From positions 2,304,001 through 2,368,000 of the forward strand of contig CBDDPY010000002.1 in assembly GCA_965232515.1 (NCBI GenBank): a DNA stretch of 64,000 nt. The letters run 5' to 3'. The position numbers and the translations under genes are program-made. Source of the stretch: Alphaproteobacteria bacterium. Its GTDB lineage: Bacteria; Pseudomonadota; Alphaproteobacteria; GCA-2731375. Within the stretch, counting starts at the first letter, position 1. Each line of letters opens with the position of its first letter. The notes below the pieces were generated by a model that had not been told where the DNA came from, did no database searches, and saw only the letters and a program-made list of their open reading frames with translations. Positions 1 to 64,000 of the stretch are shown piece after piece.

Positions 1-103
1 TCGTCGCTCATCGCGCCTCTCCCGCGCCGCGACGATTGGCTGTCGCTTTGCGCGTGATTGGAGCTTGCGGAAGCCATTCCGACGCGACAACCTTAAAGCC
101 ATT

Positions 104-124
104 GCGTTTCGCTAGGTGGAACGC
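104..124. promoter_or_regulatory. Imperfect palindrome, candidate IclR operator
   Basis: GCGTTTC-GCTAGGT-GGAACGC directly before the IclR ATG. A probable divergent gene starts at about 11 on the minus strand (GGGAGAGG RBS then ATG). Confidence 0.4.
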
Positions 125-129
125 CAGCG

Positions 130-951
130 ATGGCCGACGACAAGACTGTCCGGGCGCTGACGCGCGGGCTTGCCGTGCTGGAGGTGCTCAACCATGAGCG
201 GGCCTGCTCGCTCAAGCACCTGCATGCCGCGACCGGCATCGCCAAGCCGACGCTATTGCGTCTGCTGCGGACGCTGGCCGCGGCCGGTTATGTCCGCCGC
301 GGCATGGTCGACAACCTCTATCGGCCGACCGTCAACATGCGACGTCTGGGCGGCGATATGGACGCCGACGCCCGTCTGGCCGAGGTTGCCGCGCCGATCC
401 TCGACGACCTGCGCAACGAGCTCGGTTGGCCGTCGGACCTGGCGATCTATCACCGACTCGCCATGGAAATCGTCGAGAGCAGCCGCTTCCGCAAACCGTT
501 CGATCTGCCGTTCGGCATCATGCCGGCGCGCAATCACGGCCCCCTCAGCTATCGCGTGCCGATGTTGTTGTCCGGGTTGGGCCGGGCGTATCTCGCGTTC
601 TGCCCCGAACCGGAGCGGCAGGAGATCCTGGCCGCGTTGGCGGCATCCGCCGAACCGAATGACCGCCTGGCGCGGGATCAAAAGCGCGTCGAAACCATTC
701 TGGATACCACGCGCGCGCAACGCCACGGCATTCGCGATCCCGCATATATGAACGAGCTGAATGCCTTTGCCGTGCCGATCCGCGGTGATGGCCGCCTTCT
801 GGGCTGCATCAACCTGCTCTGGCCCAGCGGCGCCCACCGGTTGCCCGATATGCTTGACGCCCATTTGCCGCGTCTCTGGTCGGCGGCCGACCGGATCGCG
901 ATTGTCGCCGCGAAACACGGACTTGCCGCTGCGCAATCGACAAAGCCGTAA
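130..951 (+). CDS. IclR-family transcriptional regulator (MhpR-like)
   Basis: N-terminal VRALTRGLAVLE...TGIAKPTLLRLLRTL HTH; C-terminal SGLGRAYLAF and AFAVPI effector domain. Confidence 0.9.
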   Translation: MADDKTVRALTRGLAVLEVLNHERACSLKHLHAATGIAKPTLLRLLRTLAAAGYVRRGMVDNLYRPTVNMRRLGGDMDADARLAEVAAPILDDLRNELGWPSDLAIYHRLAMEIVESSRFRKPFDLPFGIMPARNHGPLSYRVPMLLSGLGRAYLAFCPEPERQEILAALAASAEPNDRLARDQKRVETILDTTRAQRHGIRDPAYMNELNAFAVPIRGDGRLLGCINLLWPSGAHRLPDMLDAHLPRLWSAADRIAIVAAKHGLAAAQSTKP

Positions 952-1007
952 GCCATCGCCATATCCAATTGATGCCTCACGGTTCGGGCCGCGCAGGGAG
1001 CGAGATA

Positions 1008-2396
1008 ATGCCGCATTCATTCGACCCCGAGGGACAACGTCTGCCGATCAAACTCGACACCACGTCCAACGGCGAGTTCGTGCCGGTGCCGCTCGACACC
1101 ACGAACCGACACGCCAACGCGCTGGCCCAGAGCTGGGCGAGCGAAAACGCCAAGCGCCGCGGCGTCGACCGCCGTGGCTTCATGGTCTCGGCCTGCGGCG
1201 CCGCCAGCACGCTGCTCGCCTTCAACGCCGCCAACGCGGCTGCCGGGCGGACCGGCGGCTATTTCGAACTCGACACGGTCGCGGCCGTCGACCCCGACGC
1301 GGCGGTCGAGCAGCTCGACGGCCGTGAGTTCGTGTTCGACGTGCAGGGACATTTCGTCGGCGAGAACGGCATCGGCCGAACCGGCCTTGGCGACTCGAAG
1401 CAGTTCATCAAGGACATCTTCCTCGACTCCGACACCGACATGATGGTGCTGTCGTTCATTCCCTCGCGCCGGGAGACCGAACTGCTGACCATCCAGGAGG
1501 CCGACGAGACGCGCCGCATCATCGACGAGATGGACGGCACGCGTCGACTGCTGATCCACGGCCGGGTCAATCCGAACCAGCCGGGCGATCTCGAGGACAT
1601 GGACGAGCTGGCCGAGACCTGGGGCGTGTCGGCCTGGAAGTGCTACACGCAATGGGGCCCGGACGGCCGCGGTTTCTTTTTACACGACGACATCGGCCTG
1701 CGCATGATCGAGAAGGCGCGCGCGCTCGGCGTGAAGAATATCTGCATACACAAAGGTCTGCCGTTCGGCCGGCGGTCCTACGAGCACAGCCTCTCGACCG
1801 ATATCGGCGTCGTCGCCAAGATGTTTCCAGATGTGAACTTTCTCGTCTATCACTCTGGATTCATTAGCGGACAGACGGAAGGCCCGTACGATCCAAATCG
1901 CCGCGAAGGCGTCGACGAACTGATCCGCTCGGTCGAGGAAAACGGTATCGGGCGCAACGCCAACGTCTATGCCGAGCTCGGCAGCACCTGGCGCTTCGCC
2001 ATGCGCGACCCGACCATGGCCGCCCATATCGTCGGCAAGCTGGTCAAGCATATCGGCGAGGAAAACGTCCTCTACGGCTCGGACTGCATCTGGTACGGCT
2101 CGCCGCAAGATCAGATCCAGGCGTTCCGGACCTTCCAGATCTCGGACGAACTGCAAGAGAAGTTCGGCTATCCGAAGCTGACACCGAAGCTCAAGGCGCA
2201 GATCTTCGGCCTGAACGCGGCCAAGCCCTATGACATCGATGTCGGTGAAGTGCTGCAGCGGGCGCGCAATGACCGGATCGGGAAACGGCGCGCCCAGTAC
2301 CGGGCGGCGCCCGACCCGCATTTCCTTACCTTCGGACCCAAGACCCGCCGCGAATTCCTGGCCAACCTGAAGGCCCGCGGCGGCGTACCGATTTAG
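1008..2396 (+). CDS. Amidohydrolase-superfamily protein
   Basis: DVQGH, IHKG, YHSG and YGSDCIW metal-site motifs; start moved to ATG 1008 after a GGGAG RBS. Confidence 0.8.
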   Translation: MPHSFDPEGQRLPIKLDTTSNGEFVPVPLDTTNRHANALAQSWASENAKRRGVDRRGFMVSACGAASTLLAFNAANAAAGRTGGYFELDTVAAVDPDAAVEQLDGREFVFDVQGHFVGENGIGRTGLGDSKQFIKDIFLDSDTDMMVLSFIPSRRETELLTIQEADETRRIIDEMDGTRRLLIHGRVNPNQPGDLEDMDELAETWGVSAWKCYTQWGPDGRGFFLHDDIGLRMIEKARALGVKNICIHKGLPFGRRSYEHSLSTDIGVVAKMFPDVNFLVYHSGFISGQTEGPYDPNRREGVDELIRSVEENGIGRNANVYAELGSTWRFAMRDPTMAAHIVGKLVKHIGEENVLYGSDCIWYGSPQDQIQAFRTFQISDELQEKFGYPKLTPKLKAQIFGLNAAKPYDIDVGEVLQRARNDRIGKRRAQYRAAPDPHFLTFGPKTRREFLANLKARGGVPI

Positions 2397-2504
2397 CGCC
2401 CGCCCCACGCACGCAAGATCGCCATCGCCCCGTATACCGACCGGGATAATGTCGATGTACCGCCTCAGCTCTATCCCCTAATTTATTGTTATTCATAAAA
2501 AAAT

Positions 2505-2545
2505 CCGATCTCAACAATAGGGACAGTCCCTATTGTTGAGATCGG
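2505..2545. repeat. Perfect 20-1-20 palindrome between convergent genes (bidirectional terminator or REP-like)
   Basis: CCGATCTCAACAATAGGGAC-A-GTCCCTATTGTTGAGATCGG. Confidence 0.85.
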
Positions 2546-2575
2546 CGGGGAAATGTTTGAGCGGTCGAATGCGGC

Positions 2576-3082
2576 CTATATCTTCTGGTTCAATCTGGGC
2601 TTCCAGAATGGCCGGAACAGCTCGATCTTCGGGCAGCGGTTCATCACCACCTTGAGGCCGGACGCTTCCGCCAGCCGGGCGGCAGCGTCGTCGCGGACGC
2701 CGATCTGCGCCCACAGCACCTTGGCGCCGATGTCGATGGCCTCCTCGGCAATGCCATAGAGCGCGTTGGAGCTGCGGAACACCTCGACCATGTCGACGGG
2801 CCGGTCGATCGCCGAGAGGCTTTCATAGACCTTCAGCCCCCGGATCTCGCCGCCGGCCTCGACGGGGTTCACCGGGACCATGTCGTAGCCGGTCTCGTGC
2901 AGCACGCGCAGCACGCCGTAGCTGAACTTGGTCGGATCGGGACTGGCGCCGACCATGGCGATGGTCTTCACCGATTTGAGGATGCCGGCGAGATATTCGG
3001 GCGGATAGTCGTCGTCGTGGTTCATGAAGACGGGCTGGGTGGCGTCCGCCCCGGCGGCGTCGACGTTGGTGGGCTCGGTCAT
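2576..3082 (-). CDS. CoA-binding protein (YccU-like)
   Basis: KTIAMVGAS...PVNP...VDMVEVFR...KVLWAQIG...VVMNRCPKIE; start overlaps the ferredoxin stop (ATGA). Confidence 0.85.
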   Translation of the reverse strand: MTEPTNVDAAGADATQPVFMNHDDDYPPEYLAGILKSVKTIAMVGASPDPTKFSYGVLRVLHETGYDMVPVNPVEAGGEIRGLKVYESLSAIDRPVDMVEVFRSSNALYGIAEEAIDIGAKVLWAQIGVRDDAAARLAEASGLKVVMNRCPKIELFRPFWKPRLNQKI

Positions 3083-3453
3083 GGCGCATCCTCCCGTGGC
3101 GTCGCGATGTCGGGCTTCAGTTCGTGGGGCGCGAGCGGGCTGGCGAAGGGATTGCGGTAGAGCTTGTCGTGGCTGTCGACGCCGACGTCCAGCACGCAAT
3201 CGGTCAGCGGGCGCGCGACGCAGAGCAGGATATAGCCGTCGTTGAGCTGGCGGTTGTTGAGCGCGACCGCGGCGCGCTGATCGACCTCACCGGACAGCAG
3301 CTTCGCGGCGCAGGAAATGCAGCCGCCATACCTGCAGCCGTAGGGCAGCGACAGGCCCGCCGCCTCCAGCGTGTTGAGCAGGGGCGCGCGCCGGCTGACC
3401 TCGACGACGCGATCTTGCCGGTTCGCCACCGTGATGCGGACCCGGTCGCTCAC
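3079..3453 (-). CDS. Plant-type 2Fe-2S ferredoxin
   Basis: LPYGCRYGGCISC...ILLCVA motif; GTG start overlaps the upstream TGA. Confidence 0.9.
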   Translation of the reverse strand: MSDRVRITVANRQDRVVEVSRRAPLLNTLEAAGLSLPYGCRYGGCISCAAKLLSGEVDQRAAVALNNRQLNDGYILLCVARPLTDCVLDVGVDSHDKLYRNPFASPLAPHELKPDIATPREDAP

Positions 3454-4808
3454 AGCCAGATATCCGACGTGCAATCGCCGCCGGGATAGCGGGTCTCGTG
3501 ACAGCGCGCCGGCCCGTTCGGCTCCTTGCCGAAATCGACGAAGAAGTCGGGATCGATCTCCATGCCGCCGTTTTCGGTGTCGCAGTTCACCATCACCATG
3601 CAGCCACCGTTCTCGCGAATGTCCGGATAGAACTGGTTGTCCCAGGTCGAAAACAGCGAGGTCGTGACGTACAGCCGCTTGCCGTCGAGGCTGAGCTGAA
3701 TCATCTGCGGCCCGCCGGTGATGCGCCGGCCGTTGACCAGCGGCGCGCGGTTCAACAGGCCGCCCATCCAGACTTGGCCGGTGAACTTCGGATTGTGCGG
3801 ATCCGAGATGTCGTACTGGCGGATATCACCGTGCAGCCAGTTGCAGAAATAGAGAAAACGGTCGTCCATCGAGATCAGGATGACGGAGATCACGCCGGGC
3901 ACCGGGATCGGCCATTCCGGATGTGGTTCGTTCCCGACGTCGATGATCTTTTCCCAGCGCCATTTGCCGGCGTCGTCCTTCCACCAGTGAATGATGTTGG
4001 CGCTCAACGCCGCGCCGACGAAACCGTGCGAGGAATCCGGATTGTGGTGAAAGCGGACCTCGAGCGGGATCAGCCCGTCCTCGCCGAGATAAAAGGTCTG
4101 TTCGACCCGCTTCTCTTCGAAATTCCAGAAATGCAGCTCGCGCCCGTATTTCAGGTGGCCGACTTCCTCGAGATCGAAACCGGGCATGAAGGTGTTGGGC
4201 GCGGCCCATTCGCTGGAGACCATCACGTTGTGGCGCGGCTGGTACCAGAAGTCGTAGTTGAACTTCATGCCGCCAAGATCGTTTTCCCAGCGCCCGACGA
4301 TTTCGAAGTTCTCGTTCAGGTGCAGAAAGCCGCCCGGCGCGTTCCCCTGCGCGTCGCCCAGCATCGAGATGATGATGTCGGCGCCGAGGCAATGCACCGT
4401 GTGCGGCGCCGAGAGATCGGTCTTGGCTTTGATCTCGGCACCCTCGATCACCTTGTGCAACGTCGGCCTTCGCGGATCGTCGCCGCAATCGACGATGTGC
4501 AGGTTGCTGCTGCGAACGCCGGGCACGATCAGATAGCGCCGCTCCTTGGTGGCGTCGTGGTGGCAGGAGGAGCAGGCGTTCCAGCCCATGTGATGCAGTT
4601 CGTCGCCAATGCCCGGCATCTCGAGGCGGCTGATGACCTGGCTGTAGGTCGGGCTGTCGGGATCGGCGTCGATCGTCGCCAGGTAGTCCGGCTTCTGGAT
4701 ACCGGTGCCGATATACAGCGCCACGGTGTAGAGAAGTTTTTCGCGTGGGGCCCGCATGGCCTCCGCCGGCGACGCGTATCCCGGCCCGCAGCACTCCATG
4801 GTGCTCAA
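3450..4808 (-). CDS. Selenium-binding protein SBP56/SELENBP1 family (putative methanethiol oxidase)
   Basis: CCGPGYASP..AM..PREK, DELHHMGWNACSSC, YDFWYQPRHNVMVSSEW, GGPQMIQLSLDGKRLYVT and C-terminal GGDCTSDIW; TTG start 7 nt after GGAGG. Confidence 0.9.
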   Translation of the reverse strand: MSTMECCGPGYASPAEAMRAPREKLLYTVALYIGTGIQKPDYLATIDADPDSPTYSQVISRLEMPGIGDELHHMGWNACSSCHHDATKERRYLIVPGVRSSNLHIVDCGDDPRRPTLHKVIEGAEIKAKTDLSAPHTVHCLGADIIISMLGDAQGNAPGGFLHLNENFEIVGRWENDLGGMKFNYDFWYQPRHNVMVSSEWAAPNTFMPGFDLEEVGHLKYGRELHFWNFEEKRVEQTFYLGEDGLIPLEVRFHHNPDSSHGFVGAALSANIIHWWKDDAGKWRWEKIIDVGNEPHPEWPIPVPGVISVILISMDDRFLYFCNWLHGDIRQYDISDPHNPKFTGQVWMGGLLNRAPLVNGRRITGGPQMIQLSLDGKRLYVTTSLFSTWDNQFYPDIRENGGCMVMVNCDTENGGMEIDPDFFVDFGKEPNGPARCHETRYPGGDCTSDIWL

Positions 4809-4849
4809 TGGCTTTCCTCCCCAGGGCTTTTGTCTTGTTGTCGGCCCTG

Positions 4850-4891
4850 ATTGTCTCATAAAATGAATCAATTGTCTCGTAGATTGAGAGC
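4850..4891. promoter_or_regulatory. Tandem candidate operators in the divergent SBP56/IclR promoter
   Basis: ATTGTCTC at 4850 and 4871 (21-bp period); the second copy forms TCTC-N7-GAGA. Confidence 0.5.
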
Positions 4892-4897
4892 TTCCGT

Positions 4898-5665
4898 ATG
4901 AACCTCGAACGCCTGATTGCCGTTCTCGAAGCCGTCGCCGCGGCGGGCCGGCCCGTCTCGGCGTCCGAGGTGCAGGGCGTTACCGGCCTGCCGCGCCCGA
5001 CCTGCTATCGCCTGATCCAAACGCTCGCGGCACACCGGTTCCTGGACAACGTCGAGAACGACGGTCGCTGGCTTCTGGGAGACCGGTTCAAACGGATCGC
5101 CATGATGGGGCACTCCGACGCCGATATCCGCCTGGCGACGGCGCCGTTGATCAAAGAAGCCGCAATCGCCGATGGCGACGCCTATTTCCTGTCCCGGTTC
5201 CGCAACAACAGCGTCGAGATCATCCACGTCGAAACGCCGGACGATCCGAAAGCCTCGTTCATTCATCCGGGCCTGGGGCGGCGGCCGATGCACGCCTGCT
5301 CGTGTTCGAAGGCGATCGCGGCGTTTTCCGATAGCGCCCTTCAGCACCGGATTATCGACGGCGCGCTGAAGGCCTATACCGATCGCACCAAGATCGACGC
5401 CGCGGATCTTGCTGCCGAGTTCGCGGCGATCCGCGCGCGCGGCTTCGCGGAATGCGTCGAGGAAATCGAGGTCGGTGTCGCCAGCGTCGCCGCGCCGGTC
5501 CATATGGCGGATGCCAGTGTCCCGTTCTCGATCGGCGCCATCGGCACCATTCGGCGCTTCAGCGACGCCCGCCGATCTCAACTAGGCGTAAAACTGATCG
5601 AGCTCGCCGGCCAGGTCCGTAAGACCATTGCCACCGGATACCTTGATTCCGAGCGGGCGGGCTAA
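4898..5665 (+). CDS. IclR-family transcriptional regulator
   Basis: LERLIAVLE...GLPRPTCYRLIQTL HTH; PMHACSCSKAI and RARGFA..VEE...GVASVAAPV. Confidence 0.9.
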   Translation: MNLERLIAVLEAVAAAGRPVSASEVQGVTGLPRPTCYRLIQTLAAHRFLDNVENDGRWLLGDRFKRIAMMGHSDADIRLATAPLIKEAAIADGDAYFLSRFRNNSVEIIHVETPDDPKASFIHPGLGRRPMHACSCSKAIAAFSDSALQHRIIDGALKAYTDRTKIDAADLAAEFAAIRARGFAECVEEIEVGVASVAAPVHMADASVPFSIGAIGTIRRFSDARRSQLGVKLIELAGQVRKTIATGYLDSERAG

Positions 5666-5747
5666 AGCGAGGCCCGGACATAGCGCCGGACCCCGCGCCA
5701 CTTCGATAACCTAACAATTCACTCTAACACCATCATTCATCTATTTG

Positions 5748-7001
5748 TTATTTCAAGCCCATGCAATTGGCATAGTACGTCACTGTAGCCGGCCAGTCGC
5801 TGAAGATGCCGCGGACTTTGACCTGTCGCGCCAGCACGTCGAGCTTGGTCAGCATGTCGCCGTCATTGTCGATCGCAGCCTTGGCAGTCTGGTAGTACCA
5901 GCCGCCGCCCTTGTTCAGGGGGCCGGAACGCTCGATGGTCCAGGTGATGATGTCGAGGCCGGCCTCGCGCGCGGCCTTGGCGTAGGTCGACGGCACGATG
6001 TCGTTCTTGTCGTTCAGCCCGACCAGCATCCACATCGGCGGCGCGATGATCTTGATGCCCTCGGCGGCGAGTTCCTGCATGTTGGGTGACCAGGTCGCCG
6101 GCCGCTCGTGATCGAAGCCCGATGACCGATAGCGGCCGTCGAGATAGACCGCCTGCGCGCCGAAGTCGGGCTCGTTCTTCACCCAATAGCGCACGTCCTC
6201 GATGTTGAAGGACTGCGCGAAGACATGGGCGGGATCGACGCCGGCGGCCTTGTACTCGTCGATCAGCTGCTGGGCGTAGTCGGCCTGGCTGTAGTCGCCA
6301 TCGAACGGCATGGCGACGCTGGGCGACTTCAGCTCCGGTGTGAACTTCGTCCCTAAAGCCTTAAAAAGCTCGATACTTTCGGCGTGCGTCATCAGCGTGC
6401 CGGTGGTGGCGTAGAGGTCGGTGCGCCACGCCGGCGTGCCGGCCATGTATTGCGCGACGGTGGTCGCCGTCCGGTCGGCGGCATCCATCTTACCGCTGAG
6501 CGTCTTGTACTGCGCGAGCGTGATGTCGGACGTGCAGCATTTGGCCGACGCCTTCTTACCGGTCGCCGGATCCGCGGGCGAGAATGGCTGGGTGCATTGG
6601 GCGGCGAGTTCCGGCACGGCCAGGATGTTGGTCGTCGTGTGCAGGTCGCACTGGGAATGGCGGCAGACGAGCTGCCGGTCCTTGGTGAACGTGACGTCGC
6701 ATTCGAGGATGCCGGCGCCCATGCGCGCCGCCGCCTCGTACGATTCCCTGGTGTGCTCCGGGAACTGCAGCGGCGCGCCGCGATGGCCGATCGAGAAGTC
6801 CGTCTTCTCGAACGGGCCGGCCGCGCATTGCTGCAGCGTCGTCTTCAGGGGCCCCTCATCCATATCGGCGACGAGATAGTAGGGACGCGGTCCGAGCTGC
6901 ACCGCGTCGCCGGCCGCGGCCGCCGTTGCTGCCCCGAGTGCCGGCAGCAAAAGCAACCCGATTGCCCACACCCCCCGCAGCGATCCGATACCCCTGTTCA
7001 T
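5748..7001 (-). CDS. Secreted glycerophosphodiester phosphodiesterase
   Basis: Signal peptide; [38 protein letters not shown]. Confidence 0.9.
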
Positions 7002-7062
7002 TCCCCACTCCTTGTGAACAACCCGCTCTAAGGCCCTGTTCGTAAATGGTTAACAGAACCTG

Positions 7063-7080
7063 ATGGCAACGGTGTGACAG
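7063..7080 (-). promoter_or_regulatory. Candidate Pho box (PhoB site)
   Basis: Minus strand reads CTGTCAC-accg-TTGCCAT, about 60 bp upstream of the GDPD gene. Confidence 0.6.
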
Positions 7081-7102
7081 ATTGCCTCTTGATATAATTT
7101 AG

Positions 7103-7121
7103 AATGATACTAATTCTCAAT
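7103..7121. promoter_or_regulatory. Candidate Fur/Mur box
   Basis: AATGATACTAATTCTCAAT, an AT-rich 19-bp near-palindrome upstream of a putative Mn transporter. Confidence 0.65.
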
Positions 7122-7170
7122 ATCATAAACCCGTTCCGTTCGAACGTGCGATTGTCGAAGGTTTACCGCC

Positions 7171-8334
7171 ATGTCCGCAATGGTCTCGTCGATCCGCCGG
7201 CAACTGCCGCTGACCGGTCAGTGGGTATTGCTGACGCCGTCCGGTCCTGTCCTGGCCATCGCGGCGCTGTTGGCGCTGATGGCCATCGATCCCGCGGCCC
7301 GCGAGATCACGCTTGCCGCCTTGAGCGACGCCTATCTCGCGGTCAGCGTCTTTGTTGCCGCCACGCTGGCGGCGGCTTTGTTTTTCGAGACCGTGTTCAA
7401 GGTCGACCTGTCCGACTGGCTGGCCCGGCGCACCGCCTGGCAGATCCCGATCGCCGCTTTCCTGGGCGCCCTGCCCGGCTGCGGCGGCGCCGTCATCGTC
7501 GTCACCCAGTATCTGCGTGGCTCCATCGGCTTTGGCAGCCTAATCGCCGTCCTGATCTCGACCATGGGCGATGCCGCCTTCCTGCTGTTGGCGCGGGAGC
7601 CGGGCACGGCCGCGCTGGTGTTCGGCCTGAGCCTGGTCGTCGGCATCGTCAGCGGCATCGTTGTCGAACGTCTGCACGGCCGGGACTTCCTGCGCGCCGA
7701 GGCCGGATCAACGATTCGCGCTGGCTGCCGCACCGCCAGCCTGCCGCCCCGTCGGGTAACCGGAATGTGGATGGCGCTCATGGCGCCGGGCCTGGTGCTG
7801 GGCATCCTGCTGGCCTTCCAGGTCGATACCGACGCGATGCTCGGCTTCCTGCCGGTCGCGGAACCGACCCTGTGGCTCGGCGTTGCCGGCGCCGGGCTGT
7901 CGCTGCTGGTCTGGGCCCGCGGCTGGGCGGCCGCCGACACCGCGAACGCCGACGGTCCCTTGTCGCCGCGCGTCGCCGCCACCACCAGCTTCGTCACGGT
8001 CTGGGTCATCGCCGGCTTTCTCGCCTATGAGCTTGGCAGCCACTATTCCGGCATCGACATCGGGATCGCGTTCAAGAACGCCGCCGTGCTGCTGCCGCTG
8101 ATCGGCGTGCTGGTCGGCCTTCTGCCGGGCTGCGGACCGGCGATCGTGGTGACGACGCTCTACCTGACCGGCGCGGCGCCGCTGTCGACCCAGCTCGGCA
8201 ACGCGATCGGCAATGACGGCGACGCCCTGTTCCCGGCCATGGCGATGGCGCCGAAAGCGGCCCTCGTCGCGACGCTCTATACGGCCATTCCTGCCCTTCT
8301 GGTGGCCTATGGCGCGTACGGGCTCGGCTACTGA
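7171..8334 (+). CDS. Putative manganese transporter (DUF2899 / MntX-like)
   Basis: Multi-TM protein with duplicated GALPGCGG / GLLPGCGP and STMGDAAF / GNDGDALFP motifs. Confidence 0.75.
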   Translation: MSAMVSSIRRQLPLTGQWVLLTPSGPVLAIAALLALMAIDPAAREITLAALSDAYLAVSVFVAATLAAALFFETVFKVDLSDWLARRTAWQIPIAAFLGALPGCGGAVIVVTQYLRGSIGFGSLIAVLISTMGDAAFLLLAREPGTAALVFGLSLVVGIVSGIVVERLHGRDFLRAEAGSTIRAGCRTASLPPRRVTGMWMALMAPGLVLGILLAFQVDTDAMLGFLPVAEPTLWLGVAGAGLSLLVWARGWAAADTANADGPLSPRVAATTSFVTVWVIAGFLAYELGSHYSGIDIGIAFKNAAVLLPLIGVLVGLLPGCGPAIVVTTLYLTGAAPLSTQLGNAIGNDGDALFPAMAMAPKAALVATLYTAIPALLVAYGAYGLGY

Positions 8335-8480
8335 CATGCAATTCCTTCATGGCGGGCAGAACCGTTTGAGCGGCGGGGCGTTTGCGCCTATAGAGACCGT
8401 CAACGGCTTCGTCTCGCACCACGGAGGTTCCTGTCATCGCAGACGGCGGCGACCATATTGCCCGGCCGCAATGCGGCCCA

Positions 8481-9140
8481 TTGAGCGTCGTCACGCCGGC
8501 GCTGGTGATCTTCGATTGCGACGGCGTCTTGGTCGACAGCGATCCGATACAGAACCGCATGCTGACCGAGGCGATCGTCGAGGCGGGCCTGCCGATCACC
8601 TATGACGAGGTCTGCCGCGACTATACCGGTGGCTTCATGGGCGACATTGTCGCCAGCGTCGAGGCCCAGCTCGGCCGATCGCTGCCGGAGGACTGGGTAC
8701 CGGCGTTCCGGGCCCGGACGGCCGAGGCCTTCCGCCGGGAGTTGCAGCCCGTGCCCGGCGTTGAGCGGGTGCTGCAACAGTTAAGCGCGGCGAAGATCCC
8801 GTTCTGCGTCGGCTCGAACGGGCCGCTGGAAAAGTCGAATCTGACGCTGGGCATCACCGGGCTCGACAAGTATTTCGAGGACCGCATCTTCTCGGGTTGG
8901 CAGGTGCCGCGGGGCAAGCCGGCGCCCGACCTCTATCTGCACGCCGCCAGCGTCATGGGCCAGCCGCCGTCGGCAAGCGTTGTTATCGAGGACAGCGTCA
9001 CCGGCATCACCGCCGGAATCGCCGCCGAGATGACCACCTACGGCTATGTGCCGAACGGCGATGGCCGACCACAGCGATTTGCCGGCGCCCGCGTCTTCCG
9101 CGACATGGCCGAGCTGCCGGCGCTGCTGGGCCTCACATGA
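8481..9140 (+). CDS. HAD-superfamily hydrolase, subfamily IA
   Basis: IFDCDGVLVDS, KPAPDLY, VIEDS motifs. Confidence 0.9.
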   Translation: MSVVTPALVIFDCDGVLVDSDPIQNRMLTEAIVEAGLPITYDEVCRDYTGGFMGDIVASVEAQLGRSLPEDWVPAFRARTAEAFRRELQPVPGVERVLQQLSAAKIPFCVGSNGPLEKSNLTLGITGLDKYFEDRIFSGWQVPRGKPAPDLYLHAASVMGQPPSASVVIEDSVTGITAGIAAEMTTYGYVPNGDGRPQRFAGARVFRDMAELPALLGLT

Positions 9141-9811
9141 AGAATGTGACGGCGCGTATCATTCCCGCCGCCCTGGCGGTGTTGCTGGCGGGACCGGCCG
9201 CGGCCGAGTCCTGGTTCAAGGACAGTTACTATGTCGGTGTCGGCGTCAAGGGCGGGCTGGCGCTGCTCGACGACGCCAGCAACGACGGTGAATCGATCAC
9301 CTTCGACAGCGAATACGACGCCGGCCTCGGCGTCTCAGGCACTTTCGGCTACAGCTTCACCCGCAGCCTCCGCGCCGAGGCCGAGGTCGCCGGCCGCATC
9401 AACGACGCCGACAGCTTCGACTTCGAGCGCGACCAACTGACCGCCGCCAGCTTCAGCGGCGAGACCGAGGCCGAGGGTGACGTGCAATCGATCGCCTTCA
9501 TGCTGAACGGCTACTACGACCTCGACACCGGCACCCGCTGGATGCCCTATGTCGGCGTCGGGGTCGGCGCGGCCTATGTCGAGGCCGAACTGGCGACCGG
9601 CGGCCAGGGCATCGTCGATGACGACGACGTGGTCTTCGCCTATCAGGCTATGATCGGCGTCGCCTACCAGACCACGGCCTTCTCGGCGATCGGCCTCGGC
9701 TACCGCTACTTCGCCACCAGCGACCCCGACCTGGAAGCGCCGAACGGCACCACCTTCAGCTCTGAATACAGCAGCCACAACATCGAGCTGGAACTGCGGC
9801 TTAAGTTCTAG
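9137..9811 (+). CDS. Outer-membrane beta-barrel protein (opacity/OmpA-like)
   Basis: Signal peptide, MLNGYYD, PYVGVGVG, FAYQAMIG, terminal Phe; ATGA overlap with the HAD gene. Confidence 0.85.
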   Translation: MKNVTARIIPAALAVLLAGPAAAESWFKDSYYVGVGVKGGLALLDDASNDGESITFDSEYDAGLGVSGTFGYSFTRSLRAEAEVAGRINDADSFDFERDQLTAASFSGETEAEGDVQSIAFMLNGYYDLDTGTRWMPYVGVGVGAAYVEAELATGGQGIVDDDDVVFAYQAMIGVAYQTTAFSAIGLGYRYFATSDPDLEAPNGTTFSSEYSSHNIELELRLKF

Positions 9812-10078
9812 CCCGCATTTCTCACCACCCTCATGGTCTGCGCGGCGCTGTGCTGCCGACAGGGCAGGAGCGCTGCGCGGCGCGATGTGGGGCATCGGGC
9901 AAGCGGCGCGACGCCCCCTGTCGGCAGCACGGCGCCGCCCGAAGGGTCGCGCGCAGGCGCCCGCCCGCGGCGTCGCGGCCCTCAACCGTAGGCCCCGCTA
10001 CGCTTTTCGGCCCGCTCCTGGCGGAGCGGACGCCTGTGCGCGACGCAGACCGTGGTGGTGGTGAGAAATGTGGGCTAA
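9808..10078. mobile_element. MITE-like non-coding element with about 33-bp terminal inverted repeats and internal hairpins
   Basis: TAGCCCGCATTTCTCACCACCCTCATGGTCTGC (9809-9841) pairs with GCAGACCGTGGTGGTGGTGAGAAATGTGGGCTA (10045-10077); flanked by CTAG and CTAA. Confidence 0.65.
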
Positions 10079-10115
10079 TTTTCGGGTAGACTGCCGGCAA
10101 TCGGAAGGGCTGGGT

Positions 10116-10727
10116 ATGGGCATTGAGTTTCTGCTGACGTCTATCGTGGTTATCCTGCTGCCGGGCACGGGCGTTCTCTACACGCTTGCCGTCGGCCTGG
10201 GACAGGGCATGAGAGCCAGCATCGTCGCGGCGTTCGGCTGCACGTTGGGCATCGTGCCGCATGTCCTGGCGAGCATTGTCGGACTGGCGGCGGTTCTGCA
10301 CACCAGCGCCATGGCGTTCCAGGTCGTCAAGTATCTGGGCGTCGCCTACCTGTTCTACATGGCCTGGAGCATCCTGCGAGAGGGCGGCGCGCTTGAGGTC
10401 TCCGAAGAACGAACCGAGACGGCCGGAGGGCGCATTGTCCTGAGCGGCATCCTGCTGAACGTTCTGAATCCGAAGCTATCGCTGTTCTTCCTGGCGTTCC
10501 TGCCGCAGTTCGTACCCGCCGGCATTCAAAATCCGACGCCGATGCTTCTCGGCCTCGCGCTGACATTCATGCTTCTGACGTTCATCGTGTTCGTTGGCTA
10601 TGGCGCCTGCGCGTCGTTGGCGCGCGACTATGTCATCTCGCGTCCAACCGTGCTGGTTTGGTTGCGCCGCTCCTTTGCCGGCACGTTCGGTCTGCTGGGC
10701 GTACGGTTGGCACTGTCCGAACGATAA
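10116..10727 (+). CDS. LysE/RhtB family translocator
   Basis: LPGTG, KYLGVAYLFYMAW, NVLNPKLSLFFLAFLPQF. Confidence 0.9.
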   Translation: MGIEFLLTSIVVILLPGTGVLYTLAVGLGQGMRASIVAAFGCTLGIVPHVLASIVGLAAVLHTSAMAFQVVKYLGVAYLFYMAWSILREGGALEVSEERTETAGGRIVLSGILLNVLNPKLSLFFLAFLPQFVPAGIQNPTPMLLGLALTFMLLTFIVFVGYGACASLARDYVISRPTVLVWLRRSFAGTFGLLGVRLALSER

Positions 10728-10757
10728 CGCCGCAAACGCACCTGAAGGGCTGCTGCC

Positions 10758-11792
10758 ATGACCCACACGCTGTTGCCGACGACGATCGTCGGGAGCTATC
10801 CGCAACCCGATTGGCTGGTCGATCGGGCGAACCTGTCGGGACGGTTTCCGCCGCGCGTGCGGGCGCGCGAGCTCTGGCGGGTGGCCGACGAATGGCTGGA
10901 GCAGGCCCAGGACGACGCGACATTGCTGGCGATCCGCGATCAGGAGCGCGCGGGCCTCGATATCGTCTCGGACGGCGAGATGCGGCGGGAGAGCTATTCC
11001 AACCGCTTCGCCACCGCCTTGGAGGGCGTCGACATCGACAATCCGGGCACGGCGCTCGACCGCACCGGTCATCCCAACCCGGTGCCGCGGGTCGCCGGGC
11101 CGATCAAGCGCAAGCACGCGGTCGAGCTGCGGGATCTGGAATTCCTGCGCGCCAACACCGACCGGCAGGTGAAGATGACGGTGCCAGGGCCCTTCACCAT
11201 GACGCAGCAGGCGCAGAACGACTATTACGACGACGACAAGGCCTGCGCGCTGGCCTATGCCGCGGCGGTGAACGAGGAGATCAAGGACCTGTTCGCCGCC
11301 GGGGCCGATGTGGTGCAGATCGACGAGCCCTATATGCAGGCCCGGCCCGAGAAGGCGCGCGACTACGGCGTCGAGGTGCTGAACCGGGCGCTCGACGGCG
11401 TCGAGGGCACGACCTGCGTGCACATCTGCTTCGGCTATGCCGCGATCGTCCATGAGCGCCCGTCAGGCTATTCCTTCCTGCCTGAGCTGGAGGGCGCCCA
11501 CTGCCACCAGGTCTCGATCGAGACCGCGCAATCCAATCTCGACTGCAGCGTGCTGGAAACGCTGCCAAGCAAGACCGTCCTGCTGGGCGTGCTCGACCTG
11601 TCGGATATGACCGTCGAGACACCGGAGACGGTGGCCGGCCGCATCCGTCGCGCGATCGAACACATTCCGGCCGAGCGCATCGTCGTGGCGCCGGATTGCG
11701 GCATGAAGTACCTGCCGCGCGACGTCGCCTCCGGCAAGCTTCAGGCCATGGTACAGGGCGCCGCCATCGTGCGCGCGGAACTGGACCGCTAA
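10758..11792 (+). CDS. Single-domain cobalamin-independent methionine synthase II family (MetE C-terminal-like)
   Basis: PTTIVGSYPQP, SDGEMRR, QIDEP, Zn ligands HIC, E and APDCG. Confidence 0.8.
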   Translation: MTHTLLPTTIVGSYPQPDWLVDRANLSGRFPPRVRARELWRVADEWLEQAQDDATLLAIRDQERAGLDIVSDGEMRRESYSNRFATALEGVDIDNPGTALDRTGHPNPVPRVAGPIKRKHAVELRDLEFLRANTDRQVKMTVPGPFTMTQQAQNDYYDDDKACALAYAAAVNEEIKDLFAAGADVVQIDEPYMQARPEKARDYGVEVLNRALDGVEGTTCVHICFGYAAIVHERPSGYSFLPELEGAHCHQVSIETAQSNLDCSVLETLPSKTVLLGVLDLSDMTVETPETVAGRIRRAIEHIPAERIVVAPDCGMKYLPRDVASGKLQAMVQGAAIVRAELDR

Positions 11793-11812
11793 GCGGCGCT
11801 TCCCGGCGACAG

Positions 11813-12331
11813 ATGCAGATCGACACCGAACGTTTGCGGCTGCGGGCCTTTGTCGACGACGACCATGCGGCCATCGTCGCGGCCATGAACGACTGGGCGG
11901 TCGCGCAATGGCTCGGCTCCCCGCCCTACCCCTACAGCGACGAGAACGCTCGACAGTGGATTGCCCTTGTGCGGGATGATCACCAGGGCCCCGCGCCGGG
12001 ACGGTTCGCCGTCGCCGGCCGCGAGACGGATGCGCTCATCGGCTGCGTCTCGGTGGAAGACCGGGCCGACGGCGCGGAACTCGGATACTGGCTGTCGCCG
12101 GCGCATTGGGGCCATGGCTACGCCACCGAGGCGTCGCAAGCCCTGGTCACGCACGCCTTCGGCGCCATGGGCTGCCATCGGCTGATCGCGCACACCGATA
12201 CCGACAACACGGCGTCGAACGGGGTCCTGCAAAAATGCGGGTTCCGCCAGCTCGGGCTGGTCGCGCGGCCAGAGACTCGCCGCGGCAAGACCGAACTGCT
12301 GCGGCACGAGCTGTTCGCCGGCGACCTGTAG
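11813..12331 (+). CDS. GNAT acetyltransferase (RimJ/RimL-like)
   Basis: TERLRLR, ELGYWL...WGHGYATEA, NTASNGVLQKCGF. Confidence 0.85.
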   Translation: MQIDTERLRLRAFVDDDHAAIVAAMNDWAVAQWLGSPPYPYSDENARQWIALVRDDHQGPAPGRFAVAGRETDALIGCVSVEDRADGAELGYWLSPAHWGHGYATEASQALVTHAFGAMGCHRLIAHTDTDNTASNGVLQKCGFRQLGLVARPETRRGKTELLRHELFAGDL

Positions 12332-12337
12332 CCGGGA

Positions 12338-13120
12338 TTAGCTCCGGAAGCTGGCGTCCCGGCGTTCGACCAGGCGGACCAGAGCCTCGAAGTCGCGCTC
12401 GGCGCCGCGGCCCTCGGGATCGAAGGTCTTGTTGTCGCGGGTCGAGTTGGTCGCGGCCTCCTCGGTCACCGATCGTACCGGACGGCCCATGCCATAGGCC
12501 ATGACCTGCACGTCGCAGGCGCGCTGCAGCCGGAACAGGCGATTGAAAGCCTCGGGGATCGAGCGGCCGCAGGTGAGCAGGCCGTGGTTGCGCAGGATCA
12601 CGTAATCCTTGTCGCCGATAGCCTGCACCATGCGCGGCCCTTCGTCGTCGCGCGTGGTCAGGCCCTCGAAGTCGTGATAGGCGACCTCGTCCTGCAGCAT
12701 GGCCGAATAGAAATTGCACTGGATCAGGCCTTCCTCCAGGCAGGCGACGGCCATGCCGGTCGTGGTATGGGTGTGCATCACGCATTTCACGTCATGCCGG
12801 GCCTCGTGGATCGCCGAGTGGATCACGTAGCCGGCCGGATTGATCGGCCAGTCGCTGTCACCGATGATCGTGCCGTCGAGATCGACCTTGACCAGATTGG
12901 ACGCGGTGACCTCGCTGTAGTGCAGGCCGAACGGGTTGATCAGGAAATGCATCTCCGGCCCCGGCACCTTGACCGTGATGTGGTTGTAGATCAGCTCGGT
13001 CCAGCCCAGCATGTCGAAGACGCGATAGCAGGCGGCGAGCTGGACTCTCAGGTCCCATTCGCTCATGCCGGCGGGATCGGGGCGATGGGCGACAGCGGCT
13101 TCGGCGGGTGGCGTCATCAC
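12338..13120 (-). CDS. Class II aldolase/adducin family protein
   Basis: IYNHIT, FLINPFGL, IHSAIH, MHTHT, LRNHG. Confidence 0.9.
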   Translation of the reverse strand: MMTPPAEAAVAHRPDPAGMSEWDLRVQLAACYRVFDMLGWTELIYNHITVKVPGPEMHFLINPFGLHYSEVTASNLVKVDLDGTIIGDSDWPINPAGYVIHSAIHEARHDVKCVMHTHTTTGMAVACLEEGLIQCNFYSAMLQDEVAYHDFEGLTTRDDEGPRMVQAIGDKDYVILRNHGLLTCGRSIPEAFNRLFRLQRACDVQVMAYGMGRPVRSVTEEAATNSTRDNKTFDPEGRGAERDFEALVRLVERRDASFRS

Positions 13121-13170
13121 GCTCTCCTTCAGATCCAGTTCCCTATTCTACCGCGAGATGCCGGGCGGCG

Positions 13171-14001
13171 TCAGTAGACCATGCCGCCGCTGCAAAGCAG
13201 TACCTGGCCGCTAATGAAATCCGATTCAGGGATGCAGAGCAGATAGACGGCGCCGGCGGCATCGGTCGGCCGGCCGACGCGCGGCAACGGCGTGCGGGCG
13301 ACGACCTCGTCGTAGGCCTCGCGCGACAAACCGACCTTGTGGTCGCTGTCCTTCACCCGGATGGTGTCGGGCTGGTCGTCGTAGCGCTGCGTCAGCCGGG
13401 TCTCGATATGGCCGAAGGCGACACAATTGACGGTGACATTGTAGCGGCCCCATTCGCGGGCGAGCGTTCGGGTCATGCCGACGACGGCCGCCTTGCCGGC
13501 GGAGTAGGCAAGCTGGGTCGCCGCGCCGTACCACCCCGACGTCGAGGAAATGTTCACGACCTTGCGGCAGCGCGGCATGCCGTCTTCGGCCATCTCGCGC
13601 TTGGCCGTCGCGCGAAAGTAGGTCGAGGCCGCGCGCAGCAGGCGGAACGGCGCCGTCGCGTGCACATCGAGCATGGCCTGCCACTGGTCGTCCGAATGGT
13701 TCTGGATGGTCGAGTTCCAGATATAGCCGGCGTTGTTGACGATGATGTCGAGGCCGCCGAAACGGTCGAGCGTGGCCTCGACGATGCCCTCGCCGAAGTC
13801 GGACGCCGTCACGTCGCCGACGAAGGCCGTCGCCGCACCGCCGTCGCGTTCGATGGCGGCGACGGTGTCGGCAGCGGGCGCGTCGTCGAGATCGTTAACC
13901 ACGACCTGCGCGCCCTCGCCCGCCAGCTTCACGGCGATGGCGCGGCCGATGCCGCGGCCGGACCCGGTAACGATGGCGGTCCGACCGTCGAGTTTGCCCA
14001 T
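13171..14001 (-). CDS. Short-chain dehydrogenase/reductase
   Basis: TGSGRGIG, NNAG, YSAGK. Confidence 0.9.
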   Translation of the reverse strand: MGKLDGRTAIVTGSGRGIGRAIAVKLAGEGAQVVVNDLDDAPAADTVAAIERDGGAATAFVGDVTASDFGEGIVEATLDRFGGLDIIVNNAGYIWNSTIQNHSDDQWQAMLDVHATAPFRLLRAASTYFRATAKREMAEDGMPRCRKVVNISSTSGWYGAATQLAYSAGKAAVVGMTRTLAREWGRYNVTVNCVAFGHIETRLTQRYDDQPDTIRVKDSDHKVGLSREAYDEVVARTPLPRVGRPTDAAGAVYLLCIPESDFISGQVLLCSGGMVY

Positions 14002-14008
14002 AACAGGC

Positions 14009-15445
14009 CTAGGGCGCGACGTAGGACGTCTTCACGGTCGTGTAGAACTCGTGCGCGTAGCGGCCCTGCTCACGCGGACCGTAGCTCGAGCCCTTCCGGC
14101 CGCCGAACGGCACGTGATAGTCCACACCGGCCGTCGGCAGGTTGACCATCACCATGCCGGCCTCGGAATTGCGCTTGAAGTCGCTGGCATGCTTCAGCGA
14201 GGTCGTGCAGATGCCGGACGACAGGCCGAAGTCGGTGTCGTTCGCCACCGCCAGCGCCTCGTCGTAGTCGCCGGCCTTGATCACCGTCGCCACGGGGCCG
14301 AAGATCTCCTCACGATTGACGCGCATGTCGTTCGTGGTCCCGGCCAGCAGCGCCGGCGAGAGATAGAAGCCCTCGGTCTCGCGGTTCAGGCGTTCGCCGC
14401 CGCAAACCAGCTCGGCGCCTTCCGACTTGCCGATGTCGAGGTATTTCAGGTCCTGGTCGAGCTGGCTCTGATCGACCACCGGGCCGATGTCGGTGCCGGA
14501 CTTCAACGCGTCATCGACGGTGAGCGATTGCAGCTTGGCCGCGACCGCATCGACGAACTGGTCGTGGATGCCCGGCGTCACAATCAGCCGGCTGGAGGCG
14601 GTGCAGCGCTGACCGGTCGAGTAGAACGCGCCCTGCACGGCGCAGTTCACCGCGACATCGATGTCGGCATCGTCCAGCACCACCAGCGGGTTCTTACCGC
14701 CCATCTCGAGCTGCACCTTGGCGAGGCGCGCGACGGCCTTCTGCGCCACGTTCTGGCCGGTCTCGACCGACCCGGTAAAGGTGATGCCGGCGATCCGCTT
14801 GTCGGCCAGCATGGCCTCGCCGACGACCGAGCCGCGGCCCATGACCATGTTGAACACGCCCTCGGGCGCGCCGGCGCGGGCGATGATGTCGGCGAGCGCC
14901 CAGGCGCAGCCCGGGACCAGGTCGGCCGGCTTGAACACAACAGTGTTGCCGTAGCAGAGCGCCGGCGCGATCTTCCAGGCCGGGATCGCGATGGGGAAGT
15001 TCCAAGGCGTGATGATGCCGACCGTGCCGAGCGGCTCGCGCGTGATCTCGACGTCGAGGCCCGGCCGGGTGGACGGCAGCTTCTCGCCTGCTAGCCGCAG
15101 GGCCTCGCCGGCGAAGAACTTGAAGATTTGGCCGGCCCGCATGGCCTCGCCGATGCCCTCCGGCAGGGTCTTGCCCTCTTCGCGGCTGAGCAGGTTGCCG
15201 AGCTCTTCCTTGCGCGACAGGATCTCGTTGCCGATGGCGTCCAGCAGATCGTGCCGCTGCTGGATCGGGCTGCGGTTCCAGGCCGGCGCGGCGGCGGCGG
15301 CCGCGGCGATGGCGTCCTCGACCTGATCGGCGTTGGCGCGCGCGTATTCGCCGACGGTGTCGGCCAGGTTCGACGGATTGACGTTCTGGTTGACATCGCT
15401 GCTGTCGACCCAGTCGCCGGCGATGAAGTTCTTGTGTTCGGTCAT
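14009..15445 (-). CDS. Aldehyde dehydrogenase (KGSADH-like)
   Basis: ITPWNFP, FTGS, LEMGGKNP, GQRCTA, EEIFGP. Confidence 0.92.
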   Translation of the reverse strand: MTEHKNFIAGDWVDSSDVNQNVNPSNLADTVGEYARANADQVEDAIAAAAAAAPAWNRSPIQQRHDLLDAIGNEILSRKEELGNLLSREEGKTLPEGIGEAMRAGQIFKFFAGEALRLAGEKLPSTRPGLDVEITREPLGTVGIITPWNFPIAIPAWKIAPALCYGNTVVFKPADLVPGCAWALADIIARAGAPEGVFNMVMGRGSVVGEAMLADKRIAGITFTGSVETGQNVAQKAVARLAKVQLEMGGKNPLVVLDDADIDVAVNCAVQGAFYSTGQRCTASSRLIVTPGIHDQFVDAVAAKLQSLTVDDALKSGTDIGPVVDQSQLDQDLKYLDIGKSEGAELVCGGERLNRETEGFYLSPALLAGTTNDMRVNREEIFGPVATVIKAGDYDEALAVANDTDFGLSSGICTTSLKHASDFKRNSEAGMVMVNLPTAGVDYHVPFGGRKGSSYGPREQGRYAHEFYTTVKTSYVAP

Positions 15446-15456
15446 GACGCTGTCCC

Positions 15457-17145
15457 TCAGGCTTGCTGTCGCTTCAACGCCGCCTCCTTGATGGCGGCGA
15501 GTGTGGTGCGGGTGGTGATGGCGTTCGGATCGGTGCGCAGGTCGAGCAGCGCGATCCGGTCGGCGGCCATGGCGCGGTCGAACGCGCCGGCGAACTCGTC
15601 ATCTTTTTCAACCGTTTCGCCGAAGGCGCCAAACGACTTTGCGAAGGCGGCGAAGTCCGGATTGGTCAGGTCGGTGGCGCTGCGCCGGCCGGGATATTCG
15701 CGCTCCTGATGCATGCGGATAGTGCCGTAGATGCCGTTGTTCACGACCAGGATAATCGGCTTGAAGCCGTGATGCACTGCCGTCGCGATCTCCTGCGCGC
15801 TCATCATGAAGCCGCCGTCGCCGACGAAGCAGATCACCCGGCGCTCGGGATGCACGGCGGCTGCGGCGACGGCGGCCGGCACGCCATAGCCCATGGCGCC
15901 GCTGGTCGGGCCGAGCTGGCTGGGATAGACCGAGAACTGCAGATAACGGTGGGCCCAGCCCGAGAAATTGCCGGCATCGTTGGTGATGATGGTGTCCGGC
16001 GGCAGCTTCTCGCGCAACACGGTCACGACATGGGCCATATCGAGATCGCCGACCGACGGCTCAATCTCGAGATTGCCGAGATAGTCTTCCCGCGCGGTTT
16101 TCGTCCAGTCGCGCCAGGCCGCCGGGTCGACCGGGTCAAGCGCGGCGGCCGCGGCGGCGAAGCCCGGCATGCCGGCATTGATCGCCAGCGTCGGCCGGTA
16201 GACACGGCCCAGTTCCTCGGCGCCGGGATGGACATGCACAATGGGCTGCTGCGGGTTCGGGATGTCGAACAGGGTGTAGCCCTGGCTGGTCATCTCGCCG
16301 AGCCGCGGCCCGACCGTCAGCAGCAGGTCCGTGTCCCGGAAGCGCTGCACCAGCGGCGGGTTCGAGCCGATGCCAAGCTCGCCGACATAGTTCTTGTGCC
16401 GGTTGTCCATGCGGTCCTGGCAGCGGAAGCCGCCGACGACAGGCAGGTCGTTCGCCTCGGCGAAGCGGGTGATGTCGGCAACCGCGTCCGGCGTCCAGGT
16501 GCCGCCGCCCAGCAGCAACAGCGGTCGTTCGGCCGCGGCCAGCATCTCGCGCAGTTGCGCCATGTCGTCGGGGCCGGGATGCGCCTGCACCGGCCGGTAG
16601 GACATGGCGTCGGCGATGCCGGCGCGCTCGACCAGCATGTCTTCCGGCAGCGCCAGCACCACCGGGCCCGGCCGGCCCGAGGTCGCGGTGTGGAAGGCGT
16701 GGCTAACCATCTCGGGGATGCGCGCCGGATCGTCGATCTGCGCCGCCCATTTCGAGCATTGGTCGAAGAACCGCCGGTAGTCCATCTCCTGGAAGGCCTC
16801 GCGCTCGGTCATTTCGCGGGCAACCTGGCCGACAAACAAAATCAGCGGCGTCGAGTCCTGGAAGGCCGTATGCAGGCCGACGGCGGCGTGCGCCGCGCCC
16901 GGCCCGCGGGTGACGAAGCAGATGCCGGGCCGGCCGGTCAGCTTGCCGTAGGCTTCCGCCATGTTGGCGGCGCCGGCTTCCTGACGGCAGGTCACGAGCT
17001 GGATGGCATCGCCGGCGTCGTGCAACGCGTCCAGCGCGGCCAGATAGCTCTCGCCCGGCACGCAGAACGCCGTGTCGGCGCCGTGCACCTTCAACTGGTC
17101 AATCAGGATCTGCCCGCCGGTGCGCAAATTGCTGCCGTCGTTCAT
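15457..17145 (-). CDS. Thiamine-diphosphate-dependent enzyme (acetolactate synthase-like)
   Basis: VPGESY, TRGPG, GDGGFMM...NN ThDP motif; start ATG 17145 after GGAGG. Confidence 0.9.
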   Translation of the reverse strand: MNDGSNLRTGGQILIDQLKVHGADTAFCVPGESYLAALDALHDAGDAIQLVTCRQEAGAANMAEAYGKLTGRPGICFVTRGPGAAHAAVGLHTAFQDSTPLILFVGQVAREMTEREAFQEMDYRRFFDQCSKWAAQIDDPARIPEMVSHAFHTATSGRPGPVVLALPEDMLVERAGIADAMSYRPVQAHPGPDDMAQLREMLAAAERPLLLLGGGTWTPDAVADITRFAEANDLPVVGGFRCQDRMDNRHKNYVGELGIGSNPPLVQRFRDTDLLLTVGPRLGEMTSQGYTLFDIPNPQQPIVHVHPGAEELGRVYRPTLAINAGMPGFAAAAAALDPVDPAAWRDWTKTAREDYLGNLEIEPSVGDLDMAHVVTVLREKLPPDTIITNDAGNFSGWAHRYLQFSVYPSQLGPTSGAMGYGVPAAVAAAAVHPERRVICFVGDGGFMMSAQEIATAVHHGFKPIILVVNNGIYGTIRMHQEREYPGRRSATDLTNPDFAAFAKSFGAFGETVEKDDEFAGAFDRAMAADRIALLDLRTDPNAITTRTTLAAIKEAALKRQQA

Positions 17146-17159
17146 GGCGTTCGACCTCC

Positions 17160-17813
17160 CTACAAATCGATCAGTTCTTCGCTCAGGACCGTAGCACGCT
17201 GGGTCTTCGGTTTGTCGGCGTCGCGCGCGTCCAGATACTTGATCGTGCGTTTGCCGCGCCATTCGCGCGGCAGCACCATGGCGCGGACGAAATGGCTGTC
17301 GCCCTTGTCCCAGGTCGTCGCCAGCACCGGCGCCGGCCCGATCTCGAACCAAGCCTCGCCGGGGCCGTATTCCGTCTGCTTGCCCTTGGTGTCGATGGTA
17401 ATGCGGCCCTGCATCTGACAACGGATGCCGGGGCCGGGATGGGTATGCTTGAAGGCGACGCCGCCCGGCGGGAAGTCGACCCGGTCGCAGCGCAGCATAT
17501 AGTCCTGCGACGCGTCGAGCTTGACATCGACCGAGAGCTTGAGCGCGGACTCGACGCCCTCGGCCTCGACCGTGCCGTCGTCCGACACCGGGGCCTTCAG
17601 CAACTCCCAACGCAGATATTCGGCGCCGGCAGATCCAGCGGTGATGCGGCAGGTCGCCGGGCGATAGAGCGCCTCGTCGGGCGCCACGGCGCTGTCGTCA
17701 ACCATCAGTTCGCCGTTGACGGCGTAGAACAACCGGTCGCAGGCACGCAGGTTGAGTGTGGCCGCATCGGCCGCCAGGCGGTCGTGCAGCAGGCGCAAGA
17801 CATAGGCAGCCAA
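17160..17813 (-). CDS. Cupin-like protein
   Basis: FPPGGVAFKHTHPGPGIRC...GEAWFE cupin motif; sits in-line in the operon. Confidence 0.7.
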   Translation of the reverse strand: MAAYVLRLLHDRLAADAATLNLRACDRLFYAVNGELMVDDSAVAPDEALYRPATCRITAGSAGAEYLRWELLKAPVSDDGTVEAEGVESALKLSVDVKLDASQDYMLRCDRVDFPPGGVAFKHTHPGPGIRCQMQGRITIDTKGKQTEYGPGEAWFEIGPAPVLATTWDKGDSHFVRAMVLPREWRGKRTIKYLDARDADKPKTQRATVLSEELIDL

Positions 17814-17848
17814 ATGTCACCTCTTGAGATTTGCAGGCGGAAAAGCGG

Positions 17849-18493
17849 TCAGCGCTCGATGACGCTGCCGCGCTCAATCACATACGTCCGGTCGAGCAGA
17901 CCTTGCAAGTGGGTATCGTTCGATTCCGCCACCAGGACGGATTGGCCGGCGGCTTTCAGATCGCTCAGGATCTGCCCCATGCGCTGGGCGAGCACGGGCG
18001 CGATGCCCTCGGTCGGCTCGTCCAGCAGCAGGAGATTGTCGCCGGCGATCAGCGCGCGGGCGAGCGCCACCATCTTCTGCTGGCCGCCCGACAGCGAGCT
18101 CGAGGGCCGCTGGCGGAACTCGGCCGCTTCCGGCATCAGGCCGTAAATCCAATCCAGCCGCTGGTGATAGTCGGCGCGGCCGGCCGACCAGACCGGCAGC
18201 AGAATGTTTTCCTCGGCCGTCAGCTCGGGCACCAGCCGACGGTCTTCCGGCATATAGCCGATGCCGAGCCCGACGCGGCCGTGGCTCTTGACCTTGACCA
18301 GGTCGGCCTGGTCGAAGCGGATCTGGCCGGCCGACGCCGCCAACAGGCCCATAATCGAGCGCATGAGCGTCGTCTTGCCGGCGCCGTTGCGGCCGATCAG
18401 GCCGCACATGGCCCCGGACGGGACCTGCAGCGAGACGCCGCGCAGGATCGGAATGGGGCCGATATCGACGTCGAGGCCGGCGACCTCAAGCAT
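17849..18493 (-). CDS. ABC transporter ATP-binding subunit (LivF-like)
   Basis: GRNGAGKT, LSGGQQ, LLLDEP. Confidence 0.9.
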   Translation of the reverse strand: MLEVAGLDVDIGPIPILRGVSLQVPSGAMCGLIGRNGAGKTTLMRSIMGLLAASAGQIRFDQADLVKVKSHGRVGLGIGYMPEDRRLVPELTAEENILLPVWSAGRADYHQRLDWIYGLMPEAAEFRQRPSSSLSGGQQKMVALARALIAGDNLLLLDEPTEGIAPVLAQRMGQILSDLKAAGQSVLVAESNDTHLQGLLDRTYVIERGSVIER

Positions 18494-19274
18494 GGCCGCC
18501 CTCCGCCGGCGCATGCGTCTCGCGGTGATGCTCGGTGCCGATCACGTATTCCTGGACCTTGGGGTCGACGAGGGCTTCAGCCGGCGGCGCGTCGCAGATG
18601 ATCTCGCCCTGATAGAAGGCCAGCACCCGGCCGACATAGCGCTCGACGATCTCCATGTCGTGCTCGATGAACAGCACGGTGACGTCGTCCGCCTTCAGCG
18701 CCTCCATCACCAGGTCCATCAGCGGGAACTTCTCTTCGACGCTGATGCCACTGGTGGGTTCGTCCAGCAGCAGCAGCTTCGGCTTGGCGACGACCGCCAT
18801 GGCGATATCGAGCAGCTTGCGCACGCCCTGCGGCAGCTGGCTCGCCGGCTGGTCGCGGTACTCGCCGATGCCGTAGCGATCGAGGATCTGTTCGCAGCGG
18901 CGCAACAGTTCGGCCCGCCGCAACGGTCGCAACATGCCCAACCCATGGGACTCGGCAATGCCGAGCGCGGTCAGCAGATTGTCGAACACGCTCATGGTCA
19001 TGAAGACCTGGCTGACCTGGAACGAGCGGCAGATGCCGGCGCGCGTCACGTGCCGCGGCGCCAGTCCGGTGATGTCGCGATCGAGAAAACGGATGCGGCC
19101 GTCGGACGGTTTCAGGTAGCCGGTGACCATGTTGACGAACGTGGTCTTGCCGGCGCCGTTGGCGCCGATGATGCCGACGATCTCGCCGGCCGCGACGTCG
19201 ACGTTGATGTCCTTCGCGGCCGTCACCGCGCCGAAGGTTTTCTGCAGGTTCTCGACCTGGAGGATCGCGCTCAC
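18486..19274 (-). CDS. ABC transporter ATP-binding subunit (LivG-like)
   Basis: GANGAGKT, RSFQ, LLLDEP, IEHDM; GTG start overlaps the upstream stop. Confidence 0.9.
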   Translation of the reverse strand: MSAILQVENLQKTFGAVTAAKDINVDVAAGEIVGIIGANGAGKTTFVNMVTGYLKPSDGRIRFLDRDITGLAPRHVTRAGICRSFQVSQVFMTMSVFDNLLTALGIAESHGLGMLRPLRRAELLRRCEQILDRYGIGEYRDQPASQLPQGVRKLLDIAMAVVAKPKLLLLDEPTSGISVEEKFPLMDLVMEALKADDVTVLFIEHDMEIVERYVGRVLAFYQGEIICDAPPAEALVDPKVQEYVIGTEHHRETHAPAEGGHA

Positions 19275-20224
19275 GGCTCCGTCCTCGCGCCGCGGAACCG
19301 GGACAGCAGCGACCAGACGCCGCCCGGCAGGAAGAAGATGATCAGCAGCAGCGTGCCGCCGACGATCATCTGCCAGGCATAGGGCACCAGCTCGAAGGCG
19401 TAGGTGCGCAGCAGCTCGAAGATCACCGAGCCGATAAAGGGCGCGGCGACGCTGCCGGGACCGCTGAGAATGGTGACGAACACCAGCTCGCCCGAGGCCG
19501 TCCAGTTGACCATGGAGTCGGGATCGACCTGGCCCAAGGCCATGGCCATGAAGGCGCCGGCGGCGCCCGTCAGCGCCGTCGACATGACGTATTTCACGTG
19601 GATCGCCTGCTCGACCGAATAGCCGAGATACTCGACCCGGATGTCGTTGTCGCGGATCGCCGTGGTCAGGCGCCCCAGCGTCGAGCCAAGATAGAGCTGC
19701 ACGGCGACCGCGGCGAGATAGCCGACGATACACAGCGCCACGAACAACGCCAGCTTGCCGGGCGTGCCTTCCAGCGCGATGCCAAGGAAAGTCGGTTGCG
19801 CGACCGCGAAACCGTCGGTGCTGCCCAACGGCTCGGACTTCACCAGGATGCCGTAGAGGATCATGGAGAAGGCCAGGTTCAGCATGGCGAAGAAGATGTC
19901 GCGGTAGCGCCGGATGATGAAGCCGAGCAGGAAACCGACCAGGCCCGCGACGAACACACCGGCGATCAGCAGCAGAAAGAAGTCGGTGACGCCCCAATTC
20001 TTCTGCAACAGCGCCACGGCATACGCGCCGAGGCCGAAATAGAGCGCGTGGCCGAACGAGACCAGGCCGGTGCGCCAGAGCACCATCAGGCCGAGCACGG
20101 CGAGCGCCCGCGAAAAGCCGAACAGGAGCTGGTTCAGCATCCATTCGGGAATGAAGAACGCGGCCGCGATCAAAACGACAAGCGCGACGGTCAAACCCTG
20201 GACGGTGCGGTCGCTCAGCAGCAT
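19271..20224 (-). CDS. ABC transporter permease (LivM-like)
   Basis: GLVSFGHALYFGLGAY, FAMLNLAF; multi-TM. Confidence 0.88.
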   Translation of the reverse strand: MLLSDRTVQGLTVALVVLIAAAFFIPEWMLNQLLFGFSRALAVLGLMVLWRTGLVSFGHALYFGLGAYAVALLQKNWGVTDFFLLLIAGVFVAGLVGFLLGFIIRRYRDIFFAMLNLAFSMILYGILVKSEPLGSTDGFAVAQPTFLGIALEGTPGKLALFVALCIVGYLAAVAVQLYLGSTLGRLTTAIRDNDIRVEYLGYSVEQAIHVKYVMSTALTGAAGAFMAMALGQVDPDSMVNWTASGELVFVTILSGPGSVAAPFIGSVIFELLRTYAFELVPYAWQMIVGGTLLLIIFFLPGGVWSLLSRFRGARTEP

Positions 20225-21120
20225 CAGATCTTCCTCGCCTTGGCCGGCGCGAACAGACCCTCGGGCCGGAAGACCAGCACCAGCGCCATCACGGCGTAGA
20301 TCACGAACAGCTCGACCTCGGGAAACTGATGCACCGCGAAGGCCCGTGCGACGCCAACGGCCACGGCGCCGATCAGCGCGCCCGGAATGCTGCCCATGCC
20401 GCCGATCACCACGACCGCGAAGGACAGCACGATGACGTCGATGCCGAAGCCCGGCGCGACGGAAACCGTGGGCGCGATGTAAGCGCCGCCCAGTGCGCCG
20501 AGGATGGCGCCGATCACGAAGGTGACGATGTAGACACGCGTGACGTCGATGCCCATGGCCTCGCTGATCTCGCGGTCGTAGATCACGGCGGTCAGCAGCT
20601 TGCCCCACTTGGTCCGGGTCAGGCCGGCCCAGCAGACCGCGGCGACGACGACCGCGAGGCCGATCAGGCTGAGACTGTAATTGTCGCGGAAGATGCCGGC
20701 GATCTCGACGCTGCCCAGCAGGCTCATCGGCTGATAGGCGAAGTAGGGATCGACGCCAAACAACAACAGGATCACGTCCTCCAGCACCAGGAAGGTGCCG
20801 AAGGTCGCCAACACGATCAGCACCTCGTCGCGGTGATACATGTGCTGCAGGATCACCCGCTCGAGGATCACGCCAAGCACCACGCCCACGCTAACTGCCG
20901 CGGCGAAGATGGCCAGGAAGCCGATCCAGTCGGGCCAGCCGGCCTCGGCCAGCGTGCTGATCAGGAACGCCGCGACATAGGCGCCCCAGGCATAGAAGCT
21001 GCCGTGCGTGACGTTCAGGATCTTCATCACGCCGAAAATGATCGTCAGGCCGACCGAGACGATGAACAGGTATGACGAAAACACCAGCCCGTCGAGCAGG
21101 ATGGTGAGGGCGAGATCCAT
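20224..21120 (-). CDS. ABC transporter permease (LivH-like)
   Basis: GLTIIFGVMKILNVTHG, VVIGGMGS, RPEGLF. Confidence 0.9.
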   Translation of the reverse strand: MDLALTILLDGLVFSSYLFIVSVGLTIIFGVMKILNVTHGSFYAWGAYVAAFLISTLAEAGWPDWIGFLAIFAAAVSVGVVLGVILERVILQHMYHRDEVLIVLATFGTFLVLEDVILLLFGVDPYFAYQPMSLLGSVEIAGIFRDNYSLSLIGLAVVVAAVCWAGLTRTKWGKLLTAVIYDREISEAMGIDVTRVYIVTFVIGAILGALGGAYIAPTVSVAPGFGIDVIVLSFAVVVIGGMGSIPGALIGAVAVGVARAFAVHQFPEVELFVIYAVMALVLVFRPEGLFAPAKARKI

Positions 21121-21206
21121 GGAACCGCGTTATCCGGAGACGAAACGATATTGCGTGGCATGCACGGCAGAGGCGGCACCAACCGCCCCTGCCGATCGCA
21201 CGCCGT

Positions 21207-22505
21207 CTAGCACTTGGCGCCTTGCATGCCGCCTTCGATCCAGCTCACGCTGTCTACGCCGTCCGGCGGCATGACGCATTCCGCCGGATAGAACTTGACG
21301 TCCGTCACGCCTGGCACGCCGTTCTCGGAATCGTACTTGGTGATGCCATAGCCGTTCTCGGTGATCGCCTGGTGGCCGTTGGCGAGCGCCATCTTCACCG
21401 TGGTGCTGAAGGATTCGAACTCCAAGCCCTTGAACGCGGCGACGACCTCGTCCTTGCTCGGGAAGCCGCCCTTCGCCGCGCCGGCCTTGTCGTAGGCGAT
21501 CTTGGTGGCGAGCACGGCCTGCGCATACTGATAGGCCGGTCCGCTGGGGAAGGTGCCGTAGCGGTCCTTGTAGGCGTTGATGAACCACTGGTTCAGCTCG
21601 GTGTCCCGCTCGCGCACCAGCACGCCGTAGGGGCCGCGCGCGCCGAGAATCAGACCGTCCGGCATGCGCTTGCCCAGACGATAGGACGCCGTGCCGCCGA
21701 CCGTGTAGACCACCTTCTTCTTGGCGAACAAGCCGCGCGTCGCGCCCTGGAAGATCATCGCCTCCAGGTCGCCGCCCCAGAGGCTCGAATGCACCATCTC
21801 GGCGCGGTCGAGCGACAGGGCCGAAATCTCCGAGCCGTACTGGCCCTGGAACAGCTTCGGCCACTGCACCTTGTCCGAGGCGCTGGCTCCCGGCATCAGA
21901 ACCTTCACGGCGAGATCGAAGTCACGCCACGAATCCTGGCCCCAGGCATAGTTCTGATTGATGCCCGTGTAGCTCTTGGTTTCGGGGAACATCTCGTTGA
22001 CGTAGTGCGCGGCCGCGACGTTGTCGGCGGTGGCGTGCGCCATGGTGCGGAAGATGTAGTTGCGGGGCGCTTCCTCGAAGATGCGCGGCGTGCCGCAGGT
22101 CGCGAACACGGTCAGCGCCTTCAGCTCCTCGGCGACCGGCGCCAGCGCGGCGCAGGTGCCGCTGGAGACATAGCCCAGCGCCACGTCGACGCCGCGCTTC
22201 TGCACCAGGTTGCGGTATTCGGCGACCTGCTTGGTGTTGCCGCCGGATTCGTCGACGTAAACCGCTTCGACCGTCGCGCCCGCCATGCCCTTGGTGTTGT
22301 AGGGCGCCGGCAGGTTGCCGGCATTGATGGCGGCGATCACCAGTTCGGCGCCGTTGCGCGCCGGCACGCCGAACGGACCGGCGCCCGCGCCCGACAGGAA
22401 CGAGGTCACGCTCATCGAGATCGTGTCCTGCGCCTGCGCCGCACCGGTCAACAGGGCAAGCGCGCCAACGGCAGCAACGCCGGTCTTGAGAATTTTCTTA
22501 TTCAT
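21207..22505 (-). CDS. ABC substrate-binding protein (LivJ/K-like)
   Basis: Signal peptide MNKKIL...AAQA; NYAWGQDS; heads the Liv-type cluster. Confidence 0.88.
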   Translation of the reverse strand: MNKKILKTGVAAVGALALLTGAAQAQDTISMSVTSFLSGAGAGPFGVPARNGAELVIAAINAGNLPAPYNTKGMAGATVEAVYVDESGGNTKQVAEYRNLVQKRGVDVALGYVSSGTCAALAPVAEELKALTVFATCGTPRIFEEAPRNYIFRTMAHATADNVAAAHYVNEMFPETKSYTGINQNYAWGQDSWRDFDLAVKVLMPGASASDKVQWPKLFQGQYGSEISALSLDRAEMVHSSLWGGDLEAMIFQGATRGLFAKKKVVYTVGGTASYRLGKRMPDGLILGARGPYGVLVRERDTELNQWFINAYKDRYGTFPSGPAYQYAQAVLATKIAYDKAGAAKGGFPSKDEVVAAFKGLEFESFSTTVKMALANGHQAITENGYGITKYDSENGVPGVTDVKFYPAECVMPPDGVDSVSWIEGGMQGAKC

Positions 22506-22600
22506 CCGTGCCTCCCATAAGGAGGGGCATTGTGCGGTGACTGGCATCCGCCTGTGCACAACCGAGGTGTCCCATGGCCCAACCACTGTCGGACCCTGTT

Positions 22601-24418
22601 TCAGGCACCACTCCCCTCTGTCCGCGCCGGATCGACCCCGGTTCCGGCAGTCGGGCTATTTTCCCGTTTCACGCCCAGAAGTCCAGTCGTTGCGCGGGCG
22701 GTATGATTAAACCGCGACCGCAGGGCCAACGTGGCCGCGTCATCGATTGTCAACGTCGCGCGATCGATCACGACGCCATGCTCGCGTTCGGCGAACGCGA
22801 TCGAGATCTTTTCGTTCCGGACGTCATCGAGAACCCGCGCCGGATCGCGCGCAAGCGGATCGCCGAACCCGCCACCGCCGGGTTGCTCATGCCGGACCAC
22901 ATCGCCCGCCCGTATGGTCCGAGTGATCTTGCTCGGCAGAACCTCCGGACTTTGGTCGGGGTTCAGCACATTGCGGGTGCCGCGCGCCGGGCCGCCGCCG
23001 TTCAGGCCATAGGGCCGATGCGTCTGCCGGTCGGCGCGCAGCTGCAGGCCGGCTTCGGCCGCCAGCAGTCGATATTCGCGCACGATCCCAAGGCCGCCGC
23101 GATACTCACCCGGACCGCAGCTGTCCGGGATCAGGCCATATTCCTCGATCCGGACGGGGTGCTGCGCCTCTAGCACCTCGACCGGCGTGTTCGACAGGTT
23201 CTGCGATGGGTTGGTCACGGCCTCGATGCCGTCCTTGTCGGGCCGGCCGCCCCAGGCGCCACAGATCATGTCGACAATGATGAACGGCCGGTTGTCGTCG
23301 CGGTAGCCGCCGAAGCAGACCACCGTGTTGCCGCCCTCGCCCGCCGCCGGCACGCGATCCGGCACGACCTGCGCCAGCGCGCCGAACATGGCGTCGACGA
23401 CGCGGTAGCCGGTCAACGCGCGGGCCGCGCAGGGCGCGGGCATTTGCGGATTGAGGATCGACCCTTCCGGCGCGGCGACGTCGATGCAGCGGAACACGCC
23501 GGCATTGTTCGGCACGTCCTTTTGCAGGACGCAACGGACACTGAGATAGGTGCAGGACTGCGTGTAGGAGAGCGTCGAGTTGAGCGCCGCCGGGATCTGC
23601 GGCGCGCTGCCGCTGTAATCCACGGTCAGATGGTCGCCCGCCACGGTAATCGACGCGGCGATTGGCAGTGGCGTGTCGTTGAAGCCGTCATCGTCGATGT
23701 AGTCGGTGAAACGGTAGGTGCCGTCCGGCCAGGCCGCGATCTCCTCGCGCGTCAGCCGTTCGGCATAATCCAGCAGCGCATCGAAATAGGCGCGCGCCGT
23801 GTCGACGCCATAGCGATCGAGCAGTTTGAGGTACTCACGCTCGCCGACGCGGCAGGCCGCGAACTGGGCATCGATGTCGCCCAGCACGATATCCGGCACC
23901 CGCACGTTGACGGCGATCAGGCGGAACAGCGTCTCGTTGCGGCCCCCCTTGTCGTAGAGCTTGGCGACGGGAATGCGCAGGCCTTCCTGATAGATTTCGG
24001 TCGAATCGCTGGCGTTCGAGCCCGGCACGCGCCCGCCCATGTCGCTGTGATGGCAGATGGCGACGGCGAAGCCCTGCAGAACGTCGTCCAGGAACAGCGG
24101 CTTGAACATGAACAGATCCGGCAGATGCATGCCGCCCTGATAGGGATCGTTCAAGACGATGACGTCGCCGGGGTGGAGATCATCGCCGAACCGCCGCAGC
24201 ACCTCGTCCATGGCAACCGGCACGGCGCCCAGGTGCAGCGCGATGGTCTTGGCCTGCGCCAGCATCAGCCCGCGCGCATCACAGAGGCAGGTGGAGAAGT
24301 CCATCACGTCCTTGACGATCTCGGACCGCGCCGTGCTGATCACGCTGAACGCCATCTCGTCGACGATGGCGTTCAGCGCGCTTTTGATCACGGCGAAGGT
24401 GATGGGATCGGTCTGCAT
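22601..24418 (-). CDS. Hydantoinase B / oxoprolinase family protein
   Basis: DPITFAVI, NDPYQGGMHLPD, HHSDMGG, PGGGGFGDP. Confidence 0.9.
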   Translation of the reverse strand: MQTDPITFAVIKSALNAIVDEMAFSVISTARSEIVKDVMDFSTCLCDARGLMLAQAKTIALHLGAVPVAMDEVLRRFGDDLHPGDVIVLNDPYQGGMHLPDLFMFKPLFLDDVLQGFAVAICHHSDMGGRVPGSNASDSTEIYQEGLRIPVAKLYDKGGRNETLFRLIAVNVRVPDIVLGDIDAQFAACRVGEREYLKLLDRYGVDTARAYFDALLDYAERLTREEIAAWPDGTYRFTDYIDDDGFNDTPLPIAASITVAGDHLTVDYSGSAPQIPAALNSTLSYTQSCTYLSVRCVLQKDVPNNAGVFRCIDVAAPEGSILNPQMPAPCAARALTGYRVVDAMFGALAQVVPDRVPAAGEGGNTVVCFGGYRDDNRPFIIVDMICGAWGGRPDKDGIEAVTNPSQNLSNTPVEVLEAQHPVRIEEYGLIPDSCGPGEYRGGLGIVREYRLLAAEAGLQLRADRQTHRPYGLNGGGPARGTRNVLNPDQSPEVLPSKITRTIRAGDVVRHEQPGGGGFGDPLARDPARVLDDVRNEKISIAFAEREHGVVIDRATLTIDDAATLALRSRFNHTARATTGLLGVKRENSPTAGTGVDPARTEGSGA

Positions 24419-24428
24419 GCCGCGTCCT

Positions 24429-26525
24429 TCAGGTCAGCTCGATCACGATGTTGCCGATATCGTCGCGCCGGGCGCGGGCGTCGGGCGGGACAGGTATCGT
24501 GGACTCGTAGGTCTCGATGATGGCGGGTCCCGACATCGGGTTTGCCGTAATCTCGGTACGGTCGATGACGGGCGTCTCGACCGTGGCCGTGTCGCGCGCA
24601 AAGGACACGGGCCGCGATGCGCCGACACCCGGCGCCGGCGGCGCGGTCACCCGCAGATCGCCGAACTCGAGACGCGTCGGCCGGCACCCGATGGCGACAG
24701 CCCGCAGGTTGACCAGTTCGGGCGTCTCCGCGCTGGCATAGCCATAGGCGCGACGGTAGGCGGCGACGAAATCCGACGTCAGTTGCTCGATCACGATCGG
24801 GGTGACCCGCGATGCCGACAGCGGGACCGTGATCTCCGACGACTGCTTGACGTAGCGTAGGTCCGCCAGCAGACGGATTTCGGACGCATCTTCGTCGTAG
24901 CCCTCCTCGGCCAGCACCGCCATTGCCTGCCGCGAGATGTTCGCCAGCGCATGGTTCATCGCATCGATATCGAGGCCGTCGAGCGCCGCGGCATGGGCCT
25001 GGACGAAATGGTGCTCGACATCGCTCGCCAGCATGCCGACGGCCGTAAACACGCCCGGCAGCTCCGGCACCAGAACGCGGCGGATCTCCAGCGCCCGGGC
25101 GATATCGATAGCGTGCAGCGCGCCGGCGCCGCCGAAGCACATCAAGGCGAAGTCGCGGGGGTCGCGCCCGCGCTCGACCGTCACCGAACGGACGGCGCGG
25201 GCCATATTGGCGTTGGCGACGGCGCGGATGCCATGCGCCGCCGCCGCCAGGTCCAGTCCCAACGGTTCGGCGATGTGCCGCACAATCGCCCGCTCCGCCA
25301 GTGCGCGATCGATCCGCATGCTGCCGCCGGCCAGCGCTTCGGGGTTGAGGAAACCGAGTATGACATTGGCGTCGGCCACGGTCGGCCGGTCACCGCCGAG
25401 GCCATAGCAGGCGGGGCCGGGGTCGGCGCCAGCCGATTCCGGGCCGACCTGCAATAGGCCGCCGCTGTCGATGCTCGCGATCGAGCCGGCGCCGGCGCCG
25501 ACCTCGGCGATGTCGATCGCCGGCACCTTCAGCATGTAGCCGCCGGCCTTGATGAAGCGGCTGGGCGTCGAGATGCCCTCGCGGAACTCGTACTCGGTGG
25601 TCAATGACGCCCGGCCGGCCTCGACCAGCGAGGCCTTGGCCGTGGTGCCGCCCATGTCGAAGGCGATCAGGTCGGGACAACCGCTCCGGCTGCCGAGCCG
25701 GCCGGCGCCCGAGACCCCGGCGGCGGGACCGGATCCGACGGCGAAGACCGGCTTCTCCGCCGCGGCCGCGGCGCTGACGACACCGCCGTTCGACGCCACC
25801 ACCAGCAGCGGCGCCGAGATGCCGATCGCGCGCAGACCGTCTTGCAGCCTGTCGAGATAGGCCTGCATGACGGTCAGGATGTAGGCGTTCACCACCGTCG
25901 TGCTGGTCCGCTCGTACTCCTTCATCTCCGGCAGCACGCGGTAGGAGGCGCTGATCTTCAGGTGCGGATGCCGCGCCGCGATCAGGCGTTCGACGGCCTG
26001 CTCGTGCGCCGGGTTCGCATAGCTGTTGATCAGGCAGATCGCGACGCTGGAAACGCCATCGGCGGCCAAGCGGTCGGCGGCGACCTCGACGCTGGCGGTG
26101 TCCAGGTCGCGCACAATGGTGCCGTCGGCGGCGACACGCTCGTCGACCTCCAAACGGTAGCGGCGCTCAACCAGCGGCACCGGCTTGTCCCAGGTCAGGT
26201 CGAACATCTCCGGCGTGCGGATGCGCCCGATCTCCAGGACATCCCGGAATCCACGGGTCGTCAGCAGGCCGGTGCGGGCGCCTGTCTTCTGCAGGATCGT
26301 GTTCGACGCGACGGTGGTGCCGTGAACGATCTCAATTACCTGCCCGGGATCGACGCCGATGTCGGCCAGCAAGCCCCGCAGCCCGCGCACGACGGCCTCG
26401 CCCGGATCGCGCGGCGTGGACGACACCTTGGCGACATGCAGCGTGCCGTCGGCGCGGGCAAGCACGATATCGGTGAAGGTGCCGCCAATATCGACCCCGA
26501 TCCGTACGCCCGCACTGTCCGTCAT
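24429..26525 (-). CDS. Hydantoinase A / oxoprolinase family protein
   Basis: GVDIGGTFTD, HGTT, SGPAAG, DMGGTT, GPESAGADPGPACYG. Confidence 0.92.
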   Translation of the reverse strand: MTDSAGVRIGVDIGGTFTDIVLARADGTLHVAKVSSTPRDPGEAVVRGLRGLLADIGVDPGQVIEIVHGTTVASNTILQKTGARTGLLTTRGFRDVLEIGRIRTPEMFDLTWDKPVPLVERRYRLEVDERVAADGTIVRDLDTASVEVAADRLAADGVSSVAICLINSYANPAHEQAVERLIAARHPHLKISASYRVLPEMKEYERTSTTVVNAYILTVMQAYLDRLQDGLRAIGISAPLLVVASNGGVVSAAAAAEKPVFAVGSGPAAGVSGAGRLGSRSGCPDLIAFDMGGTTAKASLVEAGRASLTTEYEFREGISTPSRFIKAGGYMLKVPAIDIAEVGAGAGSIASIDSGGLLQVGPESAGADPGPACYGLGGDRPTVADANVILGFLNPEALAGGSMRIDRALAERAIVRHIAEPLGLDLAAAAHGIRAVANANMARAVRSVTVERGRDPRDFALMCFGGAGALHAIDIARALEIRRVLVPELPGVFTAVGMLASDVEHHFVQAHAAALDGLDIDAMNHALANISRQAMAVLAEEGYDEDASEIRLLADLRYVKQSSEITVPLSASRVTPIVIEQLTSDFVAAYRRAYGYASAETPELVNLRAVAIGCRPTRLEFGDLRVTAPPAPGVGASRPVSFARDTATVETPVIDRTEITANPMSGPAIIETYESTIPVPPDARARRDDIGNIVIELT

Positions 26526-26659
26526 TCCGGCCGCCCCTGGGTTGCGTGGGCCACAGTCTATCGGCGGTGGGGCGCATGGCAAACGTCGCGCGGACTTGAA
26601 CAAGCCGGCTTCATCTGCTCCGATCGCCGCTCCGGCCCGACCCCTCAGGAGATGCGCCC

Positions 26660-27658
26660 ATGAAACCGACCCTCGGCCTGCTGCTCGGCGACCGCAACGG
26701 CATCGGCCCCGAGATCGCCGTCCGCCTTGCCGACCGGGCGGAAACCCGCACGGCGGCCAATGTCGTGCTGATTGGCGATCCGCAGGTGCTCGAACATGGC
26801 CAGACCGTCGCCGGCATCGACCTGGGCGCGCGGCGGATCGACGATCCGGCCGAGATCGGCGGCGCTGAGGGCGGGCCGTTGTTTCTGCCCTTCACCGCCG
26901 GGGCGAACGAAATCACCGTCGGCGAGGTCAGCGCGGCGGCCGGCAAGGAATGCCTCGAGGGTCTTGTCTATGCGGCCGGCCTGGCGCAGGACGGCCGGAT
27001 CGACGGCTTCGTGTTCGCGCCGCTGAACAAGGCGGCCATGCATGCCGGCGGGCTGCGGCACGAGGACGAGATGCGCTACCTGCAGGAGGTTCTGGCCTAC
27101 GACGGCCTCGTCGGCGAGTTGAACGTGCTCGACAACCTCTGGACCAGCCGGGTCACCAGCCACGTGCCCATAAGCGGCGTCGCCGAACTGATCACCGAGC
27201 GGAACGTGCTCGACGGCATCGAGCTGGCGCACGCCGCGCTATCGACCGCCGGCTATACCCCGCCACGCCTGGCGGTCTGCGGCCTCAATCCGCATGCCGG
27301 CGACGGCGGCAACTTCGGGCGCGAGGAGATCGAGGTCATCGGGCCGGCAATCGAGAAGGCGCGCGGCAACGGCATCGAAGCCAGCGGCCCGTGGCCCAGC
27401 GACACGGTGTTCGTGAAGGCGCGCGACGGCGACTATGACGCCGTGGTGACGATGTATCACGACCAGGGCCAGATCGCGATGAAGCTGATGGGTTTCGGGC
27501 GCGGCGTCACCGTCCTGGGCGGTCTGCCGGTGCCGATCACCACGGCCGGCCACGGCACGGCCTACGATATCGCGGGCAAGGGCATCGCCGGAATCGATTC
27601 CATGGTGGCGGCCTGGGACCTGTGCAGTCGCATGGCCGCGTCGCGACGCGCGGCTTGA
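26660..27658 (+). CDS. pdxA: PdxA-family dehydrogenase (4-hydroxythreonine-4-phosphate / PdxA2-like)
   Basis: GDRNGIGPE, TSHVP, GLNPHAG, MYHDQGQI, HGTAYDIAGKG. Confidence 0.85.
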   Translation: MKPTLGLLLGDRNGIGPEIAVRLADRAETRTAANVVLIGDPQVLEHGQTVAGIDLGARRIDDPAEIGGAEGGPLFLPFTAGANEITVGEVSAAAGKECLEGLVYAAGLAQDGRIDGFVFAPLNKAAMHAGGLRHEDEMRYLQEVLAYDGLVGELNVLDNLWTSRVTSHVPISGVAELITERNVLDGIELAHAALSTAGYTPPRLAVCGLNPHAGDGGNFGREEIEVIGPAIEKARGNGIEASGPWPSDTVFVKARDGDYDAVVTMYHDQGQIAMKLMGFGRGVTVLGGLPVPITTAGHGTAYDIAGKGIAGIDSMVAAWDLCSRMAASRRAA

Positions 27659-27719
27659 TCTGGTTCAAAGACGGTTACACCAATAGTCGCCAACGTTCCA
27701 TCCTGCGTCTAACGGGAGG

Positions 27720-28049
27720 ATGGGGCACATGCCGCGATTGGCGGCTGCACTACTGATGGTGACGCTGCTCGCGGCGCCCGCCGCCATGGCCGCTGGCCAA
27801 GCCGATGCGGCGCGCGGGATCGTGTCGGAACACTGCGCCAAGTGCCACGCCGTGCCCGACTTCAGCGCCAAAAGCATCGTCGCCAACGCGCCGACCTTTA
27901 TCACGATCGCGCGGGAACGGGAGACCTACAGCGAAGCGCGTATCCGCAAATCGCTGCTGAAGCCGCACTTTCCGATGACGGGGATCACGCTGTCGCCGTC
28001 CGACATCGACAATCTGGTGGCCTATTTCGAGGAACTCGGCCGGTCCTGA
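27720..28049 (+). CDS. Small monoheme c-type cytochrome
   Basis: Signal peptide, CAKCH heme motif, distal HFPM. Confidence 0.8.
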   Translation: MGHMPRLAAALLMVTLLAAPAAMAAGQADAARGIVSEHCAKCHAVPDFSAKSIVANAPTFITIARERETYSEARIRKSLLKPHFPMTGITLSPSDIDNLVAYFEELGRS

Positions 28050-28651
28050 ACGCAGCCCTGCAGGATCAGGTCGGCGAAGCCGGCAATCATGCGGTCGAGC
28101 GACAGCTTCTCGCTGGGCCGGTAGCGCATGCCCGCCATATTGCAGGTGCCGATGAAGGCGAGCGTCGCCACACGGCCGTCGAGGTCGGGACGAAAGGCGC
28201 CGCTGGCCACACCGTCGCGGAACAACTGTTCCAACAGCGCCTCGTAGCGGCGCGACAGCGCGCCGACCTCGCGCCGCGCCTCGCGCGGCAGGGCGTGGCG
28301 GTCGAACAGGAAGGTGCGGACATAATCGGGCCGGTCCCCGAACGGCTCCAGGTGATTGGCGACGGCGGCGCGGATTTTCTGCTCGGCCGGTTCGGGTCCG
28401 GCGACGATACACTCCAGCCCCTCGACGAAATCGGCGACGCCGGCCCGGCAAACCTCTTCCAACGCCGCGTCCTTGGACGGAAAATAGTAATAGAGGCTGC
28501 CCTGCTGCATCTGCAGCCGTTCGGCAATGTCGCGGGTGCTGGCGCCGTGATAGCCCTTCTCGGCAAACACGGCGGCCGCCGCATCAATCACCTGCTGTCG
28601 CCGCCGCGCGCGTTTGCCTTCGACGTCGTTCCGCCTCGCCGGTTTCGCCAT
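28022..28651 (-). CDS. TetR-family regulator
   Basis: AAAVFAEKGYHGASTRDIA...GSLYYYFPSK. Confidence 0.9.
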   Translation of the reverse strand: MAKPARRNDVEGKRARRRQQVIDAAAAVFAEKGYHGASTRDIAERLQMQQGSLYYYFPSKDAALEEVCRAGVADFVEGLECIVAGPEPAEQKIRAAVANHLEPFGDRPDYVRTFLFDRHALPREARREVGALSRRYEALLEQLFRDGVASGAFRPDLDGRVATLAFIGTCNMAGMRYRPSEKLSLDRMIAGFADLILQGCVQDRPSSSK

Positions 28652-28671
28652 CAAGTCCGTTGTCGATTGCC

Positions 28672-29487
28672 TCAAGCCGCCCGGCGCCATACCACGGGAA
28701 ACAGCTCGCAGTCCATGGCGTCGCCCGGCTTCAGGCCGGGCTGACGGATCGGCTGCGACATGGCCGGACGTTCCACGAAGCGCGCGTCGTCACCGGTCCA
28801 ACGGGTCGACAAGGCCCGCCGGCGGCGGTCCGAGGTGGCATTGCCGGACGCGCCGTGCACGGTGCGAGCATGGAAGACAATGCAGTCGCCGGGCTCGGTG
28901 TCCCAGCACAGAAACTCGTAGTCGTCCCGGCGGGCGTCGATATCGGGGATCGCCTCCAGCGCGTCGTCGTGGAACAGCGTGCCGCCGCGGAAATCCTGGG
29001 CCCGGAACAGCTTGCCCCAGCGGTGCGAGCCGCGCACGAACTCGACGGCGCCGCTGTCGCGCCGCACCGGATCGAGCGCCAGCCAGAGCGAGCAGACCTG
29101 GTCGCCGTCGACGCACCAATAGGGCAGATCGTGGTGCCAGGGCGTCGGCGATTCGCTGCCCGGCTCCTTCACCAGCAGGTGGTCGTAGAAGAAGTTCACC
29201 TTGGTCGAACGCATGACCGCGCCGGCGATGGCGGCGGCCGGCGATTGGCGGGCGAAGGCCTCGAAGCCGGCATCGAAGGTCCAGACATACATGTCGCCGA
29301 AGAAGGTGCCGGCATCCTCACGCTTGCCATAGCGCATGCCCATGGGCCCGGGGTTGGCCATTACGCGTTCGGTCGCCGTCCGCAGCCGCTCGATCCAATC
29401 CGTATCAAACAAGCCGCGCAGACAGACCGCCCCGTCGCGCTCGTAGGCCGCGATGTCGGCTTCGCTGATGTCGATGTTGGACGCCAT
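28672..29487 (-). CDS. Phytanoyl-CoA dioxygenase (PhyH) family Fe/2OG oxygenase
   Basis: TPWHHD, VRGSHRW, PGDCIVFH..TVHG, RRALS. Confidence 0.88.
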   Translation of the reverse strand: MASNIDISEADIAAYERDGAVCLRGLFDTDWIERLRTATERVMANPGPMGMRYGKREDAGTFFGDMYVWTFDAGFEAFARQSPAAAIAGAVMRSTKVNFFYDHLLVKEPGSESPTPWHHDLPYWCVDGDQVCSLWLALDPVRRDSGAVEFVRGSHRWGKLFRAQDFRGGTLFHDDALEAIPDIDARRDDYEFLCWDTEPGDCIVFHARTVHGASGNATSDRRRRALSTRWTGDDARFVERPAMSQPIRQPGLKPGDAMDCELFPVVWRRAA

Positions 29488-29519
29488 AGGTCTTGCTCCC
29501 GTTTGAATTCGCTCATTTT

Positions 29520-29539
29520 TCTATCAATCGATTGATAGA
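29520..29539. promoter_or_regulatory. Perfect 20-bp palindrome, probable TetR operator
   Basis: TCTATCAATCGATTGATAGA, about 30 bp upstream of the phyH-tetR unit. Confidence 0.75.
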
Positions 29540-29571
29540 TTTTCAAGATAAAATTGACGTCGGATCATTTC

Positions 29572-29620
29572 GTCATGCTGACGCAGGCCAGCATCCACGG
29601 CCGCGGCCGAAGATGGATCC
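29572..29620. repeat. REP-like doublet, left part (interrupted by the IS)
   Basis: GTCATGCTGACGCAGGCCAGCATCCA...TGGATCC. Confidence 0.65.
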
Positions 29621-30657
29621 CCTGAGTTCACAAACGAAGTGCAACACCTTGTGTTGGAGGTGTTGCGATGGGATCCGATTACGCCCAGTTGTCACTGGAA
29701 GAGCGGTGTGAGATTTCCCGCCTTCAAACCGCCGGCCGCTCGATCCGGCAAATCGCGGCAGCTCTGGATCGCGCGCCATCAACAGTCTCTCGCGAACTGA
29801 AACGCAACAGCGGCCGACAGGTCGGCTACAAGCCAGCCTATGCCCAGCAGCAGGCCCGCGCCCGGCGCTGGTCCGGGCCCCGCCTGCAACGCGATCCGAG
29901 CTTGCGCGACCGCGTCCTCGACGGCCTCAAACGCGGCTGGTCGCCGGAACAGGTCGCCGGCCGGCTCGCCCACACCGCCGGCCAACACGTCATCTCGCAT
30001 GAAAGCATCTACCGCTTCGTCTATGCCCAGCTCGCCCGCACCCAGGACTTCCGCTGGCGCCTGCTGCTGCCGCGCGGCAAAAGCAAACGCGGCTGGCGCG
30101 GCCGCAGGGGCGGCAGCCCGGCCAGCTTCATCGCCGGCCGCGTGCCCATCGCCGATCGCCCGGCCGACGTCGACGACCGCACAACCCCGGGACACTGGGA
30201 AGCCGACCTCATGCTGTTCGCGACCTACGGCCAGGCCATCCTCGTCTGCCATGAACGTCTCTCCCGCATCCTCCTCGCCACCCGGCCACCGGGTAAGGCC
30301 GCACAGCCCATCGCAGACCACCTGCACGCCCTGTTCGCCGACCTGCCGCCCGACCTGCGCCAGACCGTCACCTTCGACAACGGCACCGAATTCGCCCGCC
30401 ACACCGAACTCCAGCACATCGACATGCAAACCTACTTCTGCGACCCCCATGCCCCCTGGCAGAAGGGCGGCATCGAAAACGCCATCGGCCGCTTCCGACG
30501 CTTCATCCCCCGAAAGACAAACCTCGACGAGCTCAACCGCCGGCGCCTGCACCAATACCTGCGCGCCTACAACACCACGCCGCGGAAATGCCTTGACTAC
30601 AGAACCCCAGCCGAGGTCTTCATCGAACACCTGTTGCACTTCGAATGTGAATCCACC
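29621..30657 (+). mobile_element. IS30-family insertion sequence
   Basis: Imperfect IRs TGAGTTCACAAACGAAGTGCAACA (29623-29646) and TGTTGCACTTCGAATGTGAATCCA (30632-30655), 20 of 24 matching; TCC (or CC) duplication; ends uncertain by 2 bp. Confidence 0.85.
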
Positions 30658-30678
30658 TCCTGGCCTTCGCCAGGATGA
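29668..30678 (+). CDS. IS30-family DDE transposase
   Basis: SIRQIAAAL.RAPSTVSRELKRN HTH; GHWEAD, TFDNGTEF, PWQKGGIEN. Confidence 0.95.
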   Translation: MGSDYAQLSLEERCEISRLQTAGRSIRQIAAALDRAPSTVSRELKRNSGRQVGYKPAYAQQQARARRWSGPRLQRDPSLRDRVLDGLKRGWSPEQVAGRLAHTAGQHVISHESIYRFVYAQLARTQDFRWRLLLPRGKSKRGWRGRRGGSPASFIAGRVPIADRPADVDDRTTPGHWEADLMLFATYGQAILVCHERLSRILLATRPPGKAAQPIADHLHALFADLPPDLRQTVTFDNGTEFARHTELQHIDMQTYFCDPHAPWQKGGIENAIGRFRRFIPRKTNLDELNRRRLHQYLRAYNTTPRKCLDYRTPAEVFIEHLLHFECESTSWPSPG

Positions 30679-30679
30679 C
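30658..30679. repeat. REP-like doublet, right part
   Basis: TCCTGGC-CTTC-GCCAGGA-TGAC hairpin; the terminal ATGAC complements the left-part GTCAT. Confidence 0.65.
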
Positions 30680-30702
30680 CTAGAGTGCCCGTGAAAGGCG
30701 GA

Positions 30703-31476
30703 TCAGGAGCCGAAGGCGGTGTAGATGGTGTGGGCGACCTGCTCCATGCGGTCGCGGCCGATCTCACCGATCACGGCGAAGGCGAGCGAGCCGTGCAGCC
30801 AGTAGTGCGCGGTCAGGCCGTCCTGCTCGACGATGCGGAACGCCGTCTCGCGGTTGTCCGGATTGATCCGGATGTAGAGCGTCAGGCGTTCGCCGCCGTC
30901 GGTCTCGTACATGAACTGGCAGGCAGGCAGGTTGTCGGCGTGCAGCAGGCGGCCGCCGACCAGCTTGAATCCATAAGCCGACAGATCGGGCGCCTGGATC
31001 TGCCGGCCCATGCGCTTCGACAGCCAGGTCACCAGATGCTGCTGCTGGCTGGCGTCGACCTCGACCGGATGCCGGACTTCGACGGTATAGACCTTGTGCG
31101 CCGACACACCTTCGCTGGCCAGCGCCCGCAAGGTCGGCATGCGCGGGAACACGGCCTCGTTGGCGAACCAGCCGCCGCCAAAGCCGACGCCGGTCAGCAC
31201 CAGCGCCGCCGCCGCCCGGCCCAGCCAGACCGTCGCGCCGCGCCGGCTCATACCAACGACATCCGGCGTCAAGCGCGGCGGCACCGGCTCGCCCAGCACC
31301 GGATCGAACAGCGCCGACAAGCCCTCCTTCTGTTGCCGGTAGGCCTCGACCCGCGCCGCATCGTCGGGGTTCGCCGCCAGCCACGCCTCGACCTCCGCCA
31401 GTCGCGCCGGCGTTAGAACGCCGTCGACGAAGGCGTGCAGATCGTCGTCCGTGATCCGCTGGGTCTCAGCCGTCAT
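30703..31476 (-). CDS. Transmembrane anti-sigma factor
   Basis: DLHAFVDGVL, one TM segment, RHPVEV...HLVTWLSKR, LVGGRLL; ATGA-coupled to the sigma gene. Confidence 0.88.
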   Translation of the reverse strand: MTAETQRITDDDLHAFVDGVLTPARLAEVEAWLAANPDDAARVEAYRQQKEGLSALFDPVLGEPVPPRLTPDVVGMSRRGATVWLGRAAAALVLTGVGFGGGWFANEAVFPRMPTLRALASEGVSAHKVYTVEVRHPVEVDASQQQHLVTWLSKRMGRQIQAPDLSAYGFKLVGGRLLHADNLPACQFMYETDGGERLTLYIRINPDNRETAFRIVEQDGLTAHYWLHGSLAFAVIGEIGRDRMEQVAHTIYTAFGS

Positions 31477-31985
31477 TTCACTCTCCGCAACACCGGGCCC
31501 TCCTCGCCCGCCATCAGCCGTCGCAACCGTTCCCGCCCCCGCGCCAACCGCGAGGTCACCGTGCCCCGCGGCACACCGAGGATGCCGGCGGCCTCGTCGT
31601 AGCTGAAACCTTCGAGGCCGATCAGCAGCACCACCGCCCGCTGGTCGTCCGCCAATTCGGCCAGCGCGCCGGCCAGCTCTTGCAGCAGCAGGCCGCTGCC
31701 CTGGGTCGGCGCGGTCGCCGTATAGTCCGCGTCGTCCTGCAGCGCCACCGGCGTCGGTCGCCTTGCCGCCTTGCGCCGCTGGCTGATGAACTGGTTGTGC
31801 ATGATCGTGAACAGCCAGGGGCGCAGGTCCCGATCCGACCGCCAAAGATGCCAGCGGCTGAGCGCCCGCTCGATACAGTCATGCACCAGATCGTCGGCGT
31901 CGCCGCGCGCGCCCACTAGCGCCCGCGCGTAGCGCCGCAGGCTGGGGATCTGCTCCTCGATCAGGCGTGCGCGGTCGGACGTCAC
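31473..31985 (-). CDS. ECF RNA polymerase sigma factor
   Basis: IPSLRRYARAL, ADDLVHDC, WLFTIMHN, GFSYDEAA..LGVPRGTVTSRLARGR. Confidence 0.92.
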   Translation of the reverse strand: MTSDRARLIEEQIPSLRRYARALVGARGDADDLVHDCIERALSRWHLWRSDRDLRPWLFTIMHNQFISQRRKAARRPTPVALQDDADYTATAPTQGSGLLLQELAGALAELADDQRAVVLLIGLEGFSYDEAAGILGVPRGTVTSRLARGRERLRRLMAGEEGPVLRRVK

Positions 31986-32479
31986 GACGCGGCTATGTTT
32001 CCTTCTCGGTGGCTTGGCGGAACCACTTCTACGGCCATATACGCCTGCCCGCCGAACTTATTCCCGAGCGAAAAGGTTAACGGCACGCTCAAGAGATGTG
32101 CCGGACAGCGACGGCAATCGGAACTGCCGAAGCCCGCCAGCGGCACGGCGGCGCCCATACAGCTCGAGACCACAGCAAACAGACCGCACTCATTGCCGCC
32201 CGGAATGACCGCCACCTCGCCGATCCGTCCTGCGGCGGTCAATTGGTCGACATGCCAGCGGATCGGCTTGTCATGACGCAGGTGCCGTCCCACGCGGGCA
32301 CGCAATCCACCGGGTCCATAGGCACTGCCGCAATAGACATAGCGGCCGGGCGGCAAGACGGCGGACCGTCGTCGGCCGAACCGAAGCGGCAACGCGGTCG
32401 CCAGATCGACCGTCAGCAGATAGGCGCCGACGGCCGTCGGCAAGGACTCAACGCAAAGCGGATGCGTCAGCTCGTCCAC
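31982..32479 (-). CDS. GIY-YIG/Uri superfamily nuclease (DUF123-like)
   Basis: GAYLL, GRYVYCGSAYGPGGLRARVGRH, RWHVD, EC, GFGSSDCRRCPAHL. Confidence 0.8.
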   Translation of the reverse strand: MDELTHPLCVESLPTAVGAYLLTVDLATALPLRFGRRRSAVLPPGRYVYCGSAYGPGGLRARVGRHLRHDKPIRWHVDQLTAAGRIGEVAVIPGGNECGLFAVVSSCMGAAVPLAGFGSSDCRRCPAHLLSVPLTFSLGNKFGGQAYMAVEVVPPSHREGNIAAS

Positions 32480-32859
32480 GTCTTGCAGGGCGGCGATTTG
32501 ATCTCGATCTGCACACAGTCCTCCAGCGCCTCGCTGTAGTGCACGACGCCGGGGTCGTGCCGCCAGACCGAGCCGGGCTCGGCGACGAACTCTTCGTCGC
32601 CGATCTGCATGCGCAGGCGGCCGCTCAGCAGCGTCGCCACCGAGACATGATCGTCATGCCGGTGCGCCGGATCGATCAGGCCCTTCTTGCGCCAGGCCTT
32701 CAGGACAACGAAATCGTCCGTGACCATCAGCACCTTCAGGCTGAGCTCGCCCTGCTCCTTGGCGCCCTCGACGGCGGTAATACGCTCTTCCGCAATATCG
32801 CCGTCCTGACGGAAGATCTCCGCCATCGCCTGCATCATGCGTTCGTCGACCTGGGCCAT
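32467..32859 (-). CDS. Cupin domain protein
   Basis: HRHDDH...LLSGR...PGSVWRH.PGVVH. Confidence 0.75.
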   Translation of the reverse strand: MAQVDERMMQAMAEIFRQDGDIAEERITAVEGAKEQGELSLKVLMVTDDFVVLKAWRKKGLIDPAHRHDDHVSVATLLSGRLRMQIGDEEFVAEPGSVWRHDPGVVHYSEALEDCVQIEIKSPPCKTWTS

Positions 32860-32891
32860 CCGTCCCTCCCGTGACTGGCTAGGCTACTATC

Positions 32892-33443
32892 TTAACCGCA
32901 AAGGAAGTCCGGCCAGCAGGGGAATGAGCCATAGAGCCCGTAGGCGATCGTCTTCCAGGAGATCAGGCCGTACCAGGTCAGGAAATAGGCCAGCAGAACC
33001 GCCCCCGCGACGGCCGAGGCGACGATATAGCGCGGCCGGCCGGCATTCGTCGCGATCGCCTCGGGCGAGATGTCGGCCGTGACCTGGTTCCGGGCGATGC
33101 CGGAGACGCAGATGCCGCCGGGCAAGGCGCGCCTGGCCAGCGAGACGGCGTAGGCCAGATCCGCACCGCCGACGCGATGGTTTTCGATGCTCAGTTCGCC
33201 CAGATTGATGCCGATCTTGGGACCGGCGCCGGCCCGCCGTTGCGCCGCCACCGCGCAATTGACGGCATCGACGACGCCATCGAACTCGGCCAGCAGCCGG
33301 GCTTGCCCGCTGGCCACGACATGGCCGCCGAAACGATCGATCAGCGGTTCGAAGCAGTCATGGCGCCAGGACATGAGCGTAGCGTCATCCCGATCCTCGG
33401 CGACCAGGATCGCCGTCAACGTCATTTCGTCGATATCCGCCAT
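32892..33443 (-). CDS. Degenerate class III adenylate/guanylate cyclase-like domain with a C-terminal TM helix
   Basis: FGGHVV, EFDGVVDAVNCAV, IGINLGE and PGGICVSG match the cyclase scaffold; catalytic residues are missing. Confidence 0.65.
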   Translation of the reverse strand: MADIDEMTLTAILVAEDRDDATLMSWRHDCFEPLIDRFGGHVVASGQARLLAEFDGVVDAVNCAVAAQRRAGAGPKIGINLGELSIENHRVGGADLAYAVSLARRALPGGICVSGIARNQVTADISPEAIATNAGRPRYIVASAVAGAVLLAYFLTWYGLISWKTIAYGLYGSFPCWPDFLCG

Positions 33444-33481
33444 CGCCCCAAAGACTAGAGCGGGCCGGAACCCGCCGCAAC

Positions 33482-35296
33482 TCAGCCGGCGCGGCGGGCG
33501 CGCTTGCGTTCGTGGGTGTCGAGCAGGCGCTTGCGCAGGCGGATGTGGTTGGGCGTGACCTCGACCAGCTCGTCGTCGGCGAGGTAAGCGATGGCCTGCT
33601 CCAGGCTCATGCGGCGGGGCGGCGTCAGGCGTACGGCGTCGTCCTTGCCGGCGGCACGGATGTTGGTCAGCTGCTTCGCCTTCAGCGGATTGACCTCGAG
33701 ATCCGAGCCGCGGGCGTGCTCGCCGATGATCATGCCGGCATAGACCTGACTGCCGGGATCGATGAACAGCGCGCCGCGCTCCTCCAGGTTCCAGAGCGCG
33801 TACGGCACCGCGGCGCCATCGGAGTTGGCGATCAGGACGCCAGTGCGGCGGCCCGCGACCGGGCCCTTGTGCGGCGCGTAGCTGTGGAACACCCGGTGCA
33901 TCACGCCGGTGCCGCGGGTGTCGGTCAGAAACTCGCCGTGATAGCCGATCAGGCCGCGCGACGGCGCCAGGAAGGTGACGCGGGTCTTGCCGCCGCCGGA
34001 CGGCCGCATGTCGGTCATCTCGGCCCGGCGCTGGCCCAGCTTCTCGACCACGGCGCCGGCGAACTCGTCGTCGACGTCGACCTGCACCTCCTCGATGGGC
34101 TCGAGCTGCTGACCGGTGTCGGGATCGGCCCGGAACAGCACGCGCGGCCGGCTGATGGACAATTCGAAGCCCTCGCGGCGCATGGTTTCGATCAGCACGC
34201 CGAGCTGCAGTTCGCCGCGGCCGGCGACCTCGAAAGCGTCGCCCTCGGCGCTGTCGGTGACGCGGATCGCCACGTTGCCCTCGGCCTCGCGCATCAGCCG
34301 CGACCGAATTACACGGCTCGTCACCTTGTCGCCGTCGCGGCCGGCGAGCGGCGAGTCGTTGATAGCGAAGGTCATGGCCAGCGTCGGCGGGTCGACCGGC
34401 GCCGCGTCGAGCCGGCGCGGATGGGCCGGATCGCAGAGCGTGTCCGCCACCGTGGCCGTCGCCATGCCGGCAATGGCGATGATGTCGCCGGCCTCGGCCT
34501 TGCTCACCGGCACCCGTTCGAGGCCGCGGAATGACAGCAGTTTGGTGATGCGGGTGGTCTCGCTGACGGTGCCGCTGGGGTCGAGCGCCGCGACCGTGTC
34601 GTTCTGGCGGATAACGCCGCTCTCGACCCGGCCGGTCAGCACCCGGCCGAGATAGGGATCGTAGTCGAGCAGCGTCGCCAGCATGGCGAACGGCGCATCG
34701 TGCTCGACGGCGGGCGGCGGCACGTGCGCGACGATCATGTCGAACAGGGCCGACAGGTCATTAGCCGGTGTCGCCGGATCGGTCGAGGCCCAGCCGTCGC
34801 GCGCCGAGGCGAAGGCGGTCGGAAAGTCGAGCTGCTCGTCGCTGGCATCCAAAAGCGCGAACAGATCGAAGACCTCGTCATGCACCTGGTGCGGCCGGCC
34901 GTCGGCGCGGTCGACCTTGTTGACAACGACGATCGGCTTCAGGCCCAAGGCCAGTGCTTTGCCCGTGACGAATTTGGTCTGCGGCATCGGGCCCTCGGCC
35001 GCATCGACCAGCAGCACGACGCCGTCGACCATCTTCAGGACCCGCTCGACCTCGCCGCCGAAATCGGCGTGGCCGGGCGTATCGACAATGTTGATCCGGG
35101 CGCCGCGCCAGTCGACCGACGTGCATTTCGCCAGGATGGTGATGCCACGCTCGCGCTCCAGATCGTTATAGTCCATCGCCCGCTCGGCCACCTGCTGGTT
35201 GGCGCGAAAGGTGCCGGACTGCCGGAACATGGCGTCGACCAGCGTGGTCTTACCGTGATCGACATGGGCGATGATGGCGACGTTGCGCAGGTTCAT
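33482..35296 (-). CDS. typA: Translational GTPase TypA/BipA
   Basis: [49 protein letters not shown]. Confidence 0.97.
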
Positions 35297-35454
35297 GGCT
35301 TCGGGTACACCGGAATATCTTTGTCGTGAATGCGAGACTTAAGCTGGGCCGCTCTGGCCGCCAGCGAAATTGTGCAGCGCAGCAATACACCCCCTTCCTG
35401 CCGACGTCCAGCGTGCAGACGACGGCGCCTCACTATCGGTACAAGCCCTTGACA

Positions 35455-35922
35455 ATGTCTGACGATCTGCCGCCCGGCTATCACCCTTTGAACCTGCACG
35501 GCCGCTTCTATGAAAGCGCCGGCCCGCTCTATGCGCGGGTAATGCGAGGGAAATTCAACCTGGCCTTCCGGGTCGCGGAAAAGCACACGAACGCGGCCGA
35601 TATCGCCCACGGCGGCATGCTGGCGACGCTGGCGGACCTGCAGATCGGCATCGGCGCCTGCGTGCAGGCCGACATCAACGGCTTCGTGCCGACGGTCAGC
35701 CTGAGCTGTGACTATCTGGCGCCGGTGCCGCTGGGCCGTTTCGTCGAGGGACAGTGCGAGGTCGCGCGGCGGACCCGCTCACTGGTCTTCATGGAGGCGC
35801 ATCTGATCTCGGACGGCGAGACCGTGGTCCGCGCCAACGGCATCATCAAGATCCCCCGCGACCCGACCCGGATCAACTTGCAGGACATTCTGCCGCCGCC
35901 CTACGATCCGGACGGCAGTTAG
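35455..35922 (+). CDS. PaaI-family thioesterase
   Basis: HTN...AHGGMLATLAD, TVSLSCDYL. Confidence 0.85.
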   Translation: MSDDLPPGYHPLNLHGRFYESAGPLYARVMRGKFNLAFRVAEKHTNAADIAHGGMLATLADLQIGIGACVQADINGFVPTVSLSCDYLAPVPLGRFVEGQCEVARRTRSLVFMEAHLISDGETVVRANGIIKIPRDPTRINLQDILPPPYDPDGS

Positions 35923-35938
35923 CGCCAGGCGGCGCTAA

Positions 35939-36023
35939 GCTCGACCCGTCCCGCTCCCCCACCCGACCACCCATTGAGCATACTTCCGTGGGTGGTCGGG
36001 TGGGGGAGCGGGACGGGTCGAGC
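35939..36023. repeat. Perfect 35-bp inverted repeat with a 15-nt loop
   Basis: GCTCGACCCGTCCCGCTCCCCCACCCGACCACCCA (35939-35973) and its exact reverse complement (35989-36023). Confidence 0.9.
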
Positions 36024-36056
36024 CCGGCCTTTATGGCCGATGGCATAAGGAGCAGG

Positions 36057-36383
36057 ATGATGGCGACCAACGATGGCGAGATGCTGCTGACGGTGTTCCT
36101 GAAGCACGATCAGAGCAAGACTCTGGCGGAAATCAACGCGCATCACGAACAGACCGGTTTCTGGAAGAAGTTCCCGCCGGACGGCATCGAGGTCGTGTCC
36201 TGGTACGTGATGATGGGCATCGGCCAGGTTGTCACCCTGAAGCTGCCCGGTCATCGCCTGCGCGACGTCAACCTGGCGCTTGAGCAGAGCGCCTGGGGCG
36301 GCTTCTCGACCGAGTTCTACCCGACATACGATTTCCAACCGGTCTGGGAAGGCATCAAGGCCCGGCAGGCCGGCGACGACTAG
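36057..36383 (+). CDS. Hypothetical protein
   Basis: AGGAG RBS, typical codon usage, globular sequence LTVFLKHDQS...VVSWYVMMGIGQ. Confidence 0.75.
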   Translation: MMATNDGEMLLTVFLKHDQSKTLAEINAHHEQTGFWKKFPPDGIEVVSWYVMMGIGQVVTLKLPGHRLRDVNLALEQSAWGGFSTEFYPTYDFQPVWEGIKARQAGDD

Positions 36384-36388
36384 AGCCC

Positions 36389-36763
36389 ATGCGGGCCGCG
36401 GGCGCGGCCGTCCTGCTCGCAGTTATCGTCGTCACTGCGAGCGAGGCGGATGAGCGGTTTCTCGAAGGGTCCGAAATCCGATCCCTGATCGTCGGCGAGG
36501 TCACCACCGGCTTCAGCGACCGCGGCCGTTTCTGGACCGAATGGCATGCCGACGGCAGCTATTGCCATCGCCTGCTGGTCAACGATCCCGACCTGCCCTG
36601 CTTTGCCAGGGGCCGCTGGTGGATCGACGGCGACCTGCGCTGCGCCAGGCCGACCACCGCTACATGGCAGTATTGCCGCCGCATTCAGCGCACCGGTCCG
36701 AACGCCTATCGCTCGTTCACATCGGATGGCGCGCTGACCGAAACCTGGTCGGTGACGCGTTGA
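36389..36763 (+). CDS. Hypothetical secreted protein, Trp/Cys-rich
   Basis: Signal peptide; four Cys; GRWWIDGDLRC. Confidence 0.55.
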   Translation: MRAAGAAVLLAVIVVTASEADERFLEGSEIRSLIVGEVTTGFSDRGRFWTEWHADGSYCHRLLVNDPDLPCFARGRWWIDGDLRCARPTTATWQYCRRIQRTGPNAYRSFTSDGALTETWSVTR

Positions 36764-36765
36764 TC

Positions 36766-38556
36766 TCAGTCTCGGCCAAGGTCGCTTGCTTTGGCCGCAT
36801 TGTACCACCAAGTTTCCGGGCGGAAGCCGTAGAGGGGCGGCGCGGCGGGATAGCCGAACTTGTTCCAGTGGGCGACGCGGTCCGAGGTCAAATGGTAGAG
36901 CGGCACGACGTAGTCGCCCCAGAGCAGGACGCGGTCGAGGGCGCGGACGGCGGCAACCAGGCCGTCGCGGTCAGGGGCGGCGGTGATGGCGGCGATCAGG
37001 GCGTCGACGGCGGGTTGGCGGATGCCGGGATAGTTGCGGGTGCCGTCGGCCGCGGCCGAGGCGCTGCTCCAGTAAAACGCCTGCTCGTTGCCTGGCGACA
37101 GCGACTGGCCCCAGGTGTTGATGATCATGTCGAAATCGTAGGTGGCGAGCCGCTCCTGATACTGCGCCGTATCGACGGTGCGGATCTCGACCTCGACACC
37201 GAGCCGCTCGAGGTTGCGGGCGAAGGCCAGCGCCAGACGCTCGTCCTCGCGCCGCGCCAGCATGATCTCGAACCGCATGGCCGTGCCGGTCGCGCGATTG
37301 ACGAGGCGGAGGTCACGGATGTCCCAGCCGGCGGCGGCCAGGTCCCGGCGCGCGTCGCGCAACGCGCCACGCAAGCCACGCGGATTGGCGCCGGGCGGGA
37401 AATAGGCTTGCTCGTACAGCGCCGACGGCAGGGTTTTGCGGAACGGCGCCAGCAACGGCAGCTCGGCCGGCGACGGCGGTCCTTTGGCGGCGAGCTCGGA
37501 GTTGTCGAAATAGCTGGCCGTGCGGGCATAGGCGTCATGGAAGTAGGTGCGGTTGACCCAGGCGAAATCGAAGGCCTGGCCGAGCGCGCGGCGGACGCGC
37601 CGGTCGGCGAAGATCGGCCGCCGGGTGTTGAAGACCAGGCCGTACATGCCGGACGGCCGGCTATGCGGACGTTCCGTCCGCACGACATCGCCGCGCGCGG
37701 CGGCCGGGAAGTCGTAGCCGATGGCCCAGCGCTGCGGGTCCGGCTCGGCGCGCAGATCGACCCGGCCGGCCTTGAAGGCTTCGAACGCGGCCGAGGCGTC
37801 GCGGTAATAGTCGTAGCGGATACGGTCGAAATTGTGCTGTCCGCGCGCCGCCGGCAGGGTCTCGGACCAGTGACCGGCGATGCGGCGATAGGTGATGCTG
37901 CGGCCGGGATCGACGGAATCGATCCGGTAGGGTCCGGTGCCGACGATCGGATCGTAGGTGGTGGCGTCGAAGCGCCGGCGCTGCCAGGAAGCCTTGGACA
38001 GAATGGGCATCAAGCCCAGGATCAGCGGCAGCTCGCGATTGCCGCCGGGCCGGAATACGAAGGTCACGGTGCGAGACCCTTCGCGTACCACCTCCTCGAC
38101 CTCCCGGTAATAGAAGCGATGGTTCGGACGGCCGCTGTGGCGCAGGGTTTCGAGCGAGAACACGACATCGTCGACTATGACCGGGCTGCCGTCGTGGAAG
38201 CGCGCGCTCGGCCGCAGGGCGAAGGTGACCGAACCGCGGTCGTCCGGCATGGAAACGCTTTCGGCCAGCAGCGCATAGAGCGTGAACGGCTCGTCCCAGC
38301 TCCGCCGCAGCAAGCTCTGATAGGTCCGGCCCAAACCGTCCGCCGCCACGCCCTTGACGGTGAAGGGGTTCAGACTGTCGAAGCTGCCGACCCGCGACAG
38401 CACCAGATCGCCGCCCTTCGGCGCGTCCGGATTGACGTAGCCGAAATGCGTGTAGTCGGGTCCGTGCTTCGGCGCGCCATGCATGGCGATGGCGTGATCG
38501 GCCGCGGGCGCGGCCGTCGGCGCGACAAGCAGGAGGGTTGCCAGCAACCTTCTCAT
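36766..38556 (-). CDS. Peptide ABC substrate-binding protein (YejA-like)
   Basis: HAIAMHG.PK, YVNPDAPKGG, SFDSLNPF, SLSPGNEQ. Confidence 0.88.
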   Translation of the reverse strand: MRRLLATLLLVAPTAAPAADHAIAMHGAPKHGPDYTHFGYVNPDAPKGGDLVLSRVGSFDSLNPFTVKGVAADGLGRTYQSLLRRSWDEPFTLYALLAESVSMPDDRGSVTFALRPSARFHDGSPVIVDDVVFSLETLRHSGRPNHRFYYREVEEVVREGSRTVTFVFRPGGNRELPLILGLMPILSKASWQRRRFDATTYDPIVGTGPYRIDSVDPGRSITYRRIAGHWSETLPAARGQHNFDRIRYDYYRDASAAFEAFKAGRVDLRAEPDPQRWAIGYDFPAAARGDVVRTERPHSRPSGMYGLVFNTRRPIFADRRVRRALGQAFDFAWVNRTYFHDAYARTASYFDNSELAAKGPPSPAELPLLAPFRKTLPSALYEQAYFPPGANPRGLRGALRDARRDLAAAGWDIRDLRLVNRATGTAMRFEIMLARREDERLALAFARNLERLGVEVEIRTVDTAQYQERLATYDFDMIINTWGQSLSPGNEQAFYWSSASAAADGTRNYPGIRQPAVDALIAAITAAPDRDGLVAAVRALDRVLLWGDYVVPLYHLTSDRVAHWNKFGYPAAPPLYGFRPETWWYNAAKASDLGRD

Positions 38557-39713
38557 GTCGACCGGTTCAGCCGCAGCAGCGCCAGCGACTGCGCCAGCAG
38601 GCTCAGCATGACGATGCCGCCGACAAGGAACGGCCAGTTGATGCCGATGTCCTGAAACAACAGGCCGGCGATCGGCGGCCCGATAATGCGGCCAGCGCCG
38701 CTGGACGAGGTGGCGACGCCCAACGTCATGCCCTGATGCGCCGGCGCGGCCGACTGGCTGACCAGCGCCGTCAGCGTCGGATTCGACAGCGACATGCCGA
38801 TACTGATCAGCGTGATCTGCAACGCCAAGGTCGGCAGATCGTCAATCCAGGGCACCAGGAACAGCCCGGCCGCGAAGAGCGCCGTGCCCAGGCAAAGCAC
38901 ACGCCCCTCGCCGATGGCCTTGGTGATCGGGCCGATCAACAGACCCTGGAAGGCGAACGTCAGGACGCCGATGAAAGCGTAGGCATAGCCGATCTCGCGC
39001 GGTCCCCACTGGAACACCGCGTCCGTCCACAGCGGAAAGATGGCGATGACCTGGCTCATGACGAACGTCAGCAGGAACATCAAGCCGATCAGCCATAGCA
39101 CGCGGCCGTGCAATACCGAACGCAGCGCCGATGTGCGTCCGGGTAGCGCGGAAATGGAGACGTCGTGCCGCACCGGCTCGCGCAGCAGAACGGCGCCCAG
39201 AATGCAGGCCGCGAACGACATGCCGGCGGCGGCGAGACAGGGCGAGCTGAAATCGGGGTTGGCCGGATCGGATCCCGACAACAGCCCGCCGATCACCGGC
39301 CCCAGAACGAAGCCGAGACCGAACGCCGCGCCGACCTTGCCCATGGCGGCCGAGCGTTTCGACGGTTCGCTGATATCGGCGATGTAAGCCTGGGCGACGG
39401 CGATGTTACCGGCCATGAGGCCGTTCAAGGACCGGGCCGCGAACAACGCCGCCAGCGAGCCGGCAAAGCCGAACCAGAGATAGGACAGCCCGCCGCCGAA
39501 CAGCGTCGCCAGCAGCATCCATTTGCGGCCGAAGCGATCACTGAGCCGGCCCCAGATCGGCCCGGAGATCAGCTGAAACACGGAATAGGTGGCGATCAGC
39601 AGCGTTACCTGCGTCGGCGATGCGTCGTAATGCACCGCGTAGAACGGCAGGATCGGAAAAATAATGCCGAAGCCGACCAGGTCGACGAAGACGGTCAGCA
39701 GCAGGATGTACAT
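38553..39713 (-). CDS. MFS transporter (TetA/DHA1-like)
   Basis: DLVGFGIIFP, GRLSDRFGRK, AQAYIAD, GFVLGP. Confidence 0.9.
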   Translation of the reverse strand: MYILLLTVFVDLVGFGIIFPILPFYAVHYDASPTQVTLLIATYSVFQLISGPIWGRLSDRFGRKWMLLATLFGGGLSYLWFGFAGSLAALFAARSLNGLMAGNIAVAQAYIADISEPSKRSAAMGKVGAAFGLGFVLGPVIGGLLSGSDPANPDFSSPCLAAAGMSFAACILGAVLLREPVRHDVSISALPGRTSALRSVLHGRVLWLIGLMFLLTFVMSQVIAIFPLWTDAVFQWGPREIGYAYAFIGVLTFAFQGLLIGPITKAIGEGRVLCLGTALFAAGLFLVPWIDDLPTLALQITLISIGMSLSNPTLTALVSQSAAPAHQGMTLGVATSSSGAGRIIGPPIAGLLFQDIGINWPFLVGGIVMLSLLAQSLALLRLNRST

Positions 39714-39726
39714 GCGGCGATGATTG

Positions 39727-40881
39727 TCAGGCGGATGTGCCCCGGGCCGCGACCGGCCAGATGTCGACCAGCATGTCACCGCGCACGCAGTGCAGGACGT
39801 CGTGCAGATTGACGGTCGGGTCGCAGTGCGGCGCCTCGATCAACACCGTGTCGCCCAGGCTCAAGCGTTCGTTGGCGTCGCCATAGACCACGGCGCCGTG
39901 CTCGTCGCCCTTGAACCGGAAGGTCGAGCCGACGGGCTCGCCGCCGGCGAAGCGTGGCAACGGCCCGTCCGTGGCGAACACCTTCAAACCGGCATCGACG
40001 ATCGCCGTGTCGCTATGGTTGACGTTGATCGCCGTCGCCTGCACGAACAGCGCCGGCAGGTAGGGCGGCGCGCCGCCGCCACCGACGAAATCGATGCGGT
40101 CGTAGTCGACGTCCATCACGCAATAGGAACCGACCTGCAGCTCGGTGAGCAGGCCCATCTCGGGATCCATGCGATGGCTGCCGCTGCCGCCGCCGGTCAC
40201 CACCTCGGGCCGGACGCCGATCTCGGCCAGGGCCGCCAGCACGTCGCGCAATGGCGCCATGGCGCGCTCCAGCTCGGCCCGCCGCTCGTCATAGTCCGGC
40301 ATGTGCTGCAGATAGCCGGCATAGGCCTGGACGCCGCCGAAGCGCAGGCTGTCGTGGGCGCGAATGGCCTCGACCACGGCCACGCCCGCCGCCGCCTCGG
40401 TGACGCCGGTGCGGGCGCTGCCGACATCGACCTCGAGATAGACCGTCAACGGCCGGTCGCCAGACGCGTTCGCGGCAGCCAGCGCCGCGACGTTGTCCGG
40501 ATGGTCGGCGACGACGGCCAATTGCCTGGCCATGCGGTTGAGCGCGGCGACGCGCTCCGGCTTGCCCGGCGCCACCGCGGGCGAGGTGATCAGCACATCG
40601 GGAATGCCGGCGGCCGCCATGACTTCGGCCTCGCCAACCGTGGCGCAGCAGATGCCGATGGCGCCCGCCGCCAGCTGGGCCTCGGCGATCTGCGGCGTCT
40701 TGTGCATCTTGGCGTGCGGCCGCAGGTTGATGCCCGCGTCCTTCGCCCAGGACGCCATCGTCGCCACGTTGGCCTCGAACTGGTCGAGGTCCAACACCAA
40801 CGCGGGCGTCGACAGGCGCGCGCGCGAATTGGGCGCGTCGATTAATGATTCGTTCGGTCCAAGGCCAGCCAACGGTTTCAC
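39727..40881 (-). CDS. DSD1 / D-threonine aldolase family PLP enzyme
   Basis: TPALVLD, RPHAKMHK, GGGSG, ELQVGSY, DEHG, HCDPTVN; GTG start after GGAGAGG. Confidence 0.88.
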   Translation of the reverse strand: MKPLAGLGPNESLIDAPNSRARLSTPALVLDLDQFEANVATMASWAKDAGINLRPHAKMHKTPQIAEAQLAAGAIGICCATVGEAEVMAAAGIPDVLITSPAVAPGKPERVAALNRMARQLAVVADHPDNVAALAAANASGDRPLTVYLEVDVGSARTGVTEAAAGVAVVEAIRAHDSLRFGGVQAYAGYLQHMPDYDERRAELERAMAPLRDVLAALAEIGVRPEVVTGGGSGSHRMDPEMGLLTELQVGSYCVMDVDYDRIDFVGGGGAPPYLPALFVQATAINVNHSDTAIVDAGLKVFATDGPLPRFAGGEPVGSTFRFKGDEHGAVVYGDANERLSLGDTVLIEAPHCDPTVNLHDVLHCVRGDMLVDIWPVAARGTSA

Positions 40882-40892
40882 ACCTCTCCAAT

Positions 40893-41678
40893 CTAATCGC
40901 GGTAGGACGCGTCGGTCTTGTCCAGCCGGCGCAGCATGGCGGCGAACTCGAGCGCCCCGACGCCGTTGTCGGATTCGAGCTCGGAGAACCGGTCCATCTG
41001 CTGACCCGACGCCTCGGCGACGCCGTCGGCCAGGATGTTGAGCGCGCCGGCCGCGGCGGCGTCGATCTGGATCTGGCAGGCGCGCTCCAGCCGGTAGAGC
41101 CGCAGGAAGGTCTCCGGAATTGTCCGCCCCGTCACCAGCAAACCGTGGTTGCGCAGGATCAGCGCATGGTTGTTGCCGAGCGAGGCCAGCAGCCGCTCGC
41201 GCTCGTCCGTGTTCAGGCTCGGCCCCTCGTAGTCGTGGTAGGAGAGCCGCCCGTGGAACGCGGTCGAGACCATGCTGACCGGCAGCAGACCGTCTTTGAG
41301 CGCGCAAACCGCCATGCCGGCCCGCGTGTGGGTATGCATGACGCACTTGTGGGCATCGAGGTTCGCCATATGGACGGCGGAGTGGATGACAAAGCCGGCC
41401 CGGTTCACCGGATAGTTGCTCTCGCCGACGATGTTGCCGTCGATATCGATCTTCACCAGGTTCGAGGCCGTGATCTCGTCGTAGTTCAGACCGTAGGGAT
41501 TGATCAGGAACTGCGGCTCGTCGCCGGGCACGCGTACGGTCAGATGGCCATAGATCAGCTCGGTCCAACCGAAATGGTCGACCAGCCGGTAGGCCGCCGC
41601 CAGTTGCTGGCGCAGCACATGTTCAGCCTCAGCCGGCGGCAACTTGCTTACGTCAACGGAACTGAGCGCGACATCCAT
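40893..41678 (-). CDS. Class II aldolase/adducin family protein (second copy)
   Basis: IYGHLT, LINPYGL, IHSAVH, MHTHT, LRNHG. Confidence 0.9.
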   Translation of the reverse strand: MDVALSSVDVSKLPPAEAEHVLRQQLAAAYRLVDHFGWTELIYGHLTVRVPGDEPQFLINPYGLNYDEITASNLVKIDIDGNIVGESNYPVNRAGFVIHSAVHMANLDAHKCVMHTHTRAGMAVCALKDGLLPVSMVSTAFHGRLSYHDYEGPSLNTDERERLLASLGNNHALILRNHGLLVTGRTIPETFLRLYRLERACQIQIDAAAAGALNILADGVAEASGQQMDRFSELESDNGVGALEFAAMLRRLDKTDASYRD

Positions 41679-41803
41679 TGCCCGATCCTCCCGATTTCTT
41701 GTTTTCGGCCCACCGAGTTTAGCAGATCGCCGATCGACCGTGCCGGTTTGCTGGCGCCGTGACGGCGACTGGACTACGGTAAGCATCCAAATCGGAGGGA
41801 CCC

Positions 41804-42202
41804 ATGGACAGCTCTTACAACGAGATCTCGAACGCGCTTCTGGACTATTTCGACGGCTTCTACGATAGCGACGTCGCGACCCTGAAGCGGATCTTCCATC
41901 CGAACGCGCATCTCTATTCGGCGGCCGACGGACCGCTGGTGGACGACGACATGGACGCGGTCTATGCCCGTGTCGAGGCGCGCACCGCGCCGGCGAGCCT
42001 GGGCCAGCCGCGCATGGACAAGATCCTGTCGATCGACAAGTCAGGTCCGGAATCGGCGCTCGCCAAGGTGCAGATCGCCATCGGCGACCGGTTCTACACC
42101 GACTATCTGACCATGCTGAAAGTCGACGGCGGCTGGCGCATCATCTCGAAGACCTGGACCTACGTGCCGCTGAGCGAAGCCAAGGCGCAAGCGGCGGAAT
42201 AG
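41804..42202 (+). CDS. NTF2-like (putative lumazine-binding) protein
   Basis: YFDGFY..D...LKRIFHP.A, YTDYLTMLK..GGWRIISK. Confidence 0.8.
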   Translation: MDSSYNEISNALLDYFDGFYDSDVATLKRIFHPNAHLYSAADGPLVDDDMDAVYARVEARTAPASLGQPRMDKILSIDKSGPESALAKVQIAIGDRFYTDYLTMLKVDGGWRIISKTWTYVPLSEAKAQAAE

Positions 42203-42224
42203 GCGTCAGGATCGGCGGGGCGGA

Positions 42225-43058
42225 TCAGGCGATCTGGCCGCGGTGCTCCTCGCTCAACAGGTGGGCGTGCATGTTGGCGAGCCAGACCCGCCCCTCGCCG
42301 GTATAGCTCAGCAGCTCCATGCCGTCGGCGATGCGCGGATAAAGCACGTCCCAGAACAGCTTCGGATAGCCGATGCGGAAGTCGGCGACGTCGGCATAGC
42401 CGAGGAGCGCGGCCATGCCGGATTCTTCGAGCTCCTGCATCAGCGGCGGCATCTTCAGCACGAAGTTCGGGTCGGCGACCGCGCCGATCAGGTGCGCCGC
42501 GCGCAGCAGGCCGGGATAGGTCGCCGTCTCGTGATTGCGGTCGGTCGGCGGCGGAAAGCGGCTGTATTCGATGTTCGCCGCCATCGCCTCGCTGTTCAGC
42601 ATGGGATGATCGCGAAAATAGTGCCGCACGAAGATCTTGCTGCGGTCGGTGAAGTGCGGCCAGAGCCAGCCGTCGGTCGCGCCGCGCGGCGGCGTCACCA
42701 CGGCGTCGTCATCCCCGACGACCAGACGATCGCCATCGTCGCCCGGACAGGCGCCGCGGGAGAAGCCGACCGCGAAGCATAAGAGCGAGGCGACGAAATT
42801 GATCCAGTCGCCGGCGGGCACATCGCCGTCGCGCACCATCCGGCCGCGCATCATCTCCTGACCGACCAGCGTCACCAGCATCGTGTGGTCGATGTTGTGG
42901 TAGAGCGCGTTCGAGCGGGCGATGCGGTTCAGCGACATGCGCGCCACATGCACGATGGTGTCGATATGCGCGGTATTGGCGTCGCCGAAGGCGCCGACAT
43001 AGTCGGCGGTCAGCCGCTTGACGAAGGCGTCGATGATGATGTCGGAGGGTCTGAACAT
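42225..43058 (-). CDS. HD-domain protein paralogue lacking the HD motif
   Basis: Colinear with 43070..43927, but CHDIG is replaced by CFAVG and AADL by AAHL. Confidence 0.75.
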   Translation of the reverse strand: MFRPSDIIIDAFVKRLTADYVGAFGDANTAHIDTIVHVARMSLNRIARSNALYHNIDHTMLVTLVGQEMMRGRMVRDGDVPAGDWINFVASLLCFAVGFSRGACPGDDGDRLVVGDDDAVVTPPRGATDGWLWPHFTDRSKIFVRHYFRDHPMLNSEAMAANIEYSRFPPPTDRNHETATYPGLLRAAHLIGAVADPNFVLKMPPLMQELEESGMAALLGYADVADFRIGYPKLFWDVLYPRIADGMELLSYTGEGRVWLANMHAHLLSEEHRGQIA

Positions 43059-43069
43059 GGCGCGGCGGC

Positions 43070-43927
43070 TCAGGGCGCAGCGGCCCGATGCTCCTCGGAG
43101 AAGACGTGGCTGTAGAGCCCCGCCTCCCACTGCCGGCCTTCGCGGGTGACGCGCAGGTAGGCAAGCCCGGCGCCGATATGCTGGTTGACCATGTTCCAGA
43201 AGAAGTCCGGGTAGTTCTCGCGCAGATCTTCCGGGCTTTTGTTGCCCATGGCGGCGTTTTGGCCGGTCTCTTCGAACTCGTAGAACAAGGCCGCCAGCTT
43301 GCGCAGGTAATCGGGATCGGCGAGCTGGCCGATCAGGTCGGCGGCGCGGACCAGGCCCGGATAGTCGGCGTCTTCGGGCGAATCGTCCTGGCTCGGCACC
43401 GGGAACCGTGTGTTCTCGATGTTCGCCGCGACCACGTCCGCATCGATCACGGCATGGTCCTTGAACCGGCGGCGCACGAACATCTTGCCACGCTCGACAT
43501 GATGCGGGGTCAGGTAGGCGTCGGTGGCGCCAAGGGGCACTTCCACCGTATCGCCCTTCTCGTTGATGACGGCGACGTCGCCACGATCGCCCGGACAGAT
43601 GTTCCTGACGTAGCCGATGTCATGGCACAGCAGCGAGACGATGAAGTGCGTCCAATCGTCCGGACTGACGCTGCCCTCGCTCAGATACTTGCCGCGAATG
43701 ATCTCCTGGCCGACCAGCGTGACCATCATGCTGTGTTCGACGTTGTGATAGAACGCATCCGAGTTGGCGATGATCTCCATCGCCATCACGGCCGCCGCCT
43801 GGAGCGTGTTGGCGTTTTCCGGCTCCAACCCGCCATACATGCGGCGGTAGTTGGCGACCAGCCCATCGACGAAGCCGTCGATCAGGATCGACGTGGCATT
43901 AAAGGTTGCCGTTACATGGCCCGACAT
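43070..43927 (-). CDS. HD-domain metal-dependent phosphohydrolase (Npun_R2479-like)
   Basis: YHNVEH, LCHDIGY, PHHVERG, RAADLIGQL. Confidence 0.8.
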   Translation of the reverse strand: MSGHVTATFNATSILIDGFVDGLVANYRRMYGGLEPENANTLQAAAVMAMEIIANSDAFYHNVEHSMMVTLVGQEIIRGKYLSEGSVSPDDWTHFIVSLLCHDIGYVRNICPGDRGDVAVINEKGDTVEVPLGATDAYLTPHHVERGKMFVRRRFKDHAVIDADVVAANIENTRFPVPSQDDSPEDADYPGLVRAADLIGQLADPDYLRKLAALFYEFEETGQNAAMGNKSPEDLRENYPDFFWNMVNQHIGAGLAYLRVTREGRQWEAGLYSHVFSEEHRAAAP

Positions 43928-44018
43928 GGCGCTTCAAGAACATCCCCCACGGTTTTGCGTTCGAATTTTGCATCGAACTTATCGTTGGTCACGGCGCAAC
44001 TTTCGCCGTTGCCCGGCA

Positions 44019-45167
44019 TCACGACTGTCGTATCGCGCCGGCCTCCTCCAGTGCGGCGATTTCTGCCGGCGCCAGTCCCCAGTCCGACAGCGCCGCCTTG
44101 GTATGCTCGCCCCGGCGCGGCGGCGGGCGTTGAATCTCCGCCTCGGTACGGCTGAATTTCGGCGCCGGCGCCGGCTGAACCACGCCGTCGATCTCGACGA
44201 AGCTCTCGCGCGCCTTGTTTTGCGGATGCTCGTGAACCTCGGCCAACGACAGGATCGGGGCAAAGCAGATGTCCGTGCCCTCCATGATCTTGCACCACGC
44301 GTCGCGGGTCTTGGTCTTGAACAGACCGGCCAGACGTTCCTTCATCGCGCCCCATTGTGCGCGATCGTTCTGTTTCGGCAACTCGTCGGCCGACAGCCCC
44401 AGCTTCTCCAGCAGTTCGGCATAGAATTTCGGTTCGATCGAACCGATCGAGACGTATTTGCCGTCGCTGGTTTCGTAGACGTTGTAGTAGTGCGAACCGG
44501 TGTCGAGCACATTCTCGCCGCGCGCGGGCTGCCAGAAACCGGACGCCTGCATGCCGAAAAACGCCGTCATCAGGTAGGCGGCGCCCTCGACCATGGAGAC
44601 GTCGACGACCTGACCGCGCCCCGAACGCGACGCCTCGAGCAGCGCCGACACCAGGCCGAAGGCAAGGAACATGGCGCCGCCGCCGAAATCGCCGACCAGA
44701 TTTAGCGGCGGCACCGGCGCCTCGCCGGCCCGGCCGATCGAATGCAGGGCGCCGGCCAGCGCGATGTAGTTGATGTCATGGCCGGCGGCATGCGCGATCG
44801 GTCCGTCCTGCCCCCAACCGGTCATCCGGCCATAGACCAGACGCGGATTGCGGTCCAGGCAATGTTCCGGTCCGATCCCGAGGCGTTCGGCGACGCCGGG
44901 CCGGAAGCCCTCGATGAAACCGTCGGCCTTGGAGACCAGCTGCAGAACGGCGGCCACGCCTTCGGGCCGTTTCAGATCGATCGCGACAGAACGCCGGCCG
45001 CGGGTCAGCAGGTCGAAGCGCGGATCCTGGGAGATGCCGAGGCCCGACGGCTCGGTACGGTCGATGCGCAGAACATCCGCGCCCATATCGGCCAGCAACA
45101 TGGCGCAGAACGGGCCGGGCCCGATGCCGGCAATCTCGATAATCTTAAGTCCGGCCAGTGGTCCCAT
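44019..45167 (-). CDS. CaiB/BaiF family (alpha-methylacyl-CoA racemase-like)
   Basis: [39 protein letters not shown]. Confidence 0.92.
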
Positions 45168-45222
45168 TGCGCTATCCTGATCTCCGCATGCCAATGTTCA
45201 TGCGGGCCAGGATAGCGCAATG
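45165..45222 (-). promoter_or_regulatory. Hairpin covering the RBS and start codon of the CaiB-like gene
   Basis: 15-bp perfect IR (45165-45179 / 45208-45222) plus an inner 7-bp stem CCGCATG/CATGCGG. Confidence 0.6.
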
Positions 45223-45253
45223 ATGCGCCGGGGCGAAACGCCGTCGCGCGGTT

Positions 45254-45757
45254 TTATGCGGCGGCGAACGCCGGATGAATGAGTGTCGCCGACTCGTCCG
45301 CCAGTTGCCGAAGCAAATAGATCGGATCGACGATGTCGTGGCTCCAGGCCTGAAGCGTACGCAGCTGCGCCAACGGCGCGGCGCCGTGGGGCTCGCTATC
45401 CCGATCGGTGAACTCGCTCATCAGCGTCGCCACGCGACCGCCGAACCCCCGATCCCACGACAGGCTGGGTCCGGCCCCGATAAACACCACGGCAAACGTG
45501 CATGGCGCCAACCGGGTTACCGCCCCGCTCAAGCCGGCCGCGGCGCGAACGAGATCGAACGCCAGCGACGGCGGCAGGAAGTAAAGCTGCACCTGATGCA
45601 CCGAAAGCCTGAGATTGGTCGGCCCCAACTGCTCGATCAAGCGGTTCATTTCATCGGCGAATACTGCCTCGCCGGGTCTTTCCGTCGCCCCAACACCCAA
45701 ACCGGGCGCCTCGACGGCAGCGTCATGTCGCTCAAGCTGCAGCGACGATGTGCGCAT
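45254..45757 (-). CDS. Hypothetical protein
   Basis: GGAGGGGAG RBS before the ATG; fills the gap; no clear family. Confidence 0.6.
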   Translation of the reverse strand: MRTSSLQLERHDAAVEAPGLGVGATERPGEAVFADEMNRLIEQLGPTNLRLSVHQVQLYFLPPSLAFDLVRAAAGLSGAVTRLAPCTFAVVFIGAGPSLSWDRGFGGRVATLMSEFTDRDSEPHGAAPLAQLRTLQAWSHDIVDPIYLLRQLADESATLIHPAFAAA

Positions 45758-45844
45758 TCTTCCCCTCCGCCTGGACCTCAGCCCTCTGCAAATTCGTACC
45801 CTCTCATTGCCGGCCGCACGATGCCCTCCGCGGCCGCGAGAAAC

Positions 45845-45862
45845 TGTTACAACTTGTTACAA
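45845..45862. promoter_or_regulatory. Direct repeat TGTTACAA with a 10-bp period; candidate OmpR-family site
   Basis: TGTTACAA-CT-TGTTACAA upstream of the hypothetical gene. Confidence 0.45.
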
Positions 45863-45932
45863 GGTAAGCAGTCGAGTGCGACATGGGTGGGGCAAACCTG
45901 TGGTAATTTCCGGGCTCATGGCCGGAACATCG

Positions 45933-46664
45933 TTAACAGCGCCAGCGATAGCCGAAGCCCGGATAATTCCTGATGTGATCGAAGTCAGGATCAATTTCCC
46001 GAAACTTGTTTCTAATCCGTTTGATGAAGGACCTGACGTTCACGCGATAGCCGTCTTCTCCTTCACCGGCAATAAATCCTGGCCCATGCGCCAGGTCGTA
46101 GATCCGCCGGTAGGACACATCTTTGTCACGCTGCTGGATCAGCAGCTCGACGATTTTGAATTCGGTCAGCGTGAGATCGACCTTCCGACCGTCCCAATAG
46201 GCGCGCCGCGTCGGTGCATCGAGTTGCAATCGCCCGACCGCACCGGCATCGGCCTGCGGCACATGGTTGACCGGCGCCGCTTGGCCGTTTGAACCGGCGG
46301 CGATGGCGGCAGCCAGCCGGATGCGCTGCAGCAACAGGGACGTCGAGCGCGCGCGGTCGATAAAGTCGACCGGCCCGAACGCCAGCGCCGCGTCCTCGTC
46401 GACGCGGTCGGTGGCCTGCGTCAGCATGATGACCGGCATCTGCAGGTCGTGGGCGCGGATCTGCCGCAGCACGTCGAGGCCGCCAGAATCAGGCAGGCCC
46501 CATGTCAGCAGGACGACATCGGCCGTGCCGCCTTCGCTCAGAAACCGGAGCGCTTCCGCACCGGTCGCCGCGCCGAAGGTGACGACATCGCCCGCCCTCA
46601 GCGCGCGTTCGATCAGCGCGCGGGCCGGCTCGTCATTATCGACCACGAGAACTCGAATCGGCAT
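45933..46664 (-). CDS. OmpR-family (ChvI-like) response regulator with an atypical receiver
   Basis: Winged helix LTLTEF...NVRSFIKRIRNKFREIDPDFDHI..YPGFGYRW; start uncertain and may lie further upstream. Confidence 0.8.
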   Translation of the reverse strand: MPIRVLVVDNDEPARALIERALRAGDVVTFGAATGAEALRFLSEGGTADVVLLTWGLPDSGGLDVLRQIRAHDLQMPVIMLTQATDRVDEDAALAFGPVDFIDRARSTSLLLQRIRLAAAIAAGSNGQAAPVNHVPQADAGAVGRLQLDAPTRRAYWDGRKVDLTLTEFKIVELLIQQRDKDVSYRRIYDLAHGPGFIAGEGEDGYRVNVRSFIKRIRNKFREIDPDFDHIRNYPGFGYRWRC

Positions 46665-46872
46665 TCCCCCAGCATTCGTACCCGATGCACGAATCCCACT
46701 GACCGACATCCCATCCATACGATGCTGAACGGGATTTGCCCGTTCAGCCCGACGCTGTTGTCTTGTTTTTCTCGGTGTACTGGCGGCTTCTGCCGCAACG
46801 CGACGTTTCGGCCTCGTTCGGCCATGTCGAACCGGCCGATTTCCGTCGTCGCTTAATTGTTCGGTCACGCCC

Positions 46873-46888
46873 GTTAACAGGTTGTTAA
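46873..46888 (-). promoter_or_regulatory. CtrA-type binding site
   Basis: Minus strand TTAA-CAACCTG-TTAAC, matching TTAA-N7-TTAAC. Confidence 0.6.
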
Positions 46889-46957
46889 AAACTATGGTTA
46901 CCGCACGCACTTGTTCAAGATGCCCGGTCGGTCAAAAAGGCTGGAATGCAGGCGCTT

Positions 46958-48940
46958 TCAGCGCCGGCGCACGGGCGCATAGCGCGGTTGCGGCAATGCC
47001 GCGGGGGACGGCGGCAATCCCAGGCCCCGAACGGCCTCGACGGGCGACCAGGCCGTGAGCGTCTGCGGCGCCATTGCGACGCGGCGGGGACGCGGACAGA
47101 TGCACCGCCCGCGGCGGCGCGGCGGCGGCGGGACGGTGGCGGCCAGTCCCGGAAGCGCCGGTTCGCGCTGACTGGCGACCGCGAACAGGCGCAACACCGG
47201 CGCCGGCCGGGTTTCCTCTGGCGTCAGGAAAACACTGTGCCGATGCAGCCAGGCGCCAATACCCGCACGGCTAGAGAGGATCGAGACCGGCACCGCCAGC
47301 ACCAGTCCGATCAGCACCGGCAGGAACCACCAGAAGAAGGTCGGCGCCAGGGACAGCAATACGCCGGCCCAGACCAGGCCGAACAAGGTCTGGCCGCCAT
47401 GTAGTGTGAGGGCTTCCCTCAAGCCGACGCCGCGCTCGCCGCGGGGCTGGGGGGTCCAGGACACACTGCGGCCGCAAAGGTTGGCGATCACGAAACGGGC
47501 GTGGAAGACCATCATCAACGGCGCGTGCAGAGCCGAATAGAACTGCTCGAGCAGCAGACTGACGAACAGCCGGCCGCGACCGCCAAAGGCCGACAGCCGG
47601 TCACGGTCCAGCAACACGAGCATGGCCGCGAGCAGCTTCGGCACCACCAGCATGCCGATCGTCACCGTGAACAGGGTGAATGTCTCGGCCGTCTTCGACA
47701 CCGGCCAGACCGGGAACAGGTTATAGCCCGGCGCGAAATAGACATGCGGCGATAGCGTCTGCACGACGATCTCGATCGTGCTCAGCATCAATAGCAGGAA
47801 CCAGATCGCCGAAGACAGATACGACATGCCGCCGCTGGCCATATGCAGGCGGCTCATGCCGGCAAGGCCGCGGCTGGTCAGCAACCGCTGATGCTGCAGA
47901 TTGCCCTGGCACCAGCGGCGGTCCCGCTGCGCGAAATCGCCGATATTCGACGGCATCTCCTCGTAGCTGCCGCCGACGTCCGGTACCAGCCAGACGGACC
48001 AGCCGGCACGCCGCAGCAAGGCTGCTTCGACAAAATCGTGGCTCAGGATCTCGCCGCCGAGCGGCGCCTTGCCGGGCAAGTCCGGCAGGCCGCAATGCTG
48101 TGTGAAGGCCGCCGTGCGGATGATCGCGTTGTGGCCCCAATAGTTGCTGTCGCCAAGTTGCCAGTAGTGCAGACCGGCCGCCATCATCGGGCCGCAAAGG
48201 CGGTTCACGAACTGAACGGCGCGCGCGAACAGCGTTTCGCCATTGATCAGCGTCGGCACCGTCTGGATCAGGCCGACGCGCGGGTTCGCCTGCATCAGCC
48301 GGACCAGCTTGACCAGCGTTGCGCCGGCCATGACGCTGTCGGCGTCGAGCACCACCATGTGGTCGTAGCGGCTGCCCCAGTTGCGGCAGAATTCGGCGAT
48401 GTTGCCAGCCTTGCGGCCGGCGTTGCGACGCCGCCGCCGATAGAACAGGCGGTCCGCAGCGCCAAGCCGGTCGCGCAGATCGGCCCAGGCCCGCTCCTCG
48501 TCCGCCAAACGTGCCGCATCGTTCGAGTCGCTCAAAACGTAGAAATCGAAATGCGACAGACTGCCGGTCGTCGCCAACGACAGATAAGTCGCTTGCAGGC
48601 CGGCGAAGACCCGTTCGGTATCCTCGTTGTAGACCGGCATGACGATGGCCGTCCGCGTGCGGATCGGGCCGGCGATAACGGTTGCGTTCCGGTGCCCGCC
48701 CGGCCAACGCTCGGCCAGCCGACCGAGAAAGCCGATCACGGCGGTCCAGAATGACATCGAAATCCAGATGAAGTTCAGTGCGAACAGCGGCACGATCGCG
48801 GCCTCGACGATCGAGGTGCCGTTGGCCCGGACGATGTCCAGCATCAGCATCACGCCGATAATCGCCGTCAACAGGACCAAGCTGAAGAACGACAGGCGCC
48901 GAGACAGCCGTTGCGCCGGCGAGACGGTGTCGAGTTCCAT
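46958..48940 (-). CDS. opgH: Glucans biosynthesis glucosyltransferase
   Basis: MPVYNED, RKAGNI, VLDADS, YWGHNA, LSHDFVEA, RDRRWCQGNLQH; alternative GTG start at 49009. Confidence 0.93.
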   Translation of the reverse strand: MELDTVSPAQRLSRRLSFFSLVLLTAIIGVMLMLDIVRANGTSIVEAAIVPLFALNFIWISMSFWTAVIGFLGRLAERWPGGHRNATVIAGPIRTRTAIVMPVYNEDTERVFAGLQATYLSLATTGSLSHFDFYVLSDSNDAARLADEERAWADLRDRLGAADRLFYRRRRRNAGRKAGNIAEFCRNWGSRYDHMVVLDADSVMAGATLVKLVRLMQANPRVGLIQTVPTLINGETLFARAVQFVNRLCGPMMAAGLHYWQLGDSNYWGHNAIIRTAAFTQHCGLPDLPGKAPLGGEILSHDFVEAALLRRAGWSVWLVPDVGGSYEEMPSNIGDFAQRDRRWCQGNLQHQRLLTSRGLAGMSRLHMASGGMSYLSSAIWFLLLMLSTIEIVVQTLSPHVYFAPGYNLFPVWPVSKTAETFTLFTVTIGMLVVPKLLAAMLVLLDRDRLSAFGGRGRLFVSLLLEQFYSALHAPLMMVFHARFVIANLCGRSVSWTPQPRGERGVGLREALTLHGGQTLFGLVWAGVLLSLAPTFFWWFLPVLIGLVLAVPVSILSSRAGIGAWLHRHSVFLTPEETRPAPVLRLFAVASQREPALPGLAATVPPPPRRRGRCICPRPRRVAMAPQTLTAWSPVEAVRGLGLPPSPAALPQPRYAPVRRR

Positions 48941-48996
48941 GGCGCCCCCCGGCGTCGTGCGCTCGCCGCCCGAAGGGAGGCGTAGCTTGTGCGTAT

Positions 48997-50577
48997 CTAT
49001 GCCGTCCACAGGTAGCTCCAGGTTTCGGTCAGAACGTCGTTGCGCAGACGCAGGAAGCAGCGCAGATCGGCCGGCTTGTCGCCGTCGGGCAGGAAATCGA
49101 ACAAGGCCCGCCAGCCGCCAATCGCGTCGTTCTTGTGCGCGCGCGTATTGCGGATCTCGCCGGAACTCGCGCTGACGACCAGATGCACCGGCTGCTCCGG
49201 CCGCAGCAGATCCAGATCGCCACCAGCGAAATCGAGCGAGAACCGGCGCAGCTCGGCCGGCGCCCGGTTCGGATGGCCCGAGTAGCGCGCCAGGCCCCAG
49301 CGGGTCGCCACGGTCCTGCCGCGCGGTGGTGTCCGGTCGACGAGGCCCGCGGCGTGCAGGCGATAGCTGACGTCGACGGGCTGGCCGCCGACGGCGGGCG
49401 CCTCCGGCACCCAATAGGCGACGATGTTGTCGTTCACTTCTTCGTCGGACGGAATTTCGACCAGCTCAACCCGGCCAGCGCCCCAGTCGCCGATCGGCTC
49501 GACCCAGAGGCTCGGCCGACGCTGGTAGTTCATCTCCAGGTCCTGATAGCTGGCGAAATCGCGGTCGCGTTGCATCAGGCCGAAGCCGCGGGGGTTGCGA
49601 TCGAGGAACGTGCTGATCCGCACGGCGCGCGGGTTCTGCAGCGGCCGCCAGATCCACTCGCCGTGCCCGGCATGTATCAGCAGACCGTCGGAGTCGTGTA
49701 CCTCGGGCCGGAAGTCGTCGAACTGGCGGCTGCGGTTTTCGCCGAACATGAACATGCTGGTCAGCGGCGCGACGCCGAGCTTGGCGATGTCCCGGCGCGG
49801 ATAGATGGTGGCCGTCACGTCGACCTCGGTCGTCGAGCCCGGCCGCAGCACGAAGCTGTAGGCGCCGGTCGCGCTCTCGCTGTCGAGCAACGCGTAGAGC
49901 TTGATCGCGGTTGCGTCCGGCGCCGGCCGCTGCAGCCAGAACTCCCGGAAGAACGGAAATTCCTCGCCCTTCGACAGCGCGGTGTCGATCGCCAGGCCGC
50001 GCGCCGACAGGCCGAAATGTTGCTCGCGCCCCAGAATCCGGAAATACGAGGCGCCCAGGAAGACGGCGAACTCGTCAAAGTAATCCGGCCGATGCAGCGG
50101 ATAGTGCAGGCGGAACCCGGCGAAACCCAGATCGTCCGGCGGCGGCGGGTCGAACCGGTTGGCGCCGAAGTCGAACATGCTGGCTTGGCTCGCCATCGGC
50201 CGCGGCCCGCCTTCGTCCAAAATGTTGATCCGCACCGGTCGGTCGAAGAAATAGCCGCGATGGAAGAACTGCACCTGAAACAGGCCGTCGCCGCGCCAGA
50301 GCGCGCGTTCGGGTCTGAAGCGGATGTCCTGATACTGCTCGTAGCTGAGCTTCTTCAGATCGTCCCGCAGACTTTCGCGGCCGTCATCGAAGCGGTTCGC
50401 CGCCAGTTCGCGGGCCCGCTGCTTCACCAACTCGATGTCGAACTCCGGCGTCGCCGCCGTGTCCTGCGCCAGCAGCGGCCAAGGCCCAGCCATCGATGCG
50501 GCGGCCATGCCCACCGAGCCGGCCAGTATCCGGCGGCGCCCGACGGCTCTGCCTGGACGAACAAACGAACGCGTCAC
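48997..50577 (-). CDS. opgG: Periplasmic glucan biosynthesis protein (OpgG/OpgD family), Tat-like signal
   Basis: FLGASYFR, GLSARGLAIDT, EEFP.F, RPEVHDSDGL, DNIVAYW, ETWSY. Confidence 0.9.
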   Translation of the reverse strand: MTRSFVRPGRAVGRRRILAGSVGMAAASMAGPWPLLAQDTAATPEFDIELVKQRARELAANRFDDGRESLRDDLKKLSYEQYQDIRFRPERALWRGDGLFQVQFFHRGYFFDRPVRINILDEGGPRPMASQASMFDFGANRFDPPPPDDLGFAGFRLHYPLHRPDYFDEFAVFLGASYFRILGREQHFGLSARGLAIDTALSKGEEFPFFREFWLQRPAPDATAIKLYALLDSESATGAYSFVLRPGSTTEVDVTATIYPRRDIAKLGVAPLTSMFMFGENRSRQFDDFRPEVHDSDGLLIHAGHGEWIWRPLQNPRAVRISTFLDRNPRGFGLMQRDRDFASYQDLEMNYQRRPSLWVEPIGDWGAGRVELVEIPSDEEVNDNIVAYWVPEAPAVGGQPVDVSYRLHAAGLVDRTPPRGRTVATRWGLARYSGHPNRAPAELRRFSLDFAGGDLDLLRPEQPVHLVVSASSGEIRNTRAHKNDAIGGWRALFDFLPDGDKPADLRCFLRLRNDVLTETWSYLWTA

Positions 50578-50766
50578 GATAGAAATGTCCCTACTCCCGC
50601 CCGGTCGAAGCGGCGCTTTTGGCACGCGTCCTTGATGTCCCGACAAACCCCGCGCGCCACGTCGCCCGCATTCACAGATAGCGGGAACCCGGTGACGTTC
50701 CTGTGGGATTTTCGCGGCCCGATTATGGCCGGAATTTGGCGGCTCTGCGGGGCTTCGCCTGTGGCG

Positions 50767-52068
50767 TCAGCCGTAGAACAGCCGGGGCAGATAGAGCGAC
50801 AGCCCGGGCACGAAGACCAACAGCGCCAGCCGCAGGATATCGACACACCAGAACGGGGTAACGCCGCGGAAAATCACCGAGGTCTTCACGTTCTGCAGCA
50901 CGCCCGACAGCACGAACACGTTCAGACCGACGGGCGGCGTGATCAGGCTGATTTCGGTGACGACGACCACGATGATGCCGAACCAGACCAGATCGAAGCC
51001 CATGCTCTGTACCAGCGGAAAGAAGATCGGCACCGTCAGCAACAGCATGGACAGGCTTTCGAACACGCAGCCCAGCACGATGTAGACCAGCAGGATCAGC
51101 AGGATGACGACGATCGCCGGCACATCGAAACTGGTCACCAGATCGCGCAGGCCGTCCGGCAGGCCGGCCCGGTTGACGAAGTTCGAGAAGATCAGGGCGC
51201 CGATCAAAACCAGGAAAAGCGTCGCGGTCGTGCGCGCGGTGTCGGCCAGGACCTCGAACAGCGCCGGCCAGCTGAGAGTGCCGCGGGCGAGCGCGATGAG
51301 GAAGGCCCCGCCGGCGCCAACACCGGCGGCCTCGGTCGGCGTGAAGACGCCGCCATAGATGCCGCCCATCACGGCGGCGAACAGCAAGAGCGTCGCCCAG
51401 ACTCCCTTCAGCGCCAGCAGGCGCGCCGGCCAGTCGGCCCGTTCGCCGCGCGGTCCGGCCGCCGGCCGGCGCCAGACCACGAACTGCACCGCAGCGAGAT
51501 ACAAGAACACGCCGATCAGCCCGGGAATGAAGCCGGCGGCGAACAGCTCGCGAATGCTGGTCTCGGTCAGCAGGCCGTAGATCACCAGGATCACGCTGGG
51601 CGGGATCAGGATGCCGAGCGTACCGCCTGACGCGATCGAGGCCGTCGCCAGTTCGTCGCTGTAGCCGTAGCGTCGCATCGACGGCATCGCCACCTTGGCC
51701 ATCGTCGCCGCCGTAGCCAGGCTGGAGCCGCAGATCGCGCTGAAGCCGCCGCAGGCGACGATGGTGGCCATGGCGAGGCCGCCGCGCCGATGGCCGAGAA
51801 AGGCGTTGGACGCCGCGTAAAGCTCGGACGACAGACCGGCGCGCGTCACCAGGTTGCCCATCAGGATGAACAGCGGCACCACCGACAGGCCGTAGTCCAT
51901 GGTGGTGTCCATGACCCGGCGCGAGGCCATCGACATGGCGACCAGCCAGTTCCAGTCGACCAGCGCCGCGAAGCCGACGAAGCCGACCACGCCCATGGCA
52001 AACGCAATGGGCATGCGCAGGAACACCAGCAACAGCAGGACGCCGAATCCGATCAGGGCCGCGGTCAT
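50767..52068 (-). CDS. TRAP transporter large permease (DctM)
   Basis: VPLFILMG, GSSLATAA, GGTLGILIPPS, ITPPVG. Confidence 0.93.
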   Translation of the reverse strand: MTAALIGFGVLLLLVFLRMPIAFAMGVVGFVGFAALVDWNWLVAMSMASRRVMDTTMDYGLSVVPLFILMGNLVTRAGLSSELYAASNAFLGHRRGGLAMATIVACGGFSAICGSSLATAATMAKVAMPSMRRYGYSDELATASIASGGTLGILIPPSVILVIYGLLTETSIRELFAAGFIPGLIGVFLYLAAVQFVVWRRPAAGPRGERADWPARLLALKGVWATLLLFAAVMGGIYGGVFTPTEAAGVGAGGAFLIALARGTLSWPALFEVLADTARTTATLFLVLIGALIFSNFVNRAGLPDGLRDLVTSFDVPAIVVILLILLVYIVLGCVFESLSMLLLTVPIFFPLVQSMGFDLVWFGIIVVVVTEISLITPPVGLNVFVLSGVLQNVKTSVIFRGVTPFWCVDILRLALLVFVPGLSLYLPRLFYG

Positions 52069-52099
52069 CGCGATCTCGTCTCGAGTGCCGGAAGGTTTG

Positions 52100-52621
52100 C
52101 TATTGGGTCAGCCGTGCGCGCCGCGGCGACAGCGGCCCGCGGCCGCGTGCATAGCGGACGACGTTGACCAGCAACGCCAGCGCGGTAACGCCGCTCATCA
52201 GGCTGATGAAGAACATCATCGGCGCCAGCGGGATATTCAGGTACTCCGTCGTGTCGCCGTACTCGGCCGTACGCTCGGCCAGCCCCCAGATCCGCCAGGC
52301 GATCGCGCCCAGCGCCACCGCGGCCACCAGGTTCATGGCCATCTGGCGCAGATTGACCAGCCCATTGGGAAACACGTTGTCCAGCAGGTCGACGCTGATG
52401 TGCTGCTCATGCCAGCTGACGACCGGCAGGACCGCGAAGACGATCACCGCCATCATCAGACGCGTAAGCTCGGTCGCGCCGTCGAGCGGCGCGTTCAGCA
52501 GATAGCGACCGACGACGTCGATGCAGGTCATCGTCATCAGCGCGAACAACGAAACGCCGGCCAACGCTTGCGGCAGCCGGTCCAAGATCAGGACCGGCCA
52601 CCGCCAGTGCGCGGCCATCAT
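52100..52621 (-). CDS. TRAP transporter small permease (DctQ)
   Basis: DVVGRYLLNAPL.GATEL, HISVDL; 4 TM segments. Confidence 0.88.
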   Translation of the reverse strand: MMAAHWRWPVLILDRLPQALAGVSLFALMTMTCIDVVGRYLLNAPLDGATELTRLMMAVIVFAVLPVVSWHEQHISVDLLDNVFPNGLVNLRQMAMNLVAAVALGAIAWRIWGLAERTAEYGDTTEYLNIPLAPMMFFISLMSGVTALALLVNVVRYARGRGPLSPRRARLTQ

Positions 52622-52653
52622 TCCGTCGTCGGATGGCGACAAGAGTGGGCGCC

Positions 52654-53664
52654 CTACATAGCGCCGGCGGCGGCGCGCAGTTCCGCCAGCGCCGCGGCGG
52701 CGTCGACGCCCTTCTTGCTCGCGGCGGCGACCCAGTCCTTCTCGATATGGGCCACGAGCTTCTTGTACTCGGCCGCCATGTCGTCGCTGGCGACGACAAT
52801 GTCGTTGCCGGCCTCTTTCGCCGCCGCCGTGCCGACCTTGTCGATCCCGTCCCACATGGCGCCGACCATGCGCGAGAGCTTCTCGCCGGAGACGCTCATC
52901 ACCGCCTCGCGGTCGGCCGCCGACAGGCTGTTCAGCTTGTCGTTGTTCATGACCAGCGCGAAGCTGCCGTAGTAGAGGCCGCCCGGCATGATCACCGTGT
53001 TGGGCGCCACCTCCATCAGCCGAAAGCTCTTCTTCGTCTCCATCGGCATGAACACGCCGTCGGCGACGCCGCTTGCCACCGTCTCGTAGACCTTCGGCGC
53101 CGGCACCCGCACGCCGACGACGCCTAGCGCCTCGCCGACGGCGCCCGATACGCCGCCGCCGATGCGGATCTTCAGGCCCTTGAGGTCCGCGAGGCTGTTG
53201 ATCTTCTCCTTGGTGTGGATCGCGCCCTGGCCGTGCGTCGTCAGCGCAAGCAGCGTAATGCCCTTATGCTCGCCCGCCTGGTCCAGATACTTCTGGTGCA
53301 CGCGCCAATAGGCGACTGACGCGGCTTCGGCCGAGGTACCGAGGCCCGGCAACTCGACGATCTGCGTCAGAACATAGCGGCCGGGATTGTAGCCATGGAA
53401 GATCCAGGTCGCGTCGGCAATGCCGTCGCGCACGACATCGAGCTGCGCCGGCGGCGGCGCCAGACCGTACTCGACCTTGACCTTGACCCGGCCCTCGGTC
53501 GCTTCTTCCACCCATTTGCCCCAGGTGGGCCAGACGATGGCGTTAATGCCATGCGTCGGCGGGGCCCAACTGCTGACCCGAATAACCGTCTCGGCCTGGG
53601 CCGACAGGCCCGAAACCGTCATTGCCGCGGCCGCGGCAATGCCTAGAAAACGCCCAAAATGCAT
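52654..53664 (-). CDS. TRAP substrate-binding protein (DctP)
   Basis: Signal peptide; EATEGRV, DLKGLKIR, YETVASGVADG. Confidence 0.9.
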   Translation of the reverse strand: MHFGRFLGIAAAAAMTVSGLSAQAETVIRVSSWAPPTHGINAIVWPTWGKWVEEATEGRVKVKVEYGLAPPPAQLDVVRDGIADATWIFHGYNPGRYVLTQIVELPGLGTSAEAASVAYWRVHQKYLDQAGEHKGITLLALTTHGQGAIHTKEKINSLADLKGLKIRIGGGVSGAVGEALGVVGVRVPAPKVYETVASGVADGVFMPMETKKSFRLMEVAPNTVIMPGGLYYGSFALVMNNDKLNSLSAADREAVMSVSGEKLSRMVGAMWDGIDKVGTAAAKEAGNDIVVASDDMAAEYKKLVAHIEKDWVAAASKKGVDAAAALAELRAAAGAM

Positions 53665-53839
53665 CGAAGTGCCTCCCTATCTCGACGTGGCTGACAGCAT
53701 ATCAGCAAGCCGCCGGCATGCGCTTATCATTGCCAATTTCCGGCGAATGGTTGCTTGTGAAACTAATTACTGAGTGCGCCCGGCACTGTCAAACGCGACG
53801 ACCGTGGCGGGGCCGATAAAGGCGGGCTAAGATCGGCGC

Positions 53840-54391
53840 ATGCAACGGCCCCCTGCACTCCAATTCAGCCATATGGGCATCTTCGTGCACGGGCTTGCCC
53901 GCATGCGGGATTTCTATGTCCGGGTGCTGGGTTTCGTGGTCACGGACGAGGGCGATCTGGGCGACCGCAAGCTGACCTTCCTCAGCCGGAACCCGGACGA
54001 GCACCATCAACTCGTGCTCTGCGAGGGCCGGCCGGCCGATATCGGGTTCAACACCGTGAACCAGATCTCGTTCCGGGTCGCCGAGCTCGCCGATTTGCGC
54101 ACGCTGCATGGCATGGTCAGCGAAGAGGCCGACATCAGCGAGCTGACGGCGATCACCCATGGCATTGCCTGGAGCATTTATTTCAAGGATCCGGAGGGCA
54201 ACCGCATCGAAGTTTTCGTCGACAGCCCGTGGTACATCGAACAGCCGATCCGCGAGCCGATCGACCTGTCGAAAAGCGATGCCGACCTGTTCGCGGAGAC
54301 CGAGGCCCGCGCCAAGGCCAACCCCAGTTTCCGGCCGATGTCCGAATGGCGGCAGGATCTGGCACGGAAAATCGACAGCGGCCTGACGTAG
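53840..54391 (+). CDS. VOC / glyoxalase family protein
   Basis: SHMGI.V...MRDFY..VLGF, EHHQL, THG.AWSIYFKDPEGNRIE. Confidence 0.88.
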   Translation: MQRPPALQFSHMGIFVHGLARMRDFYVRVLGFVVTDEGDLGDRKLTFLSRNPDEHHQLVLCEGRPADIGFNTVNQISFRVAELADLRTLHGMVSEEADISELTAITHGIAWSIYFKDPEGNRIEVFVDSPWYIEQPIREPIDLSKSDADLFAETEARAKANPSFRPMSEWRQDLARKIDSGLT

Positions 54392-54394
54392 TTC

Positions 54395-56110
54395 ATGTAC
54401 ACGCCACCGCCCCGACCGAAGCCGTCGCTCTATTTCGAGTATCCGAGGTTCGACTTCGTCCGTCCGCCGGAGCTGGATGGCGACCGGACGCAGCACCAAG
54501 TCGCCATCGTCGGCGGCGGCCCGGTCGGCCTGACCTGCGCCATCGAGCTGGCCCGCCACGGCATCCCGTCGGTGGTGATCGAGAACGACGCCACGGTCGC
54601 CGATGGCAGCCGCGCCGTCTGTATCGCCCGGCGCAGCATGGAAATCCTGCAGCATGTCGGCGTCGCCGAGCGCTTCCTGGACAAGGCTTTGGTCTGGACC
54701 GGCGGCCGCTCGTTCTACCGCAATCAGGTGGTGTTCGAGCTGGAGATGCCGCACAGTGACGACAGCCGCTATCACCCCATGACCAACCTGCAGCAGTGCT
54801 ATATCGAGCAGTTTTTGGTCGAGCACATCGACGCCATCGACGGCATCGAGATCCGCTGGCAGAGCCAGGTCACCGGCGTCGCACAGACGGACGACGGGGT
54901 GCGCATCGGCGTCGACACGCCCGAAGGACCGTACGAACTCGAGGCCGACTACGTGCTTGCCGCCGACGGCGCGCGCTCGACCATGCGCGAACTCATGGGC
55001 CTGAAGCTGAGCGGCACGTCCTACAGCGGCAAGTATCTGATCGCCGACATCAAGATGGCCTCGCCGCACCGGATCGAGCGCCGCGCCTGGTTCGATCCGC
55101 CGGCCAATCCGGGCTCCACCGTGCTGATGCACAAGCAGCCCGACGACATCTGGCGCGTCGATTACCAGCTTCTCGACGACGACAACGAAGCCGAGGAACT
55201 GCAGGAGGACCGCATCCGCGAGCGCATCCAGATGCAGCTCGACATGATCGGCGAGACCACGCCCTGGGAGCTCGACTGGTACAGCCTCTACAAGGCGCAC
55301 TGCCTGTGTCTCGACAACTACCGGCAGGGCCGGGTGCTGTTTGTTGGCGACGCCGCGCATCTGGTGCCGATCTTCGGCGTGCGCGGACTGAACTCGGGCC
55401 TGGCGGACGCCAATAATCTCGGCTGGAAGCTGGCCTATGTGCTGAAGGGCTGGGCGCCGGATGATCTGCTCGACACCTACAACCACGAACGCCGCGAGGC
55501 GACGCAGGAGATCTTCCGCGAGGCCGGCAAATCGACCGCGTTCATGACGCCGCCCAGCCGCGGTTACCGTCTCATGCGCGATGCGACGCTGTCATTGGCG
55601 CTTTCCGAAACCTGGCCGCGCGGGCTGATCAACCCGCGCCAGTCGCAGCCCTACGACTACACCGACAGCCGCCTGAACAGCACGCCGGCCGACGACCGGA
55701 GCTTCACGGCCGGTCCGCGCATCGGTGCGCCGCTGCTGAATATGCGGCTGCCCGGGGCGGCCGACGGCGCCAATGCGCCGGCCTTCCTGCTGGACGACCT
55801 TGGTTTGGGCTTCACGCTGATCTGCTTCTGCGACGACGCGCTCGCAACCGATATCGCCGAAACCATTCATCGCCTGCAGATCGGCGACGAGCCGGTCAAA
55901 ACGATCGTCATCGCCCGTCAGGTCCTGGCCATCGATGGCGCGCAGGTTGTGGTCGATCCGGAGGGACGGTTTTTCGACGCCTATGGCGCCGGCCCCGGCA
56001 GCGCCTATCTCGCCCGGCCCGACGCCCATGTCTGCGCGCGCTGGCAACGGGCGAGCGGCGGCGCCATCGAGGCGGCCCTGGCGACGGCCGTCATGCGGAG
56101 CGAAACGTGA
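54395..56110 (+). CDS. FAD-dependent aromatic monooxygenase (MhpA-like)
   Basis: IVGGGPVG, ADGARS, GDAAH...FGVRGLNSG..DA.NLGWK, RPD.HV. Confidence 0.9.
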   Translation: MYTPPPRPKPSLYFEYPRFDFVRPPELDGDRTQHQVAIVGGGPVGLTCAIELARHGIPSVVIENDATVADGSRAVCIARRSMEILQHVGVAERFLDKALVWTGGRSFYRNQVVFELEMPHSDDSRYHPMTNLQQCYIEQFLVEHIDAIDGIEIRWQSQVTGVAQTDDGVRIGVDTPEGPYELEADYVLAADGARSTMRELMGLKLSGTSYSGKYLIADIKMASPHRIERRAWFDPPANPGSTVLMHKQPDDIWRVDYQLLDDDNEAEELQEDRIRERIQMQLDMIGETTPWELDWYSLYKAHCLCLDNYRQGRVLFVGDAAHLVPIFGVRGLNSGLADANNLGWKLAYVLKGWAPDDLLDTYNHERREATQEIFREAGKSTAFMTPPSRGYRLMRDATLSLALSETWPRGLINPRQSQPYDYTDSRLNSTPADDRSFTAGPRIGAPLLNMRLPGAADGANAPAFLLDDLGLGFTLICFCDDALATDIAETIHRLQIGDEPVKTIVIARQVLAIDGAQVVVDPEGRFFDAYGAGPGSAYLARPDAHVCARWQRASGGAIEAALATAVMRSET

Positions 56111-56301
56111 TGGCCGATTCGTTGCCGTTCCCCGACCTTGAAAAGGCGTTCGAGGCGATCGCCGCCGCGATCGACGATGTCGGCGAGGACAAGGACCGGT
56201 TGTTCCTGGCCAAGCTGGCGCTGGCGTTGAGCCATAAGCTCGGCGATCTCGACGCCATTACGGACGCCATCGCCACCGCCAAGCGCGACCTCGACGGTTA
56301 A
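56107..56301 (+). CDS. DUF2783-like small protein
   Basis: LEKAFE.IA.AID..G...LFLAKLAL.L; GTGA overlap with the monooxygenase. Confidence 0.7.
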   Translation: MMADSLPFPDLEKAFEAIAAAIDDVGEDKDRLFLAKLALALSHKLGDLDAITDAIATAKRDLDG

Positions 56302-57074
56302 CGGGCCGGCGTCAGTCCCGCAGGCAGGCGCGTATAGGCATCGCTGCCCGCCGTCGCCAGCTGCGCTTGCGTCAACGACTGGGCGAGACGCAACTCGGCG
56401 CCCGCGAGATTGACGTCGTCGAGATTGGCGAACGACAGATTGGTCATGCGCAAATTGGCGCCGCTCAGGTTGGCGGACGTGAAATCCGCGCGCGCCGCAT
56501 TGGCGTCCTGCAGACAGGCATCGGCCAGGTTTGCAGCGCGGAAAACGCAGCGCGTGAGGTTCGCCGCCTGCAGGAAAGCGTCCGTCAGATTGGCATCAGC
56601 CAACGAACTCCGGCGCATGTTCGCGGCCTGAAGGTTGACGTCGGTCAGGTTCGACGAGGTCAGGTCGGCATGTGTGAGGTCGGCCTTTTGCAGATGTGCC
56701 GCCGCAAGGTTCGTGTCCCGCAGAACCGCATGGTTCAGGTCTGCCTTCTGCAAATCGACGCGCAAGAGTCCCGCCGATGACAGGTCGGCATGATCCAACA
56801 CGGCCTTTTGCAGCGACGCGCGCGTCAGATCGGCACCCGCCAGCAACGTCCGCCGCAGGCGCGCCTTCAGCAGGTTGGCCCGGGTGAGATCGGCGCCGCG
56901 CAGATCGGCACGCGACAGATCCACCTTCTGCAGATCGCGGCGCCGCAGGTCCGCGTTGCGTAGATCCGCCCGGGCGCCCGCCGCGCCATTGGTCTCGAGC
57001 CAGCGCGCGTGGTCGCGAAGGATCGCGTCCAGCGACGACGACGAGATCGGTTCGGCTTCAGCGTCCGGCATCAC
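56298..57074 (-). CDS. Pentapeptide repeat protein
   Basis: HARWL...GARADL followed by many A(D/N)Lxx repeats. Confidence 0.92.
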   Translation of the reverse strand: MMPDAEAEPISSSSLDAILRDHARWLETNGAAGARADLRNADLRRRDLQKVDLSRADLRGADLTRANLLKARLRRTLLAGADLTRASLQKAVLDHADLSSAGLLRVDLQKADLNHAVLRDTNLAAAHLQKADLTHADLTSSNLTDVNLQAANMRRSSLADANLTDAFLQAANLTRCVFRAANLADACLQDANAARADFTSANLSGANLRMTNLSFANLDDVNLAGAELRLAQSLTQAQLATAGSDAYTRLPAGLTPAR

Positions 57075-57096
57075 ACCACATCTTTGTCCGCAAACG

Positions 57097-58092
57097 TCAG
57101 CCGCCGACGTCGATTACCGTCCGCCCACGCACCTGGCCTTTCAGGATCTCGCCCGTGATCGCCGGCACCTCGGCCAGCGGCCGCACGTCGGTCATGGCGT
57201 CGAGCTTGTCGAGCGGCAGGTCCTTGGCGAGGCGCGCCCAGGCCGCGCCACGCTTCGGCTGCGGGCAATAGACGCTTTCGATGCCGTACAGCTTCACGCC
57301 GCGCAGGATGAACGGCATGACCGTCGTCGGCAGGTCGAAGCCGCCGGCGAGGCCGCAGGCGGCGACCGTGCCGCCGTATTTCGTCGCGGCCAGCACGTTC
57401 CCCAGCACCTGGCTGCCGACCGTATCGATACCGCCGGCCCAGCGCTCGCCCGCCAATGGCCGGCCCTCGGCGCTCAGCTCCTCGCGCGGCACGATCGTGG
57501 CGGCGCCGAGGCCCTTGAGATACTCATGCAAGCTCTCGCGACCGGTCGAGGCGGCGACCTGATAGCCGAGCTTCGCCAGGATGGCCGTGGCGACACTGCC
57601 GACGCCGCCGCCGGCCCCGGTGACGACGATCTCGCCGTCGTCCGGGCCGATGCCCATCTCCTCCAGGGCCATGACGCTCAGCATCGCCGTGAAGCCCGCC
57701 GTGCCGATGGCCATGGTCTGCTGCAGGCTGAGGCCGTCCGGCCGTTTCACCAGCCAGGACGCTTTGGCGCGTGCCTTCTGAGAATAGCCGCCGGAATGCC
57801 GTTCGCCGACGCCCCAGCCGGTCAGCACGACCTCGTCGCCGGGCTGGAAATCGCCGCTGTCTGAGGCCTCGACGACGCCGGCATAGTCGATACCCGGCGC
57901 CATCGGCAGGCTGCGCATGATCTTCGACTTGTTGCCCTGGACCGCCAGGCCGTCCTTGTAGTTCACGGTCGAATACTTCACCGCGACCGTGACCTCGCCT
58001 TCGGGCAGGTCCGCGTCGCTGATGTCGGTCAGTTCGATGCCGACCTTGCCGTCCCGTTCCGTCGCCCAAATAGCTTTGAAGCTGCCGCTCAT
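57097..58092 (-). CDS. acuI: Acryloyl-CoA reductase (AcuI/YhdH, MDR family)
   Basis: YSTVNYKD, PGID, IGTAGFTA, TGAGGGVGS, VAACG, PFILRGV. Confidence 0.8.
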   Translation of the reverse strand: MSGSFKAIWATERDGKVGIELTDISDADLPEGEVTVAVKYSTVNYKDGLAVQGNKSKIMRSLPMAPGIDYAGVVEASDSGDFQPGDEVVLTGWGVGERHSGGYSQKARAKASWLVKRPDGLSLQQTMAIGTAGFTAMLSVMALEEMGIGPDDGEIVVTGAGGGVGSVATAILAKLGYQVAASTGRESLHEYLKGLGAATIVPREELSAEGRPLAGERWAGGIDTVGSQVLGNVLAATKYGGTVAACGLAGGFDLPTTVMPFILRGVKLYGIESVYCPQPKRGAAWARLAKDLPLDKLDAMTDVRPLAEVPAITGEILKGQVRGRTVIDVGG

Positions 58093-58121
58093 GTCATCTC
58101 CCAATCAACGATGCCGTCGGC

Positions 58122-59288
58122 TCAGCGCAGCGGCTCAAGAATGCTGACGTAGCTGGCGACCGCCGCGCCGCCCATGTTCATAACACCGGCGAGCTTGGCA
58201 TCCGGCACCTGCATGGCCTCGGCCTGGCCGCTGACCTGCATCGCGGCCATCACATGCATCGATACGCCGGTGGCGCCGATCGGATGGCCCTTGGCCTTCA
58301 GGCCGCCCGACGGATTGACCGGCAGCCGGCCGTCCTTGCGGGTCCAGCCTTCCAGGATCGCTTGCGCGCCCTTGCCCTTCTCGGTCAAGCCCATGGCCTC
58401 GTACTCGATCAGCTCGGCAATGGTGAAGCAGTCATGGGTCTCGACCAGGCTGAGGTCGCCGAGACCGAGCCCGGCCTGAGCGAAGGCCTTCTGCCAGGCG
58501 AGCTCCGGCCCCTCGAAGGCGATGATGTCGCGCCGGCTCATCGGCAGCAGGTCGTTGACATGCACGTTGGCGCGGAACGCCACCGCCCTGTTCATGCCGA
58601 GCGCCGTTTGCACATCGGTCAGCACCACGGCCGCCGCGCCGTCCGAGATCATCGAGCAGTCCGTGCGCTTCAGCGGGCCGGCGACGAACGGGTTCTTGTC
58701 GCTCTCCTCGCGGCAAAAATCGAAACCGACATCCTTTTGCATGTGGGCATAGGGATTGACCGACCCGTTCTTGTGGTTCTTGGCCGCGATATGGGCGAGC
58801 GCGTCGCGCTGATCGCCGTATTTCTGAAAATAGGATTCGGCGATACGGCCGAAGATGCCGGGGAACGACATGCCTGGCACGTTCTCCTCAGCCACGTAGG
58901 AGCATTTGATCAGCACGTCGCCGACATCGCGCGACGACATCGCCGTCATCTTCTCGACGCCGACGGCCAACACGAACCGCGCGCGCTTGGCCTCGATGGC
59001 GTTCAGGCCCTCGTAGATCGCGGCCGAACCCGTGGCGCAGGCATTCTCGACCCGGGTCGCCGGCTTGAAGCGCAGGGCGTCGTCGGCCTGCAGCACCAGG
59101 CTGGCGGCGAAGTCCTGCGGGTCCATGCCGCCGTTGAAGGTGCCGAGAAAGATCTCGTCCACGTCCTTCGGCTCGATGCCGGCGTCCGCGATGGCCTTGG
59201 CCGCGACGTCGACCACCAGGCTCTCGAGATCGCGATCCTCCAGCTTGCCGAAACGACTGTGGTTCCAGCCAACGATACAGGCGGTCAT
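58122..59288 (-). CDS. Thiolase (SCP-x-like acetyl-CoA acetyltransferase)
   Basis: VENACATGS, GVEKM, ETHDCF, KGHPIGATG. Confidence 0.9.
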   Translation of the reverse strand: MTACIVGWNHSRFGKLEDRDLESLVVDVAAKAIADAGIEPKDVDEIFLGTFNGGMDPQDFAASLVLQADDALRFKPATRVENACATGSAAIYEGLNAIEAKRARFVLAVGVEKMTAMSSRDVGDVLIKCSYVAEENVPGMSFPGIFGRIAESYFQKYGDQRDALAHIAAKNHKNGSVNPYAHMQKDVGFDFCREESDKNPFVAGPLKRTDCSMISDGAAAVVLTDVQTALGMNRAVAFRANVHVNDLLPMSRRDIIAFEGPELAWQKAFAQAGLGLGDLSLVETHDCFTIAELIEYEAMGLTEKGKGAQAILEGWTRKDGRLPVNPSGGLKAKGHPIGATGVSMHVMAAMQVSGQAEAMQVPDAKLAGVMNMGGAAVASYVSILEPLR

Positions 59289-59412
59289 GGCGTAGCTCCT
59301 TTGGCGGCCGGCCGACGCGGCGCGGCGGCATCGGCGGCGTGGCATTCTGTCTGGAAGGCTTTGTCATACATAGCGCATGCTACCGCAGTGCACAATAAAC
59401 CGGAGGAACGTC

Positions 59413-60180
59413 ATGCGTCTGGCCAGCAAATCCACGATCGTCACCGGCGCGGGCCGCGGTATCGGCGAAGGCATCGCGCTGCGTTTCGGCCGCGAGGGCG
59501 CGCTTGTCGCCTGCGCCGATCTCGACGGTGACGCCGCGAACAGGACCGCGGACGCGATCAACGAGGCCGGCGGTAAGGCCATCGCCAGCCGCGTCGACGT
59601 CGGCTCGGCCGACGACGCGGAACGCCTGACCGCGGAGACATTTGTCGCATTCGGTGGTGTCGACGCCATCGTCAACGTCGCCGGCATCGGTGGCCTTGCC
59701 GCCTTCCTCGACCTCGACGAGGCCGGCTTCGAGCGGATCATGCGGGTCAACGTCATGGGCACGTTCCTCTGTGCCCAGGCCGCGGCGCGCCAGATGGTCG
59801 CCCATGGCGGCGGCCGCATCGTCAACATTTCCTCGATCTCCGGCCAGCGCGCCGGCTGGGGCCGCACGGCCTACGGCACCTCGAAGGCCGCCGTGATCCA
59901 GCTCACCCGGCAGATGGCCATGGAGCTGGCGCCGCACAACATCACCGCCAACGCCATCGCGCCCGGACCGGTCGATACCGACCTGACCCGGGCCGACCAC
60001 ACGCCGGAGACGCGGGCTGCCTACAGCCGCATGGTGCCGCTCGGCCGCTACGGCAGGGTTGAGGAAATGACCGACGCCGCCGTCTTCCTCGCCAGCGACG
60101 AAAGCGCCTACATCACCGGCCATGTGCTCAACGTCGACGGCGGCTACATGGCCGCCGGCATCAAATTCGATGACTTATGA
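59413..60180 (+). CDS. Short-chain dehydrogenase/reductase
   Basis: TGAGRGIG, NISS, YGTSK, NAIAPG. Confidence 0.92.
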   Translation: MRLASKSTIVTGAGRGIGEGIALRFGREGALVACADLDGDAANRTADAINEAGGKAIASRVDVGSADDAERLTAETFVAFGGVDAIVNVAGIGGLAAFLDLDEAGFERIMRVNVMGTFLCAQAAARQMVAHGGGRIVNISSISGQRAGWGRTAYGTSKAAVIQLTRQMAMELAPHNITANAIAPGPVDTDLTRADHTPETRAAYSRMVPLGRYGRVEEMTDAAVFLASDESAYITGHVLNVDGGYMAAGIKFDDL

Positions 60181-60215
60181 ACCGGATGGACGTTGCAACG
60201 CCCATCGAACCAGTT

Positions 60216-60236
60216 TAATCTAGACAGTCTAGATTA
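60216..60236. promoter_or_regulatory. Perfect 10-1-10 palindrome, probable TA autoregulatory operator
   Basis: TAATCTAGAC-A-GTCTAGATTA immediately before the antitoxin RBS. Confidence 0.75.
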
Positions 60237-60251
60237 TTAAGGAGGTCTATC

Positions 60252-60497
60252 ATTACAGCTTGGAAATTGCAGGACGCGAAAAATCGGTTCAGCGAAGTGG
60301 TCGAACGCGCGCTCAACGAGGGACCGCAGATCGTGACGAGGCGTGGTGTTGAAACGGCAGTCGTCCTGTCAGCCGACGACTTCCATCGGTTGGCCGGCAG
60401 TAAGCCTGGATTCGTGGATTTCCTCCGTTCCGGACCGACGTTTGAAGACCTCGACCTCGAGCGCGATCAGTCGCCGCCACGGAATGTGGAGCTATGA
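60252..60497 (+). CDS. Phd/YefM family antitoxin (probable ATT start)
   Basis: WKLQDAKNRFSEVVERA..GPQIVTRRG..AVVLS; AAGGAGG lies 6 nt before ATT 60252. Confidence 0.85.
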   Translation: MTAWKLQDAKNRFSEVVERALNEGPQIVTRRGVETAVVLSADDFHRLAGSKPGFVDFLRSGPTFEDLDLERDQSPPRNVEL

Positions 60498-60910
60498 AGT
60501 ATTTGCTCGACACCAATGCAGTGTCGGAATTGAAACGGCCGCAACCAAACCCAGACGTCGTCGGCCGGATTCAGGCGTTAAGCCAAGATGATTGCTTCAT
60601 CAGCGTCTTGACAGTCGGCGAGATCACGCGCGGTGTCGAGAAGCTGCCGGTCAGTCAACGCAAATTGGACCTTGCCGCATGGCTGTCGGCGCTGACAACC
60701 GGCTTCGGCGATCGGATCCTCAACATCGATGCAGATGTCGCGCAAGCTTGGGGCCGCTGCTGTGCCAGATCCGAGTCGAACGGCATCAGCCTGCCAGCCG
60801 TAGACGGATTAATCGCGGCGACCGCGATTTGTCATGGACTTACCGTGGTCACGAGAGATGTCTTGCCCTTCCAAGCCGCAGGCTCACTCACGCTGAATCC
60901 ATGGGATTAG
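60494..60910 (+). CDS. vapC: VapC PIN-domain toxin
   Basis: YLLDTNAVSE, GEI..G, DGLIAATA..HGLTVVTRD; ATGA overlap with the antitoxin. Confidence 0.9.
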   Translation: MKYLLDTNAVSELKRPQPNPDVVGRIQALSQDDCFISVLTVGEITRGVEKLPVSQRKLDLAAWLSALTTGFGDRILNIDADVAQAWGRCCARSESNGISLPAVDGLIAATAICHGLTVVTRDVLPFQAAGSLTLNPWD

Positions 60911-61055
60911 CCCGTTTCGCCTCAAACGCCCCCAACAGCGTCGAGTCTTGTCGCTGTCAGCATTTGTCTCCATCTATGTTGACATGCTGCGTCGTGTCGG
61001 CTTGTCTTTGCGCGGTCGGGCAGCGAGTTGGGATTTATTGCGGAAGGAGAAGTCC

Positions 61056-61526
61056 GTGCTGATATCGCGATGCTTGCTGTTGGTTGCCGGGCTGGCGTTA
61101 GCCGGTTGCGGCAGCGCGCCCACCGATCGCGCCATCAGCGGTGGCGCCATCGGCGCCGCCGGCGGCACGGCCGTGGGCGCGGTGACCGGCCTGACGCTGC
61201 TGCAGGGCGCGGCCATCGGCGCCGTCGCTGGCGCCGCGACAGGCGTACTGACCGATCAAGGCACCATCAATCTCGGCGAGCCGGTCTGGCGCAAGTGGCC
61301 GAATGGCGGCGGCACCCAGACAAGCCACGCCGGCGCCTATTCGAACATGGTGGCCAGCACGCAATCCGGCCTCTCGCGACTGGGTTACGAGCCCGGCCCG
61401 AGCGACGGCGTGATCGGACCGAAGACGCAATCGGCGATCCGCGAATACCAGAACGACCATGGCCTGCCCGTCAACGGGCGTCCCTCGCCCGAGCTCGAGC
61501 GCCACATCCTCGCGCAATTGAATTAG
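61056..61526 (+). CDS. Glycine-zipper lipoprotein with a peptidoglycan-binding domain
   Basis: Lipobox LAGC, GGAIGAAGG zipper, LGYEPGPSDGVIGPKTQSAIREYQ. Confidence 0.85.
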   Translation: MLISRCLLLVAGLALAGCGSAPTDRAISGGAIGAAGGTAVGAVTGLTLLQGAAIGAVAGAATGVLTDQGTINLGEPVWRKWPNGGGTQTSHAGAYSNMVASTQSGLSRLGYEPGPSDGVIGPKTQSAIREYQNDHGLPVNGRPSPELERHILAQLN

Positions 61527-61567
61527 GCCGGCCGTCTCGAACCCGGCTCGCGGCGTCTGCGCAGCCA

Positions 61568-62329
61568 ATGGCGACGCGTTGGCTCGCCTGCCTGCTGCCG
61601 GCGCTGATCGTTGCCGCCTGCGCGTCGCCGCCAACAAGCCGGCCGACCTCGGATAGCAGCGGCACGCAGGTCGGCAAGCCCTACCGGGTCAACGGCGTAC
61701 GCTACGTGCCGAAGGCGCAGCCGGGCTACGACGCCACCGGCATCGCCTCGTGGTACGGCGGCAAATTCCATGGCCGGCGGACGGCGAGCGGCCAGCGCTA
61801 CGACATGAACGCGATGACGGCGGCGCATCGGACACTGCCGTTCGGCACCAAGGTACGGGTCACGAACCTCCGCAACGATCGGACCGTCGTCCTGACGATC
61901 AATGACCGCGGACCGTTCGCCCGCGGCCGGATCATCGACGTTTCGCGCCGGGCCGCCGAACGCCTGGGCTTCCGCAGCCGCGGCACCACCCGCGTCCGGG
62001 TCCGGATCGTCGGTGGCGAACCGAAGCTGAAATCGGCGGCGATCCGGTCCGCCGCGCCGCCGACACCACCCACGCCGGTTTTCCAGGACGCCCTGAATAG
62101 GGCGCTGGAGCGACCGCGGAACACCGAAACCGTTTGGCGCGATCCGGATACCGCGATCCACGGCGTCATCACGCCGCTGACCAAGCCGGCAGCCGGCAGC
62201 GAGCCGATCTGCCGCAACTACCGCCGTACCGCCGTCAATCGGGCGATCCGGACCACCTATCTCGGCCGGGCCTGCCGACAACCGGACGAGCGCTGGCAGA
62301 TCAGGCGGGAGAAGCAGGTCGACGGCTGA
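61568..62329 (+). CDS. rlpA: RlpA-like lipoprotein (DPBB lytic transglycosylase domain)
   Basis: Lipobox VAAC, GIASWYG, TAAHRTLP, INDRGPF, RIIDVS. Confidence 0.85.
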   Translation: MATRWLACLLPALIVAACASPPTSRPTSDSSGTQVGKPYRVNGVRYVPKAQPGYDATGIASWYGGKFHGRRTASGQRYDMNAMTAAHRTLPFGTKVRVTNLRNDRTVVLTINDRGPFARGRIIDVSRRAAERLGFRSRGTTRVRVRIVGGEPKLKSAAIRSAAPPTPPTPVFQDALNRALERPRNTETVWRDPDTAIHGVITPLTKPAAGSEPICRNYRRTAVNRAIRTTYLGRACRQPDERWQIRREKQVDG

Positions 62330-62332
62330 CGC

Positions 62333-63724
62333 TCAGTCGCCGCTCGCCGCACGCGCCGCGGCGGCCGACGTCGACGGCGCCGCAATCTCGTCCAACGCCA
62401 GATCCTTTAACGTGCGGGCACCGATGGCGCCCGCCCAGGCCGCGTCAAGCTCGGATATCAGCCCGTCGACCCCCGGTTCCGGCGACAGCTTCGGCGGCGC
62501 GCCGCTGGCCGAAGGATCGGTCAGCCGCACCGCGTCGAGCGCGACCTTCAGGTTGGTGTCCTCGAATGGCCGGCCGGGCACCAGTTCCGGCGGATCGGCA
62601 TCGGTGCGGGTCAACAGACCATGGTCGACCAGCGCGGCCAACACCTCGTCGACGGTCTCGATCGGTGCGTTCAGGCGCTGCGCCAGATGTTCCGATGTCC
62701 ATGGCGTCTCGCCGCGATAGTGATGCTGGCCGACGAGATGCAGGATCAGCAGCGCCAGCTGCTCGCGGTAACGGTTGGCCGGCCGAACGCTGTCGCCCCG
62801 TGACGTGACCAGTTCCGGCTTCTGGTGATAGCAGGCGACGCTGGCGCCCAGCAGCAGGACGAGCCAGCCGGCGTAGAGCCAGATCATGAAAATGATCAGC
62901 GTCGCGAACGCCGAATAGATCGCCGCGTAGTTCGTGGACGTGACCACGAAGGCGGCGAAAGCCCAGCCCAGCAGCTTCCACATGAAGCCGGCGACCAGCG
63001 CGCCGACGAAGGCCGACTGCACCCGCACCTTGGTGTTCGGCACGAACACGTAGATGAAGGTGAAGGCGGCGACCAGCAGCAGATAGGGCACGATCGTGCC
63101 AACGATGTTGAACAAGGTCCCCAGCGGTTCGATGGTGGCCAACCGTTCCACCACCGGCGCCGCCCGCAACGACGCCGACAAGCCGACCGACGCGAAGACC
63201 AGCACCGGCCCGATCAGGATCACGCTCAGATAGTCGCTGAAGCGCTTGGCGAACGAGCGGTGCTGGGTGACATGCCAGGAGAAATTGAAGGCCCGCTCGA
63301 TCTTCTGCATCAGCGTCACGACCGTGTAGACGAGCAGACCGAGGCCGACGGAACCCAGCACGCCGACCTTGGCGTTGTCGACGAACTCGATGATGCGCGC
63401 GCTGATCTCAACGCCCTTCTCGCCGAGCGGCGCCATCAGGTTGAGCAGCACGGGCTCGAGTTGATTGTGGACGCCGAAGCCTTTCAGGACCGAGAAGCTG
63501 ATCGCCAGCATCGGCACCAGAGAGAGCAGTGTCGTATAGACCAGTGACATGGCCTGAAGATTCAATTGGCCGTTCGCGAGATCGCGTCCGATGGCGACGC
63601 TGATTCGCATGCCGTGAACCAGCCAGCGCTTCCACGCCGGCACCGTCGCCGGATCTACGTTCCAGACCGTATTGTCGAAGCCGCGTTTCAAGTCTTGCGG
63701 CGCCGTGCGCAAATCGATCGCCAT
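62333..63724 (-). CDS. YihY/BrkB family membrane protein with a C-terminal HTH
   Basis: LVYTTLLSLVP, IERAFN..W, VPNTKV, W.Y..W.VLLLGA. Confidence 0.88.
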   Translation of the reverse strand: MAIDLRTAPQDLKRGFDNTVWNVDPATVPAWKRWLVHGMRISVAIGRDLANGQLNLQAMSLVYTTLLSLVPMLAISFSVLKGFGVHNQLEPVLLNLMAPLGEKGVEISARIIEFVDNAKVGVLGSVGLGLLVYTVVTLMQKIERAFNFSWHVTQHRSFAKRFSDYLSVILIGPVLVFASVGLSASLRAAPVVERLATIEPLGTLFNIVGTIVPYLLLVAAFTFIYVFVPNTKVRVQSAFVGALVAGFMWKLLGWAFAAFVVTSTNYAAIYSAFATLIIFMIWLYAGWLVLLLGASVACYHQKPELVTSRGDSVRPANRYREQLALLILHLVGQHHYRGETPWTSEHLAQRLNAPIETVDEVLAALVDHGLLTRTDADPPELVPGRPFEDTNLKVALDAVRLTDPSASGAPPKLSPEPGVDGLISELDAAWAGAIGARTLKDLALDEIAAPSTSAAAARAASGD

Positions 63725-64000
63725 ATCGGACCTACCTGGTCGGTTGACGCGGCCCCCTGACCCAACCTCCCCCTAAGGTTGCCACCGGACGGCGGAATGC
63801 AAAAGCGTTCCGTGCAGCGGCCGATCGCGGCGGCGATGGTGGTCCGTCCACGCAAATGTCGCACCGATCACGAAAATGACTCCGGTCGACGCCATCATGT
63901 CGTGGTTAGTTGTTCGTTGAACGTTCAGTCGGGACGTCGGCATGCTTGACGCCATCATTGCCGTGACCCTTCTGTGCGGGTTGCTGATCGTGGTCGCGCT

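Follow-up and report, generated by a model that had tools for sequence, protein, structure and literature searches.

An SBP56 gene, a ferredoxin gene and a YccU-like CoA-binding gene, lying in a 64,000-nucleotide stretch of alphaproteobacterial DNA (the window), form a package that is kept in many bacteria and is likely switched on by methanethiol, as judged by homology. The explanation we favour, with confidence modestly above even, is a methanethiol-inducible operon for a cytoplasmic copper oxidase of the SELENBP1 type, in which the ferredoxin (Fd) is probably an accessory reductant that (re)activates the enzyme. The gene anatomy, conservation, residues, natural fusions, regulator homology and operator motif are established here.

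The SBP56 stop codon overlaps the Fd start in GTGA, the Fd and YccU-like genes overlap in ATGA, and the IclR gene is divergent (Table 1), just as the original prediction described. The SBP56 gene likely starts at TTG 4808, with GGAGG 7 nt upstream; ATG 4799 is an alternative. Longer starts at TTG 4871 (SBP56), TTG 3474 (Fd) and TTG 3199 (YccU) were dropped because the homologues use the shorter ones. The tandem palindromes and the terminator-like hairpin had been missed earlier. A sigma-70 scan of the divergent region gave no site. A contig of RNA run X1 over 2656–4055 was considered as proof of co-transcription and was dropped; it gives no support, since the flanking genes are equally covered.

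Table 1. Features of the SBP56 operon and its surroundings (window coordinates).
Feature	Position	Strand	Remarks
Intrinsic-terminator-like hairpin	2505–2545	-	19-bp stem, T tract; closes the operon
YccU-like CoA-binding gene (168 aa)	2576–3082	-	own GGAGG; CoA_binding_2 (PF13380), 128 bits
Ferredoxin gene (Fd, 124 aa)	3079–3453	-	GTG start; Fer2, E 1e-13
SBP56 gene (452 aa)	3450–4808	-	PF05694 match
Tandem 15-bp palindromes	4854–4889		between the SBP56 and IclR genes; predicted IclR operator
IclR regulator gene	4898–5665	+	divergent from the SBP56 operon

SBP56 matches PF05694 over residues 6–452 (705.7 bits; cut-off 34) and falls below the equivalog cut-off of the MtoX model NF052453 (156.3 vs 650 bits). 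Its putative copper ligands H72, H73, H136, H139, D186 and E250 are invariant across 79 homologues, as are C79 and C140, and C446 is nearly so. The ligands correspond to the published copper site His75/76, His139/142, Asp189 and Glu253 of RdMTO, the 'cluster 1' methanethiol oxidase of Roseobacter denitrificans (WP_011568565 / Q166Z5; PMC10936201, PMC13603461), and the spacing from His75 to Glu253 is equal in the window protein (offset -3). The three cluster 1 cysteine motifs GWNACS, HTV(I)HC and GGDC(S/T) are all present (C79, C140, C446), the last holding the C-terminal cysteine, as is the CC motif. RdMTO is absent among the 120 homologues listed, and comparisons with it were made through a named proxy, L084. 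This protein shares 71% identity with the window SBP56 and agrees with the published numbering of RdMTO at each of 12 positions. The window protein differs in belonging to a sister clade of the RdMTO-like clade (the two together are supported at 0.999 by FastTree). Judged via proxies, none of the proteins assayed in the literature consulted is a member of the window clade.

The absence of a signal peptide noted earlier was borne out by a proxy test: a Tat motif is lacking, the Pfam domain already begins at residue 6, and the most hydrophobic 11-residue stretch among the first 45 residues (hydropathy 1.59) lies within the conserved domain. The enzyme had also been said to carry termini like those of animal and plant SELENBP1. 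Both motifs, CCGPGY and GGDCTSDIWL, were found; however, the N-terminal CC is a plant, cyanobacterial and alphaproteobacterial trait, and most chordates have CxxC (PMC10277263). The window SBP56 is thus likely a cytoplasmic methanethiol oxidase of the SELENBP1/RdMTO type.

This enzyme type is itself already known, and its supposed novelty has to be given up. RdMTO is a SELENBP1-like, Cu-dependent methanethiol oxidase about 53% identical to SELENBP1 (PMC10936201, PMC13603461); the grouping of cluster 1 with eukaryotic SELENBP1 is taken from PMC10277263 and PMC13603461. RdMTO, RlMTO and SELENBP1 are each active as a lone recombinant protein and Cu2+ alone brings activity back, while Cu-supplemented RdMTO yields H2S, H2O2 and HCHO with no partner. 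Cao et al. report sulfane sulfur and no H2O2. Since RdMTO made alone in E. coli is active, strict dependence on the partner proteins is unlikely. Recombinant RdMTO, however, contains just 0.17 Cu per protein, so that a helper could still have a part to play. The neighbouring genes of RdMTO are not described in the accessible portions of PMC10936201 and PMC13603461. RdMTO-like proxy loci have the order SBP56-Fd-DUF2182, whereas the window clade has SBP56-Fd-YccU.

Human SELENBP1, C. elegans SEMO-1 and plant SBP1 belong to the same family of cytosolic Cu-dependent thiol oxidases, the conservation of residues being judged through the published RdMTO alignment. No ferredoxin or CoA-binding partner of these proteins is reported in the literature found. 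The MtoX operon (Hyphomicrobium VS; Ruegeria pomeroyi SPOA0268-0272; PMC5739008) shares the Pfam family and the likely reaction. Its IclR is a likely orthologue of the window one, its tandem palindrome resembles that of the window, and its formaldehyde dehydrogenase neighbour is matched in the sister clade. However, the window SBP56 is only 27% identical to MtoX, which is periplasmic with a signal peptide and is accompanied by SCO1/SenC and MauG (proposed TTQ). None of these is in the window operon; the domain search and the signal test agree here with the original prediction, whose cytoplasmic SELENBP1-like enzyme with partners other than SCO/MauG is supported by homology. The type represented by RlMTO, an active MTO, and by Sulfolobus ST0059 (PDB 2ECE) is also a cytoplasmic SBP56, but it is about 43% identical, has another C-terminus and is followed by a His-rich membrane protein gene in 11 of 11 loci. 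The host's second SBP56 copy (L002) is of this type.

In 65 of 77 related loci, both partner genes lie downstream of the enzyme gene at no more than 1.5 kb, in two gene orders, and the trio is therefore kept in other genomes, as had been asked of it. Behind SBP56 genes of the other types, in an unbiased sample, the partners occur in 0/11 (ST/RlMTO type) and 0/10 (MtoX-like) cases. The trio arrangement is thus beyond chance. Fd lies next to the enzyme in 72 of 77 close loci, cyanobacteria included, and follows it in all 50 Rhodobacteraceae loci; among three haloarchaeal loci, with Haloferax at 55% enzyme identity, it is behind the enzyme in one. Both partners are missing in 4 of the 77 close loci. 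In the genomes of three close homologues (L072, L080, L082), whose completeness is unknown, no Fd was detected at signature level, and none is adjacent. YccU is missing from all five Rhodobacteraceae loci at 67–70% identity. In L037 no Fd adjoins the YccU gene, and in L170 a signature Fd has no SBP56 within the 3.3 kb covered. G246 lacks SBP56 and Fd but keeps IclR and YccU beside genes for ECH, an acyl-CoA synthetase and a DmdA-like protein. Distance correlations among the three proteins (0.48–0.63, 106 loci) were set aside as block inheritance, not co-evolution. In a field population, three consecutive IMG genes annotated as CoA-binding protein, ferredoxin and selenium-binding protein shift jointly in expression, with ratios of 0.42, 0.34 and 0.47 (table in PMC10203303). 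No publication was found on Fd or YccU partners of this enzyme.

Fd is a plant-type [2Fe-2S] protein of the Fer2 family with invariant ligands Cys40/45/48/78 (C-x4-C-x2-C...C). Its AF2 model (pLDDT 87) has the plant-ferredoxin fold, matching 1rfk in Foldseek with TM 0.92 by target. It scores below the cut-offs of the PetF-like model TIGR02008 (71.6 vs 81.15 bits) and of the YfaE model (39.5 vs 75). The C-terminal tail L-Y-x-N-P-F is invariant in 69 of 69 members, and the protein is near-neutral, with a median net charge of +1 (78 members) against -13 and -15 for two PetF-like ferredoxins. Among 401 sampled genomes, the Fd profile matches only the 4 that have this enzyme type and 0 of the 397 others. 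Fd is thus a private subfamily tied to this enzyme type. Both Fd and YccU domains are borne by 45 of 52 longer Fd homologues as natural fusions; no Fd-reductase fusion is among the 52, and no reductase gene is in the operon. The AF2 model of one natural fusion (P0165) has pTM 0.49 and pLDDT 64.6, from 35 alignment rows of 82% mean identity. Apparent SBP56-Fd fusions were rejected: four (P0149, P0152, P0156, P0176) are frameshifted through the C-terminal motif of the enzyme, and in two (P0158, P0160) this motif is missing, which suggests a deletion or a misassembly. The single SBP56-Fd-YccU reading frame in L081 stands alone; a slip of 2 nt compared with L017 could explain it, and it was excluded from the evidence.

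XylT and YfaE are small [2Fe-2S] maintenance ferredoxins encoded beside the metalloenzymes that they reactivate, which in their case are Fe enzymes. They provide a working model for the window Fd, by analogy and not by membership. By this analogy, Fd probably keeps the copper enzyme active as a helper.

The third protein belongs to the YccU-like family (PF13380, 128 bits vs 22.8), with the motifs GAS, PVNP, VFR, WxQ and RC that it has in common with 2duw, 1iuk and 2d59; 2duw is its best PDB match (E 3e-35). It forms a specialised subfamily, marked by the tail ELFRPFWKP. A second, metY-linked YccU of the host, 47% identical, is placed between enoyl-CoA hydratase and metY. The family name and the PDB titles suggest that the protein binds CoA. 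Its role is weakly constrained by the present evidence.

A plasmid-record search with the window IclR at E<1e-20 gave only two matches, the IclR of a Phaeobacter trio (47%) and WP_011242047 (39.5%), the product of the IclR gene upstream of mtoX. Conversely, the best match of SPOA0268 in the host genome is the window IclR (163 vs 69 bits). By this best-match relation and by the palindromes upstream of both genes (scores 22.1 and 17.1), the window IclR is likely the orthologue of R. pomeroyi SPOA0268, at the head of the mtoX operon. The palindromes follow the consensus TCTCA-N5-TGAGA with a period of 20–22. Of the 40 loci that have a divergent IclR, 37 reach a leave-one-out score of at least 15, as do 4 of the 68 that lack one. 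The window palindrome is the top site of the 7.39-Mb host genome, the next scoring 16.8; the R. pomeroyi palindrome lies 5 bp before the SPOA0268 start. The mtoX gene of that operon is induced about 14-fold by methanethiol (PMC5739008). The responsiveness to methanethiol that had been suggested thus probably holds, by the orthology of the regulator and the shared palindrome. Against the favoured explanation count the presence of a divergent IclR in only 39 of 105 trio loci and the unrelated host site scoring close behind the R. pomeroyi palindrome.

The host encodes a DmdA (544.7 bits; cut-off 410), so it can, by homology, form CH3SH through DMSP demethylation; no MtoX above the cut-off was found in its genome. 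The host also encodes candidate enzymes that act on formaldehyde and on persulfide, and candidates for thiol assimilation. FrmA-like genes flank five RdMTO-like sister-clade loci and one trio locus, and the surroundings of trio loci repeatedly contain DmdA-like, rhodanese, persulfide-dioxygenase-like and OsmC genes.

The favoured mechanism comprises four steps. It is quite likely that IclR bound to the tandem palindromes would free the operon when methanethiol rises, a step proposed because the orthologous SPOA0268-mtoX operon is induced. Very probably, by analogy with the close characterised homologues, SBP56 and O2 would turn CH3SH into formaldehyde, H2S and H2O2, or into sulfane sulfur. About evenly balanced is the proposal that Fd docks via its conserved tail and gives single electrons to the enzyme. 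These would let the Cu site be loaded or reduced again, or would rescue enzyme that has become oxidised or blocked by a thiol. Fd would then fill the role of SCO/MauG in periplasmic MtoX, as a helpful and not an obligatory protein, and would be fed by a housekeeping reductase, since the operon encodes none. The last step is speculative and rather doubtful: YccU, acting with Fd, might present CoA, whose thiol would carry the sulfur product or a mixed disulfide. Several observations count against this explanation, namely the lone-protein activities, the four loci without partners, the two haloarchaeal loci without Fd, the five Rhodobacteraceae loci without YccU, and G246. In addition, the oxidase reaction can run without electrons from outside.

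The activity of RdMTO as a single protein also speaks for an ordinary stand-alone oxidase whose Fd and YccU are co-regulated and act downstream, in sulfide or sulfane handling or the CoA-ester steps of DMSP demethylation, never contacting the enzyme. G246, which keeps its IclR, YccU, ECH, acyl-CoA synthetase and DmdA-like genes after the loss of SBP56 and Fd, the metY-linked YccU of the host, and the separated partners in L037 and L170 point the same way. However, the Fd profile is confined to genomes with this enzyme type in the sample of 401, the position of Fd immediately after the enzyme is kept in groups as far apart as Proteobacteria and haloarchaea, and ECH is absent from all 52 trio loci having at least 3 kb downstream. 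We consider this explanation unlikely. Fd might instead act stoichiometrically in every turnover of a reductant-dependent, oxygenase-type system that gives formaldehyde, water and, via CoA, sulfane sulfur in place of H2O2. The products of Cao et al. would fit, as would the tight translational coupling, which suggests about 1:1 synthesis, the Fd-YccU fusions, and the rhodanese and persulfide-dioxygenase-like neighbours. The partner-free products of Cu-supplemented RdMTO, and the lack of a reductase in the operon or fused to Fd among the 52 longer homologues, make it improbable.

A shift of activity in the window clade, to another thiol or, like that of some plant SBPs, to the making of disulfides, with the partners serving it, seems very improbable. 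Identity to the RdMTO-like clade is 71%, YccU sets the window clade apart, and three substitutions turn plant MTOs into disulfide synthases (cited in PMC13603461). One of these changes hits a Cu ligand, however, and all Cu ligands are intact in the window SBP56; moreover, the regulator and the motif are common to the methanethiol-induced mtoX operon, and the host has DmdA.

Methanethiol oxidation sets the share of DMSP sulfur that marine cells lose or keep, and human SELENBP1 is in the same enzyme family. The mechanism, Cu loading and sulfur product of SELENBP1-type enzymes are disputed, and the assays found were all on the lone protein. The operon supplies a pair of candidate partners as well as a regulator whose operator is predicted, and all of these could be tested in cultured hosts, among them Phaeobacter inhibens P30 and Paracoccus seriniphilus. 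The operon further provides a marker for a methanethiol sink overlooked by MtoX-specific models (49 of 401 genomes, one family sample). A wider reading, tentative and on balance unlikely, is that SELENBP1-type oxidases are natively multi-part redox systems, in which the Cu centre is activated by a tail-bearing Fd that is conserved as far as the haloarchaea, and the sulfur is removed by a YccU loaded with CoA, with one IclR and operator for both the periplasmic and the cytoplasmic systems. If true, the enzyme in all past assays was only partly loaded and lacked its partners, and this could account for the dispute between H2S and sulfane sulfur; YccU proteins would gain a function, and an unknown reductant partner would be predicted for human SELENBP1.

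Judged from its sequence, the window SBP56 is an enzyme of an already known type. It scores 156 bits against a cut-off of 650 in the MtoX model and is 27% identical to the periplasmic MtoX of R. pomeroyi. A putative cytoplasmic methanethiol oxidase (MTO) was already described in the text of PMC9003020. According to the text of Cao et al. 2024 (PMC10936201), cluster 1 MTOs are defined by three Cys motifs, and both RdMTO, the SELENBP1-type Cu enzyme of Roseobacter denitrificans, and RlMTO, of the other cytoplasmic SBP56 branch, are active when made in E. coli. The text of Schlemminger et al. 2026 (PMC13603461) gives about 53% identity between RdMTO and SELENBP1, and a strictly Cu-dependent RdMTO activity with a Cu content of only 0.17 per protein. 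All three cluster 1 Cys motifs are present in the window protein, which also keeps the six proposed Cu residues of RdMTO; these residues are invariant across 79 homologues. RdMTO itself lies outside the homologues listed, and a named Paracoccus seriniphilus protein (locus L084) was used as its stand-in. This stand-in matches RdMTO in its length, in the termini derived from primers and at 12 of 12 residue numbers given in print, and it shares 71% identity with the window protein.

A tree was built from 154 SBP56 sequences after removal of 9 loci that were duplicate, near-duplicate or partial. In it the clade of the window protein has 111 tips, 106 of them with both partners, the 2Fe-2S ferredoxin and the YccU-like CoA-binding protein. 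Its sister is a group containing the RdMTO-like clade, in which DUF2182 replaces YccU and an FrmA-like gene lies nearby (L084 6749–7552; L051, L147, L148). The second SBP56 of the host (L002, G000:C2:6626243–6627622) is 43% identical and of the RlMTO/Sulfolobus type. It is followed by a gene whose product is a His-rich membrane protein without Pfam match; the same gene follows 11/11 RlMTO-type genes, and its product is a candidate for delivering metal to the enzymes of that clade. A sea spider protein labelled methanethiol oxidase (Nymphon striatum, P0092), 80% identical to the window enzyme, is probably bacterial contamination.

Gene coordinates and domain assignment bear out the original prediction in its placement of the four genes, which meet at GTGA and ATGA overlaps within the trio. 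The predicted lack of a signal peptide on SBP56 also holds: the domain begins at residue 6, with no Tat motif or hydrophobic leader, used here as a proxy for SignalP. Six kb from the operon is a short cobalamin-independent methionine synthase-like gene with the Meth_synt_2 domain only (10758–11792). An ORF at 29668–30678 bears HTH_38, which we take to suggest a possible IS30-type transposase.

Features of the SBP56 operon and its control region in the window
Feature	Position	Strand	Remark
SBP56	3450-4808	-	
Ferredoxin	3079-3453	-	
YccU-like	2576-3082	-	
IclR	4898-5665	+	divergent from SBP56
Terminator-like hairpin, 19-bp stem	2505-2545		closes the unit
Pair of 15-bp palindromes, predicted operator	4854-4889		between divergent SBP56 and IclR

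The trio had been expected to recur in other genomes, and it does. From 572 confirmed loci the 80 best were surveyed, a choice that favours close relatives. With 3 set aside for short flanks, 65 of 77 carry both partners (37 ferredoxin–YccU, 27 YccU–ferredoxin, 1 single ORF), 7 the ferredoxin without YccU, 1 YccU without the ferredoxin and 4 neither partner. By record labels, surveyed loci at 80–92% enzyme identity cover Alpha-, Beta- and Gammaproteobacteria, Acidobacteriota, Chloroflexota and Actinobacteria. Of 401 genomes sampled evenly across the class of the host, 25 have SBP56 matches, two weak ones being dropped. Here the ferredoxin gene follows 4/4 SELENBP1-type genes and YccU 3/4, and neither lies beside RlMTO-type (0/11) or distinct MtoX-like genes (0/10). 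In 401 genomes of the Rhodobacteraceae family of genome G002 (locus L071), 49 have the enzyme; the ferredoxin follows it in 50/50 examined matches (of 53), with YccU in 44/45 of these loci at 76% enzyme identity or above and in 0/5 at 67–70%, where DUF2182 is next in 2. These counts are not statistical tests because kin are not independent. Haloferax mediterranei carries SBP56–ferredoxin, and two further haloarchaeal loci are without ferredoxin. The link between enzyme and ferredoxin is not obligatory, because the genomes of L072, L080 and L082 are, as searched, without a signature-level ferredoxin. At L072 (Chroococcidiopsis), SBP56 is followed, downstream of 7356, by two genes which by eye we presume to resemble the methionine-salvage genes mtnD and mtnB.

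Profile searches identify the two partners as private subfamilies. The ferredoxin has four cluster Cys, a plant-type fold and near-neutral charge, and past its Fer2 domain an L-Y-x-N-P-F tail that is invariant in 69/69 ferredoxins and echoed in Haloferax. Its profile, with up to 11 candidates scored per genome, matches exactly 4 of the 401 class-sample genomes, namely those with this enzyme type, each match adjoining the enzyme. The YccU profile matches 3 of those 4 and genome G246, whose locus L183 (G246:C1:1144500–1152500) keeps IclR, YccU, enoyl-CoA hydratase (ECH), acyl-CoA synthetase and a DmdA-like gene but lacks SBP56 and ferredoxin; this cluster adjoins an integrase-like gene. Ferredoxin and YccU domains occur together in 45/52 longer ferredoxin homologues, and the linker is trimmed in 18/44 measurable fusions, which argues for an evolved ferredoxin–YccU fusion. 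Candidate enzyme–ferredoxin fusions were artefacts or one lone case. A Burkholderiales MAG joins all three domains in one 745-codon frame (L081 5878–8115), which could reflect either a genuine fusion or an error of 2 nt. A second host YccU lies between an ECH gene (PRK08139) and metY, near rplM–rpsI (L114 4322–7016; G000:C2 ~952–955 kb), a link between this family and thiol assimilation.

Only two among 72,556 plasmid records match the IclR at E<1e-20: the one encoded at a Phaeobacter trio locus and SPOA0268, directly upstream of R. pomeroyi mtoX, an operon gene induced about 14-fold by methanethiol according to the text of Eyice et al. (PMC5739008). The best host match of the SPOA0268 protein is the window IclR (163 vs 69 bits). 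A palindrome matrix, seeded by eye from the regions between divergent SBP56 and IclR genes, has a mean score of 22.8 vs 7.0–8.6 in 8 retrained shuffles. Leave-one-out scores reach at least 15 in 37/40 loci with divergent IclR, mostly 8 bp or less from the IclR start, vs 4/68 without. No other site in the host genome scores as high as the one in the window (22.1, next 16.8). The out-of-sample R. pomeroyi site, 5 bp ahead of the SPOA0268 start, scores 17.1, which is near whole-genome background since an unrelated host site scores 16.8; position rather than score carries the argument for this putative operator. That 16.8 tandem palindrome (G000:C2:6945996, L181 ~4997–5031) precedes an aldolase-like gene and comes shortly after a different IclR gene, and it is probably the own site of that regulator. 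A divergent IclR of this kind occurs in only 39/105 trio loci. In L051 and L148 of the RdMTO-like clade, the same IclR and motif lie upstream in the same orientation.

By model search of the host genome, DmdA scores above cut-off and no MtoX does; genes for FrmA-like (61%), persulfide-dioxygenase-like and MetY proteins are also present. On the Phaeobacter plasmid the trio is followed by rhodanese, MBL hydrolase, ECH, acyl-CoA synthetase and a GcvT-family gene. By tblastn on 52 trio loci with at least 3 kb downstream, DmdA-like genes are near 5 (one confirmed above cut-off), OsmC near 10, flavin oxidoreductase near 12, rhodanese near 3 and persulfide-dioxygenase-like genes near 2. OsmC-like and MSMEG_0569-like flavin oxidoreductase genes recur beside the trio (L006, L008, L010–L012, L021, L048, L057–L059), possibly as a peroxide or reductase arm.

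The expression table of PMC10203303 lists three consecutive gene ids annotated CoA-binding protein, ferredoxin and selenium-binding protein. We found no published account of the partners, fusion or operator; Table S7 of Eyice, Fig. S1 of Schlemminger, Table S6 of PMC10203303, most of the Cao supplement and subscription papers may bear on this. The word 'ferredoxin' is absent from the main text of Eyice (PMC5739008), Dervisi (PMC10277263), the SAR116 paper PMC12262181, PMC12992908 and PMC13380501, and from the Cao supplement (PMC10936201) as covered by a term search. Thus the enzyme is known, and the accessory module and regulon are apparently undescribed.

Most likely, the IclR would release the operon on methanethiol accumulation and the Cu enzyme would oxidise methanethiol in the cytoplasm. 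Since RdMTO is active by itself and its reaction as an oxidase draws on no external electrons, the ferredoxin would serve in maintenance, reducing the Cu site or a Cys that has become blocked; XylT and YfaE are analogues for such a role. YccU, fused to the ferredoxin and with a paralogue linked to metY, would, as a guess, carry CoA-thiol.
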